A DNA stretch of 64,000 nt from Chiloscyllium plagiosum. Its lineage: Eukaryota. The stretch spans positions 23,670,313 through 23,734,312 of the forward strand of contig NC_057719.1 of the NCBI RefSeq assembly GCF_004010195.1. Direction: 5' to 3'. Below the pieces are notes generated by a model. The model was not told where the DNA came from, searched no databases, and saw nothing but the letters and a program-made list of their open reading frames with translations. Below are positions 1 to 64,000 of this stretch, one piece after another. The position numbers and the translations under genes were made by a program. Within the stretch, counting starts at the first letter, position 1. The number at the start of each line of letters is the position of its first letter.

Positions 1-510
1 AAACCGGAGGAAGCAATTATGAAGGTAATTGGTTTGTTGACCTTCATTACTAGATGATCCAAGTACAGTCTTGCTGCAATGGTATAAAGTCGCAGTGAGA
101 TCGTATTTGAGGTATTGTTTCCAAGTTTGGTCTCTTCACCCATGGAAGGATGTAGTTCTCATTGAATGAGTGCAGCAGAAGTTGGTGAGTCTTTGGAATG
201 GTCTATCCAAAAGGGCTGTGGTACCTCAATCTCTGAGTGGATTCAAGACAAAAATCAATAGGTTTCTGGAGATGAATGATTTTCAGGGTTATGCAGACGG
301 AGGAGGGAAATAGCATGGACATAGATGATCAGACATGATCTAATCAAGTGGGAGAGTGGTTCTGAAGAAGATCTATACAGGTTTCAAAATGTTAGCTCCA
401 ATTCTCTCTCCACGATGCTGCCAGACTTGCTAACTTTCTCCAGCAATTTCCGTATTTGTTGTGGGGAAGCAGACTCGATAGGCGACTGGTCTACTCATGT
501 TCCTGTGTTC
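1..510 (+). mobile_element. Old CR1-clade LINE 3' fragment, interrupted by a PLE-derived insert
   Basis: Degenerate RT C-terminus (gtatttgaggtattgtttccaagtttggtct, cf. LEYCVQFWSP) and a CR1-type 3' UTR ending in ctactcatgttcctgtgttc. Confidence 0.75.
361..460 (+). mobile_element. Degenerate Penelope-derived pLTR monomer with decayed hammerhead core
   Basis: tctgaagaag...caaaatgttag...gatgctgccagacttgct...tccagca matches the copies at 15404, 40003 and 55541. Confidence 0.7.
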
Positions 511-1089
511 CAAAGTCAAATGTTGTTACAGGAGGAAATCTTCCTAGAGTTGGCCATATTAAGTGCCTTGACCTTGAACAGTGGAATTTAAAAATGAAAA
601 ATAGCAATAAGAGGAAAGGGTCATGTAATTGTATCTTTGGAACAAAGATGGAATGAGAAGTTAAATTATTAGGAAGTAAATCTGTATGGTTCTGTTCAGT
701 TGATTTAAGTGCACTCAAGTCATGTTCCAGTTGGGTTGAGTGAATTAATTTAGCCTCAGAAAATGCACAATTTTAGGTTTACTGCCTGGAGCACTGGCTT
801 CCAAATATACTGGACTCTAAATCTTGCCTGTAGGCTACTGTTAAAGATATTGATCAATCCCATTAGTACACGCCACAAAGGTGTCAATCACATGGATGAA
901 TATAATTTTTTTACTACAGCTCTATTTAAAGTTCCCAAACTGTGTGGAAGAAGCATAAGACTGGTGATAGGTAGTAGGTGTCTCTAAATGCTACTTTAGA
1001 TCTCATGGCCCATATGTCAGTGTGTCTTTAAGAGACGTACTCATTGTATCACCAATGTGTCATAGCATGTGACTTGTGGGTACAAAGAT

Positions 1090-1440
1090 GGGTGCTTGGT
1101 GGCTCAGTGGTCAGCACTGCTGCCTAACAGTGCCCTGGACCCAGGTTCAATTCCAGCCTTGGGTGACTTTCTGGATTTTGTGTATTCTCCCTGTGCCTGA
1201 GTGAGCACCCTCTGGGTGCTCCGGTTTCCTTCAACTGTCCAAAAATGTGCAGGCTAGATGGATTGGCTATGGTAAAATTGTCTATAGTGTGCAGGCAAAG
1301 TGGGTTAGCCATGGTAAATGAGGGGTTACGGGGATTGGGTGGGGGAGGCTGTGTCTGAGTCTGGGTAGGATATCCTACAGAGGCTTGGTGTGGACATGAT
1401 GGGCCAAATGGCCTCTTTCCGCACATGGGGATTTTATAAT
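1090..1440 (+). mobile_element. HE1-like V-SINE, older copy
   Basis: tRNA-like head (tggctcagtgg A box, ggttcaattcc B box), V-domain gtgctccggtttcct, CR1-like tail gggccaaatggcct. Confidence 0.85.
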
Positions 1441-2039
1441 CTCAACTCAACTCACTTAAATCATGATGCCCTATTGTAACTATTAGCATATTAGCCCAGA
1501 CACTTTAATATCTGAGGATTTTACTGTTTTGTTTAAAATAGTTAGCTTTAAAAATGCTGCTGGGTCCTTCAGTACCATGAATTCTTTACCCTGTGTCTTA
1601 TGCTAGAGGTCAAAACATAAGCTATGCCATATGAGGAAGAACTGTTGGTGGCAAACCCGCAAAACTAAAGACCACATATTTTCATAAAATTCAGTGCAAA
1701 TTCACAGGTCATATGAAAATTTAATTTACAACCAGATACATAGCACCTTTTTCTGAAAGGTTTATGTGTGCTGCATCTCCAAACTCATAAATTACAACCA
1801 TTAAAATGTGCATTGTTAGCTTGTGTTAGGAAGCTTTCTTGAATTTGCTTTATGAAGAAAATTGCAAAATCAGGTCATTTGCCAGTAATAATTCAATACA
1901 ACAGCATTCAGTCATGAGCAGTATTTTAAATGAAACCAAACGTATGCCTAGAAGCTTAAGAAGAATTCATGGCCTTTGCTTGCTGTGGATGATGAACAAC
2001 CTGTGTTTGCATCCAGTCTTGCATGACGTCAGAACATGT

Positions 2040-2840
2040 CAATGAGGTCCACCGCCAATGAAGTACATTTGAAGCATAATCATTGTAATGTAAAAAAAAA
2101 GACAATAATTTACACACTGCAGACCCCCATAAGCAAATGAATGTTTTAAAAAAATGTAACAGTAATCAGATTATTTTTATTGAGGCTACAGAAAAACTAA
2201 TGATGAATTATGCCAAACTAAAACTTTGGAATATATTGTGTTTATCTGAGAAAACAGATACACCCTTGGTATAGAAACATAGAAACATAGATGATAGGAG
2301 CAGGAGTAGGCGTTCAAGCATGCTCTCCATTCAAACTGATCATGACTTATCATCCAATTCAAGATTCTGCTCCTACTTTCCTTACCCCTTGATTCCTTTA
2401 GCGCAAAGAACTATATTGAACTCCCTCCTGAAAACATTCAATGTTTTGACCTCAACCATTTTTAATGACAGAGAATTCCACAGGCAAATGCATCATTCCA
2501 AAGACAGCACCTCTGACTGTGTAGCATTGTAGGTTCAGTGACATTTCCAGCATAAAAGAGGTGAATCAGCCCAGCACATCTGCATCAGTCTACAATGCTG
2601 AGACTATACCAATCCCATTTTCCAGCTTTTGGCCTATAGACCTGGAATCTATGGCAACAAAAAGTCAATGTCTAAGTACTACTTGAATGTTTCAAGATTT
2701 CTGAACCAACCACTGTAAAACACCTGTAATGCACTGAAACATCAATCTAGATTACATGTTAACATTTCTGGAATGGAGCTTGAATCCACAACCTCCTGTG
2801 TCAGAGAGGAAAGTATCAGCATAAAGCCAAGGCTGATAGC
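2040..2840 (-). mobile_element. Deu-domain SINE (SacSINE1/AmnSINE-like), split by two CR1 3' fragments
   Basis: Reverse tRNA head at 2770-2838 (ggagcttgaatccacaacc...agccaaggctga), Deu-core piece ccaaagacagcacctctgac near 2497, L2-like tail at 2060-2180. Confidence 0.65.
2270..2486 (-). mobile_element. CR1 3' end fragment
   Basis: Reverse (catagaaa)n tail followed by aggagcaggagtagg...agagaattccacagg. Confidence 0.85.
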
Positions 2841-3611
2841 TTTCAAGATCAGGACAATTATAGTTAAAGCAGAGAAGCAATATCTGTACCTGATTTATTC
2901 CAGGAAATCAATTCTTGTTCCATTTTTATTTCTTTAAAATTATTTCCAATAAATAAATTTCTTCTGCTGTAAGTGCACAAAGTTACAGCTCTTCTCAGAG
3001 AATTTAATTAATCTTTATTGAATACGCAGTGTGTTATGTATTATTCATAAGTCAATGACTCAAAGAATCATTAGAAGTGTGATCTAATTTTTAAACTTTA
3101 TGAATATGCAAAGTTCCATTTTGAGACACCAGATGTTATATATTCAGTCAAAGCATATTGTCCTGTCTAACACTATTATTTCAAATAAATAAGTCACTTT
3201 TTACTACATGATTAGAGTTCAACCCAGCCATGGATTATTGCAAATCCAACGTTCACCATTTTCCCTGACAAAGTGACCAAAGAATTTGATGGTGCTCCTC
3301 AGGTTCAAAAACAGGTGCAAAAATTTGCATCTTGTGACCGGGCATTCCTGCTCATTGACATCTGACACATTGGTAAAGGCAGATCAAACTTGAACATCCA
3401 TGAGGTGCTATGAGCTCTCAGTACATCAGATTGTATCCAAGCGCAGTCTGTAATCCCATGATCCAATATGTCCCTTAAGCCAAGGGATCAAATCAAGTTC
3501 AATTAGAATTGTGGAACAATATGCCAGTAGCAGCTCTAGGTATGCCCAAAAATTACCAAAACTAAAGCAAAATACTGTGCTGGAGAACTGATACAAAAAC
3601 TCAAGATTCAA

Positions 3612-3919
3612 GGCATGGTGGCACAGTGGTTAGCACTGCTACCTCACAGCGCCAGAGACCCGGGTTCAATTCCCGCCTCAGGCGACTGACTGTGTGGAGT
3701 TTGCACGTTCTCCCCGTGTCTGTGTGGGTTTCCTTCGGGTGCTCCGGTTTCCTCCCACAGTCCAAAGATGTGCAGGTCAGGTGAATTGGCCGTGCTAAAT
3801 TGCCCGTAGTGTCAGGTAAGGGGTAAATGTAGGGGTATGGGTGGGTTACGCTTCGGCGGGTCGGTGTGGACTTGTTGGGCCCAAGGGCCTGTTTCCACAC
3901 TGTAAGTAATCTAATCTAA
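3612..3919 (+). mobile_element. HE1-type V-SINE, full length, young
   Basis: A and B boxes, V-domain, CR1-derived tail gggcctgtttccacactgtaag(taatc)n; near-identical to 16059-16376. Confidence 0.95.
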
Positions 3920-4189
3920 AATGACATCTATCGGACTTGTCAGTTAAGTCTTGTCCACAAAAGGCTGGGCTAGCCCATTCCACACTGATTACCACACTAT
4001 CAGTCTCTTCTCAATCTTCAGTAAGTGATGGAAGGTGGCATCATGAGTATTGTCAACTAGCATTTAATCTGCTCACTGATGGTGAACTCGGGTTCTGCAA
4101 GAAGCACGTGGTTCCCAACTTTATTACAATCTCAGTAAAAAGATGCATGAAATAGTGTTTTCCAAAGGTGAAGTGGACATCAGCCTAAG

Positions 4190-4795
4190 CACAAGGAAAA
4201 GTGATTGTAGTTGTAGAAGACTCCCTGTCTCAGCCCCAGGAGAGCTCTGCAGAACACCCCAGTGAGGTGTCTTAGGTCCAACTAACTTCAGCAGCTTCAC
4301 TCTAGTAATAGGCCAAGAGTGTACCTTTTGGCTGTTGATTGTATTGTGTTCAGTTCACATTTTGTTTAATCTGGAATTCCATATCCATGTTCAACAAGTC
4401 CTGGACAGCATTCAGACTCAGGCTAATAAGTGGCAAATAGCATTATGCCAGGCAAGGTGGACTGCAGCAACTCATTGAGTCTGTGTCAACAGCACTTTCT
4501 AAGCTTACAACTTCTATAATCCAGAAGGAAAAGGGCATCAGATCCATGACAACACCACCAACTATAATTTCCTCCCCAAGTTACACAACATCCTAAACTG
4601 GTATTATATTGCTGTTCCTTCAACTGGGTCAAAGTCCTGGAATGTTTTCCAAGTGACATCCTAAACGTACCTCCAACATGAGGACTGGAGCGGTTCAAGC
4701 AGGTGGCTCCTCACCATCTTCAGGAGGACAATTTGTAAAGTACAATAAATGCTGCCCTTACCAAAGTGCCTATGTCCAATGAACAAATTAAAATT
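4190..4795 (+). mobile_element. LINE family B (CR1/L2-like) degenerate RT and 3' end
   Basis: Homologous to 27978-29460 in reverse orientation; tail ggactggagcggttcaag...caataaatgctg. Confidence 0.75.
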
Positions 4796-4941
4796 TAAAA
4801 CCAAAAGGCATCTCAGCATTGCATCTGAAACAAGAACAAGGCCCTTTTCTTTAACAATTTGTAAATTCGAGGCTTCAACCCGTTCCATGTTCCAATGCAA
4901 GTTGGGCTGAAGTCACCAGCACTTAGCTGACTATTTGCATT

Positions 4942-5120
4942 TGGGACTAGTTAGCTCAGTTGCCTAATGGCTAGCGAGACATTGAAAATAATGACAATAG
5001 CACAAGTTCAATCCCTACATCTGCAATGGTTGTTCATGCCACACACGATGCAAACAATATCACCAATTCTCTCTCTCTCTCACACACACACTCTCTAATG
5101 AAGAGAGATGCCTATGAACT
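4942..5120 (+). mobile_element. tRNA-derived SINE family C
   Basis: gttagctcagttg A box, gttcaatccc B box, ctctctaatga tail shared with 17425-17602. Confidence 0.6.
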
Positions 5121-5144
5121 TTGTGGATTTTAGCTAATTACAAT

Positions 5145-5460
5145 ACTTCGTTCATTAACAAAACGTCATAACAGGGACAAGCAAATTTCTCATGAAATAA
5201 GGCATATTGTGAAACAGAATTTGACACAGTCATTAAGTACATTGTCAAAAATTGGTTTTAAGAGAGCATCACATGAGAGGTAATGGAATAGCAAGGGTGA
5301 AAAAGGGAATTTCAGAACTAAGAGACAAGTCAGCTTGAAGGCACTGATGCCAATAATGCAGAAATTAAGATCAGTAATTCTCAAAAGGTAAGGATTAGAG
5401 CAGTACAAAGATTTCAAGCAGTTGTACAGCTAAGCAGACTACAGAGATAGGAAGTGATGA
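5145..5460 (-). mobile_element. Old L2 LINE 3' fragment
   Basis: ggttttaagagagcatc...gaatttcagaactaag...cagcttgaaggcactg, typical reverse L2 3' region. Confidence 0.55.
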
Positions 5461-5466
5461 GAATTT

Positions 5467-5693
5467 GTAACATGGAGTATGAGAAGAGTAGGGCATTCAG
5501 CCCTTCAAGTCGGTTCTGTCATTCATCATGATCGTGGCTGATCATCCAACTCAGTATCCCATTCTAGCTTTGTACCCAGGTCCTTCATCCCTTTAGCCCT
5601 AAGAAATATGTTGGTCTCAACTGCTATCTGTGGTAGAGAATTCCACAGGCTCACCATTCTCTGGGTGAAGAAAGTTCCCCTCACCTCTGTTCC
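5467..5693 (-). mobile_element. CR1 3' end; continues at 9566-9760 after the nested plus-strand CR1
   Basis: ggtagagaattccacaggctcaccattctctgggtgaagaaa, resuming as gcctaccccatatcctt at 9570. Confidence 0.8.
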
Positions 5694-6923
5694 TCTCTGC
5701 AATCTGAGAGGGAGAAGATAGAATCACAGGTAACGGTATTACAGCTGAATAAAGGCAACCACAGAGGCATGAGGGAGGACCTGGGTAGAATTGACTGGGA
5801 GAGGATCCTAGCAGGAAAGACAGTGGAACAGCAATGGCAGGAGTTTCTCAAAGTAATTCAGGAGACACAGAAGAGATTCATCCCAAGGAAAAAGAAGCAT
5901 GGTACAGGAAGGATGAGGCAACCATGTCTGACTAGACAAGTCAGAGATAACATAAAAGCCAAAGAGAAATCATATAGTGTGGTGAAGGCAGTGGAAACCA
6001 AAAGGACTGGGAAGCTTACAAAGACCAACAGAGGGCAACAAAAAAAGAAATAAGGAGAAAGAAGATTAAATATGAGGATAAGCTGGCCAGTAATATAAAG
6101 GAAGACTGTAAGAGCCTCTTTAGGCATACAAAAGGCAAAAGAGAGGCAAGAATAGACATTGGGCCGCTGGAAAAAGATACTAGAGAGATAGTAGTGGGGA
6201 ACAAGGAAATGGCTGAGGAACTGAATAATTCTGTCACATCAGTCTTCACGGTGGAGGATGAATAATATCCCAAAGATTCAAGAGAGTGAGGAGGCAGAGC
6301 TGAGTATGTTGGCTATCACCAAGGAGAAGGTGCTAGGAAAATTGAGTGGCCTGAAGGTGGATCAATCACCTGAAGCAGAAGGACTACACCCGAGAGTTCT
6401 AAGGGAGAGAGCTGAAGAGATGGTGGAGACGTTAGTGATGATCTTTCAGGAATCGTTAGAATCAGGGAGGGTCTCAGAGGACTGGAAAATTGCTAACATG
6501 ACACCCCTGTTTAAAAATGGAGTAAGGTAAAAGATGAAAAATTATAGACCAATTAGCCAAACCTCGGTCGTGGGCAAAATCCATTGTGATGGATAAGATT
6601 TCTGAATACTTGGAAGTGTATGGTAAAATAGGGCAAAGTCAGCATTGTTTTATCAAGGGGAGTCATGCTTGACAAATCTGCTAGAATTCTTTGAGGAAGT
6701 AACGAGCAGGTGAGATCAAGGAGAACCAATGGATGTTATCTACCTGGACTTCAAGAAGGCTGTACAGGAAGCTACTGAGCAAGATAAGGACCCATGGTGT
6801 CAGCGGCAAGGTGCTAGCATGGATAGAAGCTTGGCTGTCTAGCAGTAAACAGAAAGTGGGGATAAAAGGATCCTTCTCAGGATGGCAGTTGGTGACAAGT
6901 GATGTTCTGCAAGGCTCAGTGTT

Positions 6924-7110
6924 TAGATTCGATTACAGTGTGGAAACAGGCCCTTCGGCCCAACAAGTCCACACCGACCCGCCGAAGCACAACCCACCCA
7001 TACCCCTACATTTACCCCTTACCTAACACGACAGGCAATTTAGCATGGCCAATTCACCTGACCTGCACATCTTTGGACTGTGGGAGGAAACCGGAGCACC
7101 CGGAGGAAAA
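6924..7110 (-). mobile_element. 5'-truncated HE1 SINE inside CR1
   Basis: tagattcgattacagtgtggaaacaggccc...aaaccggagcacccggagg is the reverse complement of the 3' half of 3612-3919. Confidence 0.95.
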
Positions 7111-7137
7111 CTTCGGTCATGGGCAAAATGTTGAGAC

Positions 7138-7335
7138 CTGAAAATGTGTTGCTGGAAAAGCGCAGCAGGACAGGCAGCATCCAAGGAACAGGAGAATCGA
7201 CGTTTCGGGCATAAGCCCTTCTTATGCCCGAAACGTCGATTCTCCTGTTCCTTGGATGCTGCCTGACCTGTTGCGCTTTTCCAGCAACACATTTTCAGCT
7301 CTGATCTCCAGCATCTGCAGTCCTCACTTTCTCCT
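7138..7335. mobile_element. Palindromic PLE-derived fold-back element
   Basis: Arms 7138-7215 and 7221-7298 (78 bp, 2 mismatches), tail tccagcatctgcagtcctcactttctcct, flanking repeat tgttgagacc at 7129 and 7339. Confidence 0.9.
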
Positions 7336-7968
7336 CAGTGTTGAGACCACAACTTTTCACTTTATACATTAACAATCTCAAGGAAGAAACAAGGGCATTC
7401 TGGCTAAGTTTGCAAATGATATAAAGATAGATAGAGAGACAGGTAACATTGAGGAGGTGGGGAGACTGCAGAATGGTTTGGACGGGTTAGGAGAGTGGGC
7501 AAAAAAGTGGCAGAGGAATAGAATGTCAGAAAATGTGAGGTCATGCACTTTGGTAGGAAGAATAGAGCATGGACTATTTCCTAAATGGGGAGAAAATTCG
7601 AAAGTCTGAAGTGCAAAGAGACTAGGGAGTTCGAGTCCAGGACTCTCTCTAGGTAAACTTGCAGGTTGAGTCAGTAGTTAGGAAAGTAAATGCAATGATG
7701 GCATTTATTTTGAGATGACTTGACTATAAAAGTAGGGATGTACTTCTGAGGCTGTATAAGACTCTGGTCAGACTACATTTGGCATATTGTGCGCAGTTTC
7801 AGGAAGGATGCCCTGGCCCTGGACCATGTTCAGAGGAGGTTCACGAGAATGGTCCCAGGAATGAAACCATTAACATATGAGAAAAGTTTAAGGACTTTAA
7901 GTCAACATCCATAGAGTTTAGAAGCGAGTTTTGATAAGATTTGTAGCTCAAGTTGAGGTTTTGGATGT

Positions 7969-8821
7969 ATGATTTGGAGATGCCAGTGTTGGACTGGGAT
8001 GTACAAAGTTTAAAAATTACACAACACCAGGTTATAGTCCAACAGGTTTAATTGGAAGCACTAGCTTTCGGAGCGACGCTCCTTCATCAGGTGATTGTGG
8101 AGGACACAATTGTAAGACACAGAATTTATAGCAAAAGTTTATAGTGTGATGTAACTAAAATTATACATTGAAAAATGCCTTGATTGTTTGTTGAGTTTTC
8201 ATCTGTTGGAATACCATGATAGTTTCATTTCTTTCATGTGTAAGTCACAAAACTATTTTTTAAAAGTTACATTCTCAGGTTAACTGTAACAATTGGTGTT
8301 AGTCAGATAATATGTTGAAGGTGTTAACCCCCTGTGTTCTCTGTCTGTGCCATAATGTTTCGACTGATTCTAATCTAAAATGTAAGATAACAGAGTTTTA
8401 CATGAATTCATGCAGTTTTTGAACAAAGTACAATGTAACTGCAAGTACAAATTCACCCCACAAACGTATATGCATATGTGTGCGTGTGTGCGTGTGTGTG
8501 TCTGTCTGTCTATTTGTCTGGGGTGGGGGGTTGTGAATGTGACAAAGAGTGTATATGTCTGTGTATGTGAGTGTAGAGTGTCTAAATCTGTGAGGGGATG
8601 CATGTGTGAGTGTGGGAGTGTGTGTATGTCTGGGGTGGGGGGTTGTGAATGTTTGTGAGAGAGAGTGTATGTGTGTGTGTAGAGTGGTCTAAGTCTGGGA
8701 GAGGATGTATGTGTGAGTGTGGGAGCGTGTGTGTCTGTAAGGGTGTGCGACTGTCTGTGTGCGTGCCTGTGTATATGTTTTTCCGTGTGTATGTGTATAG
8801 GAGTGCGTGTGTGTGTGTGTG
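7969..8821 (-). mobile_element. PLE-derived element with hammerhead motif and TG-rich spacer
   Basis: Reverse strand reads cacctgatgaaggagcgtcgctccgaaagctagtg, then attaaa and the tail ccagtccaacactggcatctccaaatcat. Confidence 0.8.
8059..8093 (-). ncRNA. Minimal type I hammerhead ribozyme motif
   Basis: CAC-CUGAUGA-A-GGAGC-GUC-GCUCC-GAAA-GC-UA-GUG: intact core, 5-bp stem II, 3-bp stem I, palindromic AGCU stem III. Confidence 0.75.
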
Positions 8822-8822
8822 T
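8465..8822. repeat. Degenerate (TG)n low-complexity region with an imperfect internal duplication of about 115 bp
   Basis: tctggggtggggggttgtgaatgt at about 8517 and 8628; gcatgtgtgagtgtgggag-like block repeated. Confidence 0.9.
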
Positions 8823-8989
8823 AAGCGAAGAAGGACACCACTTCAACTGGGACAACACATCCATCCTAGGACAAGCCAAATAAAGACACGCACGAGAATT
8901 CCTAGAAGCATGGCATTCCAACCGGAACTCTATCAACAAATTCATCGAGTTGGACCCCATCTACCACTCCCAAGAAAAGGAACAGGAAG

Positions 8990-9035
8990 TGACTTCACTA
9001 CAGGAAATAACATCACCACGGGAAATGACATCACC
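8990..9035 (+). repeat. Imperfect 18-bp tandem repeat (3 copies, first beginning near 8982) in the PLE pLTR
   Basis: acaggaagtgacttcact / acaggaaataacatcacc / acgggaaatgacatcacc. Confidence 0.8.
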
Positions 9036-10618
9036 AACCCAAAGAAGCCCAAACATATAAATAGAAAGCAGGAATTTTCAGCATTGCTTTGCCTGAGGCC
9101 CACTGAAGATGAAACGTCTGGAAATGAACTTTGCAACTAAGCGAGCAGACCTACGTCAAAGAGTTTAGAAGGATGGAGGGGGTATCTAATTGAAACATAT
9201 AGAATACTAATGGCCTGGACAGAGTAGATGTTGGGAAGATGTTTCCATTGGTAGGAGAAACTAGGACCTGAGGGCACAGCCTTAGAGTAAAGGAAAGAGT
9301 TTTAGAATGGAGATGAGGAGAAACTTCTCCAGCCAGAGAGTGGTGAATCTATGGAATTCATTGCCACAGAAGTTGTGGAGGCCAGGTCATTGAGTATATT
9401 TAAGATGGACATAGAAATGTTCTTGAGTACCAAGGGGATGAAGAGTTATGGGGAGAAAACGGGAGGATGGAGTTCACAAACCTATCAGCTATGACTGAAT
9501 GGTGGATCGTCTCAATGGGCTGAATGGCCTAATTTCTACTCCTATGTCTTATGGTCTTATGGTCTAACAGCCTACCCCATATCCTTCCATTGTGACCCCT
9601 GTTGTTAAACTCACTGGTCATTAAGAACATCCTTTCTGCATCTGCTATGTCTAATCTTGTTAAAAATGTATAGTTTTCTATCAAATCCAAACTCTGCCCC
9701 CATTCTTCGAAACTCAAGTGAATATATTTGTAACAGATTAGTCTCGCCTCATGCATCATGACATTGCTGCACTGGGAGTCAAAGTAGGTCAGTTAGCAGA
9801 GTGGTGATGGATAAACGGGACTAGGATGCTGTCTCTGGAATTCTCTCTGGAAAGGCCTTGGTGACAGTGGAAATAAAAAATTTAGATGCCTCAATCTAGG
9901 CATCTATTTTAGCAGCGTTCTGGCATTTCTATTTTCCCAGTTGTCTAAGAAGTAATGACTGCCGAAAGTACATACCCATTACTCTGGAGAATTAAAAAAG
10001 AAAACCTTTTTTAAGGTTCAGTGAAAATCTAAGAACTTCAAAATTTCCACAAACCCAGAGTCCCATAGATGCAATTCATTTGGTTTTATTAAACTAATGA
10101 GCCAAGAAGGTAGCAGAAGGTTTGTTGATGATAGCATGCTGTAGATGTGAGTGTATACCCTATTTATGATGATGTTAATACTCATGGAGATGCCGTTTCC
10201 TGATACAGATATTCTGAAATACAGTAGTGGAATGGTATTCATCAAGTTGCTTCCGATCCAGGCTAAAATACTGACCTCTTCATTCAGTGAAACCAACTGG
10301 GGATAAAGCTAATTTAGATCAAATATTGATCAATAATGCAAGTTTAATTTGTGATCACATAACAAAAGGACCTCTGAGAAAAAGTAATCATAGCGTATTT
10401 GAATTCCATACAAAGTTTCTACATGATATATATAAGTACCAAATGCCATGAACTGAAATAAAGCCAATTATATTAATATGGGGAAACAAGTAGTGAAGGT
10501 TGATTAAATCAATAGCTTAAAAGTTAAAAAAACAGTGGAAATGTTGAACAGAATTATTCAAAACATTCAACAAAATAGAATCTACTTATAAACAAAAATT
10601 CAGCAAGAGAAACTTATT

Positions 10619-12926
10619 TGTTAGGTATGTCCAAGAAGGATTCCAGACTCAACATGTAGATAGGCTGACTAGAGGGGAGGACATATTGGATTTGGTGCTT
10701 GGCAACGAACTGAGCAAGGTGTCAGATCTCTTGGTGAGAGTGCATTTCAGTGATAGTGATTGCAACTCTCTGACCTTTACTATCACCATGGAGAGGGATA
10801 GGAATGGACAGTATGGGAAAGTATTTAATTGGAAGAGGGGGAATTACAATGTTATTAGGCAGGAACTATGGAACATAAATTGGGAACAGATGTTCTCAGG
10901 GAAATGCACAACAGAAATGTGGAGGTTGTTTAGGGAGTACTTGCTGCAAGTGCTGGAAAGGTTTGTCTCACTGAGATAAGGAAGGGCTGATCGGATGAAG
11001 GAACCTTGGATGACATATGATGTGGAACATCTAGTCAAGAGAAAGAAGGAATCTTACTCAAAATTGTGGAAGCAAGGATCAGACAGGGCTCTGGAGGGTT
11101 ACAAGGTAGCCAGGAAGGAACTGAGGAATGGAGTTATGAGAGCCAGAAGGGGGCATGAAAAAGCTTTAGCGGGTAGGATTAACAAACTCCTAAGGCATTA
11201 TACACTTACGCAAGGAACAAGAGAATGGCCAGAGTGAGGGTAGGGCTGATCAAGGATAGTGGAGGGAACTTGTGCCTGGAGTCAGAGGAGGTAGGGGATG
11301 TCCTTAATAAATACTTTGCTTCAGTATTCACTAGTGAAAGGGACCTTGTTATTTGTGAGGACAGAGTGAAACAGGCTGATATGTTTAAACAGGTTGATGT
11401 CAAGAAGGAGGATGTGTCAGAAAGTTTGAAAAACATGAGGATACATAAGTCCCCTGGGCCAGATGGGATATACCCAAGGTTTCCATGGGAAGCGAGGGAC
11501 GAGATTGCTGCATCTTTGGTGATGATCTTTGTTTCCTCATTGTCCACTGGAGTAGTGCCAGATGATAAGAGAGTGGCAAATGTTGTTCCTTTGATCAAGA
11601 AAGGGAACAGGGATAACCCTGGGAATTACAACCAGTCAATCGTATGTCAGTGGTGGGCAAATTATTGGAGAGGCTTCTGACAGACAGGATTTATGATTTA
11701 TGTGAGGCAGCATTGCGAACCACTGAGCCACCATGCTACCCGTTGATGAAGGTAGAGCAGTGGATGTGGTGCATATGGATTTTAGCAAGGTATTTGATAA
11801 GGTTCTCCATGGTAGGTTCATTCAGAAAGTAAGGAGGCATGGGATACAGGGAAATTTGGCTGTCTGCATACAGAATTGGCTGGCCCATGGAAGACAGATG
11901 GTGGTAATGGATGGGAAGTATTCAGCCTGGAACACGGTGACTGGTGATGTTCGGCAGTGATCTGTTCTGGGACCTCTTCTTGTTGTGATTTTTATAAATG
12001 ACTTGGATGAGGAAGTGGAAGGGTGGGTTTGTAAGTTTGCCAATGGAGCCGTGGATAGTGTGGAGGGCTGTTGTAGGTTGCAATGAGACATTGACAGAAC
12101 GCAGAGCTGGGCTGAGAAGTGGCAGATGAAGTCCAACTTGAAAAAGCTTGAAGTGATTCATTTTGGAAGGTCAAATTTAAATGCAAATTACAGGGTTAAA
12201 GACAGGATTCTTGGCAATGTGGAGGAACAGAGGGATCTTTGGGCTCACGTCCATAGATCCCTCGAAGTTGCTTTCCAAGTTGATTGGGTTGTTAAGAAGG
12301 TATATGGTGTGGTGGTTTTCATTAGCAGGGGAATTGAGTTTAAGAGCCACGAGGTAATGCTGCAGCTTTATAATGCCCTGGTTAGACCACACTTGGAATA
12401 TTATGTTCAGTTCTGGTCACCTCATTATAGGACAAATGTGGAAGCTTTAGAGAGGGTGCAGAAGAGATTTACCAGGATGTGCCTGGACTGGAGAGTATGT
12501 CTTATGAAAAAAGGTTGAGGGAGATAGGGCTTTTCTCATTGGAATGAAGAAAAATGAGAGGTGATTTGATAAAGGTGTACAAGATGATGAGAGGCATAGA
12601 TAGAATAGATGGCCAGAGACTTAGACCCAGGGCAGAAATGACTATCACACAGGGGCATAATTTTAAGGTGATTGGAGGAAGGTTTAGGGGAGATGTCAGA
12701 GGTTAGTTCTTTACACAGAAAGTGTTGGGTGCATGGAATGCACTGTTAGCGATGGTAATAGAGTCAGGTACATTAGGGACATTTAATTGACTCTTGGATA
12801 GGCACATGAATAATAGTAAAATGAAGGGTATGTAGGTTATTTTGATCTTAGAGTAGGATAAAAGGTTGACACAGCATTGAGGGCCGAATAGCCTGTCCTG
12901 TGCTGTACTATTCTATGTTCTATGTC
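10619..12926 (+). mobile_element. CR1 LINE, 5'-truncated, with the end of the endonuclease and a broken RT
   Basis: ORFs LDLVL...HFSDSD, KSPGPDGIYPR, DFSKVFDKV, LEYYVQFWSPHYR; tail (ttctatg)n; 7-bp TSD acttatt at 10612 and 12927. Confidence 0.95.
11701..11741 (-). mobile_element. V-SINE tRNA-head remnant inside CR1
   Basis: tgtgaggcagcattgcgaaccactgagccaccatgctaccc is the reverse complement of a SINE 5' end. Confidence 0.8.
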
Positions 12927-14225
12927 ACTTATTAGGGAAACTAGGATATGATTACATTAAAAGTTGAAACTTATAATGTAAAGAATAGGAGATGCTGTAA
13001 AATTGGAAACATTTTCAAAACCCGGAAAAGAGAAATTAGAAAGTTATAGACATGAAAAAGGTTAGAACAAGAGAGTAATTTATCCTGAAATACAAAGACA
13101 GATAAAACCTCTGCAGAATATAAGAATGAGAAGAATGGTCAAATAAGTATTGGTCCCTTCAAGGCCAAGACGGAATGAATCAGAATGGGGAATAAAGAAT
13201 GTAGAGATGTTGAACAAATAATTGTGAGTGTATTTCTACTCACAATTACACACCAGCAACAGGGGGAAATAAAATGGCTAATTTTATTTTAGATGCCTTC
13301 TCAAGACTGAGGAATTTAATGTAATCAATGTCAACAGAGATAAAGTATTAGAGAAATTAATACACCTAAGGCTAACAAATATCCTGGACCAAATGGTAAC
13401 TGCAGAAAGAATGGTCACCGCAGTTATAGTTTTCAATAATTTGCCTTACAATCCCAGTGGATTTGAAGTTATTAAATGGAATCTGCTAAGCAAGAAAGGA
13501 GAGAGGGAGATATTTGGAATTATAGCTCAGTTAGCCTCATGTTGTTCATTGGGAAATCTATTATTAATGAAGTCCTAACAATGCGCTTAGAAAATCATGG
13601 TATGATCAGACAAAGTCAGCATCGTTTTACAATAGGAAGTAATGTTTGACAAATTTATTTGAGTGCTTTTGAGGATATAACTACTTGTGCTGATAAAAAA
13701 GAGCCAGTTAATTCAGTACACTAGGATTACAAAAGTCATTCAATAAGATATCAAAAAAAGGCTAGGGCTCCATGTGTGGGTGTATGGCATTAGGAGTAAT
13801 GTATGGGCAGGGACAGAGGATTGAAGGCAAGAAAGCAATGAATAGGGATAAATGGGGCATTATCAGCTTAGCAGGCTGCAAAATGACACAAGAATCAGTG
13901 CTCTGGAATAAGCCATTTACAATCCATATTGATAACTTAGATGAAGAAACAGAGTAATGCATCTACACTTATTGACAATACAAAGTCAACTGGGAATGTA
14001 AGCAGTAAGGAGGACATGGGGAGGCTGAAGAGATATAGACCAATTAAGTAAAAGGACAACAAAGTGGCAGCTAAGATATGATGCAGCAAATTATAAGGTT
14101 ATTCACTTTGGCAGCAAGAATAAAACAACAGAATTTACTTAAAAAAGATTAAAATGTTTAGGTGTTGATGCTCAGAAGGACTTAGTAGCACCTACACAAG
14201 AAACACACGTAGATAATGTGGAGGT

Positions 14226-14690
14226 TACAGAGATGTACAGCACAGAAACAGTCCCTTCAGTCTAAATTGCTCATGCCGACCAGATATCCTAAATTAATCT
14301 AGTCCCCATTTGTCAACATTTGGCCCATATCCCTCTAAACCCTTCCTATTCATATACCCATCCAGATGTCTTTTAAATGTTGCAATTATACCATTCTCCA
14401 TCACTTCCTCTGGCAGTTCATTCCACATACGTACCACCCTCTGCATGAAAAAGTTGTCCCTTAGGTACATTTTAAATCTTTCCCCTTTCACCTTATAGTT
14501 TTGGATTCCCCTCTAGTTTTGGATTCCCCTACCCTGAGGAAAAGACCTTGTCTATTTACCCTATCCATGCCCCTCATGATTTTATAAGCCTCGATAAAGT
14601 CACTCCCTTAGCCTCCAATGCTCCAGGGGAAATAGCCCCAGTCTATTCAACCTCTCGCTATAGCTCAATCCTCCAATATCCTTGTGAATT
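14226..14690 (-). mobile_element. CR1 (HER1-like) 3' end
   Basis: Reverse 3' ORF end (FFMQRVVRMWNELPEEV); tail acagagatgtacagcacagaaacag shared with the HE1 SINE tail. Confidence 0.9.
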
Positions 14691-14945
14691 TTAAGAAGGG
14701 AAATGGAATATTAGACTTATTGCAAAGGAATTGGAATATGAGAATATGAAATTCCAGATAAATTCATACAGGGATTTGAGAAACTAAACCTGGAGTACTC
14801 TGTGCAGTAAATAAGCAAGAGCATATTTGCACTGGAGGTGATATCATGACGCTTCATGAGATTTATCCCTGGGATGAGAAGTTTACCATTTGATGAGAGA
14901 GTGAGTAAATGCAAGGGCAGGTTTTCCACTGGCCAGAGAGGGTGT

Positions 14946-15241
14946 TAGATTAGATTACTTCCAGTGTGGAAACAGGCCCTTCGGCCCAACAAGTCCACAC
15001 CGAAGCGCAACCCACCCAAACCTATTCCCCTATACCTAACGGTACAGACAATTTAGCATGGCCAATTCACCTAACCTGCACATTTTTGGACTGTGGGAGG
15101 AAACTGGAGCACCTGGAGGAAACCCACGCAGACACGGGGAGAATGTGCAAACTCCACACAGACAGTCACCTGAGGCAGGAATTGAACCCGGGTCTCTGGC
15201 GCTGTGATGCAGCAGTGCTAACCACTGTGCTACCATGCCGT
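14946..15241 (-). mobile_element. HE1 V-SINE
   Basis: Near full-length reverse complement of 3612-3919, with a small internal deletion. Confidence 0.95.
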
Positions 15242-15301
15242 ACAGTGTTGGTCTAGCATAAATGGGATTTACATTATGAGGACCTTGCAGAATCCCTGTT
15301 G

Positions 15302-15533
15302 TAGATTAGAGTGGTGCTGGAAAAGCACAGCAGTTCAGGCAGCAACCGAGGAGCAGGAAAATCGACATTTCGGGCAAAAGCCCTTCATCAGGAATAGAGT
15401 TGGCTGATGAAGGGCTTTTGCCAGAAACGTCGATTTTCCTGCTCCTTGGATGCTGCCTGAACTGCTGCGCTTTTCCAGCACCACTCTAATCTAGAATCTG
15501 GTTTCCAGCATCTGCAGTCTTTTTATTTTACCT
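15302..15533. mobile_element. Palindromic PLE-derived element with two opposed hammerhead cores
   Basis: Arms 15302-15391 and 15404-15493 (90 bp, 5 mismatches); 16-bp TSD agaatccctgttgtag at 15289 and 15534. Confidence 0.92.
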
Positions 15534-16058
15534 AGAATCCCTGTTGTAGCTGATTCTGAAGAAATTGCCTGGGAAATTGAAGTTTCCTCTAGGCAATTCC
15601 ACTATGTCTGAATCTTCTGAAAGTTTCCATGTAAATTGAAGGTTTAGGGTGGTTCCAATGAAATTAAGTAGAACAGTTACTCAGGAACAGTTAGTCCATT
15701 AAATGCATAGTCCAATTCCTGACTAATTATTAAAAAGACTCCATATTTGCCTCACACAGCCTCCCTATCTACACCAAATGTAGGCCACTTACATTCCCAG
15801 ACCCTGACCAGATGGCCCTCACACCCAACATCCATCTTCCTGGGTCTTGACACCCATCCCTCGTGAGATCTAATCTGACCAAAACCCCAAACCCCACCTT
15901 GCTGTTTCCAACGGACCCAACTCCTACATCCCACACCTCCATCCTGCCATCAGACCTGATCCTCACACTTCCACATATTCCCCTTCCCCTGCCTAATCTC
16001 ACCATCAGACCTTACCTTCCATGTCATCTGCCCGAACAGACTGGATTTAACCTTTTGT

Positions 16059-16376
16059 GGGCGGCACGGTGGCACAGTGGTTAGCACTGCTGCCTCATAG
16101 CACCAGAGACCCGGGTTCAATTCCCGACTCAGGTGACTGACTGTGTGGAGTTTGCACATTCTCCCCGTGTCTGCGTGGGTTTCCTCCGGGTGCTCCGGTT
16201 TCCTCCCACAGTCCAAAGATGTGCAGGTCAGGTGAATTGGCCATGCTAAATTGCCCGTAGTGTTAGGTAAAAGGGTAAATGTAGGGGTATGGGTGGGTTG
16301 CGCTTCGGCGGGTCGGCGTGGACGGGTTGGGCCGAAGGGCCTGTTTCCACACTGTAAGTAATCTAATCTAATCTAA
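16059..16376 (+). mobile_element. HE1 V-SINE, full length, young
   Basis: gggcggcacggtggcacagtgg...(ctaat)n; many CpGs retained. Confidence 0.95.
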
Positions 16377-16439
16377 AAAAAACCTGACGCAACACTTCCC
16401 TGCACCCAGACCCGGACACCCCTCCTACAAACAGCAACC

Positions 16440-16790
16440 CTCCTGCCCCATCCTTGCTGCACTTTCTCCAGACTACCTCAAATTGCCACCTTACATCTTG
16501 CAACCTACCTGACTGGTACCCTACTCTCATCCTAGCTGGCATTCCCCCCAGTTGACACCCTACTTACCTGACACCCTCCTCCACCATAGTTGGCAATCTA
16601 CTTATCTGATACCTTACCCACTATCCATTGGAACCCTACTATCTGACACCCTACCCCTTCCCCAACTGGCACCCAAAGTATCTGGGCCATGGCACTCTAC
16701 TCACCTGGCATCCTACTTACCTGATACTTTACCCTCTAACCATCTGGCTCCTTCTGCTCCCAGCACTCTAACACTGACTTGGTATACTTA
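16440..16790. repeat. Degenerate C-rich minisatellite-like region
   Basis: Recurrent ccctacttacctgacacc / cacctggca units. Confidence 0.6.
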
Positions 16791-17424
16791 GCCTTTGATA
16801 GTAGCTGCTACCATGATAGTGAAGACCTTTACATTTCAAAATATGGCACCTGACTGTTGTGACAAGGGGGCATGATTCTCCTCTCTCTAACAGGTCAACA
16901 CTACAAAGGAACCATCAGAATAAAAGTACACTAACACATTTCTGAAACTTGAAACAGTATCCTCTGTCAGAAATACAGAGCTACTTTCTTTAACCAAAAT
17001 TAAGTTTCAGAATGGAAACCTGTATGAGATTGTCACTTCCTGGAAAATCATAGCCTTTTGAAGTATTTAGAAGAACAAGCTGTAATCACATTGAAACATA
17101 GCAGATTCTGAAAGGGCTCGATAGGGTAGATACTTGATGATGTTTCACCTGGTTGGAGAATCTAGGATATGGGACATAGTCTCAGGACGTGAGCTTTACC
17201 AATTAGCACAGAGATGAGGAACACCTTTTTCACTTGAAGAGTTGTGAAGTTTCTTCCTGGTCCAATAAATTAATACCTGAAATGGATAGGCTGTTGGTGT
17301 CTCCAGAGATGAAGGCATAAAGAGAATGGTTGAGAAAACAGAACTGAGGCAGAAGATTGTTTCAAATAGCTAAGCAGGTTCATTGAGCCACGTAGTCCAG
17401 TCTGATGATCAACTATTATCATGC

Positions 17425-17602
17425 TGTGGTCAGTTAGCTGGATGGTTGGTTTGCAGTGTAGTATGATGTCATCAAATTGGATTCAATTCCCACACCTTCC
17501 TCAACCTCTCCCCTCACCTGCACTGTGGCACCCCTTGGTTTAAGCCAGCCCCCGATGTCTCTCTCTCTAATGAGATAGCAGCTCAATGGTGATTTTACCT
17601 TT
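17425..17602 (+). mobile_element. tRNA-derived SINE family C
   Basis: cagttagctggatgg, ggattcaattccc B box, ctctctctctaatgaga tail. Confidence 0.6.
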
Positions 17603-19408
17603 GCTATTAAGCTGTGAGACACATTTTGTCTCCTTTAAAGTAAAGTTGTGACATGGGCCACATAGTATTGAAGAATTCAACAAACTTTAATTACAGCTCA
17701 TAATGTTAACATACGTACACTACAGTTACAGACACTTGCATGTCTGGTCTGAAGCTAAACAAATTTAATTATAATGCAATGCATTTCCCTCAGCATATCA
17801 TGCTGCATGAAGGTACAGCTCAGTAAGATGGAGGCTGATAGCTTGATAGCATTAGGTCACTTGCTCTGAAACAGTGTTGACATCATGACCATGTCCTTTA
17901 AAGGTATATCGCATATCAATTGCATAACATATATAATATAATATATAGTTGTGCCATATTCTTTTGTTCTTACATCCAGCCAGGTGAAGGGGAATAGTAT
18001 GCTTCTTTTGATGATCTGAATGAAGGATTCATTATCTTCCTTCTCTTTGAGATTCAATCTTCTTTGAACCTGAGGAGTGTTTACTTTTCTTCTTCAGTCA
18101 AATATATTCCGTCATGTCCTTAACTTATTTCAGCTTAACTTCAGACTGCCTGCTCATACTGAATGCAATGTGTTAATTATGGATTTTGGCTGGTAATTAG
18201 AAATAACTTGTTACTGCCTTTCATGTTTTCTATTGTAAGAAGCCTCCGTAGTGCAAGGCTAATTCTTTCTGAGCGGTTGTCCGCTACTGCTGTTACTATC
18301 TTCAATAATATGGGGATAACTGCATTCCTATTCCATGGACCCAGCCTCAAGCAAGACTGTTTAGAATTGCATGGGACTAATCTGAATACATTAGTGGACA
18401 ATTGGTAGTCTATTTAAATCTCTACATGACTGACGAGTAGATTTCCCCAGACACTCTATTTCTACACAATGTGCATTCTCTAAATGAGGATATGAAGTAT
18501 CGCAAACAAAGTAATCTAAATATTGAACCCAGAGTTAAATTCTGAAATGAAAGTGCAATCACTTTAATCCAGGGAAAGCTGACCAAATAGACTAATACAG
18601 TAGCAATTTGGTCAGTAAACCTAGATTTAGGTTATATGAATACATATTTAACATTTTCAAGGTTCTATGTGATTAATATGTTTCTGGTATTTCTTAAACT
18701 GAATGTATGCTTGAACTGCATGTCAAACCTTCATTTTCATGTCATCTAAAAGCTAAATTTGGATTGCTGTGGGGGCTTGATTCTACTCAAAACTTACTGC
18801 TCAACAATGTTACATATTCTCTCTTTCATTGCTCTGAAGCAAAACCAGTCAACCATTTGTTTTTAATCAATAATTTAAACAGAATAAACCCATTATATCT
18901 GTCAGTCATAGAACATTATTATTCAAATAAGTTTCAGTTGCACACATACTCATTTCCACAGAAGAAGAATTTGCTTTTGCACAGCAATGACCTTCGAAAA
19001 TATGATTGACGATTTAAGTTGGGAGCTTCTGCTTTTTATGCCAATTCTTAAGTGAAACCATCCTAGTTCCAAAAGTTCACCAGTCAGTCTTTGAGTTTAG
19101 CAGCCCAAAGCAAAAATGGATGAGCAGACAGCAAATGGCTCCAGCAAGTCCCAAGCTGAGACACAGGGTACAAAAAAAACATTGAATTTCAGATAACCTT
19201 AAATTTCAGTAAAACTCGAAAAACATTAGACTACCTAAAAATTTGGCTGTTATCCAATATCCTCCAAAATTACATATTATATTCAAAATCCATACTGTAG
19301 ATCCAATCTCCAGAATCAAAGAGTTTTTCTCAATAACTGCTCTGCATTATGAACAGCCTTGCTAAACATCAATACTCACAGTACTTGCAAACTTCAGTGG
19401 AAAACCTT

Positions 19409-19636
19409 TGTAGTGGTCACAAAACAGTCAGCCAGGTGGACCTCATAGAATATTTTTTCCCTGATTGGAGCAGTAAATCTGGCCTTAGTTAACAGATAAG
19501 AACAGGAATGTCAGACACCCTGTTCACTCTGAGAGCTGGTTCTGAGGAAGCTGGATCAGTGTCTCTCCAAGGATTCTCCAAGTGTAAATAAAGGGTGACT
19601 TGGTGACAGGATATCAGCCTCTGTGGAGCTATTTCA
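19409..19636 (+). mobile_element. Short solo LTR
   Basis: TG...CA termini (tgtagtggtc...gctatttca), TATA-like gataag, aataaa; flanks acctt/tccta may be a decayed TSD. Confidence 0.7.
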
Positions 19637-20229
19637 TCCTATAACCACTTGATCAGCTGGAAGCTCATTGAATTGTTTCACAGCTGTGATTGCTTTCTAG
19701 TGAAACTAAGGAAGTAAATTGGTGTTAGACATGCAATATGAAGAGCAGAAAATAAATTGAAATTGGATTTCACTGTGAAATAAAGATAACAGAAACCCTT
19801 ACAGAAAATTGGCTCCAGATCCAAGAATAGATTTTCAAGCAAAATCATTCATTTTGACTCCTGTGCCTCTTAGTGGATTGAGTATGGATCAGCCTGTCTT
19901 TTGATCTTCCATGATACACCATCTGCATGTTCAAAGTACTTTTTAATGACTCTAGAAATTCTAAGGCAGCTATTCAACTAGTGAAAAATCATGCTGGCTA
20001 TGAAATCTAACACAGGATAGAACCTAATAGATGTTGAGCCAAATTGGACTCAACTAAATCTTAAAATATATTATCCATATCCTTCTGGTAATTTCAGCAT
20101 AGTTCTGGTTTTAAAATCCTACCAATATTTCTTATCTCAGACAGTAGTCAATTGGTGAGTTAGTTACCGAGTGGCTGTTTGATGAGTGTGAATAGATTTG
20201 TTCTCTAATTTTCCCTTTTCCAGTGTTGG

Positions 20230-20720
20230 GAGAATTAGTTACTCTACTCAGTGCCTTTCTCTATAGTTTAACAATGATTAGCAAATTGCAATGTATGAAG
20301 TTATTGATTCTAAACTGTATCATATCCAACAAATTGCATCAGTCCAGTTCTTCCACCTTGTCTAATAGGTGAACTATTTCATTTCACTCCTGCCACCTTC
20401 ACCAACATAGGTACCACTGCATCTCTGACAGAGTCTCCTCTGGAGTACCCATTGCTGTCATTCCTCCTTTTCCATATTTATATGCTGTCCATTGAATACA
20501 TTATGCAAAGGAACAACATCAGTTCCTTACCCATTTTGAAGATATCAAACTTTACCTCCCTAACATTGTTGAGATCCAACAATCTCTGTTTTATTTGACT
20601 ATCAATCGGCTGTCAAGCCATGGATCAGACAGAATATTTTCCAAATGTATAGTGGAAAACTAAAGAAAATAGTTTAGCAACTAACAAAAACTCTATTTAA
20701 TTCTATTCATCTCCCTGCTT
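20230..20720 (+). mobile_element. Ancient L2 RT remnant
   Basis: ggagtaccc...ttccatatttatatgctgtcc...gaagatatcaaactttacctc resembles GVPQGS / FxIYMLP / ADDTQLYLS. Confidence 0.6.
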
Positions 20721-20951
20721 ACATAGTGTAGCTTCAGTGTCCCACCTGATCATGCACTAACCTCCTTTAACCTCCAAATCCAGGAATTCCATCACTAGCC
20801 TGTTACAATCCTGTAAAATAAAAAGCAGAACAAAAACTGGAAGAAGAACTCTGTCAGAACACCTATGGTTAGCAAATTGCACTTTGATCCACTCCATGTT
20901 TGTATCTGACAATTTGGTGGCATCCATTCATGTTTTGAATCAGAGGTCAGC

Positions 20952-21018
20952 CATGGAGAAAGCAGTTAGACAGTTAGCAGTTAGCAGTTAGACTGTTTGA
21001 CATGGAGAAAGCAGTTAG
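20952..21018 (+). repeat. Local duplication with a CAGTTAG array
   Basis: catggagaaagcagttag at 20952 and 21001; CAGTTAG at 20963, 20971, 20978, 20985 and 21012. Confidence 0.9.
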
Positions 21019-22449
21019 TGCAAACATTACTGGTGATAGATGGTAGGATGGATGAATAAAAAGTGTTTTACAAAATTATTAATGTTGTTTTACAAGGTGC
21101 CAACAGGAAACAGGCTGGGTTAGGCTGCTAATGCAAGTCAGGTAAGGTCAGGGCTGACAGCTAGCATTGGCTTCATGAGAATGATCCAACAACACTAATC
21201 ATAATTAAACCATTTACAGTTGCCTTTTTCAGGTAGCCCATGTACTTCAATAATGCTGTCCAATTGGATTTCTTCATCTGAATGATATCCAGAATTTAAT
21301 AAATCCTCATTGGATCACTTAAAGTAAACTTTGAATGTTTTGCAGCTGAGTGAACATAATGATCACCATTTCTGTCACATTGCTTGCCAGTTTAGAGGCT
21401 TGATGAGTGTGACAGTAGCGGCCTTACAGATTTGTTGGTTTGTTTTCATTTTTACTGATGGGTTTGGACTGAACAGAATCTTCGGAAGCAAAATGGTGTA
21501 CCTCATTATTTGAAATCAGGTTATTTTAGTAGCTATCAATATCTGAGCATATAAACATTTACAAGAGAAAAAAACGTATGTTGAACACCATATAAATGTA
21601 CCAAATAGTAAATACTGTGGTATTGTTAATTAAATTGAAACAACTGTTAATGATTGAAAATATCATTTATCTTTAGCATCCTCAATTAATTTTATACATC
21701 TGGAATATGCTGACACCATCTGCTTCCATTGCTTATCCATGTGATCTATCTATTAAACAATTTCAATCTCTTCAACCATTTCGATTTATTAACCAATTTC
21801 CACAGGTGCTTCCAATGTAAACATTCCCATCTTCCTTCATTTAACAGACCTTCAGTGCCAGGCTTGGAACCTTTTTCTCTGTACTCAGTCCAAAGCCTGG
21901 ATGCTACAGGCATATTATGATGGCCACAGTTCTCCTGGCAGTGTTTGTAATGTCGGCTGTTTCCTTTCTGCAAATAACACAGGGCAGATTTGTTTCTAGG
22001 GCAAACTGAGTACCTCCATGTCTGGAGAGTAAACCTTCCTGTCCTCAGTTAAACCGAGATTAATGAATAATTCTGGATGTTCAACATTCACAAAAGGCTT
22101 TAAAGCAAAAGGCTTTCTTTTTGCTCACAAGTTTTTTTTTGTTTTCCCAACCCTCATTATTTTGCTGAGCTCCTGTAAAGTAGGAAATAATTCTGTGGGA
22201 TCATATTTCTTTGACATGTTAAGTTTGAAAGTAAACACCTGTAAGTTATTAAAGGTATTAGAAACCAGAGATTTGAAATTATGTAGAGAGTTTGAAAACA
22301 TAAGCACATTAATACAGTTGTCAGTGAGATTTAGACAAGATCCTTGGACTTTCAACTGGAATAATTTTCACAGCAGTATTCGATAAATCAATAGAGTATT
22401 ACAATAATTCTCCTTTCAGTTTAAGGACAAATGAATAAAATTTTGAACA

Positions 22450-23121
22450 TGTTGTAGCCATTTTGCAGACAGAAACCTGGTAGTGCAGACTCCATTATGG
22501 CATGCAGTGCTTGTGACTACACCCTACACACCTGCTGTCTGCTGTATTCTATTATATCATTTCATCATGGTGATGCATACTGGAAGTAATTAATTATCGT
22601 TAAACTTTATTGTAAAGGCCGCGTCGTTTGTTTTTCTGTGGATTGAAATGGGAAAAGAACTGTTTTAAAACCAAGAATTATTGAAGGATTCCTGGAAAGC
22701 AATGAGGAAGACCAAGAAGCTTTCTGATCAGAACAAGGACCAGTTCAGCTAATCCTGTGAGCAGGAACCAATGAGCCACATTCTCAGTTTCCTCCTTACC
22801 CATAATAACACTCATGTATTTTTTCTCCTAGCTGTATCTGTCTGCGCATGGGTGTGTAGGGAGTAGTTTATAAGTGATTGGAGTTTCGTCTAATTGGGTT
22901 TTATGCTAATTATTCAAAATTGTTTACCTGTAGATATAGCCAATTTAAGGTCTATTTGCTTGTAATAAATAGTAATTCTTGTTAAGTACAAAACCTAGTC
23001 TGTGCTTTCTGTCAATCTGGGTTCTAAAAGACAGGGAAACCTGCATCCTTTTCAAAATCTTTACCATTTGTAAGAGCTCCAGGCCTTGATTTTCAGCATG
23101 TTAGCCCAGTGAGATGTAACA
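22450..23121 (+). mobile_element. Probable solo LTR
   Basis: tgttgta...tgtaaca termini, aataaa near 22964; no clear TSD. Confidence 0.55.
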
Positions 23122-23144
23122 TTATATAAGATACCGGGAGGCAT

Positions 23145-23560
23145 ATGGGGATGCAATGGCCTCATGGCATTATCGCTGGGCTGTTAATCCAGAAACCCAG
23201 GTAATGTTCTGGAGACCCGGGTTTAAAACCCGCCATTGCAGATGGTAGAATTTGAATTCAATAAATATCTGAGGGTCGGTTGTTGGGCCAAAGGGCCTGT
23301 TTCCACACTGTAAGTAATCTAATCTAATCTGGCACTAAGAATCCAATGATGACCATGAAACCACTATCAATTGTCGTAAAAAAACCATCTGGCTCATTAA
23401 TATCCTTTGGGAAGGAAACTGTCATCCTTACCTGGTCTCGCCAACATGTGAATCCAGACCCACGTTAATGTGGTTGACCCTTAAATGACCTCTGGACAAT
23501 CAAGAGTGGGTAGTAAATTCTGCATAGTCCACAACGCCCTCACCTCATGAATGACTAAAG
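23145..23560 (+). mobile_element. tRNA-derived SINE family B with an HE1 tail fragment inserted at 23271-23330
   Basis: Head ...gacccgggtttaaaacccgcc, core ggaaggaaactgtcatccttacctggtct, tail like LINE family B; inserted gggcctgtttccacactgtaagtaatcta. Confidence 0.85.
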
Positions 23561-23664
23561 AAGGAAAAAAAATACAATACAGGGTACTGCACTAATTTCC
23601 CCTGCTCCTGCCTCCTGTGCAATAATGACTCTGTCATTAGGACCCTGGATCTAAACCTCCTATG

Positions 23665-26110
23665 TGGTTAGGAGGTACAAGTTGGCAATGATGGATTGGG
23701 GAATCTTGGTAAAAGAAATTGGCAGTGGCTAATGTTTAAGGAACATATGCATGAATTACAGTGATCAAACATTGTAATCTGGTGCAAAACATGGTTCAAC
23801 CGCAGTTTACAAGAGAAATTAGGGATGATATTATTTCCAAAGAGACCACACATAAAATTGCAAAATATAAAATTAAAGCAGCAAACCTGCAGACTGAGAA
23901 CAGTTTAGGAATCAGTGAAGTGGGTCAAAAAGATTGATTAAGAGGGGGAAAATAGAGTATGACAGGAACGTAAAAATCTCACCACAAAACTTCAATAAAT
24001 ACATGAGGTGATAAGGATTAACAAAAATAAACATAGGTCCTTTATGGTCAGAAATGGAGAAATTATGATGGGAGCAAAGAAATAGCAGGAAAATTGAACA
24101 CATATCTTGTTTCTGTCTTCACAAAAGAAAATGCAAATAATTTCCCAGAAATTTTAGGGAAGCAAGGGTTGAGAACGAGGGAGGAGTTGAAGAAAATCAT
24201 TATTATTTTTAAAAAATCATGGTGCTAGAGAAATTAAAGTGAGTAAAGGCTGGCAAAACACCAGGGTTTAATAATCTGCCCAGGAAACGTAGGTTTGGTT
24301 GGTAGACATCTTCCAAAATTCTATCATCTCCAGAGCAGTTCCTATAGATTGGAGGGTGCAGTTGTAAGACCACTATTTAACAAAGGAGAAAATAAAAAAA
24401 AACAGAGAATTACAAATCAATTTCCCTAATATCATAGTGAGGAATATGCTAGAATCTATTATAAAAGATGTGATTTTAAAAAAGCAGTTGGAAAGCATGA
24501 ATGGGATGAAACAATGTCACCGTGAAAGGAAATCATGCTTAACAAATCTATTGGAATTAGTTGAGGATGGAACTAGTAGAATAGATAAGGGAGAACCAGT
24601 GGATGTTGTGTATTCAGATTTCAAGAAGACTTTTAAATAAGCTCACACATAAGAGGTTAGTAGGTAAAATTAAAGCACATGGGATTACGATAATACATTG
24701 ATTGCTTAACAGACCAGAAATGGACTAAGGGAATAATGGGTCTTTTTCTACTTGGTGACGAGTGGTGCACAGCAGAAATTAGTTCCTGGCTTCAGCTATT
24801 CACATATATATGACTCAGATAGGAGAATCAAATACAATATTTCAAAGTTTGCTGAAAAATGCTTCTCTTTCTTTAAAATTAGGTGGGATTGTGAATTTTG
24901 AGTAAGATGTAAGGAAGTCTCTGGCTGATCTAAACAAGGTGACTGTGTGAGAAAAGACATGACAGATGTAGTATAATATGGATAAATGTAAAGTTGTATA
25001 CTTTGGTTTTAAAAACAAAAAAGCTGAGCATTACTTAAATATTGGTGTTATATTGGGAAATGTGGATGTTGAAATGGACCCAGGTGTCCTTATACATCAG
25101 TCATACAGTTGTACAGCACAGAAATAGGCCCTTTGGCTCAACTCATCCATACTGACCAGATTTCCTCAACTGAACTCATCCCATTTGTCTGCGTTTGCCC
25201 ATATATCTCTAAAAATTTCCTATCCATGTGCCTGTCCAAGCGTCTTTTAAATGTTGTAATTGTACCCACCTCTACCACTCCCTCTGGCAATTTGTTCCAT
25301 ATAGGCACCATCCTCTGCGTAAAAAATGTTGCCCCTCAGGTCCCTTTTAAAGTTTTCACTCTCAGCTCAAACCTATGCTCTCTATTTTGGACTCCCCAAC
25401 CCCAGGAAAAACATCTTGGCTATTCACCTTATCTGTGCTACTTGTGATTTTGTAAACCTCTAATAGGGCACTCCTCAGCTTCTTACACTTCAGGGGAAAA
25501 AAAACAGGCAGGTGCTGCAAGCAATTAGGAAGTAGATTGTATGCTTGGTCTTGTCATGGTATTACAAGGGATTTGAGTTCAGAAGTAGGGATGGCTTATT
25601 GTAGTTACACAGAGCCTTGGTAAGACAGTACCTGGAGTATTGTATGCAGTTTTGGTCTCCCTGCCAAAAAGAGGTGCACTTACCATAAAGGGTGTTCAGT
25701 GAAGGTTCACAAGGCTGATACCAGGGATGACAGAAACCAGTCCTATGAGGAGGGATTGGTTGAACTATGTCTGTATTCTCCAGCGTTTAGAAGAATGGGG
25801 ATCTGGTTGAAATGTACAACATTCTAACAGGATTGGACAAACTATATTCATGGAGGATGTTTCCCCTGGCTGGGATTCTAGAATAGGTAAGTCTTCAGGA
25901 CTGAAATGAGGAAACATTTCTTCACTCAGAGGCTCATCAACCTGTGAATGTTGTAGAATCTGGGTCACTGAATATGTTCAAGAAAGAGAATGATAAATGT
26001 TTAGATATTAGAGGAATTAAGGGATGTGGAGAGAAAGTCAGACTATGGCGTTGAACTAGATGAACAGTCATGATCATCTTGAATGGTAGAATAAATTCTT
26101 TGATAAACAC
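23665..26110 (+). mobile_element. Decayed CR1 LINE
   Basis: KSCLTNLLE...DKGEPVDVVYSDFKK ORF; LEYCMQFWSP motif near 25630; CR1 3' UTR. Confidence 0.9.
25100..25500 (-). mobile_element. CR1 (HER1-like) 3' end nested in CR1
   Basis: tcatacagttgtacagcacagaaatagg...ctattcaccttatctgtg. Confidence 0.85.
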
Positions 26111-26266
26111 ATGGCCTTTGTTCAGCAAATTTTAACTTTCAAACTGGATTGTATATTTCTGGAAAATATTTATGTTGAAATAGTTGCCTGCCTGGCAAAA
26201 TGTTACTCATTTGCACATGTCCGGCCTTTGGAACTGGAGGACAAGTGGCAGCAGAAAAGAAGATTG

Positions 26267-27643
26267 GTGAGGGCAGGAAAAGATGAAAGAACTGGGATAA
26301 TGATAGACCACGACCACAATAGGTTTCCAGGAGCACTTCTAATGGATCAGGCCAGACTCCCTCAAAATACTTCAAGAATGAAACCCAGACTCTAGTGTTT
26401 TATTCTATTTTAGGCAGCTCTGTTATGAAGATGTGGGTGTAATCTACCTTTAACAGAGTAAAAGCCAACAGTGACAGCACCAAGTGTTCTCAATAAGATA
26501 CAATGCAACATGTGCTCCAGCTACTGGGTTAGTTGGTTGCCTGGAAATGACAAAACAGATTCAAATCAGTTTAAAAGGCCAATCAGTTTAAATTAAACCC
26601 CAAAACATACCAAATTCTAATCAAGTTTGAATTGAGTATATTGCTAATCCTAAAAGAAAATAACACAATCCAATGCTTTGGGGTATAAGACCGGGGAAAA
26701 TTGAACAGTTGGGAGGAGAACTGCCACTAGACCAATAGCTGTAGACTGCTAGTCAGAACTCTGAGAGGTACCTGTCTAGAAAAGGAGTTTGCACAGAGAA
26801 AAACCTCAACACTGACCTGGAGAGCAGATCTACCGACAAAGATAAAGGAAAGATTCGACCACTGGCTGGTTTTAAAATTTGAATTTTTCTGTAAATCTTA
26901 ATCAGGGGAGTTTTTTCAGACTAGTAATATAGAATGAGAGGTTAGAGAATGGTGTTGTAAATTGTTGTTAGTTAATTATTCTCTGTTATATTTTAAGAAA
27001 TAAGGTTGTTAATTTTTACTTTAAATAGTTTGTGGCCACACACAGTTTTACAGATTATTGCACAGGATAAATCTTTTCTGTGTGGCTGCTTTTAAATTAA
27101 GCAGGAGAGTTTATCCTATGTTGTAACAGATGTAAGTGGATATTCCAGTAGTGTTGCAGCTGGTCACACCACTCAGCTTTAAACAAAAAAGAATTGATTT
27201 AAACCCTACAAATGAAACACAAACAAAAGAAAACAGAATTTAGAATAACAACTTATTTGAAAACCCAACTGACTCTATTGCAACTTAATGAAGCTGTTTC
27301 AATCCTCATAATGTCCCATAATCACATCCCTTGGCAAAAGATACATTCAAACACAGGTGCTGACAGGCAGGAGAGATTTCAGAGAGAAAGTCCAGGGAAG
27401 ACCTCTGTTGAAGCATGGAATCTCTTTTCACTGTAGCTGCTTCTCTACGTCCCCAGCAGTTTTTTGACTCCCCGCTAAAAAAAAACAAACTAAGTTAAAA
27501 ACCTGAACTGGGATAATTGGCCACTCCCCTGCTATGGTTTAAATTAAGCTCTTTCTGAGGCATATCAACACTTCTGCCTTTATGACCCCTCTTGAGAAAA
27601 ACCGAGGACAACATAACCTTGTAAAAGGGGCAGCATTGTCACA
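26267..27643 (-). mobile_element. Probable solo LTR hosting another LTR
   Basis: Ends gcagcattgtcaca (TG start on the minus strand), reverse TATA-like tttatgacccc; left boundary uncertain. Confidence 0.55.
26421..27128 (+). mobile_element. Solo LTR
   Basis: tgttatg...tgtaaca termini, gggtataag TATA, aaataag polyA-like signal. Confidence 0.7.
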
Positions 27644-27977
27644 CACTATAGAGCAATATATGAAGTACACCCACAGTCCACTTAGCAGACCGTCATCCCC
27701 TAAAGCAACAACTAGAACCCCCAGGGCATGAAGTTGCAACTTATGACTGTCAAGACCACCATTGTTCTGAATTTTAATGCATCAGAGTCATTCCACACTG
27801 CAACAAGCTATGTCAGTGATATTCCAGTTTGTTCTGTTACTGCTGCCTCAGGATGGTAACCAGTCTTGGGAAGAGCAGTGAAACCTCCTTCATTGTGGAG
27901 CAGGTGAAACTTGGGGGAAGGGGAATGATGTCTGATGCAGCTGATTGTGTGGTAGAGACAAGGACGTTGCTGAACTG

Positions 27978-29460
27978 CTTTTTTAAATTCATTCATGGGA
28001 TCTGTGCATTGCTGGCTGGACGTTTATTTATTGCCCATGTCTAGTTGCCTTGGGGAGGAAGTGTTGAATTGCTGCAGTCCATGTGCTGGAGGTAGACTCA
28101 CAATGGGTGTTCCAGGGGTTCCAGGGGTTTGATCCAGTGATACTGAAGGACAGCTAATATACTTCCAAGTTAGGATGATGAGTGGCTTGGAAGGGAATTT
28201 GTAGGTGGTGCTGTTCCTACATATCTATTGCCTTTCTCCTTCTGGATGGAAGTGGTCATGGATTTGGAAGATGCTGTCTAAGAAGCCTTTATGAATTTCT
28301 GCATTGTATCGTGTAGACAATGCATACGGCTGTTACTCACCATCAGTGGTGGAGGGAGTGGATGTTTCTAGCTGTGGTGTCAGTCAAGCAGGCTGCTTTG
28401 TCCCAGATGATGTCAAAATCCTTGAATGCTGTGTGTGCTGCACTTCTCCAGGTGAGTGGGGAGTATTCCATACCACTCCTGACTTGTGCCTTATTGATGG
28501 TAGGCAGGCTTTGGGAAATCAGGAAGTGAGTTACTTGGTGCAGAATTCCTAGTCTCTGACCTGCTCTTGTAACCACTATATTTCTGTGATGAGTCCAGTT
28601 CAGTTTATGGTCAATGCTGACCACCAGCATGTTGATAATGAGGGATTCAGTAATGTAATGCCATTGAACGTCAAGGGATAATGGTTAGCTTCTGTCTTGT
28701 TGAAGCTGGTCATTGCAGGGCATTTGTATGGCAAAAATATTACTTTCCACTTTCCAGCTCCAACCTAGATACTGATCAGATTTTGCAGCATTTGGGCACA
28801 GATTGCTTCAGTGACTGAGGAGTCGCAAATGGTGCTGAACGGTGTGCAATCATTAGCAAACATCCCCACTTCTGACTTTATGATGGAGGGAAGGTAATTG
28901 ATGAAGCAGCTGAAGATGGTTGGGCCTAGGACACTACCCTGAGGAACTCCTGGAGAGATGTCTTGGAGCTGAGATGATTGACCTCCAAAAACCACAACCA
29001 TCTTCCTTTGTTCCAGGTATGATTCCAATCAATGGAAAGTTTGCCCCTAATTCCCATTGACTCCAGTTTTGCTGTGGCATTCTAATACCACACTCAGTTA
29101 AATGTGGGCTTGATGTCAGGGGCTATCATTCTCATCTCATATTAAAATTCAACTGTTTTGTTTTCCTTATTTGAACTAAGGCCATAATCAGATGCTAAAT
29201 AGCCCTGATGAAACCAAAACTGGGCATCAGTGAGAAAATTATTGCTAAGTAAATACTACTTAATCACACTGCTGACAACATCTTCCATCGCTTTACTGAG
29301 TCCTAAGAGTAGATGACTGGGGCAGTAACTAACTGGATTGGATTTAGCCTGCTTTTTGTGGGCAATTTTCCACATTGATGGGTAGATGTCAGTGTTGCAG
29401 CTGTACTGAAACAGCTTAGCCAGGAGGGTGACAGGTTCTGGAGCACATGTCTTCAGTAAC
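27978..29460 (-). mobile_element. LINE family B (CR1/L2-like), RT and 3' end
   Basis: ORFs GVPQGSVLGPTIFSCFINYLP...MFANDCT and KAQVRSGMEYSPLTW. Confidence 0.92.
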
Positions 29461-30077
29461 AAGAGTTAACAGCATGTCAGCCTTATTAACATCCTGAGAG
29501 CAGGTGCCTTTGCCATAGAGCCAACTTAATTCTCCTGACAGTACACTCTAATATTCATGTGACAACAAAGTACAGATGATATGATTTAGCTTTAAGGCAA
29601 GTATCCACTCTGCCCTTCATGCCTTGAAAGCCAGAGGGGCCTCTAGAGTTCAGATGGGAGAAATCAAAGCTTCAATAGTTTTTAATTTCTTTGGCATTTT
29701 TCTTTCAAAATTAGCTTGTTAAAGACATACGATCTCACAATACTTTTGTTATTTTATGGCAGGGTAACTAGGGTTGGGGAAAAGTTGTGAGGAAAAACAC
29801 ATTGATGCAGCAATCTGGGTCTAAAAGTCTTACTCTCCAGAGGCTGTACGATGACAGCTCCATTACAGTGTTCATAGAACTGTACCCATATTGTCCAGGG
29901 TGATGACATGGTCTTACTGTAAAGTACTGGTTTACATTGAAGCTGCATTCTGCATGGTCTCAGCCTGCAATTTCACTGACAAAGAGCCCGATTCACTCAA
30001 CTTTTCCTGTGGTATTATCCAGAGCCTTCTTTTGTTGGCTGTTTTTGGGTTTTGCACACAAAATTTAAATTAAATCT

Positions 30078-30365
30078 GCAGTGTGGTACAGGTAAGATGT
30101 TATAATGCAGCCCTATGTGCTTCTCAACTGGATGCAAATGATCACATGGCACTATTTGGAAGATGTTCGGATGAGTTCCACCCCAAAAGCCTGGCCAATG
30201 TTTATCCAATCACAATCATGATGTGATTATCACACTACTGTGGGTAAATTGGTTGCTGCATTTCCTACATTCCTTCAAAAGTGCTTTTTTTTGGCTGAAG
30301 AATATTTTGGAATCTCCTGAGGTCATAAAAGGTGCTACACCGAGGCAATTTTGTCAGTTTATAAA
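30078..30365 (+). mobile_element. Deu-domain SINE core and tail
   Basis: gatcacatggcactatttggaaga...cctggccaatgtttatcc; L2-type tail cctgaggtcataaaaggtgcta. Confidence 0.75.
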
Positions 30366-32337
30366 CAATGACTATGAAGAGAAGATGCAGAGATTGTAAA
30401 AGTGTGGAAAGAAAGAGGGATGGGGAGGGTTGTGTGTCATGTGACTGCAATCCCATATATGTTTGGGATAGGCGCATCACTAACATGACTGGCATTTCTT
30501 TGCCAACCTTTTTTCTGAACTTAACTGTCCAGATTGCTTTGGTTGCAATTGAATGGCTTACTGGGCAATGTCAAAGGGTAATTAAAACTTACTTAAATAG
30601 TAACAATGTGAGAAAAACTCTAGAAATAGCACATGGATCAAAAATAGATCTAGTTGAATGGTGGAGCAAGTTTGAAAGGCTGAATGGCCTACACTTGCTT
30701 CTATTTCCTATTAATCAACATGATATGATGCTTGAATCACATGTAATCCAGGTCAGATAATGCTAACAAGATTCATTCCCTGGGCTTTAATTTTTCCACT
30801 GCTCCATCATCTCCAAGTAGGTGCCCAGAGAGTAAGAAATGCCCTGAGTATGGATAGTGTTAGTATTAAAAGAGCTAGCAGCAGGAATTGGCAATGGTCT
30901 CAGAGACTGTATGAATGGTGTATGTCACACCCTTCATGCCATTTCTCAGCACAATCAAATTCCAAAATCACATTGCGTTTTGCTGTCAATGTTGAAGTTA
31001 TTGGTTTCAAGGAGACACAGAATGAAAGCAGAATTTGGCACTGCCAGCTATATTACAGCTTGCATTTTGTGGCTTGTCCGGTGCCTATGTGTTTCATGAT
31101 TTCCTTTAAGTGCCAAAGCTCAAGTGCCATTTGCTCAAACCTCATTGTAACACAGTCCTAAGCATCTAAACATATGTTCTATTACAGTGATGTGATTACA
31201 AGCGCAAAATGAGAAAAAGCTATTATTTACCCCATTCAATCTCCCAAGGCAGTTGGCTAACCACAGTTATGGTTTCCAAGCAGAGAAAATTGCAACATTT
31301 CTCCTTGAGGCATTTGACAAGGTTCTCTGTATCACAGATAGAGGACATTGAATCATAAATCAAAACACATTATTGTAACCTTAGGGTAAATTCAGGAATC
31401 CAACATTCAGCAGTAGAAAAAGCATATTTAAACAAACTGCAAATCGGAAATAAAGCTACCACAGCGTAACCCTAATTTGATAACCCATACTTCTGTTCAG
31501 CTCGGATTCACCACTAAGACCACAGGATTATTGAGCTTAATTATACATTTAAACTATTTTTAGCTATTTAGATGAGTTAAAATTCAAGATATGCTCACCA
31601 TGCAGATCAATTCTGTTTGTTTGAACTACCTTTCAAAGTAAGTCAAATAAGAAATTAGCTGTGTCTGTACCTTACTGGGTTGGAATTCAAATCAGTAAAG
31701 AAACTATTGTCCCTGGATAGTACTGAAGTTGGTAAAGTTATGAAACATACCACTTAATTGCTTTGGATATTTCCTGTGTGACAGTTCAACTCATATCACA
31801 TTGAAATACAAATGATTCGCTTCCAAAGAGGCAGAAATTGTAGCTGAAAGCATTATGTATTCATTGTATATCATTCCTGCAGAGCTAGACATAGTACAGT
31901 AATTTTGCAATCCTCTCTCTGTTTCTCAGCATGTTTGCTCTAATTTGCCTGTAAAATTCCTGAAAAAGAGCTCTATTCATAATACAACCAGATAATATAT
32001 GATCCTGAGACACTTACTGATAGCTTATCCATGACTGGATGCCATGTTAACTTTAAGGTGCATAAAGGCGTCTGTGAATTGCAGGTAATGACCATCATAT
32101 TTCCCTCTGGCAAGCAAATCCAGTGAATATATAATGGATCCCATCACTAAGTGCACTGTACTTGTTCAGCTGCAAAATCGAGCAAGTTTTATCAAATTTC
32201 GGCAATACCTGACAACTGGGAAAGCAAAGCTTTAGCTATTAGAAGACCACAATTTCCTCGAACACCAAATTAGTTTCTAAATCTGAAGATGACACAAAAT
32301 GTGAAAGTTCAATGAACTATAAGCAGAGTAATCGTTG

Positions 32338-33300
32338 ATTCACAGAGATGTACAGCATGTTAACAGACCTTTTGGTCCATTGCTATGATATCCTAAATTA
32401 TTCTAGTCCCATTTGCCAGCACTTGGCCCATATCCATCTAAACCCTTCCTATTCGTATACCCATCCAGATGCCTTTTACATGTTGTCAATGTCCCAGCTT
32501 CCACCACTTCATGTGGCATCTCATTCTATACACCCACCATTCTCTGTGCGAGAACATTGCGCCTTAGGTTCTTTTTAAATCTTTCCCCTCTCACCTTAAA
32601 CCTATACCTCTAGTTTTGAATTCCCTTACCCTGGGAAAAAGACCTTGACTATTCACCCTTTCCATGCCCCTCATGATTATATAAACCTCTATCTGGTCAT
32701 ACATCAGCCTCCAGTACTCCAGGGAAACTAACCCCAGCCTATTCAGTGTCTCTCTATAGCTCAAACCCTCCATCCCTGGGAACATCCTTGTAAATCCTTT
32801 CTAGACCCCTTTCAAGTTTCACAACATCTTTCCTATAGTAGGGAGACCAGAATTGAACACAGTATTCCAAGAGTGGCCTAACCAATGTCCTGTACAGTTG
32901 CAACGTAACCACCCAGCTCCTATACTCAATGCGTTGACCAATAAAGGCAAGTGTACCAAAAGCCTTCTTTACTACCCTGTCTACCAGCAACTCCACTTTC
33001 AAGGAGCTATGAATCTATATCCCAAGGTTTGATTGGCAACATTCCCCAAGACCCTACTATTAAGTGGATAAGTACCGCCGAGATTTGCCTTACCAAAATG
33101 CATCATCTCACATTTATCTAAATTAAACTCTGTCTGCCTTTCTTCAGCCAATCAGCCCATTTGATTACGGTCCTGTTGTATTCTGAGATAACCTTGTTCC
33201 CTGCATAGTGCAATGCCAATTTTGGTGTCATCTGCAAACGTACTCAACATATCTCCCATGTTCACATCTAAATCATTTATATAAATGACAAAAAGCAATG
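32338..33300 (-). mobile_element. CR1 (HER1-like) 3' part
   Basis: ORF LYRTLVRPLLEYCVQFWSPYYRKDV; tail cacagagatgtacagcat. Confidence 0.95.
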
Positions 33301-34105
33301 ATAGTGACAGGCTTCAAGAGAAAAGAGGCAATCTGCTGGACCGATGCCAGAATAAAGTTTAATGCAGAAAAGTGTGAATATATTTTGAGAGGGAGACCGA
33401 GGAGTTGCAATATACAGAAAAGGTGACATTCTATTCAGACTGGAGGAACAGAGAGGTCTATATATATATGTACAGTTAATTGAAAATTAAAGATATTTGT
33501 GATTCTCAGCATTAAAAGTAGAGACATGTTGGATGACAACTAATGCTGAACCTTTATGTTAGGTTTCAATAAACTGGAGCATTGTGTCAAGTTTTGCACA
33601 TTGCAGTTCAGAAAGGGCATGAATGCTTTAGAGAAGTCCAGAAAAGATTTACATGAATGCTGCCAAGGACGAGGAATTTCAGTCGAATGGGTAGATTGCA
33701 TATGGTTGGCTTTAGAGAAGAAATGGTTTAGAGAAGATTTGAAATAGGTGTTCAAAATCATGAGAGGGTTGGACAAATTACCCAGAGAGAAACTGTTCCC
33801 ACTGGCAGAAGAATCAAGAACCAAAGGACATCGATTTAAAGTGGTTGCCAAAGGTGGAAGAAAGAAAAACATTTTCACACAGCGAGTGTTTTCAATTTGG
33901 AATACATTGCCTGAGAGGCTGCTGGAGGCAGATTCAATCATGACTTTCAGTAGGGAGATAGGTAAGCATTTAAGGGAAAATAATTGCAGTAATACGAGAA
34001 ATATAATTGCAGGAATATGAAGAGTATGACTAGCTAAATTGCTCTTGCAGAGAGTTGACACGGACTCAATAGTCTCCTTAGTGTTGTAATCATTCTATGA
34101 TTCCT
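33301..34105 (+). mobile_element. Decayed CR1 3' part
   Basis: ORF KIMRGLDK...FTQRVFSIWNTLPE; tail cattctatgattc. Confidence 0.85.
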
Positions 34106-34225
34106 AAAAATAGCTCTGCATGAGACCAAAGAGTGACTGCTCCCTGATTCAGGTTAAACACTGTAAATGTCAAAAAGCTCAATCATCAGCACAACCTGTG
34201 TAATTCAGAGTTGATTCCTGTGTAG

Positions 34226-34573
34226 TATAGCAAATCCCTACAGTGTGGACACAGGCCATTCAACCCAATGAATCCTTACCAATCTTCTGAAGAACTGACC
34301 ATTCAAACCCGCTCCCACCCTATCCCTGTAACCCTGCATTTCCCATGGCTAATACACCTAGCCCACATAGCCCAGGACACTATGAGCAATTTAGCTTGGC
34401 CAATTCATCTAACCTGCATATATCTGGGGACTGTGGGAGGAAACTGGAGCAGCTGGAGGAAATCCAAGCAGACACAAGGGAATGTACAAACTCCACACAG
34501 ACAGTCGCCCAGGGGTGGAATTGAACCTGGGCTCCTGGTGCTGTGAGACAGCAGTGCTAACCAGTGAGCCCCC
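34226..34573 (-). mobile_element. HE1-like V-SINE, older copy
   Basis: ggactgtgggaggaaactggagc...ggaattgaacctggg...gcagtgctaaccagtgagcc. Confidence 0.9.
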
Positions 34574-35378
34574 ATATACTCTGAGGAAAATATTTATTGT
34601 GACTCTTCCAAATTGCAGGGTTTTGAATTCTATATTAAACCTCTGAGTAAGAAAATGTTTGTTGAATAACCATGTTGACTGAAAGGATAATCAGCAACTT
34701 GCAGAACAAACTAACAAGGTTTGTTGGACAATTAAGATTATTTACTAATATTTCATTAGTTCATACACTCCATTCTGCATAGGTTCAATATGTGATTGAT
34801 TTGTCTTGCCGATGGATTTCATGCTTCCTGTGTCTTCTCTTCTTGGTTCCTTGAACCTATTCTCTTGATCCGTGTGTCTTTTGAAATTTTATCTAAACTT
34901 AATTAATTTGAACACATATAGATCACTCTGCAGCTTTAAAGCTTCAACTCTATTGGGTCTTTTTCCAACCCACAATTTTGCTATTCTCCTGAACTCCTGA
35001 AGCTTCCAGTCCACTTTAATTGCATTTCACAGCTGCCTACTGGGTGTTTTATCACTTGCTTTCACTCTATTTCTGTCTAGTTGGTGGAAGCAATTCACTA
35101 CCAAACACTGTAGTTATATGTTTCTGTTCATTATCCCTTGAGAGAATTGCTTTATTCCTCGCAATCCTCTTGATACCAAATCCATTGATCTCTAATATTA
35201 GATTGTTATTGCAATCCTCAACCCTATAATAGTTACTTTGATCACTAACTAAGTCGGATACTGGTTTCCTACAGCCAAGTTTTAACCTGGGACAATTATT
35301 TGAGATAATAATTAAGCCAAAACTCACCAACTGGCAAAGTCCAACCCAAATAGTAACTAAATGTAACTGACAACTATT

Positions 35379-36878
35379 CCACCACCTGTTCTCTCCATCA
35401 TTGCTGCAGACATCAAACCGGTCTTCCTGAGAGTCAACTGAAGGAAAGCAATTGGCCTGGATAGATTCCCAGGCCGTGCACTCAGATCTTGTGCGGAGCA
35501 GCTGGTGGAGGTATTCACTAGCATCTTCAACCTCTTCCTCCTACAAGCCAAAGTCCCAAACTGCTTTAAGAAGATTACCATCATCCCAGTACCTAAGAAA
35601 GCACATGCAACATGCCATAATGACTACCGCCTGGTGGCTCTGATTTCAGTAATCATGAAGTGCTTCAAGAGGCTGTTTGTGGGCCACATCAGCTCCAATC
35701 TCCCAGCCTGTCTCGAACCTCTACAATTTGCCTATCAACATGACAGATCCACAGCGATTGCCAATTCCTTAGACCAACACTCATCCCTGGAACATCTGGA
35801 CAACAAAGCTACCTATGTCAGACTCCTATTCATCAACTACAGCTCCATCTTCAACACCATAATCCCCTCCAGACTGATCTCAAAACTCTGAGACCTAAAT
35901 CTCAGCTCTGACTCTGCAACAAGATGCTCAGCTTCCTGATCTACAGATCGTAATCAGTGAAAATTATCCACGATAAACTTCAACACTGGAGCCCCCCCAA
36001 GGATCTGTTCTCAGCTCCTTACATACTTCCTGTACACCCACAACTGGTTTGCTGATGACACCACCAGCATGAATAGGTAGGACGGATATCAAACAAGGAT
36101 GAACCAGAATGCAAAAAGAAGATTGGGGCTTGGTGTCATGGTGCCATGATAACAGCCTCTCTCAATGTCAGCAAAACTAAAGAACCCATCATTGACTTCA
36201 GAAAGAATGGAGGAGAACACACTCTCATCCACATCAACGGAGCTGTGGCAGAGAGGATCAAGACAATTGAGTTCCTAGGAGTGACGATAACTGACAACTT
36301 GTCTTGGATTTTCAAAGTAGATGTGATGGTCAAGCAGGCACAACAACACCTCTTCTTCAGCATGTCTATAAGGACTCTCATCAACTTTTACAGAGGCACC
36401 ATAGAAAGCATCCTGTCCGGGTGCATTACAGCAACCGCTCAGCCCAGGACCATTAGACAGAAGGTTGCATGCACAGCCCAGACCATCAGGGAAGCCAACC
36501 TTTCATCCATGGACTCCATTTACACTTCTGGTTACTGCGGAAAGGCTGCGAACATTATCAAAGACCCCTCCCACCCTAGTAGTGGTCTCTTACAACCTCT
36601 TTCATCAGGCTGAAGATACAGAAGCTTGAACACACATACCAACAGGTTCAAGAACAGCTTCTTCCCTGCCATTATTAGACTGATGAATGGACTCTTTAAC
36701 TTCAAATAATGTTGATTTTGTTCATGTTGATCGTTCTTTGCACACCTCCTGTGCAGTGTAACCTGTATGCCCATGCCTCACTCTGTTAAAGCATCCTATG
36801 GTCTGTATGTCCTTACTCAGCAAACAAAGCTTTTCACTGTACTTAGGCACATGTGATTACAATAAATCAAATCAAATC
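35379..36878 (+). mobile_element. Rex1/Babar LINE, 5'-truncated
   Basis: ORFs VPNCFKKITIIPVPKK...NDYRLVAL, PLQFAYQ, LNVSKTKEPIIDFRK; tail aataa(atcaa)n; 8-bp TSD caactatt at 35371 and 36879. Confidence 0.92.
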
Positions 36879-37014
36879 CAACTATTAGTCTGGTAAATGG
36901 CCCCCAGTTAATGTCCTGTGACAAATACTAACACTTAGCAAAGTCCTTACTTCAATTTTTATACCAATTTTGCAGGTAGCTTTGCAACATTTAACCCAAG
37001 CATCTGTATTTTAT

Positions 37015-37355
37015 TTGACTTGATTTGTGGGATGTGGGTATTGCTGGCTGGTCAATGTTCATTGCCCGTGCCTAGCTGCCCTCGAAACATTGGTGTTAAA
37101 CTGCCTTCTTGAAGTACTGCAGTCTATGTGCTGTAGTTAGACTCACAATGTCCTGAGGGAGGGAATTCCAATTATTTGACCGAGTGACAGTGAAGGAACT
37201 GCGATATAGTTCCAAGTCAGAATGGTGAGTGGCTTGGAGAGGCATGTGCTGAGGGGGGAGGTTTCCTCTGTATCTGCTGCCTTTATCTTTCTAGATGGAA
37301 GTGATTGTGGGTTTGGAAGTTACTGTCTAAGGATCTGTCTAAGGTGAATTTCTGG
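37015..37355 (-). mobile_element. LINE family B 3' end
   Basis: gggatgtgggtattgctggctgg...ttccaagtcagaatggtgagtggcttggag, as at 27978. Confidence 0.85.
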
Positions 37356-39175
37356 ATTAACTAATGATTTTGAATCTGTTATTTGCAATTTTTAACCAAT
37401 GGGAAGAACACACGTAATGTCCCCACATCAAGCTACCTTAATTTGTACCTAAACCAGAGATCCTCAACTCATCCAGTCCTCAAAACCATTCTTCTATCTA
37501 ATCAGCTTTGCAGCCTTAGCATTGCTGGGAGGTACTAACCACACATCTGCAATAAAGTTTGCTGCTTTTCTGCACTTTGTATGCTTAGTGTCTGAGAATC
37601 ATTTTACTCCCACAAAGGGCCCACTTCAGCGTCTGTTCTCATTGCTAAACCATAACTTACATCTTTTAACTGGAGGTGTCTTAGAATACCTCGCCCTCAA
37701 GCTATCTTCCTGGTCAATCACCATTGTAGCTTATCTTTACTGCTAAGATAGACACTTTGAGGTCCAAATGTGGTAATTTGTCCAAGCTGTAATTCAATTC
37801 ACTCCGAAAGAGTGCAGTTTTTTTTAATCAATTGGTAGCACATTTAAGATTCTCTTAATAGCATACCCCAACAATCACAAATTATCCCAATAATGCATAC
37901 TAATTAAGTCCATCACTAAACTTACATATAGTACAATTTGATAATTTAATCCTTATCAACCACATTAATGTGTGAATGACGTGAAATCTAATAAAGTGAT
38001 TGTTTTTTATAATTTTACACTTCTGGCTTGGAGACTGGGAGATGACAGCTGTTCTGTGCCTCAAATTATATTCATTGCACCCACACACTTTCTGCACCCA
38101 TAATCAGCTAGCAGTTGTCATCCAAGTTAAATCCCACACACAAAATAACAAACTATAAACCTTTCTAGCTAACATAAAACTCTTTTTTGTTAACTTGCTA
38201 ACATACAAACCACTGAGAGATATTAATTTGATCCAACTTTATGCATCAACACTTTAGACATTAATTGACTTCGAAGATTTCCGTCAAGCATTCGATAAAT
38301 ACTGGCTGTTGAACATTGAATCTGGACTAAGGTAGCATATAGAAGTATGAAGCCACATACACTTCTACCCACTGCTGCTGGTAAATAAATAGCTGTCAAA
38401 ATCTCACAATACAATGTTGCAAATCTTCGTCAGTAGAAGGAAAGTCTAATGCAATATTTGTGTTCAAAATATTCCTCTATTTTGTGGTCAAAAAATAATA
38501 TCTTTTTATTCGTTCACTGGATGTAAACGTCACTGGTTAGGCCAGCATTTACATATAACCAAGGGACAGGAGTAGGCCATTCAGCCCCTTGAGCTTGTAC
38601 TGTCAGCTTATTGTCCATTAGTAATTGCCCTAGAGAAGACATTGCTGAGCTTCTTCTTGAATTGTTGAAGTCCTTAGGCTGTTCCAAAGGACATTCCAGG
38701 ATATTAACTCAGTGGCAGTGATGGAACAATAATATAGTTCCTAGAGAATGTGGTGTGTGTCTTGAAAAGGACTGTGGTGACCCCATGCATCTGTTGTCTT
38801 TGTTTATCTCAGTGCTAAGGGTTGCGGGTTTGAAAGGTGCTGTGAGAGGAAAAATGTTGCATTGCGGCAATGTGTCCTGTACGTGATGCACACTGCTGCA
38901 ACTGTGCATCATTGGTGGTGGAACTGAATGTTTAAGGTGGTGAATTCCAATCACATAGGCTTCTTTGTCCAGGATGGTGCCAAACTTCTTGAGTATCATT
39001 TGCAACTTCAGTCAAATGGTAATCCACAAATTGGGACCAGATTGTTTCACTGTATCAGGACTCCCAAAAGGTGCTGAACAATCATCAGCGAAAATTCCCA
39101 TTTCTGACATTATGGTGGAGATAAGGTTCATTGATGGAGAAATTGAAAATTTTTGGGCCAAGGAAATTACCCTAA

Positions 39176-40417
39176 GTCATAGGGTCATACAGCACAGAAA
39201 CGGACAGTTCAGTCCAACTTGTACATGCCAACTAGATTTCCTAAACTGAACAAGTCCCACTTCCCTGCATTTGTCCCATATCCCTATAAACCTTTCCTAT
39301 CTATATACCTGTCTTTTGAATGTTGTAATGATTCTCGCCTCCACTGCTTCTTTTGGCAGCTTGTACATGCCATCCTCCATGTGAAAATGTTGCCCCTTAG
39401 GTCCCTTTTAAATCTTTTCCCTCTTACCTGAAACTTATAGCCTCTGGTTTTGGACTCCCCTATCCCAGGGAAAAGACATTGGCTATTCACCTTATCCATG
39501 CCCCTCATGATTTTATAAGGTTACCTCTCAGCTCCCTCTGCTCCAGGGAAAAAAGTATCAAACTACTCGGCCTCTCCTTATAACTCAAACATTCCATTCT
39601 CGGTAACATCTTTGTAAATCTTTACTCCACCCTTTCCAGTTTAATAACACCCTTCCTTTATCAGGGTGACCAGAATTGTAGGAGTAAATTACTGCAGATG
39701 CTGTAATCTGCATTACAACCTTGTGGACTTGATGTTGAGTTCCACACCTTCAAATATTGAATCCAGTCCCATTCCTTCCCTCTCTTTAAGCTTTATTTGT
39801 TACATTCTCTGTCACCATGTCCTCTCTCCCCTTACCCCACTCCAGTGGGACCTCCGTATTCCTTCCAGTCTGGAAGTTAGACACACCATTGTTCTGCCAT
39901 TCTCACTTAATCTGAACTATCAACACCCTTTCTCCCCCAGCACTCCACCTGCACTATCCCCAACCATTGCATAAATGCTGTTCCCTCCACTCTTTACTTC
40001 AGCTCTGATGAAAAGTCATCTAGACTCAAAATGTTAGCTTCCTCTCTCTCCATGGATCTGCCTGACCCGCTGTGATGACCAGAATTTGATCTTACCAATG
40101 TCTTGTACATCTGCAACATACTTCCCAACTCCAAAACTCAATGGTCTGAACGATGAAGGCATGCATGCCAAATGCTGTTTTCACCACCCTGTCTACCTGT
40201 AATGCCACTTTGAAGGAATTATGTACCTGCACCCCTCGGTCTCTGTTCGACAACACTCCCCAGGGCCCTACCATTGACAGTGTAAATCTTGTCCTGGTTT
40301 GTCTTACCAAAATGCAACACCTTGCATTTATCTAAATCTGCCATTCCTCAGCCTATTGGCCCAGTTAATCAAGATCCCATTGCACTCTGAGATAAACTTC
40401 CTCACTGTCCACTATAG
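39176..40417 (-). mobile_element. CR1 (HER1-like) 3' part with a PLE insert
   Basis: agtcatagggtcatacagcacagaaac tail; ORFs MRGMDKVNSQCLFP and QVDRVVKTAFG. Confidence 0.9.
39678..40087 (+). mobile_element. Neptune-type PLE 3' fragment with decayed hammerhead
   Basis: 39713-39760 translates as LQPCGLDVEFHTFKY*; ctgatgaaaagtcatctagactcaaaatgtt at about 40005; inverted tail ctgcagatgctg at the 5' end. Confidence 0.75.
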
Positions 40418-41919
40418 TGCAGAGATATCCTAAAGCTGAATTGATTGGCATTCAACAACCCTAACCATCTTCCAATGTGCTAAGTATAATTCAAACCCCC
40501 TGCAGAGTTCTCCTACTGATTCTCATTCACTCTGGTTTTGCAAGAGTTTCATGCTGCCACACTTAGTCAAATGTTTCTTTGATGCCGAGGGCAGTCACCT
40601 CTGGAATTCTTTTGGCTATATTTAAATGGAACTGTATTGAGTTCAGGAGCTGAGTGGCCCCAATACAATCCAAATAGAGTGATATTGAATAGCTGATTCC
40701 TCTGGATGTGCTGTTTAAGCATTGTCAAGTAGCCTTTTCATCACTTTGCTGACGATCGAGAGTAAACTGATTGGGTGGTAATTGGCCTGTTTGATTTGTC
40801 CTGCTCTTTGTGCACAGGGCATGCCTGGTCAATTTTCCATGTTGTCAGATAGATGCCAGTGTTGTAGATGTACTGGGACAGTTTGGCTAGGGACATAATA
40901 AGTTCTGGAGCATAGGTCTTCAGTACTGAAATCGTAATATGGTCAGGGCCCAAACATACCCACTGTCTTCAGCCATTTCTTAATATCAAGTGAAATGAAC
41001 TAAATTGACTAAAGACTGGACTCTGTGATGCTGGGAGTGTGCTGAGATGAATCATCCATTTGACACCTCTGGTCATCAATGCAAGTATTTCAGCCTCACC
41101 TTTTGGCACTGATGTGCTGGGCTGCCCCAGCACAGAGGATGAGAATATTTGTTGAGCTTCTGCCTCCTGTTAATTGTTTAATTGCCCATCACCACTCACA
41201 ATTGGATCTGACAGGACTACAGAGCTTAGTTCTTCATCTGTTGGATGTCGGATTGCTTTGCTCTGCTGGTTAGTTTTTACTTGTACCATGTGCATGCAAA
41301 AAGTCCAATGTTGTCACTTCAAAAGCTTCAGCTCGGTTTCAGATTTCTGTGGTACTTGTCCTGGAATGCCTCACTGCACTCTTCACTGAACCAGGGTTAG
41401 CTTCCTAGTCATGATGGAGAGTGGGACGTTCCAAACCACAAGGTTACAGATTGACCTGAAGAATAATACAGTTAGTACTGACTGCCTAATGAGTACCCTG
41501 TATTGATTTAATTAACCTGTTCAAAGTCTGCCCTATTTATTAGGGTGATAGTAACTTACAACAGGATGGTGTGTTTCCTTCATCTATTGGAATGTGTGGT
41601 GGTTACTCCTACTGATACTGTCACGGGCAAGTGCATCTGCAGAAGGTAATTTAGTGAGGATGGGATCAGGCAGATTTTTCCTTTCAGTTGGTTCTTTTGC
41701 CAGCTGCAGAAGACCCAGACCAGGGTCCTTTAGGACTTGGCCAGATTAGTCAGTAGTGGTGCTACCGAGCCACCCTTAATAATGGACTTTGAATTTTCCC
41801 AACGAGAATATATTTTATTCCCTTGCCATCCTCAATATTCCTTCCAAGTTGTGGTCAACTTGGAGGAGCCTGATCCATCAGTCAAGGGGAGGTGAACAAT
41901 GTTCCCTTGAGACTGTTTC

Positions 41920-42130
41920 AAAGGACAGTTATGAGTCTGTGGGCCTGGAGTCACATGTAGACCAGACCAGGTAAGGATGACAGATTTCACTTCCCAAGTG
42001 ACATTAGTATCAGGTCACTTCCCGTAAAAGTCAGCACCGGTTAAATGACCGCTATTAGGGCAACTTTTGATTCAACATCTTTTATTGAACTAAACTTCAC
42101 TTTCTGCCGTGATGGGTTTTGATAAAAGCA
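41920..42130 (-). mobile_element. SINE family B fragment
   Basis: gggcctggagtcacatgtagaccagaccaggtaaggatgacagattt. Confidence 0.75.
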
Positions 42131-42139
42131 TTACACAGA

Positions 42140-42390
42140 GATATTGATCAATTAAGTGATTGAGTAAAACTGTGGCAAATAGATTTCAGTGTAAATAAAT
42201 GTGAGGCCTCAAAAGATTTGAACATAGCACTTTGTGGTGAAAAACTAAGAATAGATAAAGCCCAAAGAGACTTCAGAATCCACAAATATAGATCATTAAA
42301 TGTCATGAACAGGTATAGAAGATTGTTAAAAAGACTAATAGGTTACTGGTATTTGTAACTAGAGGACCATAAAATAAGGGGGTTCAGCAA
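42140..42390 (+). mobile_element. Old CR1 RT fragment
   Basis: tggcaaatagatttcagtgtaaataaatgtgagg resembles WQMxFNVxKC. Confidence 0.6.
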
Positions 42391-42774
42391 TATTAGGTTC
42401 TAAATGAATCAGTGTACATTGAGCAGATATCCATCAATAGCACCTCAGCTTGGGCAGCAACAGTTTGGACTGACTGCCTGATGGGTAACACCAAAGATAC
42501 TAGCAGAGGGCAGTGGTTAAAACACAAATCCTGAAGGAAGACAGTAGGCTCCTGCTCCATGGAGCTACCACCACTCTCCAAGGCAGCACTCTCGTCATCT
42601 GTTGGAGGACAAATGACACAAGACCTTTTGAACACTGGTTCCCACAGCCATGATGGCAACCATCTGAACTTCAGGGAGAGCAGCCTGGACTTGCAAGCAG
42701 ATTTCTCACTGAGCTTTTATTATTCAGCTATCTAAAATAAAAACTGAGGTATCTACCATCAGATACTACATCAT

Positions 42775-43425
42775 GGGTGGGTCAGTGCTATCATGCTGAC
42801 AAAAATGCATTCCGAGCTCTGGGAACACAAGCTTAAATCATATCTCTTCAACTGGTGGAATTTGAAATTGATTAATAAATCTGTAATTGAAAACTAGCCT
42901 CAATAATGGTGATTAGGTTACCTACAGTGTGGAAACAGGCCCTTCAGCCCAACAAGTCCACACCGACCCTCTGAAGAGTAACCCACCCAGACCCATTTCC
43001 CTCTGACTAATGCGTCTAAAAATATGGGCAATTTAGCATGGCCAATTCACCTGACATGCAAATCTTTAGACGTGGGAAGAAACCGAAGCACTCGGAGGAA
43101 ACCTATGCAGACACAGGGAGAATGTGCAAACCCCACACAGACAGTTGCCCAAGGCTGGGATCGAACCTCGGACCCTGGTGCTGTGAGGTAGTAGTGCTAA
43201 CCACTGAGCCACCATGCAATTTTGTCATTAATTGTTATACCAAAAATCTGGTTCACCAATATCCTTTAGAGAAAGAAATCTGGCATTCTAATCTGATCAG
43301 GGCTACATGTGAATCCAGTGGTTGACTCTGGCCTCTAAAATGGCTGACCAGAGATTCAGTTCAAGGGCAATTTGAGATAGACAACAAATGTTGGTCTTGT
43401 CAGCAACACCCATGTTCAATGAAAA
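42775..43425 (+). mobile_element. SINE family B hosting an HE1 SINE
   Basis: ggtggaatttgaa...aatctg...aatggtga, resuming atctggttcaccaatatcctttagagaaagaaatctg. Confidence 0.8.
42911..43218 (-). mobile_element. HE1 V-SINE
   Basis: cagtgtggaaacaggcccttcagccc...gtgctaaccactgagccaccatgc. Confidence 0.93.
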
Positions 43426-44756
43426 GGTAAAGAAAGAGAAAAGCTCTGTCCCAGGTTATTGTCAGCCTCCTCCACACTCCTTGACACTGACAGCAGGCTT
43501 TCTGTGGGGTTTCACAATGCACCAAGTATTTTGTGGAATGTAACTTCAGCTTTCTTCCATAGGCTGACCCCTTCAAAGTCTACACTGTAGACCTTAATGC
43601 CTATCATTTGGAGCTGAGTAGTAGAAGCTCAGTCTAAAGTCAGCTTTTGTTGTCACTGCAAACTGGGACTGCTCTTGTTAAAGTTCAGGTTACTGCCATC
43701 ATGGTTATGTGTACCACTGTTACATAGTATCATAGCAGCCTAGCAATTTGTCTTCCAACTGACTACTGTGGTGTCTGCACCAGAGATGAGGATGAGCAGG
43801 AGTATGCTGTCCTACTTCAGCATAATAGCCTTTGTTCTCCCATTACTGCCCTCCACTCATGTCTTTGCTGTTGCCCATCAGGCAGCCAGCCCAAGCTGGC
43901 CCAAGACACAGTTGTATTTGAACTCATACTTCAGCTAAATTATTAATCCTTGCTTCTTGGCAATCCATCAGCCGAACCACAACCAACCATGACTGTACCT
44001 GCCATTCAAGTGAATGTGGGGGAGAGAACCGTCCAGCTGCGATACAAAAGAATTTTCATCCCGGAATGTTCATTCCAACTACAGCCATGAAATCAAGATT
44101 TTCATTACTTAAAACGATTACATGACCTTGGATAGCAGCTGACCTAAACTGGTGCCTTACGGTTTGGACAAATAATATTGAGAAAGTAAACTAGCATCAA
44201 ATGCAAAAGATGTTGAATGTGCCCCAAACCATTCAAATCTGTCTGAATGAACTTCTCTTCAGGTGATTTCCACCATGCATCTTTATCATTTTAGGAGCAG
44301 GAAATGCATGCATATTGTTTAATATTCTATTTGAAACCTACTGCTGCTTGATCAGGGAACAAGTTCACCATTTAAAGATGTTGATGAGGCCATTATTCAA
44401 AATGACCTATTTCCCCATGGTTGCAAAGAGGTGAGTTCAATTAGAAAAAGATACAGAGGTGAAGGCAAATAGGATACAAATTAAATTATAATTTCAATAA
44501 AAAGCAGTTAAGTGATACAAATCACCAAGCAGTAATTTGCTTTCTTGTTTCCTTCTGAGAGGTGGCATTTTAAACATTTAATTTAAATCTTGATTGTTAC
44601 AGGTATTACAGTCAAGTATCACTAGATCTAATGATCCAATGTAATCTGGAAGGGGAAATTAACTGGATCCATACGAGATAGGATCATGTGGGAGGGGAAT
44701 AGGGATGTTAAAATCAGAGGGAGCTGTGTTAGATCCACTCTCAATCATTTCCTTTA

Positions 44757-45243
44757 GAAACAGACTGTTAAACTTGAAAGGGTACAGAAAAGGTTTGCAA
44801 GGATGTTGCAGGAGTTAGTGGGTTTGAGCCATAAGGAGAGGCTGAATAGGCTTAGGCTATATTCCCTCTTTTCCCACAGAGGCTGAGGGGTGACCTTACA
44901 GAAATTGATAAAATCATGAGGGGCGTGGATAGGGTGAATACTTAAGGTCTTTTTCCCAGGGTAGTAGAATCTAACAATAGAAAGTGTAGGTTTAAAATGA
45001 GAGGGGAAAGACTTAAATGGGAACTGTACACAGAGGGTGGTGCAAATATGGAATAAGCTGCCAAAGGAAGTGGTGGAGGCTGGTACAATTACAACATTTA
45101 AAAGGCATCTGGATGGGTATATGGTAGAAATAGGAACAGTCCAGAGGGATATGGGCCAAATGGGACTAGACCAGTTTAGGATATCTGTTCGTCATGGATG
45201 AGTTGGACCAAAGATTCTGTTTCTGTGCTGCACAACTCTATAT
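44757..45243 (+). mobile_element. CR1 (HER1-like) 3' end
   Basis: aaacttgaaagggtacagaaaagg...gagttggaccaaag...ctgtttctgtgctg. Confidence 0.9.
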
Positions 45244-45273
45244 CCCACCATTTAGGAATCTTACCAACTGGAA

Positions 45274-45589
45274 GGGCAACACGGTGGCACAGTGATTAGC
45301 ACGACTCACTCACAGCGCCAGAGACCCGGGTTCAATTCATGTCTCAGTCAACTGTCTGTGTGGAGTTTGCACATTCTTCCCATGTCTGCGTGGGTTTGCT
45401 CCGGTTTCCTCCCACAGTCCAAAAATGTGCAGGTTAGGTGAATTGGCCATGCTAAATTGCCCGTAGTGTTAGGTGAAGGGGTAAATGTAGGGGAATGGGT
45501 CTGGGTGGGTTGCTCTTCGGCGGGTCGGTATGGACTTGTTGGGCCGAAGGGCCTGTTTCTACACTGTAGGTAATCTAATCTAATCTAAT
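45274..45589 (+). mobile_element. HE1 V-SINE
   Basis: Full head, V-domain and (ctaat)n tail. Confidence 0.95.
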
Positions 45590-45709
45590 TACAAGCTTCC
45601 TGCTACAAGGAGGTGTGCTGTGCAGGAGCATGAAAAAAATACAACTAAAACCTAAGATGTGAAGAATTAATCAAATTTCACTTTTAGCAAATAACCATAA
45701 TTGACAGAA

Positions 45710-45802
45710 TCAAAACGTGTAGTGCTGGAAAAACACAACAAGTCAGGCAGCATCCGAGAAGCAGGAGAGTCAACGTTTCGGGCATGAGCTCTTCATCAGG
45801 AA
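45710..45802 (-). mobile_element. PLE-derived hammerhead monomer
   Basis: Reverse strand ttcctgatgaagagctcatgcccgaaacgttga; 8-bp TSD tgacagaa at 45702 and 45803. Confidence 0.85.
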
Positions 45803-46389
45803 TGACAGAAACCAACTAACATGCTTTGAAATGAATGCAAATTGTGAGGCACTTATTGCACTGCTCCTTTATTGCTGAAAAATGATTGTTTTCAACGTAT
45901 TATCTGGGTCGCTGATTCACAGTAAATGAAGCAATAACACACCAATTGCAAACATAAATTGTTTGTTTACACATTTAAATAACCTCCTATCTGTTCCAGG
46001 GCACCAGTAGTATGCCCTTGGGAGCACTGGTCACATCAGTGTTGGGAAGAGGATTGTAAATTATTATTCCATCAGTTTCAGCTTACTGCTACCATAAGTG
46101 GGAGATGTAAAGACCTAATTTAATTACGATGATAACATACATATTTGTCAACACACTCGTTTTTATTCCTTGGACAGCAACCTGGCACTGCAGATCACTG
46201 ATGGTTACAGAACCCACCTCATTTGCAGCCCACAATGTCAATCATTCAACCTAAATTCATCCCTTTTTTGATGGATATGTTAGGCTGAGATTTGGCCTCA
46301 TTAGTACTAAACATATCTAATAAATCAATTTTTAGTAAGTGTAATGGACAATCAACGATGGACAAATTCAGAAAATGATTAAGGAGGGG

Positions 46390-47030
46390 AAAGTGGCACA
46401 GAGATTCTCCAGCAATCTACTGCGCTCCTGCTGGACAGGGGTGCAAAGGAGGGGTGCCCTCTTTCCAGAGGTGAAACAAGCTAGGCCACAATGTCAGCTC
46501 CTGGCAACCTGTACCAAGGTTGCCACCTGATCTGGGCAGTTTCAGCAGTTCTAGAGGAATGGACAACAGTGCAACAAGTCCATCAACAACCTTCTCCGCT
46601 CTGCCAGGATACGTGCCACATTCTGCTCTCTGCTACCTCACACTTACCTTGTCTCTGCCTCCGTACCCACCTCCCCCAACCAAGGCCCAAGCTCTAACAT
46701 TCACATTATTGCCTGCAGTATCTTCCCTTGCACAGTCTTGTTTCACCCCAAACCTCTCACAGCCCTACCCCTACATGGCCTTTGTCCAACCTAATCGCTA
46801 CCTTGGAACACCTCACCTCCTATACCCCCACCTGCACCAACAGTAACACCATGCCACCCACTTTGTGTTCACTCAATTCCTTCCTTTCCTTCATTACAGG
46901 AGAAAACAGGGTGAAAAGAGCCCAGATCTACAGAGGGGTGCCCAATATTTGACTCCTCATCTCCAACGAGAAGAGAGTTGACGCTACTAGGAGAAGACCG
47001 GGATCACTCCTCGGGGATGCTGAGATATCC
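46390..47030 (+). pseudogene. Harbinger Myb/SANT-like (ORF2) gene remnant, two exons
   Basis: Frameshifted AQRFS..LLLD..VQRRGALFP...KVA...NGQQCNKSINNLLRSAR; acceptor ttcattacag near 46899 followed by RGVPNI..L...EKRV..LGEDRD. Confidence 0.7.
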
Positions 47031-50000
47031 ATGTCTTGCCATCTGAATAAGTGATACTCTTCAGTCCACTGCAATTCTCACATTGTTCCCGCTGTCAGTG
47101 TCATTTATTGTGCATTACTTTTAACCACTAGCTGCGATATTTATGTCCCTTTTGTCTAATTGATACCAACAGAATGTCCACGTGGAGAAAAGGCCTGCTC
47201 TACCATAAGCCACCTCCTGGATCTCTGTAGAAGAGAGTACATAGGCCTTGGAGGAAACATTGTCCAGACCGCCCCTTACATCCCCTGCCAGCACAGATGC
47301 TGACAGTTCGGAGAAACCGTTAATGCTGGAAAGTTTGAGAGCAGTGAACTGATAGCTCCACAGAGAGCTTAGGAAGAAGTGGCCCAGGCCACTGGCTCTC
47401 GGAGGACTGCCAGAGACCAAACACTGGACAAGACTCAGTGATGTTAGGCAATGATGGAATTTGTCCACAGGGAGGAATACAAGGGCCAGGCTGGTATGTG
47501 GGAGACAGTCACCTACATTGCCCAGAAGCCGCAAGTCATGTGACTGTCTGGCTGCCTCCAGGATCAGATTGGTGGATGCAGTGGAGAATGAGGTCCAAAT
47601 TCCTCAGGTCTAAAGTGAGGTGCGTACAAATGCTCTCTGTTTGCCCAGCTGTTGACCCTCAGGGACTGAAGGCATGGCAACAGGGAACAAGGAACCTGGT
47701 GAGCACTTCCTCACAAGGAGAAACAGTGGTGCCAGGAGGCACTTGAGCAGAGGAGGAACCAAACAGTAACCTCTCAGATGTCACCACTCAATGCACTTCA
47801 GATGCCAGACCTTAAACCTCAGCCCTCCCTTTGGAAGTTACAGTCCTTGCCTCTGACAAACATGGCCCGCAGCACATCTGTACAAATGCCCCCAAGGCCT
47901 GCTGACCAAACATCCAGGGCTGATGGGCTTTATTGCCAATCAGGTTCTCTCTGCTCCAGCTGCGGAACCAGGGGCTACACTAAGACAAAGTGGGAGGCAG
48001 AGAATGGAGATAATTGATTGAGGACATTTTGGTGGAATCGGTGACATTGCACTGAATATCAAGTCTCACCTTTGTATAAATTTGATTGTTTTTGCACGAG
48101 CTCCTTTCTTTTAAGTCTCTGGGTAGCCCAAGATGTAACTCTGCCAGCACGATGTCTAACCTCAGGTCTGCATCTTAGGTGCATCATGCATTGATGTTAA
48201 GACCCTCCGGTAGCATGTAAAATTAACAAGGCAATGGGTCATGATGGCACTATTGTCCCATGTCCTATAACAGCCGTATTCTTTCCCTAGTCTCGGTGCC
48301 CACAAGTGCAAATGTGAATGAAGTGGTCAGTAATTTCTGAGACAGAGAAATGTGCAGCATACAGGGATCCACTGGCTTAGGATCACTCAGGACTAAGGAT
48401 CCTACAGCTCTGACCCTTTGCAGAGCATGGGCCAGTGTTGTTTTCTGTTAAAGGACATCGTATCAGTGGATACCTACACTCCAGATGTAATTGCAGCATT
48501 TTTCTTCCTACTGTGTAATTTTCAAAGCCATCAGTGAGTGCTCTTCGGGCAATGACTTCCAGCCTCAGCCTCTACATGACGGTGAGCCCCTGAACATCCA
48601 GATCCCATTCCTGATAGCCCATTCGTGGACCTCAGAAACATTGGACCCAACCCAATTACATGAGTTTGTATCTGTCCACCTTTCCCGTCTCCTCTGGCAT
48701 TTGACCATGCACTGTCCCTCCTGCTTAAACACCCTTTCCTCATCTGTTCTGAAGGGTACATTGCCATTTAAGCTCTCCTACCCTGCAATTTATCATGGAC
48801 CTTCTCTTTTTGTTCTTCATTAGCTTCAGCCCCGCTTCACTTGCTCAAAGCCTGTTACATTGCTATTTTCCTTCAATTCCAAAGAACAGCCCTTGATTTG
48901 AAGCAGTGGACAGAATGTTGCAGTGATTGAAGAGTCCCACAACATTTCTCATGCCAATTTGCTAGAGATGCCACCAGAAGGTCTTCCTCTTGAGATCTAG
49001 AGCCCTGGTGGTGGAATTCCCGCTTGCCAGGACCTACCAGTCAATCATAGTTCAATATCTCGTCTGCATCTAGCAGACAGATGATAGCTACTGCTACCAG
49101 GACACAACTTTGATGCTCAGATTGAGGAAAGACCCAGGTACAGAAGAGTTATGGCAGGAAGAGGATCGGAGGGTGAGGCCATGAGAGAAGAAGAGTGTGG
49201 GAATTGGCAGCAAGGGCAAAAGGGTGTGGGGTCCCAATGCTAGGACCTTCCTCCAGGCAGTGTGCCTTTTAATGAAGGACCACTCCCAGCAGCCCACAAG
49301 CAAACTTGTCTGTCATGTTCCCCCATGGTAAACCTGCCCAACCCCCAGCTGGGTAAACATTATGGAAAGCCTGTGAATGATGAACCTCCCCCAGGAACCC
49401 AGAAGGAAACCTGACAGAGTTGAATACCACAAGTTGGAGATCAGGAGTAATTAATTGCCCAATTAAGGGTCTGAATTGATAACAAGGCGATTCCCAGGCA
49501 TTCCCACATGCCCAGGTTGGATGTTGCAAGTTGGGAGCATTACAACCTACTACCTTTTCCCTGACTCAATACTTGGGTCCTCTCCCACCCCCAACCCCCT
49601 CCTCAAATTAGTTACAACAGTATTTCTGCACACTTTTGAACTTTTTCACATGCTCTTTGGCAATTTGTACCATATTTCCAACATATAGTACATTATGCAT
49701 GATACATCAGAGTTCTTCAATGGCCAAAAATGGAAATAAGATATTGCAAATGAATATTTCTTAAGCGCAGAATCAATATAATACCAATCTCTTGAAATGG
49801 AAGAGTTTGCTTGGCATGCCAATTTCCCTGAACAAGTTCTTGGTCTCTTGCAGGTCCAAACTATTCAGACAGTACAGATCCTGACAACTCACTACATACA
49901 AAGCTTTAACCTCATTTTCTTGTCAGCAAATTCACTGCATTTTCAAGTCAGTCTTTCATGCTCACAGGACAAGCGGAAGAATGACGGCAGTTTCTCCTTA

Positions 50001-50654
50001 CCATTTAATATCAGCAATAAAAGTTGTAGCTATTTTGAGAACTTAAGACCATGGGAGGTTATGTAATTGTCCGTCAGTACCAAATTAAAAATTACTGGAA
50101 CTTAATAAAAGCTGCATAAAATTGTAACATGCATTTTGATCCTCCTAGTTGATGGCAGTTTCATAAGATGTCAGCCCTAATTATATTTCAGTAAGTACAA
50201 TGCATTGAATATCATCTTTAACCCATCTACCAGCCGTAATAATAATTCAAGCACATCCACTGGAAATAAAGAGAAAAATATTTTGTACATCTTTGTCCTA
50301 TTTGCTTCATTAGTATCTTTATGTCCATCTCTTTTTTTAAAAAACAAATCTTGATCAAACGTTGAACTCGTGACAATGGTATTGTAGATTTTTGGAAAGC
50401 CAGGAATCTTTCTGGAATACCATCGGAGTTGAAACAGAGACAGAGAATCAACTGGTAAGTGAAAAGCAATAATATCACATAAAATCAGCCCCGCTGAGTC
50501 TTACAAAGCCTTTGGTAACTCTAGCAAACTGATGGAACCGAATGCAAGCTTCCCACTGTTGAATGAGGCCAATAGTTTTATATGTCTCTGACGCTATTAG
50601 TACAGGCTCAGGTATTTCCAAGGAAAAGGTGAAGAGAGATCATAAAATCGCCAC

Positions 50655-50921
50655 AGTGTGGAGACAGGCCATTCAACCCAACATTTCCACACCAACTCCC
50701 CAAAGAGTAACCCATCCAGGCTCAATCGTTACCCTATCCCTCTGCATTTCTTACAGCTAATTCCACCTAACCTACACACCTTTGGACTGTGGGAGGAAAT
50801 TCACATAGACACAGGGAGAATGTGCAAACTCCACACAGACATTCATCTGAGGCAGGAATTGAACCCAGATCCCTGGTGCTGTGAGGCAACAGTGCTAACC
50901 ACTGAGCTTTTGTGCCACCCC
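50655..50921 (-). mobile_element. HE1-like V-SINE
   Basis: cagtgtggagacaggcc...ggaattgaacccag...gtgctaaccactgag. Confidence 0.9.
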
Positions 50922-51361
50922 CGAATAGACTGTGCTGGGTTTTAAGTGGAGCTTAACATCATCATGGCATTAATAGAACCAAGCAGCACAATTACTACTA
51001 GTGTAAAGCATTTGGTATAAAATCTGGCATAGGTTAAATAGTTCTTTGACCTAAATTCAAAAGGGTGAAAAAAATCTTTGCACTATCCAAGTAGAGAGAA
51101 AATTTAACTATGCAGCGAATAATACATCATTTATTTAAAATGGTCTTATCATACTCTATCTTCTCAAGAACACTGTTGTGGTTTTAAAAATAACTGGAAA
51201 TAATTGAAAATGATTGATAATTTGCAAGCTGCAAACTTGATTTAAATCAATTATAAAAGGAAATCTGGCATAAAATAGGAATTAATTATTTAGGTCATAA
51301 AGAAAGCATGTAACGTGGGTGTTATATACTTCCGAACATGACACATTTCAAGGTTTTGCAC

Positions 51362-51760
51362 CAATCCAGATGCCTTTTGAATGTTGTAATTGTACCAGCC
51401 TCCACCAACTCCTCTGGCAGCTCGTTCCATACACACGTCACCCTCTGCGTGAAAAGGTTGTATCTCAGGTAATTTTTAAATGCTTCCTCTCTCACCATAA
51501 ACTTATGTCCTCTAGGTTTGGATTCCCCTACCCTGGGAAAAAGGACTTTCATGATTTTATAAACCTCTATAAGGTCACCTCCTCAGCCTCTGTCACTCCA
51601 GGGAAAATCGCCCCAGCCTATTCAGCTTACTCACTCAGGAGACCTCCTGTGGTGTAAAATTCCAAGCAGTGGAATGTGGTGAAAAAACCTCTATAAGGTC
51701 ACCTCCTCAGCCTCTGTCACTCCAGGGAAAATCGCCCCAGCCTATTCAGCTTACTCACTC
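51362..51760 (-). mobile_element. CR1 3' fragment
   Basis: ORF FTQRVTCVWNELPEELVEAGTITTFKRHLD. Confidence 0.9.
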
Positions 51761-51771
51761 AGGAGACCTCC
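51561..51771 (+). repeat. Perfect 87-bp direct repeat with a 37-bp spacer
   Basis: 51561-51647 equals 51685-51771. Confidence 0.95.
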
Positions 51772-51919
51772 CCACCCACACCAAAAGTAACAGCTGTGCC
51801 AACCACTTTCATCTGCCTTAGTATCTGCCCTTCTCACATTCCAGGAGGAAAATAGGCCCTGATGAGGTGGAATAATAGGTAACAGCACAATGAGTTTGAG
51901 GTGTGAGCTGACTACTTAT

Positions 51920-54175
51920 GGGGAATGTTACTTAAAGGGATGACTGTGGAATAGCCAATGGCAAACATTTAAAGAGTGCATGGACAAACTAAAACAATAG
52001 TTCATTTCAGTTTAACACAAAAAGCAAAACATGAAATGTGGCCCAACCGTGGCTGACCAAGGGAAGTTAATGATAGTATTAGCTCCAAGGAAGGAACGTA
52101 AAAATTGGCCTCAAAAAATAGCAGATCTAAGGATTGTTTTGTAATTTAATCAATTCACAGGATATGTGCAATGTGGGCTGGGCCAGCATTTATTGCTCAT
52201 CACTAATTGCCCAGAGGGCTCCTAAGAGTCACCCACATTGCTGTGGGTCTGGAGTCACATATAGACCAGTCCAGATGAGGACAGCAGTTTCTTTCCTTAA
52301 AGGACGTTAGGAAAATAAATGTGTTTTCTCCAACAATCAACAGTAATTTTATGGTCATCATTAGAATCTCAACTCTAGAATTTTATTAAACTCAAATTCC
52401 GTCATCTGCTATGACAGCATTCAAACTCCAAACTCCCAACTCCAGAACTTTGTCTGGACTTTTAGATTAATAGATAATGCCACTCAGCCATTCCCTCCCA
52501 AGGAGATGAGATTGAGGGCAGTTTCAATTTCAGCAAAAGGTTTGATTAAGAGGGGGAAATAGATTATAAGAATAAGCTAGCAGGAAACATATAAACTGAT
52601 TGGAAAAGTTTCAGTGGGTAAGTGAAAGGAAAAAGATTAGTAACGCAAATTACAATTAGAAACAGGGAAAGTTATAATGGGGAACAAAGAGATCATAGCC
52701 CAATTAAATGCACATTTTGGTTCTGTCTTCACAAAGGAGGGCACAGATAAAGTCTCAAAAATGTTAGGAACACAGAGTCTACAGAACAGAAGGAACTGAA
52801 GGAATTCTGTATTCATAGGGAAATGATGTTAAACAAATTGATGAGATTATATCTGGATAAATTCCCATAGCTTAATAAACTCTATCCCAGAGTATTTACA
52901 GAAATGGTCCTAGAAATAATGGATTCATTGGTTGTAACCTTTCAATATTCTGTAGACTCCACAGCAGTTCCTATGGATTGGAAGGTGGTTAATGTGACCC
53001 CACTATTTACAAAAGGAGGTAGATGAAAATTATAGACTGTTTGGTCTGACAGCAGTAGCAAGGAAAACATTAGAGTGCATTATAAAAGATTTATTACCAA
53101 GGCCAGAAAATAATGTCAGGATTATACAAAGTCAGCAGGAATTTTCATGCCTGATAAATCTGAAACTTTTTGAGAATGTAACCAGTAGAATTGATAAGGG
53201 GGAGCCAGTAGATCTGGCTTACTTGGACTTTCAGAAGGCTTTCAATAAGGTCCCAGATAAGAGATTAAGATGTAGGATTAAAGCATATTGAATTGGGAGT
53301 ATTGTACAGACATGGACAGAGAACCAGCTGGCAGACAGGAAGCAAAGAGTAGGAATAAAGGGGTTTTTTTCAGAGTGGCAGCCAGTGACTAGTGAGGTAC
53401 TACAAGGATCAGAGCTTGGATCCTAGCTAGTCACAATTTATATTATTGATCAAGATGAGGGAAGTAAATGTAATATCTCCAGGTTTGCAGGCGTAGGAGG
53501 GTGAACTGTGAGGAAGATGCTGAGATGCTGCTGCTTGAGTTGGACACGTTCAGTGAATGGACAATGCATGGCAGATGAAGTATAATGTGGATAAATGTGA
53601 GTTTATTCATAGTAAGAGGATTTGACGTTAGAAAAAGCGGTATCTTGCTGCAAGATATCATACAATAGCAATTTCACTGAGCCTTGCTGAGACCAGACTT
53701 GGTTCTATTCTTATCTGAGGAAGGATGCTTTGGTCATGGACAGTGTGCAGTAAAGGTTTACCACGCTGATTCCTATAGCAGGACTGACATATGTAGAGAG
53801 ACTAGATCGGTTAGGATGATATTCACTGGAGTTTAGAAGAATGAGAAGGGAATCTCTTGGAAATCTATAAAATTCTAACAGGATTAGATCGGACAAATGC
53901 AAACAAAATCTTCCCAGTGACAGGGGAGTCCAGGATAAAGGGTCTAAGGATGTGGGCTGGGCCATTATGACTGAGAGGAGGAGAAATTTCTTCATCCAGA
54001 GAGTGGTAAGCCTGTGGAATTCTCTGCCACAGAAAGAGGTTAAGGCTAAATCATTGAATGTTTCCAAGAAAGAGTTCAAAGTGGTTCTTAAGGCTAAAGA
54101 GATCAAAGGATATGGGGAGAAAGTAGAAGCAAGGTACTGCATTGAATAATCAGCCCTGACCATATTGACTGAAAT
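51920..54175 (+). mobile_element. Decayed CR1 LINE with SINE B nested at about 52140-52500 (minus strand)
   Basis: DWKVVNVTPLFTKG, LDFQKAFNKVP, FFIQRVVSLWNSLPQ motifs. Confidence 0.9.
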
Positions 54176-55529
54176 AAAGATTGGGACAATAAAAACAAAC
54201 AGGAACGTCATTTGATTATCCTGTCAAAGTTATAGGATTCTATGTCATTGCCCTCTCATTCTTCTAACCTCCAGTGAATAAAGTCCTAACCGATTCAGCA
54301 ATCATTCTGGCAAACCTTTGTTGCACTCCCTTCAAAGCCAGAACATCCTTCCTAAGATCAATCTTACCAAAGCCCTGTACAACTGCAACAAGGCATCACT
54401 GCTCCTACACTCGAATCCTCTTCCCTTTGTAACTGGCTGCAAGTTGCAGACCTTTCTTAAACAGCACAGTCTTCAAATGTGAATTCTATTTTACTGGCAT
54501 TCATGCAGTCCCTTTTGTGTATAGGACTGTAAGGAAGACCGAAGATTTGTTCAGAAATGAAGCCCATCTCAGCTTCAATCCACACATCACACTGAATAGT
54601 AACATGCTAGCTCCCATGTCCAAATTAGTAGGAACTCAAAAATGAAAAATAAAAGTAAATTCATTTTGTTTTAGGTGTGGGATTGCATATATTTTATTTC
54701 CAGTTATGAGTAATATTTGAGTCAACAGGAAAAGTTAAAAACAAGCAACATCAATGTTATTTCCTTCTAAACAGCTGCCTTTATTACTTATAATTAACTC
54801 AATTATTTTATTTACAATTTACAATCAGCCCAGTAAATGAAAAACAGATGGCTTCATTGCTGGAGAAATAGTGTTGAATCTGTGACATTGACATATTGAT
54901 CAATCAAAACATAGGATTCTCCAAAGAATTAACAATAAATATATATAAATGAACCAATGGTAGTAAGCATGCTGGCAATGACTGAAATTTCATGTTCCTC
55001 AAGGTTTATCGCAAAATAAAAATTGAGACTCATCAGCGCAAATGTATCTTCTTTACTGATGTGCAGAAATGCTAAGATAAACATCAAAGAAGATAACATC
55101 CTATAACCTTGGGATAATTTTTAATCCCCCTTGAAGGGCAACAGAGCATCAGGTAGAGGTTTAAAGCAGAAAAGCGGCAGAAGGCAGCTTACCCCCATCT
55201 TCTCCAGGCAATGAGGAATCAGCAATACATCGAACACAGTCAGCAACACCCGCATCCCATGAATGAATAAAACTAATTGACATCTGACTCCAAAGTGCTG
55301 CAAACTCCAATTTAACTGAGAGGTGTCTGAAGAGTCCATGGAACCCTTGAGAGGTGATCAGCTTTATAATATTCAACAATATAAAAAGAAGCCCTCTATC
55401 ATAAATTTTGAATTAAATGACTGCAAGATTTTTTTTGTCCCACAGAATGGGGAACCTGGCTGCTAAAGGGATGCAGTAGTAGTCATATCTACAAGGTAAG
55501 TGCATTTTATAGAACTGGTTATGGCAATA

Positions 55530-55657
55530 TGGCCTCATTCCTGATGAAGGGCTTAGGCCCAAAACGTCGATCCTCCTGCTTTTCGGATGCTACCTAACCT
55601 GCTGTGTTTTTCCAGCACCACACTCTCAACTCCAGCATCTGCAGTCCTCATTTTCTC
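55530..55657 (+). mobile_element. PLE-derived hammerhead monomer
   Basis: ctgatgaagggcttaggcccaaaacgtcga...tccagcatctgcagtcctcattttctc; 15-bp TSD ctggtt(a/g)tggcaata at 55515 and 55658. Confidence 0.88.
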
Positions 55658-55659
55658 CT

Positions 55660-56045
55660 GGTTGTGGCAATAACAGAGTTATGGTTATGGTGCTGGACAT
55701 GTAATCCAGGTGTCTCGAGTAAATTCCAGAGACATGAGTTCAAATCCCATAATGGCAACGGAAGACTGTTTGAATTCAATCCATTTTAAAAAACTGGAAT
55801 TAAAAAGCTAGTAACTGTAATAACAATCATGAAACTACATCTGGCTCACAAATACTCGTGAATGTGGGAGATCTACCATCCTTACCTGGTCTGGTTTATA
55901 TGTGAATCCAGTCCTAGAGCAATGTGGTCAAACTGTATAAGTGCCTTCTGAAATGCCCTCACAACCACTTTAACAAGAGAAATTAGGAATGGGTAATAAA
56001 TGCTGGCATTGCCCATGGTACCCACATTGTATGAATGAACACAGT
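55660..56045 (+). mobile_element. SINE family B
   Basis: gagttcaaatccc B box, ccatccttacctggtctgg core, gggtaataaatgctggc tail. Confidence 0.85.
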
Positions 56046-58079
56046 AAAAAACTTGACTGACATGTGATCACTTATGATCTCCAGATCAGCTTCATAATCA
56101 TGAGATTACCCAAATTCTCTCTGTGATCCACAGACTCAATCCTACCTCAGACTGTCTCATATCTTATCTTTGTCTTTTTAAAGCGATTAGACAAAAATTC
56201 ACCCCTCAAGACCTATTGTCGGACGTTCAGACCCTGCACCACAGTCTGTCCTCTTCATTCTTGCTGTCCACGTGGTTTTCAAATATCCCGGAATGCTTGG
56301 CACCCAGTTGTGTGATCACCGCCATATAACCTTTCCTATTCCATCCTCCACAATCTCTTCCTCACTCCCTCATTTGCTGCTCACTCTAATTCACACCCTA
56401 ACTATCCCTGCCCATCCTGGTTGCATCTCCTTGAATTATTAGAGTAAATCTCTGCATCTCCTCACTGTGAACTGCTTTTGCTGGCTTTCGCAGTCAGCAG
56501 ACAGATGCCTCTCAATCTGGCCAGCAGCTGGACGGGAACAGCAGATTAACAGAGTGAACGAATGCTAATAAACTCCTGCTTTCGCATATGGCAAGACCTC
56601 TGCCTTACCTGCTCATCAAGGTTGAAGCATTGTGCCAGTTGCTGTTTAAAGATTGGCATCCTTAGTAATAAAAACTGCACAGTTACTTTTACACTAAATA
56701 GTTGAATTCAAACTTAACTAATATTTGTTTCATTTGGGGCAACTAATTTAGTTTGTCATGAATTGAATTAGAAATTATACGAACAAAATTGATTGTAATT
56801 TCTAACGAAATTGCCCCTTTAACATTGCTCCAAGATCAAAGCTGACACTTTTCTACAGAGATTTCCTTTTAATTGTTTCTGGGTTGTTGTAAAACTCATG
56901 TACTGCATAGGATTATATTGCTAGGTTCTCTTTAAATCTCAGAGAATAACATGTTCTACATCACAATTACTCGGCAGGAATATCAGAGAAAACAAGCCAA
57001 AATCATTTTGACCTTGTGCTCATGTCATGAGTGCAAATAAAAGACTCATCTTTGCCATAAACAACAGAAGAATATGATGACGGGACTCGAAATCTTGTGG
57101 TCTGTTGCTCAGTGTTACCTTTCATGACTTCCTAAATGTCAAGTTTCCAATTTTGGCTACAGCAAAAAAACACAGGGCAACTCAGTCTAGCATCAACTTT
57201 GCACTGACTATAACGGAATCAAATTGCCAGAGCTTTACATCTGCAGTGTAAGGTTGAGATAAGATGCAAGTTGAAATCACATAAATGTGGAGAGGTCACA
57301 AAGTCCGAACGACTCAAAAGAGCCAAGTGCTGGGTGGTTGTGTATCATAATTCTCACATTTCAAACAAAAAGGGCTAAACTAATATACACTTCACAGACC
57401 TGAAGGCTACGAGAACCCATCAGTGGTTGGCAGCAGCCTAGCTCTTCTCAAATTCAATCAATTGTTTATTATTAGATTCCATTCTCTCACTGTTGTTTGA
57501 TTTGCTGAGTTAATTTCACATTGTTTACTCACACATAAATATAATTCTGCCACTACTGCAATTCTGTAAATGACCTACTAGTCTCTGTCATTTATCTTTC
57601 ATTATCTAATGATCCATAACAATCATCTGGAATGATAACAAATGGACAAATTTTACCACAATTGGCTAAATGTTACTTTCAGGGAGTTTCATGAGGGGTT
57701 TCTCTCCAAGACTTGCATTGAGTTTTCGCACAAAATTCACCACAGCTTACCTCATTAGCTATGCCCCACGTCTCTGTGTGCTCAGCAATAGTGGAAGTAC
57801 AAAGCACTGTCAGGACCTCCTGGGATTGCCACGGAGGTCATTTTTAAAAGCAAGCACTGCCAGCCAAGAGCTGCCCATCATAGTACATGTAGTAGGAGAA
57901 AAATTAAAACTAAATGTTTCTGAGGAGCATGTTGGTGGCAAGGATACATTTTATTGCAAATAACAAATTGATTTTCAGAGATGTTTACTATTTTACATAG
58001 TCAATCAGAGAGGTGACTGTCATTGCAACTGCAGCTATAAGCACCAGATTGCATTATTGTACTATTTACATTATGAGAA

Positions 58080-58320
58080 TGATTGCTCAGAATAAGGGCT
58101 ACGCTCTACAAGCATGCCTGATAAGCCCATTACACAATCTTCTGACTGAAACCAAGTGTAGATACAATGCAGCCCATTCTTCTGCCAGGCCCATCGTGGA
58201 GCAGACAATAAGCCTCCAGAAGATGAGCATCCAATGCTTGTGTCAGTCTGGGGGGGATCATTGCAGTGCACTCCAAAGTATGCAGCAAAATCTTTGAATG
58301 CCATGCTTTGCACAACTGGT
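58080..58320 (+). pseudogene. Harbinger DDE transposase C-terminal remnant
   Basis: NKGYALQACLISP...RYNAAHSSARPIVEQTISLQKMSIQCL..SGG, then HN after a frameshift; cf. GDxGYPL / YNxAHxxTRxxVE / LHN. Confidence 0.85.
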
Positions 58321-58647
58321 AGGTAAAAAGGGGGCGTGATGCAGCAGCAACAACTTTCCAAGGAAATGTGATCAGGAGGAACCATTAGTTTCACAATGAT
58401 ACAGTATTGTGATGTTGGGTGTAACAGATCTTCCGACAGTTGTGATGCGAGTGAAACATCATTTATTGCATTGAGATTTGTTATTATTCAAAAGGCAAGC
58501 TGCCCCTATTTAGTCCCAAAAGTCAATGCACCTTTTTTGTTTGTTGTTTCTTCACCTTTTCTATTGTTTAATAAAAGTTAATGTTCTCAACTGTTTTGAA
58601 ACTTTACAACATGTGATGCCCCCATATGCAATAATGGTAGGCAAGCA

Positions 58648-58725
58648 AGAGGCTGGAAGGACACAGTAAGCCTGGCAGCATCAGGAGGTAGAAAAGTTAA
58701 CGTTTTGTGTATAACCTTCCTTCAT
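58648..58725 (-). mobile_element. Decayed PLE-derived monomer inside the Harbinger element
   Basis: gctggaaggacacag...ggcagcatc...aacgtttt...cttcat. Confidence 0.6.
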
Positions 58726-59786
58726 ATTCAACAAAGCAAGAAATTATACTATGTGAGACATCAGGGAAAAGAGTATAACTCCTTCACAAAGAGTTCTAAT
58801 ATGATATGGTGCTAAGGACCAGCCTCCATAGCTTCATTCTTCTAGTTGCAGTTACAATGTCAGTCAGTCAGATAGGTGATGTAAAAAGGCAATAAATTTA
58901 TTAATGGGATCTCTATATCAAACAAAAGATGTCCATTTTGCGATTACCTGCCCTCAGAAGTTTTTGAATCTCATTTCCTTCCCACCATATGTGCTGGGAA
59001 GGTTCACTCCTGGTCAGCAATATGTGACCGAGTGCACAGTGGGGATATAAATGTGATGCCAGATGCATAAGCGCTAGAAGCTCCGACAAAGACAGGCACT
59101 TTTGCCTCTGGCGAGTGGCTATCCAATGCCATAGATGCTTTGTGCATGCATAATGAGATGAGCAGGGGAGAACTGCATGAGATAACTTTCCAGAGTTACA
59201 AAGAGAAATCCTCCAAAATTGAAATTTGGCCAATTTTTGGTAAAATTCTGCCCATTGTTACTCTTCCAATTTCAAAGATGCCCATTGTAGCTGCATAGGA
59301 TTTTCTGATTCTGGAGCTCACCTCAATGCCCAAGAAATCAGAAATCCCTCTTTCTACATTGCCTGGTGGGTTATGCATTACTATGGATAACCCATGGTCT
59401 AATAGGAGTAATTTTATAGTGTTCATCTTGGAGCTCCAATCTTTTTGTGTTTGCTACCACCAATTCCACAACTTATTTTGAAAAATATCATTGTGGGTTT
59501 TTTCCCCCCTTTTCCATTAACATTGATGTGAATCACATCCTGCCGTTCCTTTCCAGAATATTTATGGCTATTCCTTTATGTCCCTTAGTCTTGCTCCTGG
59601 AAGGAAGAAACCATTCTGAACTTACTGACAAGATTTCAGAGAAGACTACCTCATTATTTAACCACATGTAACTAATCTGTCATTTTTCTTTAATGTTGTG
59701 ACTTCTCTTACCTTCTACAAATCACCGCACTTCCCAACAAGTTAAGTACGTCTGTCGTATCAGGAAGCAGTGATGTTGTCTGATAT

Positions 59787-60230
59787 TTATAAGGATGTTG
59801 CTGGGACTGAAGGATTTGAGCTTTCAGGAGAGGCTGAGTAGGCTGGGGCTATTTTCTCTGGAGCGTCGGAAGCTGAGGACTGACGTTAGGAAGGTTTATG
59901 AAGTCATGAGGAGCATGGATAGGGTGAAAAGCCAAGGTTTCCCCAGGTTAGGGGAGTCCAAAACTAGTCGACAGAGGTTTAAGGTGAAAGGGATCTATGG
60001 GGGAACTTTTTCATGCAGAGTGTGTATGAAACAAGCTGCCAGAGGAGGTGGTGGAGACTGGTACAACTGTATTTAAAAAACATCTGGATGGTTACATGAA
60101 TAGGAAGGATTTAGAGGAATATGTACCAAATGCTGGCAAATGGAATTAGATTAATTTAGGAAATCTGGTCAACGTGAATGAGTTGGACCAAAAGGTCTGT
60201 TTCCAAATTGCAAAACCTCTATCACTCTAT
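59787..60230 (+). mobile_element. CR1 (HER1-like) 3' end
   Basis: ORF LKDLSFQERLSRLGLFSLERRKLR; tail gagttggaccaaaaggtctgtttcc. Confidence 0.9.
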
Positions 60231-63200
60231 TACTGTACTTGCCTTCACTTGTCTGAATCATTGGAATCCAACATCTAACCTTTTAAAGTTCAACCTGCTG
60301 AATGGGCAGAAAATCTGCCTCAGTGTATCTCTCCATCCGTGCTATTATCATGACTAGTGGTGTCAGCTTCCTTGTAACCACCAACTCAAGGCTGTTAAAG
60401 GTATCTAGAGACAGCTCTGCTAGCAAAGTTCATTAAATTTTATGAAGAAGAATATCACCCAGTTATTTTCTGTAATATCTATCCTTTAAGGTTGAATTTT
60501 TTTTTAAAGTGTTGTGCTGCAACTAGCCAATATTGGACAGCAGCTAGCAATAAGAGCCAAACTCCTTAATAAGAAGAGGAATGCTTGCAATTTGCTTTTA
60601 TTCCTCAAGAGACAAATTTCAGGACTTTTCATGCAAGTAATTGAGTCTAGATAAGAGAGGCTGGAGTTAAAGAATTTTCTACATCTCTTTGATGATACCT
60701 CTGGGGAAGCAGAATGAGCTTCATCGAGTGCAGCGAGTGCTGCTGAGATGTTTCATTACTCTGAGTGGAGACACAGTTTGGAAAATAACAAACTTTGGAC
60801 ATATATTTTGGGTGGCATTTGCTAGATAAAGCGAGATTGTATTAAAGAGATAAAGGAATAAAAAAGGTGCATCATAGAATGTCATCACTGAAAATTTACG
60901 ACAAGTAGAGATGCTAGCAGCCTCGCATTCATAAACATAAAAGTTCTAAATGTCTGCAGAAGCACCCGTGTGACTGCTTATGGTATTCGGAGGAGCCCCT
61001 ATGTTATAAGGTAGGCACATCACACTACGTAAATCAGGATGGGTAGGATATTATCAAGCCCTGAATGATGTGGGTTAAGATGAGATATGTAACACAGGCT
61101 GGTAACTCACTCTTGTCTCATCAAATGATTGCTCAACATCAAGACCGATTCTAATAGGCATTACTCTTCATCTCCATGACAGCAGTTGGAACCCACACAT
61201 GTATAAAACACAGGAGAGGGTCTCAAATGCCTTGGTGGAATTCCAAACCATTCCCCTTGAGGAGTTTCATTTTTACAGCGACTTCCAACAGTCCTGTCCA
61301 GGAATATCTTAGAACTGAATAGACTCCATCCAACAGCATCTGAAAATTTGGCTCAGGACTCCAACTCGTATATTTCAGACCCACCTCTCTGAAAATTGCA
61401 TGTGGCAGGATTTGGATAAATCTCAGTGAAATGGATGAAGTACCCCCAGGCTATAACCTGAGATTTCCCAACAATGACTGGGTGATAAGATTTGTCTTAT
61501 TGCACTATCTTTAAGCTGGTAAGGTGCCAGCCCCTTTAACACAACAATATTTAATTGATATTAAGTAAACACATGATGGTTCCATATACGAATCAATTGA
61601 AGGTTGGATGTACTATGCAGCTAGAAATAGTATTCACTCAGCTGTAATATGTATCACAAAGTCTTCTTCAGTAGACCATTTCTCTAAGTTGAAAGAAGGC
61701 ACATTGCCATGATAACTTGATTACTTGAAGTTTGGACATGTGAACCATACACAGATTACATCTGTCATTGTAATTTGATAACTAGAAAGGCCTGAAATGT
61801 CACTTCCTTGACATATCCAATATATCTAAAATACAACCGTTAAAAATAATGCTTTTTCTTCACCCCAGCATGACCCCCAAGTCCTTACTGAGGAAAGGTA
61901 GTCAAAAACACATCCAAAATGCATCTAATGTGGAACACTTAACATCTTTAGAGCTGAAGAGGGGAAATGGGAGTCTTGTAGCAGATGTCAAAACAATAGA
62001 TTCTTGTACTCAGAAACTGAAAATATTTGAATGCTAAAGCCAACAAAAATTAAGCTCTTTACGATATATTTTAAGCCTAATTTTAAGTACATTTATTATT
62101 ATTTCTAGTCTCATAAAATCCTTTTAAGTCAATGTTGAAGATTACCTTATGAAAGGATGTTTTATGTTCAACAATAATAATGGAGGAATCAGATGCAAGA
62201 CTTCAGCATATTAACACTGACTATTTAAAGTGCGGGCATAGAACAAAGCTAAGTTTAGAAAATCACCTGACAAAGGTGATATGTCTGGATTTCTCCCCAC
62301 CTCCTTCCCCACTTAGTAAGGTCATCACTGACAACAAAGCCTAGAAGGTTATGCTTTGTATTACTTTGTGCTGAATTCTGCAACATCTCCACCATTTGCA
62401 GTTTTTTGCTTTCCTGCTTGCTGCTTCTTTTTTGCCTCTCTATTTCTCTTTTATGCCTCATTCTTACATCCATCTTTATTTAATGATAGTGCACATCACA
62501 TGTATTATTCATTATGCCTAATCTTACAGACAAGGGAACAGAAGATGTTACTTAACTTCACTCATAAACATTTCACAATATTTTTAGTATGCACTTGAAT
62601 TCCATGAGGTTGACCCATCTACTGCTGTAAACATAAATCCTTTTGGTTCTTTCTGTCATTATCTGCTGACAAAATAATTTAATATATCCTTGGCTACTGA
62701 ATACCCATCCAATTTGCTTACATTATGTATCGTGTTTGTTCCTGTTCATTTCAAGCAAGACATCACGGAATACAAGTCTTCTCGAACAGATGTATAAAAG
62801 CATTGACATCCCATAACCTAACCCTATTCCATTGAAATTGTGCCACTGATTGTTGTATTGAAGACCTTAGCTGGGTTGATTAAAGCTTCAATTCTCATCT
62901 CTGCAAAATAATAGCTCAGAAATCTGGCTTTGCCCTCAATCATCACAGGTGCATTCACAAAGGTAAATAGATACTTTTTACATATTTCTGCACAATACTG
63001 TTAATCTAGCAAATTACAATTTACAAACTAGTTTATTGAAAACAACCCTGGCCTCATTTTGGAATTCAGTTTATTCTGCTCATTGCTATAATACAAGTTT
63101 GCTCCTTTCAGTGTGTTAATTATACACAACACAGATAAAGGATGAAAACAGAGTCACCGGCAATGTTCCCACTAATGTTTTAAGTTTAGTATGCAGGCAA

Positions 63201-63332
63201 CTGTTTGAGTGCATGATTCCTTTAAATTGGTTAAATGGCACATCGTGGATAAATGGTAATTTAAAGGTGCTTGGTGTGTGTTTTCTCTCCAGCAGGCTAT
63301 TTTATCTGATGTGATAATCCCATGCTATTCCC

Positions 63333-64000
63333 AAGCTTTAGCGGATAGGATTAACAAAACCCCTAAGACATTATACACTTATGTGAAGAACAAGAGGGTG
63401 GTCAGAGTGAGGGTAGGGCCAATCAGGGATAGGGGAGGGAACTTGTGCCTGGAGTCGAAGTAAGTAGAGGAGGTCCTTAATGAATACTTTGCTCTAGTAT
63501 TCACTAGAGAGAGGGACCTTATCATTTGTGAGGACAGAGTGAAACAGAGGTGCTAGAACAGGTTGATGTGAGGAAGGTGGATGTGTTGAAAATTTTGAAA
63601 AGCATAAGGATAGATAAATACCCCGGGCTAGGTGGCATATACCCCAGGATACTACAGGAAGCAAGGGAAGAGATTGCTGTGCCATTGGCAATGATGTTTG
63701 CATCCACTCTGTCCACTGGAGAGATAATTTGAGGTGGCAAATATTGTTCCCTTTTTTAAGAAAGGGAACAGAGATAAACCTGGGAATTACAGACCAGTCA
63801 ATCTTATCAGTGATGGGCAAATAATATTGGCCAGGATTCTGAGAGACAGGATTTATGATTACTTGCAAAACCAGTTTGATTAGAAATAGTCAGCATGGCT
63901 TTGTGAGGGGCAGGTCATGCCTCACAAACCTTATTGAATTCTTTGAGGAGGTGACAAAACACATTGGTGAAGGTAGAGCAGTGGATATGGTGTATATGGA
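63333..64000 (+). mobile_element. CR1 LINE running off the window end, same subfamily as 10619-12926
   Basis: aagctttagcggataggattaacaaaac... aligns to 11161 onward; GPIRDRGGNLCLES, PGLGGIYPRIL. Confidence 0.93.

Follow-up and report, generated by a model that had tools for sequence, protein, structure and literature searches.

What kind of object is a hairpin that carries two hammerhead ribozyme cores, one on each strand, within a pair of direct repeats: a mobile unit in its own right, an RNA with a function, or the debris of something larger? The locus in question (unit A) lies in a 64-kb stretch of the genome of the shark Chiloscyllium plagiosum, which is the whole stretch of DNA that we analysed and to whose first base all coordinates refer; this window is repeat-rich, with about 40% G+C. 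We consider it likely that unit A is a dead-on-arrival insertion of an endonuclease-bearing (EN+) Penelope-like element (PLE), consisting of two copies of a hammerhead-bearing end module of ~90–130 nt.

Geometry of unit A and of its relatives

The original prediction of 90-bp inverted arms with 5 mismatches around a 12-nt spacer was reproduced throughout (15302–15391 and 15404–15493). The features of unit A are:

15289–15304 (+): left copy of the 16-bp direct repeat, a putative target-site duplication; 3 bases at its right end are shared with the tail-less end of the element
15302–15391 (−): left arm, the tail-less end module, with its sense on the − strand
15364–15391 (−): minimal hammerhead core of the left arm, which passes the descriptor described below; C15.2 is replaced by U, and helix I has 2 bp
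15392–15403 (−): 12-nt spacer, belonging at least partly to the left arm
15404–15493 (+): right arm, the end module from the first base of the catalytic core
15404–15431 (+): hammerhead core of the right arm, broken by an A in place of C11.1 (15423) and by a helix I that has no 5' strand
15494–15533 (+): 40-nt tail, confined to one arm; copies B and D have homologous tails
15534–15549 (+): right copy of the 16-bp direct repeat

On the + strand, the hairpin folds with −177 kcal/mol (z = −22.8), and none of 200 shuffles was equally stable. The 40-nt tail is placed outside the inverted repeat; it had been described as unique, which holds inside unit A but not beyond it, as it is common to the family copies at 7298–7338 and 55630–55657. 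The flanks had been read as a perfect 16-bp duplication of the target: the repeat is exact, and none of 3000 random pairs of 40-nt flanks, taken 230 bp apart in the 64-kb window, reached 16 bp (the maximum was 11 bp), but the length requires qualification. The final 3 bases of the left copy double as the continuation of the arm, and at the start of the right copy 2 bases may be the element's own end; the true duplication would then be 11–16 bp, or 13–16 bp counting the left overlap alone, the right overlap being putative. Two features of the surroundings and ends may be recorded here: a common short repeat lies on both sides of unit A in opposite orientation, giving a 39-nt inverted match (15202–15240 with 16062–16100), and the tails of A (15520–15535) and copy B (7325–7338) have at their ends a pyrimidine run followed by AG, which by sequence resembles a splice acceptor.

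Searches with blastn and nhmmer found six arms of the family at four loci (A–D) in the 64-kb window, three of them additional to unit A:

7129–7348: copy B, a second head-to-head unit, with arms at 7139–7221 (−) and 7222–7297 (+), a ~41-nt tail and a 10-bp direct repeat
45702–45810 (−): copy C, a tail-less monomer with an 8-bp direct repeat, whose end is close to that of the inverted arms
55515–55672 (+): copy D, a monomer with a tail and a 15-bp direct repeat (1 mismatch)

Together, the four copies account for 650 bp (1.0% of the window); inside the repeats, A measures 229 bp and B 200 bp. The tail comprises 40 nt in A and ~41 nt in B, is present in D and is absent from C. On the spacer's − strand in A, the last bases (ATTC) are the family sequence upstream of the core, as seen in copies C and D. 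The count of palindromes against monomers that had been called for, taken here for the 64-kb window, is two (A and B) to two (C and D), with repeats of 16, 10, 8 and 15 bp in the order A to D; that of C is weak on its own, as 8 bp was reached by 3% of the random flank pairs. A and B are also the sole close inverted repeats with >70% complementarity in the two regions scanned, from which 14901–15249 was left out. Copy B belongs to a sub-family other than that of copy A: its centre is asymmetric, unlike that of A, and the first catalytic box is absent from both of its arms. It is embedded in LINE-like sequence (6700–7700), beside the common short repeat that also flanks unit A; the LINE and SINE labels for this sequence are ones that we have assumed. 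Three fainter, more diverged relatives (E-values of 9e-7 to 6e-3) lie at 360–446 (+), 40005–40076 (+) and 58652–58724 (−); these older monomers follow the same plan, with core-like boxes and then the same two short conserved motifs, which suggests several waves of related elements.

Comparison of the copies bears on whether the palindrome moves as a unit, as proposed in the original prediction of a retrozyme-like element of ~230 bp. In an alignment of 69 bases, 5 positions differ between the two arms of A and 2 between those of B, as against 7–10 between the arms of A and those of B; three private variants are common to the A arms and two to the B arms, with none in all four cross-locus pairs. 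At the centre of A, the right arm runs from the first core base and the left arm reaches up to 12 nt before the core; at that of B, the right arm starts in loop II, and the left arm ~5 nt inside the core. Because the centres differ and the arms group by locus, the palindrome appears to have been built anew at each insertion rather than moved as a unit. A distinct palindromic non-autonomous element of ~230 bp (a fold-back retrozyme, or MITE-like), copied whole, could draw on the shared overall plan and length class of A and B (229 and 200 bp), and on the existence of non-autonomous PLE derivatives; we nevertheless regard it as very unlikely, given the unlike centres, the grouping of arms by locus, the monomers of the same module at two of the four loci, the variation of the repeats from 8 to 16 bp and the position of the tail outside the inverted repeat. 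A master palindrome is unneeded, and gene conversion with later deletion could mimic part of the pattern; monomers of both end types, the tail-less C and the tailed D, are present in the window.

In a MITE or fold-back DNA transposon, the terminal inverted repeats abut a duplication of fixed length, and copies are alike from end to end. This candidate was rejected on the repeats of 8–16 bp, the 40-nt tail outside the inverted repeat, the monomers and the unlike centres.

State and folding of the hammerhead cores

The two opposed cores, one per strand, are both present as they had been read: on the + strand, from 15404, stem II ends in GCCA and ACGT follows, and on the − strand, from 15391, the corresponding motifs are GCCC and ATGT. 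Their consensus fits that published for PLE minimal hammerheads (PMC4209133), after which we wrote a minimal-hammerhead descriptor; this found two sites in the window, namely the left arm of A and another family at 8090, as compared with a mean of 0 in 60 Markov controls. The description of the cores as minimal hammerheads of the PLE type is supported. Of the two, only that of the left arm still passes the descriptor, and that of the right arm is broken: the G10.1–C11.1 pair is lost at 15423, and helix I is without a partner. A hammerhead search had been advised; the Rfam hammerhead families gave no match over the whole window (E ≤ 1) or over 15392–15560 (E ≤ 10). What Rfam did match over unit A were microRNA-precursor models, all below their gathering scores, and we take these to be generic hairpin matches; the best, MIR6024, scored 55.1 bits against a gathering threshold of 72 bits, and a microRNA precursor was rejected as a candidate.

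The differences between copies have the appearance of decay. No compensatory change was found in the 9 core pairs of the four arms that keep the core, a comparison of little power, and covariation in stem II across copies, the absence of which had been named as a ground for refuting the original reading, was not seen in any of its 4 pairs in this small sample of 4 sequences. All 5 arm differences of A are uncompensated, and 4 of these fall at CpG, on 10 CpG positions among the 90 (P about 4e-4, somewhat inflated since the CpG set was read from the arms themselves). The CpG bias of the arm differences and the broken core point to neutral decay.

In folding calculations on unit A, pairing with the opposite arm at a probability of at least 0.95 was obtained for 26 of 28 bases in one core and 27 of 28 in the other, the probability of stem II is near 1e-12, and a hammerhead-like fold, when forced, costs 29–31 kcal/mol; with four prefixes per strand, the core was never freed. 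In any transcript, the antisense arm would be made first and the core captured in the long duplex, which would leave the ribozyme silent. The sequestration of the ribozyme in a hairpin RNA from either strand, as originally envisaged, is thus supported by folding, the core being buried on both strands. Cleavage of unit A as a cis-dimer is not possible, because the cores are on opposite strands and are buried in the hairpin; minimal hammerheads reportedly need a partner on the same strand, and cleave slowly (PMC4209133 and a review). The further suggestion of a conformational switch did not survive: the hammerhead-like fold carries the above cost, and no prefix frees the core, which is bound in every one.

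It might be argued that the hairpin has been kept for a function, either as a supplier of dsRNA or siRNA that targets the parent family, or as a switch that hides the ribozyme. The hairpin is very stable on both strands, small RNAs of PLEs have been reported in rotifer and fly (PMC3846280), and one Chiloscyllium gene model includes a family copy as an exon, which means that transcription of some copies does occur. We rate this explanation as very improbable, however: none of the five arm differences is compensated and four are at CpG, the cost of 29–31 kcal/mol and the lack of a core-freeing prefix mean that there is no switch, and no host-gene Pfam domain was found among the 149 open frames tested. 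Selection for a switch or siRNA role has left no sign in unit A, where the arm differences look like CpG decay and the hammerhead is broken on one arm; siRNA may nonetheless arise from it as a by-product.

Probable attribution to Penelope-like elements

That unit A originates from a PLE is, in our judgement, very likely, an attribution made for this family by architecture only. PLE insertions are laid out as a pLTR, an adjacent inverted 5'-truncated copy, a 30–40-bp tail and a short duplication (Craig et al. 2021, PMC8557442; Arkhipova et al. 2013, PMC3846280). Four of the five features by which we assessed membership in EN+ PLE insertions are found in unit A: the minimal hammerhead, the inverted 5'-truncated copy lying adjacent and head to head, the tail at one end only (40 nt, in the 30–40-bp class) and the target-site duplication, as judged from the exact 16-bp repeat. 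The attribution first made from the layout agrees with this, in that the arms, one-sided tail and duplication match the published PLE plan. Moreover, pairs of minimal hammerheads 100–700 bp apart on opposite strands have previously been mentioned (Cervera and De la Pena 2014, PMC4209133). Unit A is most likely a decaying insertion in a layout already known for PLEs, and neither a new mobile RNA nor a working switch.

The fifth feature would be a longer copy in which this end module is joined to a reading frame for RT plus GIY-YIG; within the window, no copy of the A–D family has its end module joined to a reading frame. With the peptide read in the frame that the ATG of the module sets, a protein search gave no match, and another frame matched only three Chiloscyllium gene models, in which the module is read as a short exon; a search of proteins clustered at 50% returned one known Chiloscyllium model and four repetitive proteins, which we treat as chance or analogy. 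Exact-pattern DNA scans of viral, prokaryotic and metagenome collections gave 0 loci. The literature search turned up no paper on this shark family, a weak result given that most subscription journals and Repbase/Dfam were outside the search. For the 1-kb stretch around unit A, 20 of the 24 entries listed by the run index hold all or part of it, and at least three coded organisms have more than half of its words; because common repeats form part of the stretch, these entries are not counted as evidence.

Two gene models deserve mention in their own right. In P0002, a FUBP3-like model from Chiloscyllium plagiosum, the final exon is a family copy. The repetitive protein model P0013 has a repeat that resembles the peptide read across a hammerhead core; what it represents may be a tandem hammerhead repeat of some other organism that was annotated as a gene.

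The family's want of a direct link to a PLE frame, and the LINE-type RT fragments that occur in the window, would be accommodated if the module were a SINE-like repeat carried by a LINE (CR1/L2), its arms being produced by an inversion of the L1 twin-priming type. This we hold to be extremely unlikely: the 3' end carries neither poly(A) nor a tandem repeat, what is inverted is a second copy of the same sequence rather than an upstream part, and the one-sided 40-nt tail and minimal hammerhead are marks of a PLE.

The PLE reading is direct, to judge from the sequence, for the neighbouring family F only. At 7910–9171, families E and F lie head to head in a single 15-bp direct repeat with 1 mismatch (7910 and 9157), a composite with the same geometry as unit A. 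Family E (− strand, about 7970–8830) has an intact minimal hammerhead at 8090, and family F (+ strand, 8821 to about 9156) is the 3' end of a PLE reading frame: its segment 8821–9057, with the stop read as X, shares 68% identity over 68 residues with the zebra-shark protein P0005, which has RT-like and GIY-YIG-like parts (Pfam matches below the curated cut-offs). At 9103–9125 (+), family F carries a shortened hammerhead in which little of stem II is left; P0005 continues across the corresponding position, where its stretch is longer. Some 45 nt between the end of E and the left repeat have no other copy in the window, and may be the tail of F.

Elsewhere in the window, a Pfam search of 149 of the 169 open frames of at least 70 aa gave sub-threshold matches only (RT three times, DDE nuclease and four others), with none inside unit A, and the named protein matches to window peptides are all from carpet sharks (Chiloscyllium, Stegostoma and Hemiscyllium). 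A weak match to DDE_Tnp_4 at 58001–58294 (+; E 1.6e-4, below the cut-off) is probably a scrap of a Harbinger-type transposon.

Origin of the two arms

In both palindromes, the tail-less arm extends further 5' and the tail is confined to the other arm. Neither arm is a full copy of the other, because each holds sequence that is missing from its partner, and each looks like a separate copy of the element RNA. As each arm has its own sequence, priming from both cut target strands fits better than fold-back, and on the strength of two palindromes we think it probable that two-strand priming was the source of the arms. The target matches the template at the left junction over 3 bases in A and 1 base in B, the former as would be expected if the cut target strand had primed there, and the tail-less end lies about where monomer C ends. 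The starts of all six arms fall no more than about 12 nt from C3, and no arm starts at the cleavage site (+28). This would fit an uncleaved template together with a fixed stop, or an RNA start, at the front edge of the hammerhead.

The events may be pictured as follows. The PLE protein would make a staggered cut with its nicks 13–16 bp apart, as gauged from the direct repeat. One cut strand would prime cDNA at a distal start site on uncleaved element RNA, giving the arm with the 40-nt tail; the other would prime at a proximal start site, helped by the 3-nt match to the template, and give the tail-less arm. Both cDNAs would stop at the front edge of the hammerhead and be united head to head, through end joining or a template jump, after which the inserted copy would decay neutrally, acquiring its CpG-biased arm differences and its broken core. 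Part of this has a precedent in vitro in an Anolis PLE, for which Frangieh et al. (2024, PMC11167929) show cutting and extension of both strands of the target, a pair of internal start sites on either side of the tail, and a template that is mainly uncleaved RNA. The origin of PLE inverted ends is still called undefined in the accounts at hand (PMC8557442, PMC3846280), and our literature search, a weak one in that most subscription journals lay outside it, found no paper that derives these ends from two-strand priming.

The published reading of rotifer Penelope palindromes instead invokes self-priming, with an antisense template (Arkhipova et al. 2013, PMC3846280). Applied here, the PLE origin would be the same, and the inverted arm would result from self-priming, through fold-back of a single cDNA or antisense transcript, with the centre trimmed later; the near-identity of the arms within each locus is what this would give. 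We find it unlikely, as the family sequence in the spacer of A is on the strand of the tail-less arm, which is the opposite of fold-back from a tail-bearing cDNA, as in B too it is the tail-less arm that extends further, and as a tail-less monomer ends near the same site, marking a start site. Likeness of arms within a locus could come from gene conversion, and palindrome centres can be deleted asymmetrically after insertion, a caveat to be borne in mind when the arms are compared.

Within the account of two-strand priming, a more specific idea can be offered tentatively, as the less probable side of the question: the stumps would be run-off ('strong-stop'-like) cDNAs, laid on both strands of one cut by a PLE protein dimer, from internal starts about 90 and 130 nt from an RNA 5' end just before the hammerhead. 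If this is true, every palindrome preserves one integration event with two ends, the composite at 7910–9171 would show that the two ends can load different RNAs, and the self-priming account of PLE inverted ends would be replaced; a shark genome with very many such copies would make the idea testable by counting junctions.

As a single locus, unit A is ordinary repeat debris, and its value is as a record of PLE integration. The asymmetry that it displays, with template sequence private to each arm, starts at the hammerhead edge and none at the cleavage site, is a prediction that can be counted, and it links the two start sites and two extended strands seen in vitro to genomic products. It also serves as a warning: Rfam scores hairpins of this kind as microRNA precursors, and gene models can take them in as exons.

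Comparison with known systems

Two kinds of retrozyme were considered for unit A and rejected. LTR retrozymes have a type III hammerhead in direct LTRs, a 4-bp duplication, a PBS and a PPT (Li, Clavereau and Pollet 2026, bioRxiv 10.64898/2026.07.22.740005), whereas unit A has a type I-like minimal core, inverted arms and a 16-bp repeat. Non-LTR retrozymes, which according to the same preprint occur in the one cartilaginous fish sampled, are like unit A in being non-coding, hammerhead-bearing and derived from PLE ends; they are, however, same-strand tandem repeats with at least two complete hammerheads, whereas unit A is inverted with one core per strand, and a tandem copy is absent from all four loci.

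The hammerheads of unit A share with the published minimal hammerheads of PLEs both catalytic boxes, the extra base before helix II, the G10.1–C11.1 pair, the palindromic 15.2/16.2 positions and the absence of helix III (PMC4209133); the supplement to that work, in the portion available, has no shark row. Helix II, of 4 bp, and helix I, of 2 bp, are among the shorter ones, the published helix I being mostly of 3–5 bp, and, in contrast to the published examples, one of the two cores of unit A is broken.

An RNA start at the edge of the hammerhead would differ from the situation in the fly Penelope, whose start is placed 46 bp upstream of an intron (Schostak et al. 2008, PMC2377424). PAc, the Poseidon element of Anolis carolinensis, is unrelated to the A–D family at the sequence level as far as tested, with no motif shared between its supplement and the family; its two RT start sites, two extended strands and uncleaved template all fit unit A, although joined head-to-head products are not described in the parts of that report available to us (PMC11167929).

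The closest likeness is to EN+ PLE insertions (PMC3846280, PMC8557442), with which unit A shares the head-to-head arms, the one-sided tail and the flanking repeat. It differs from them in being without a reading frame, with only ~90–130 nt per arm, and its repeat of 13–16 bp compares with one of 8–10 bp in the rotifer cases (PMC3846280).
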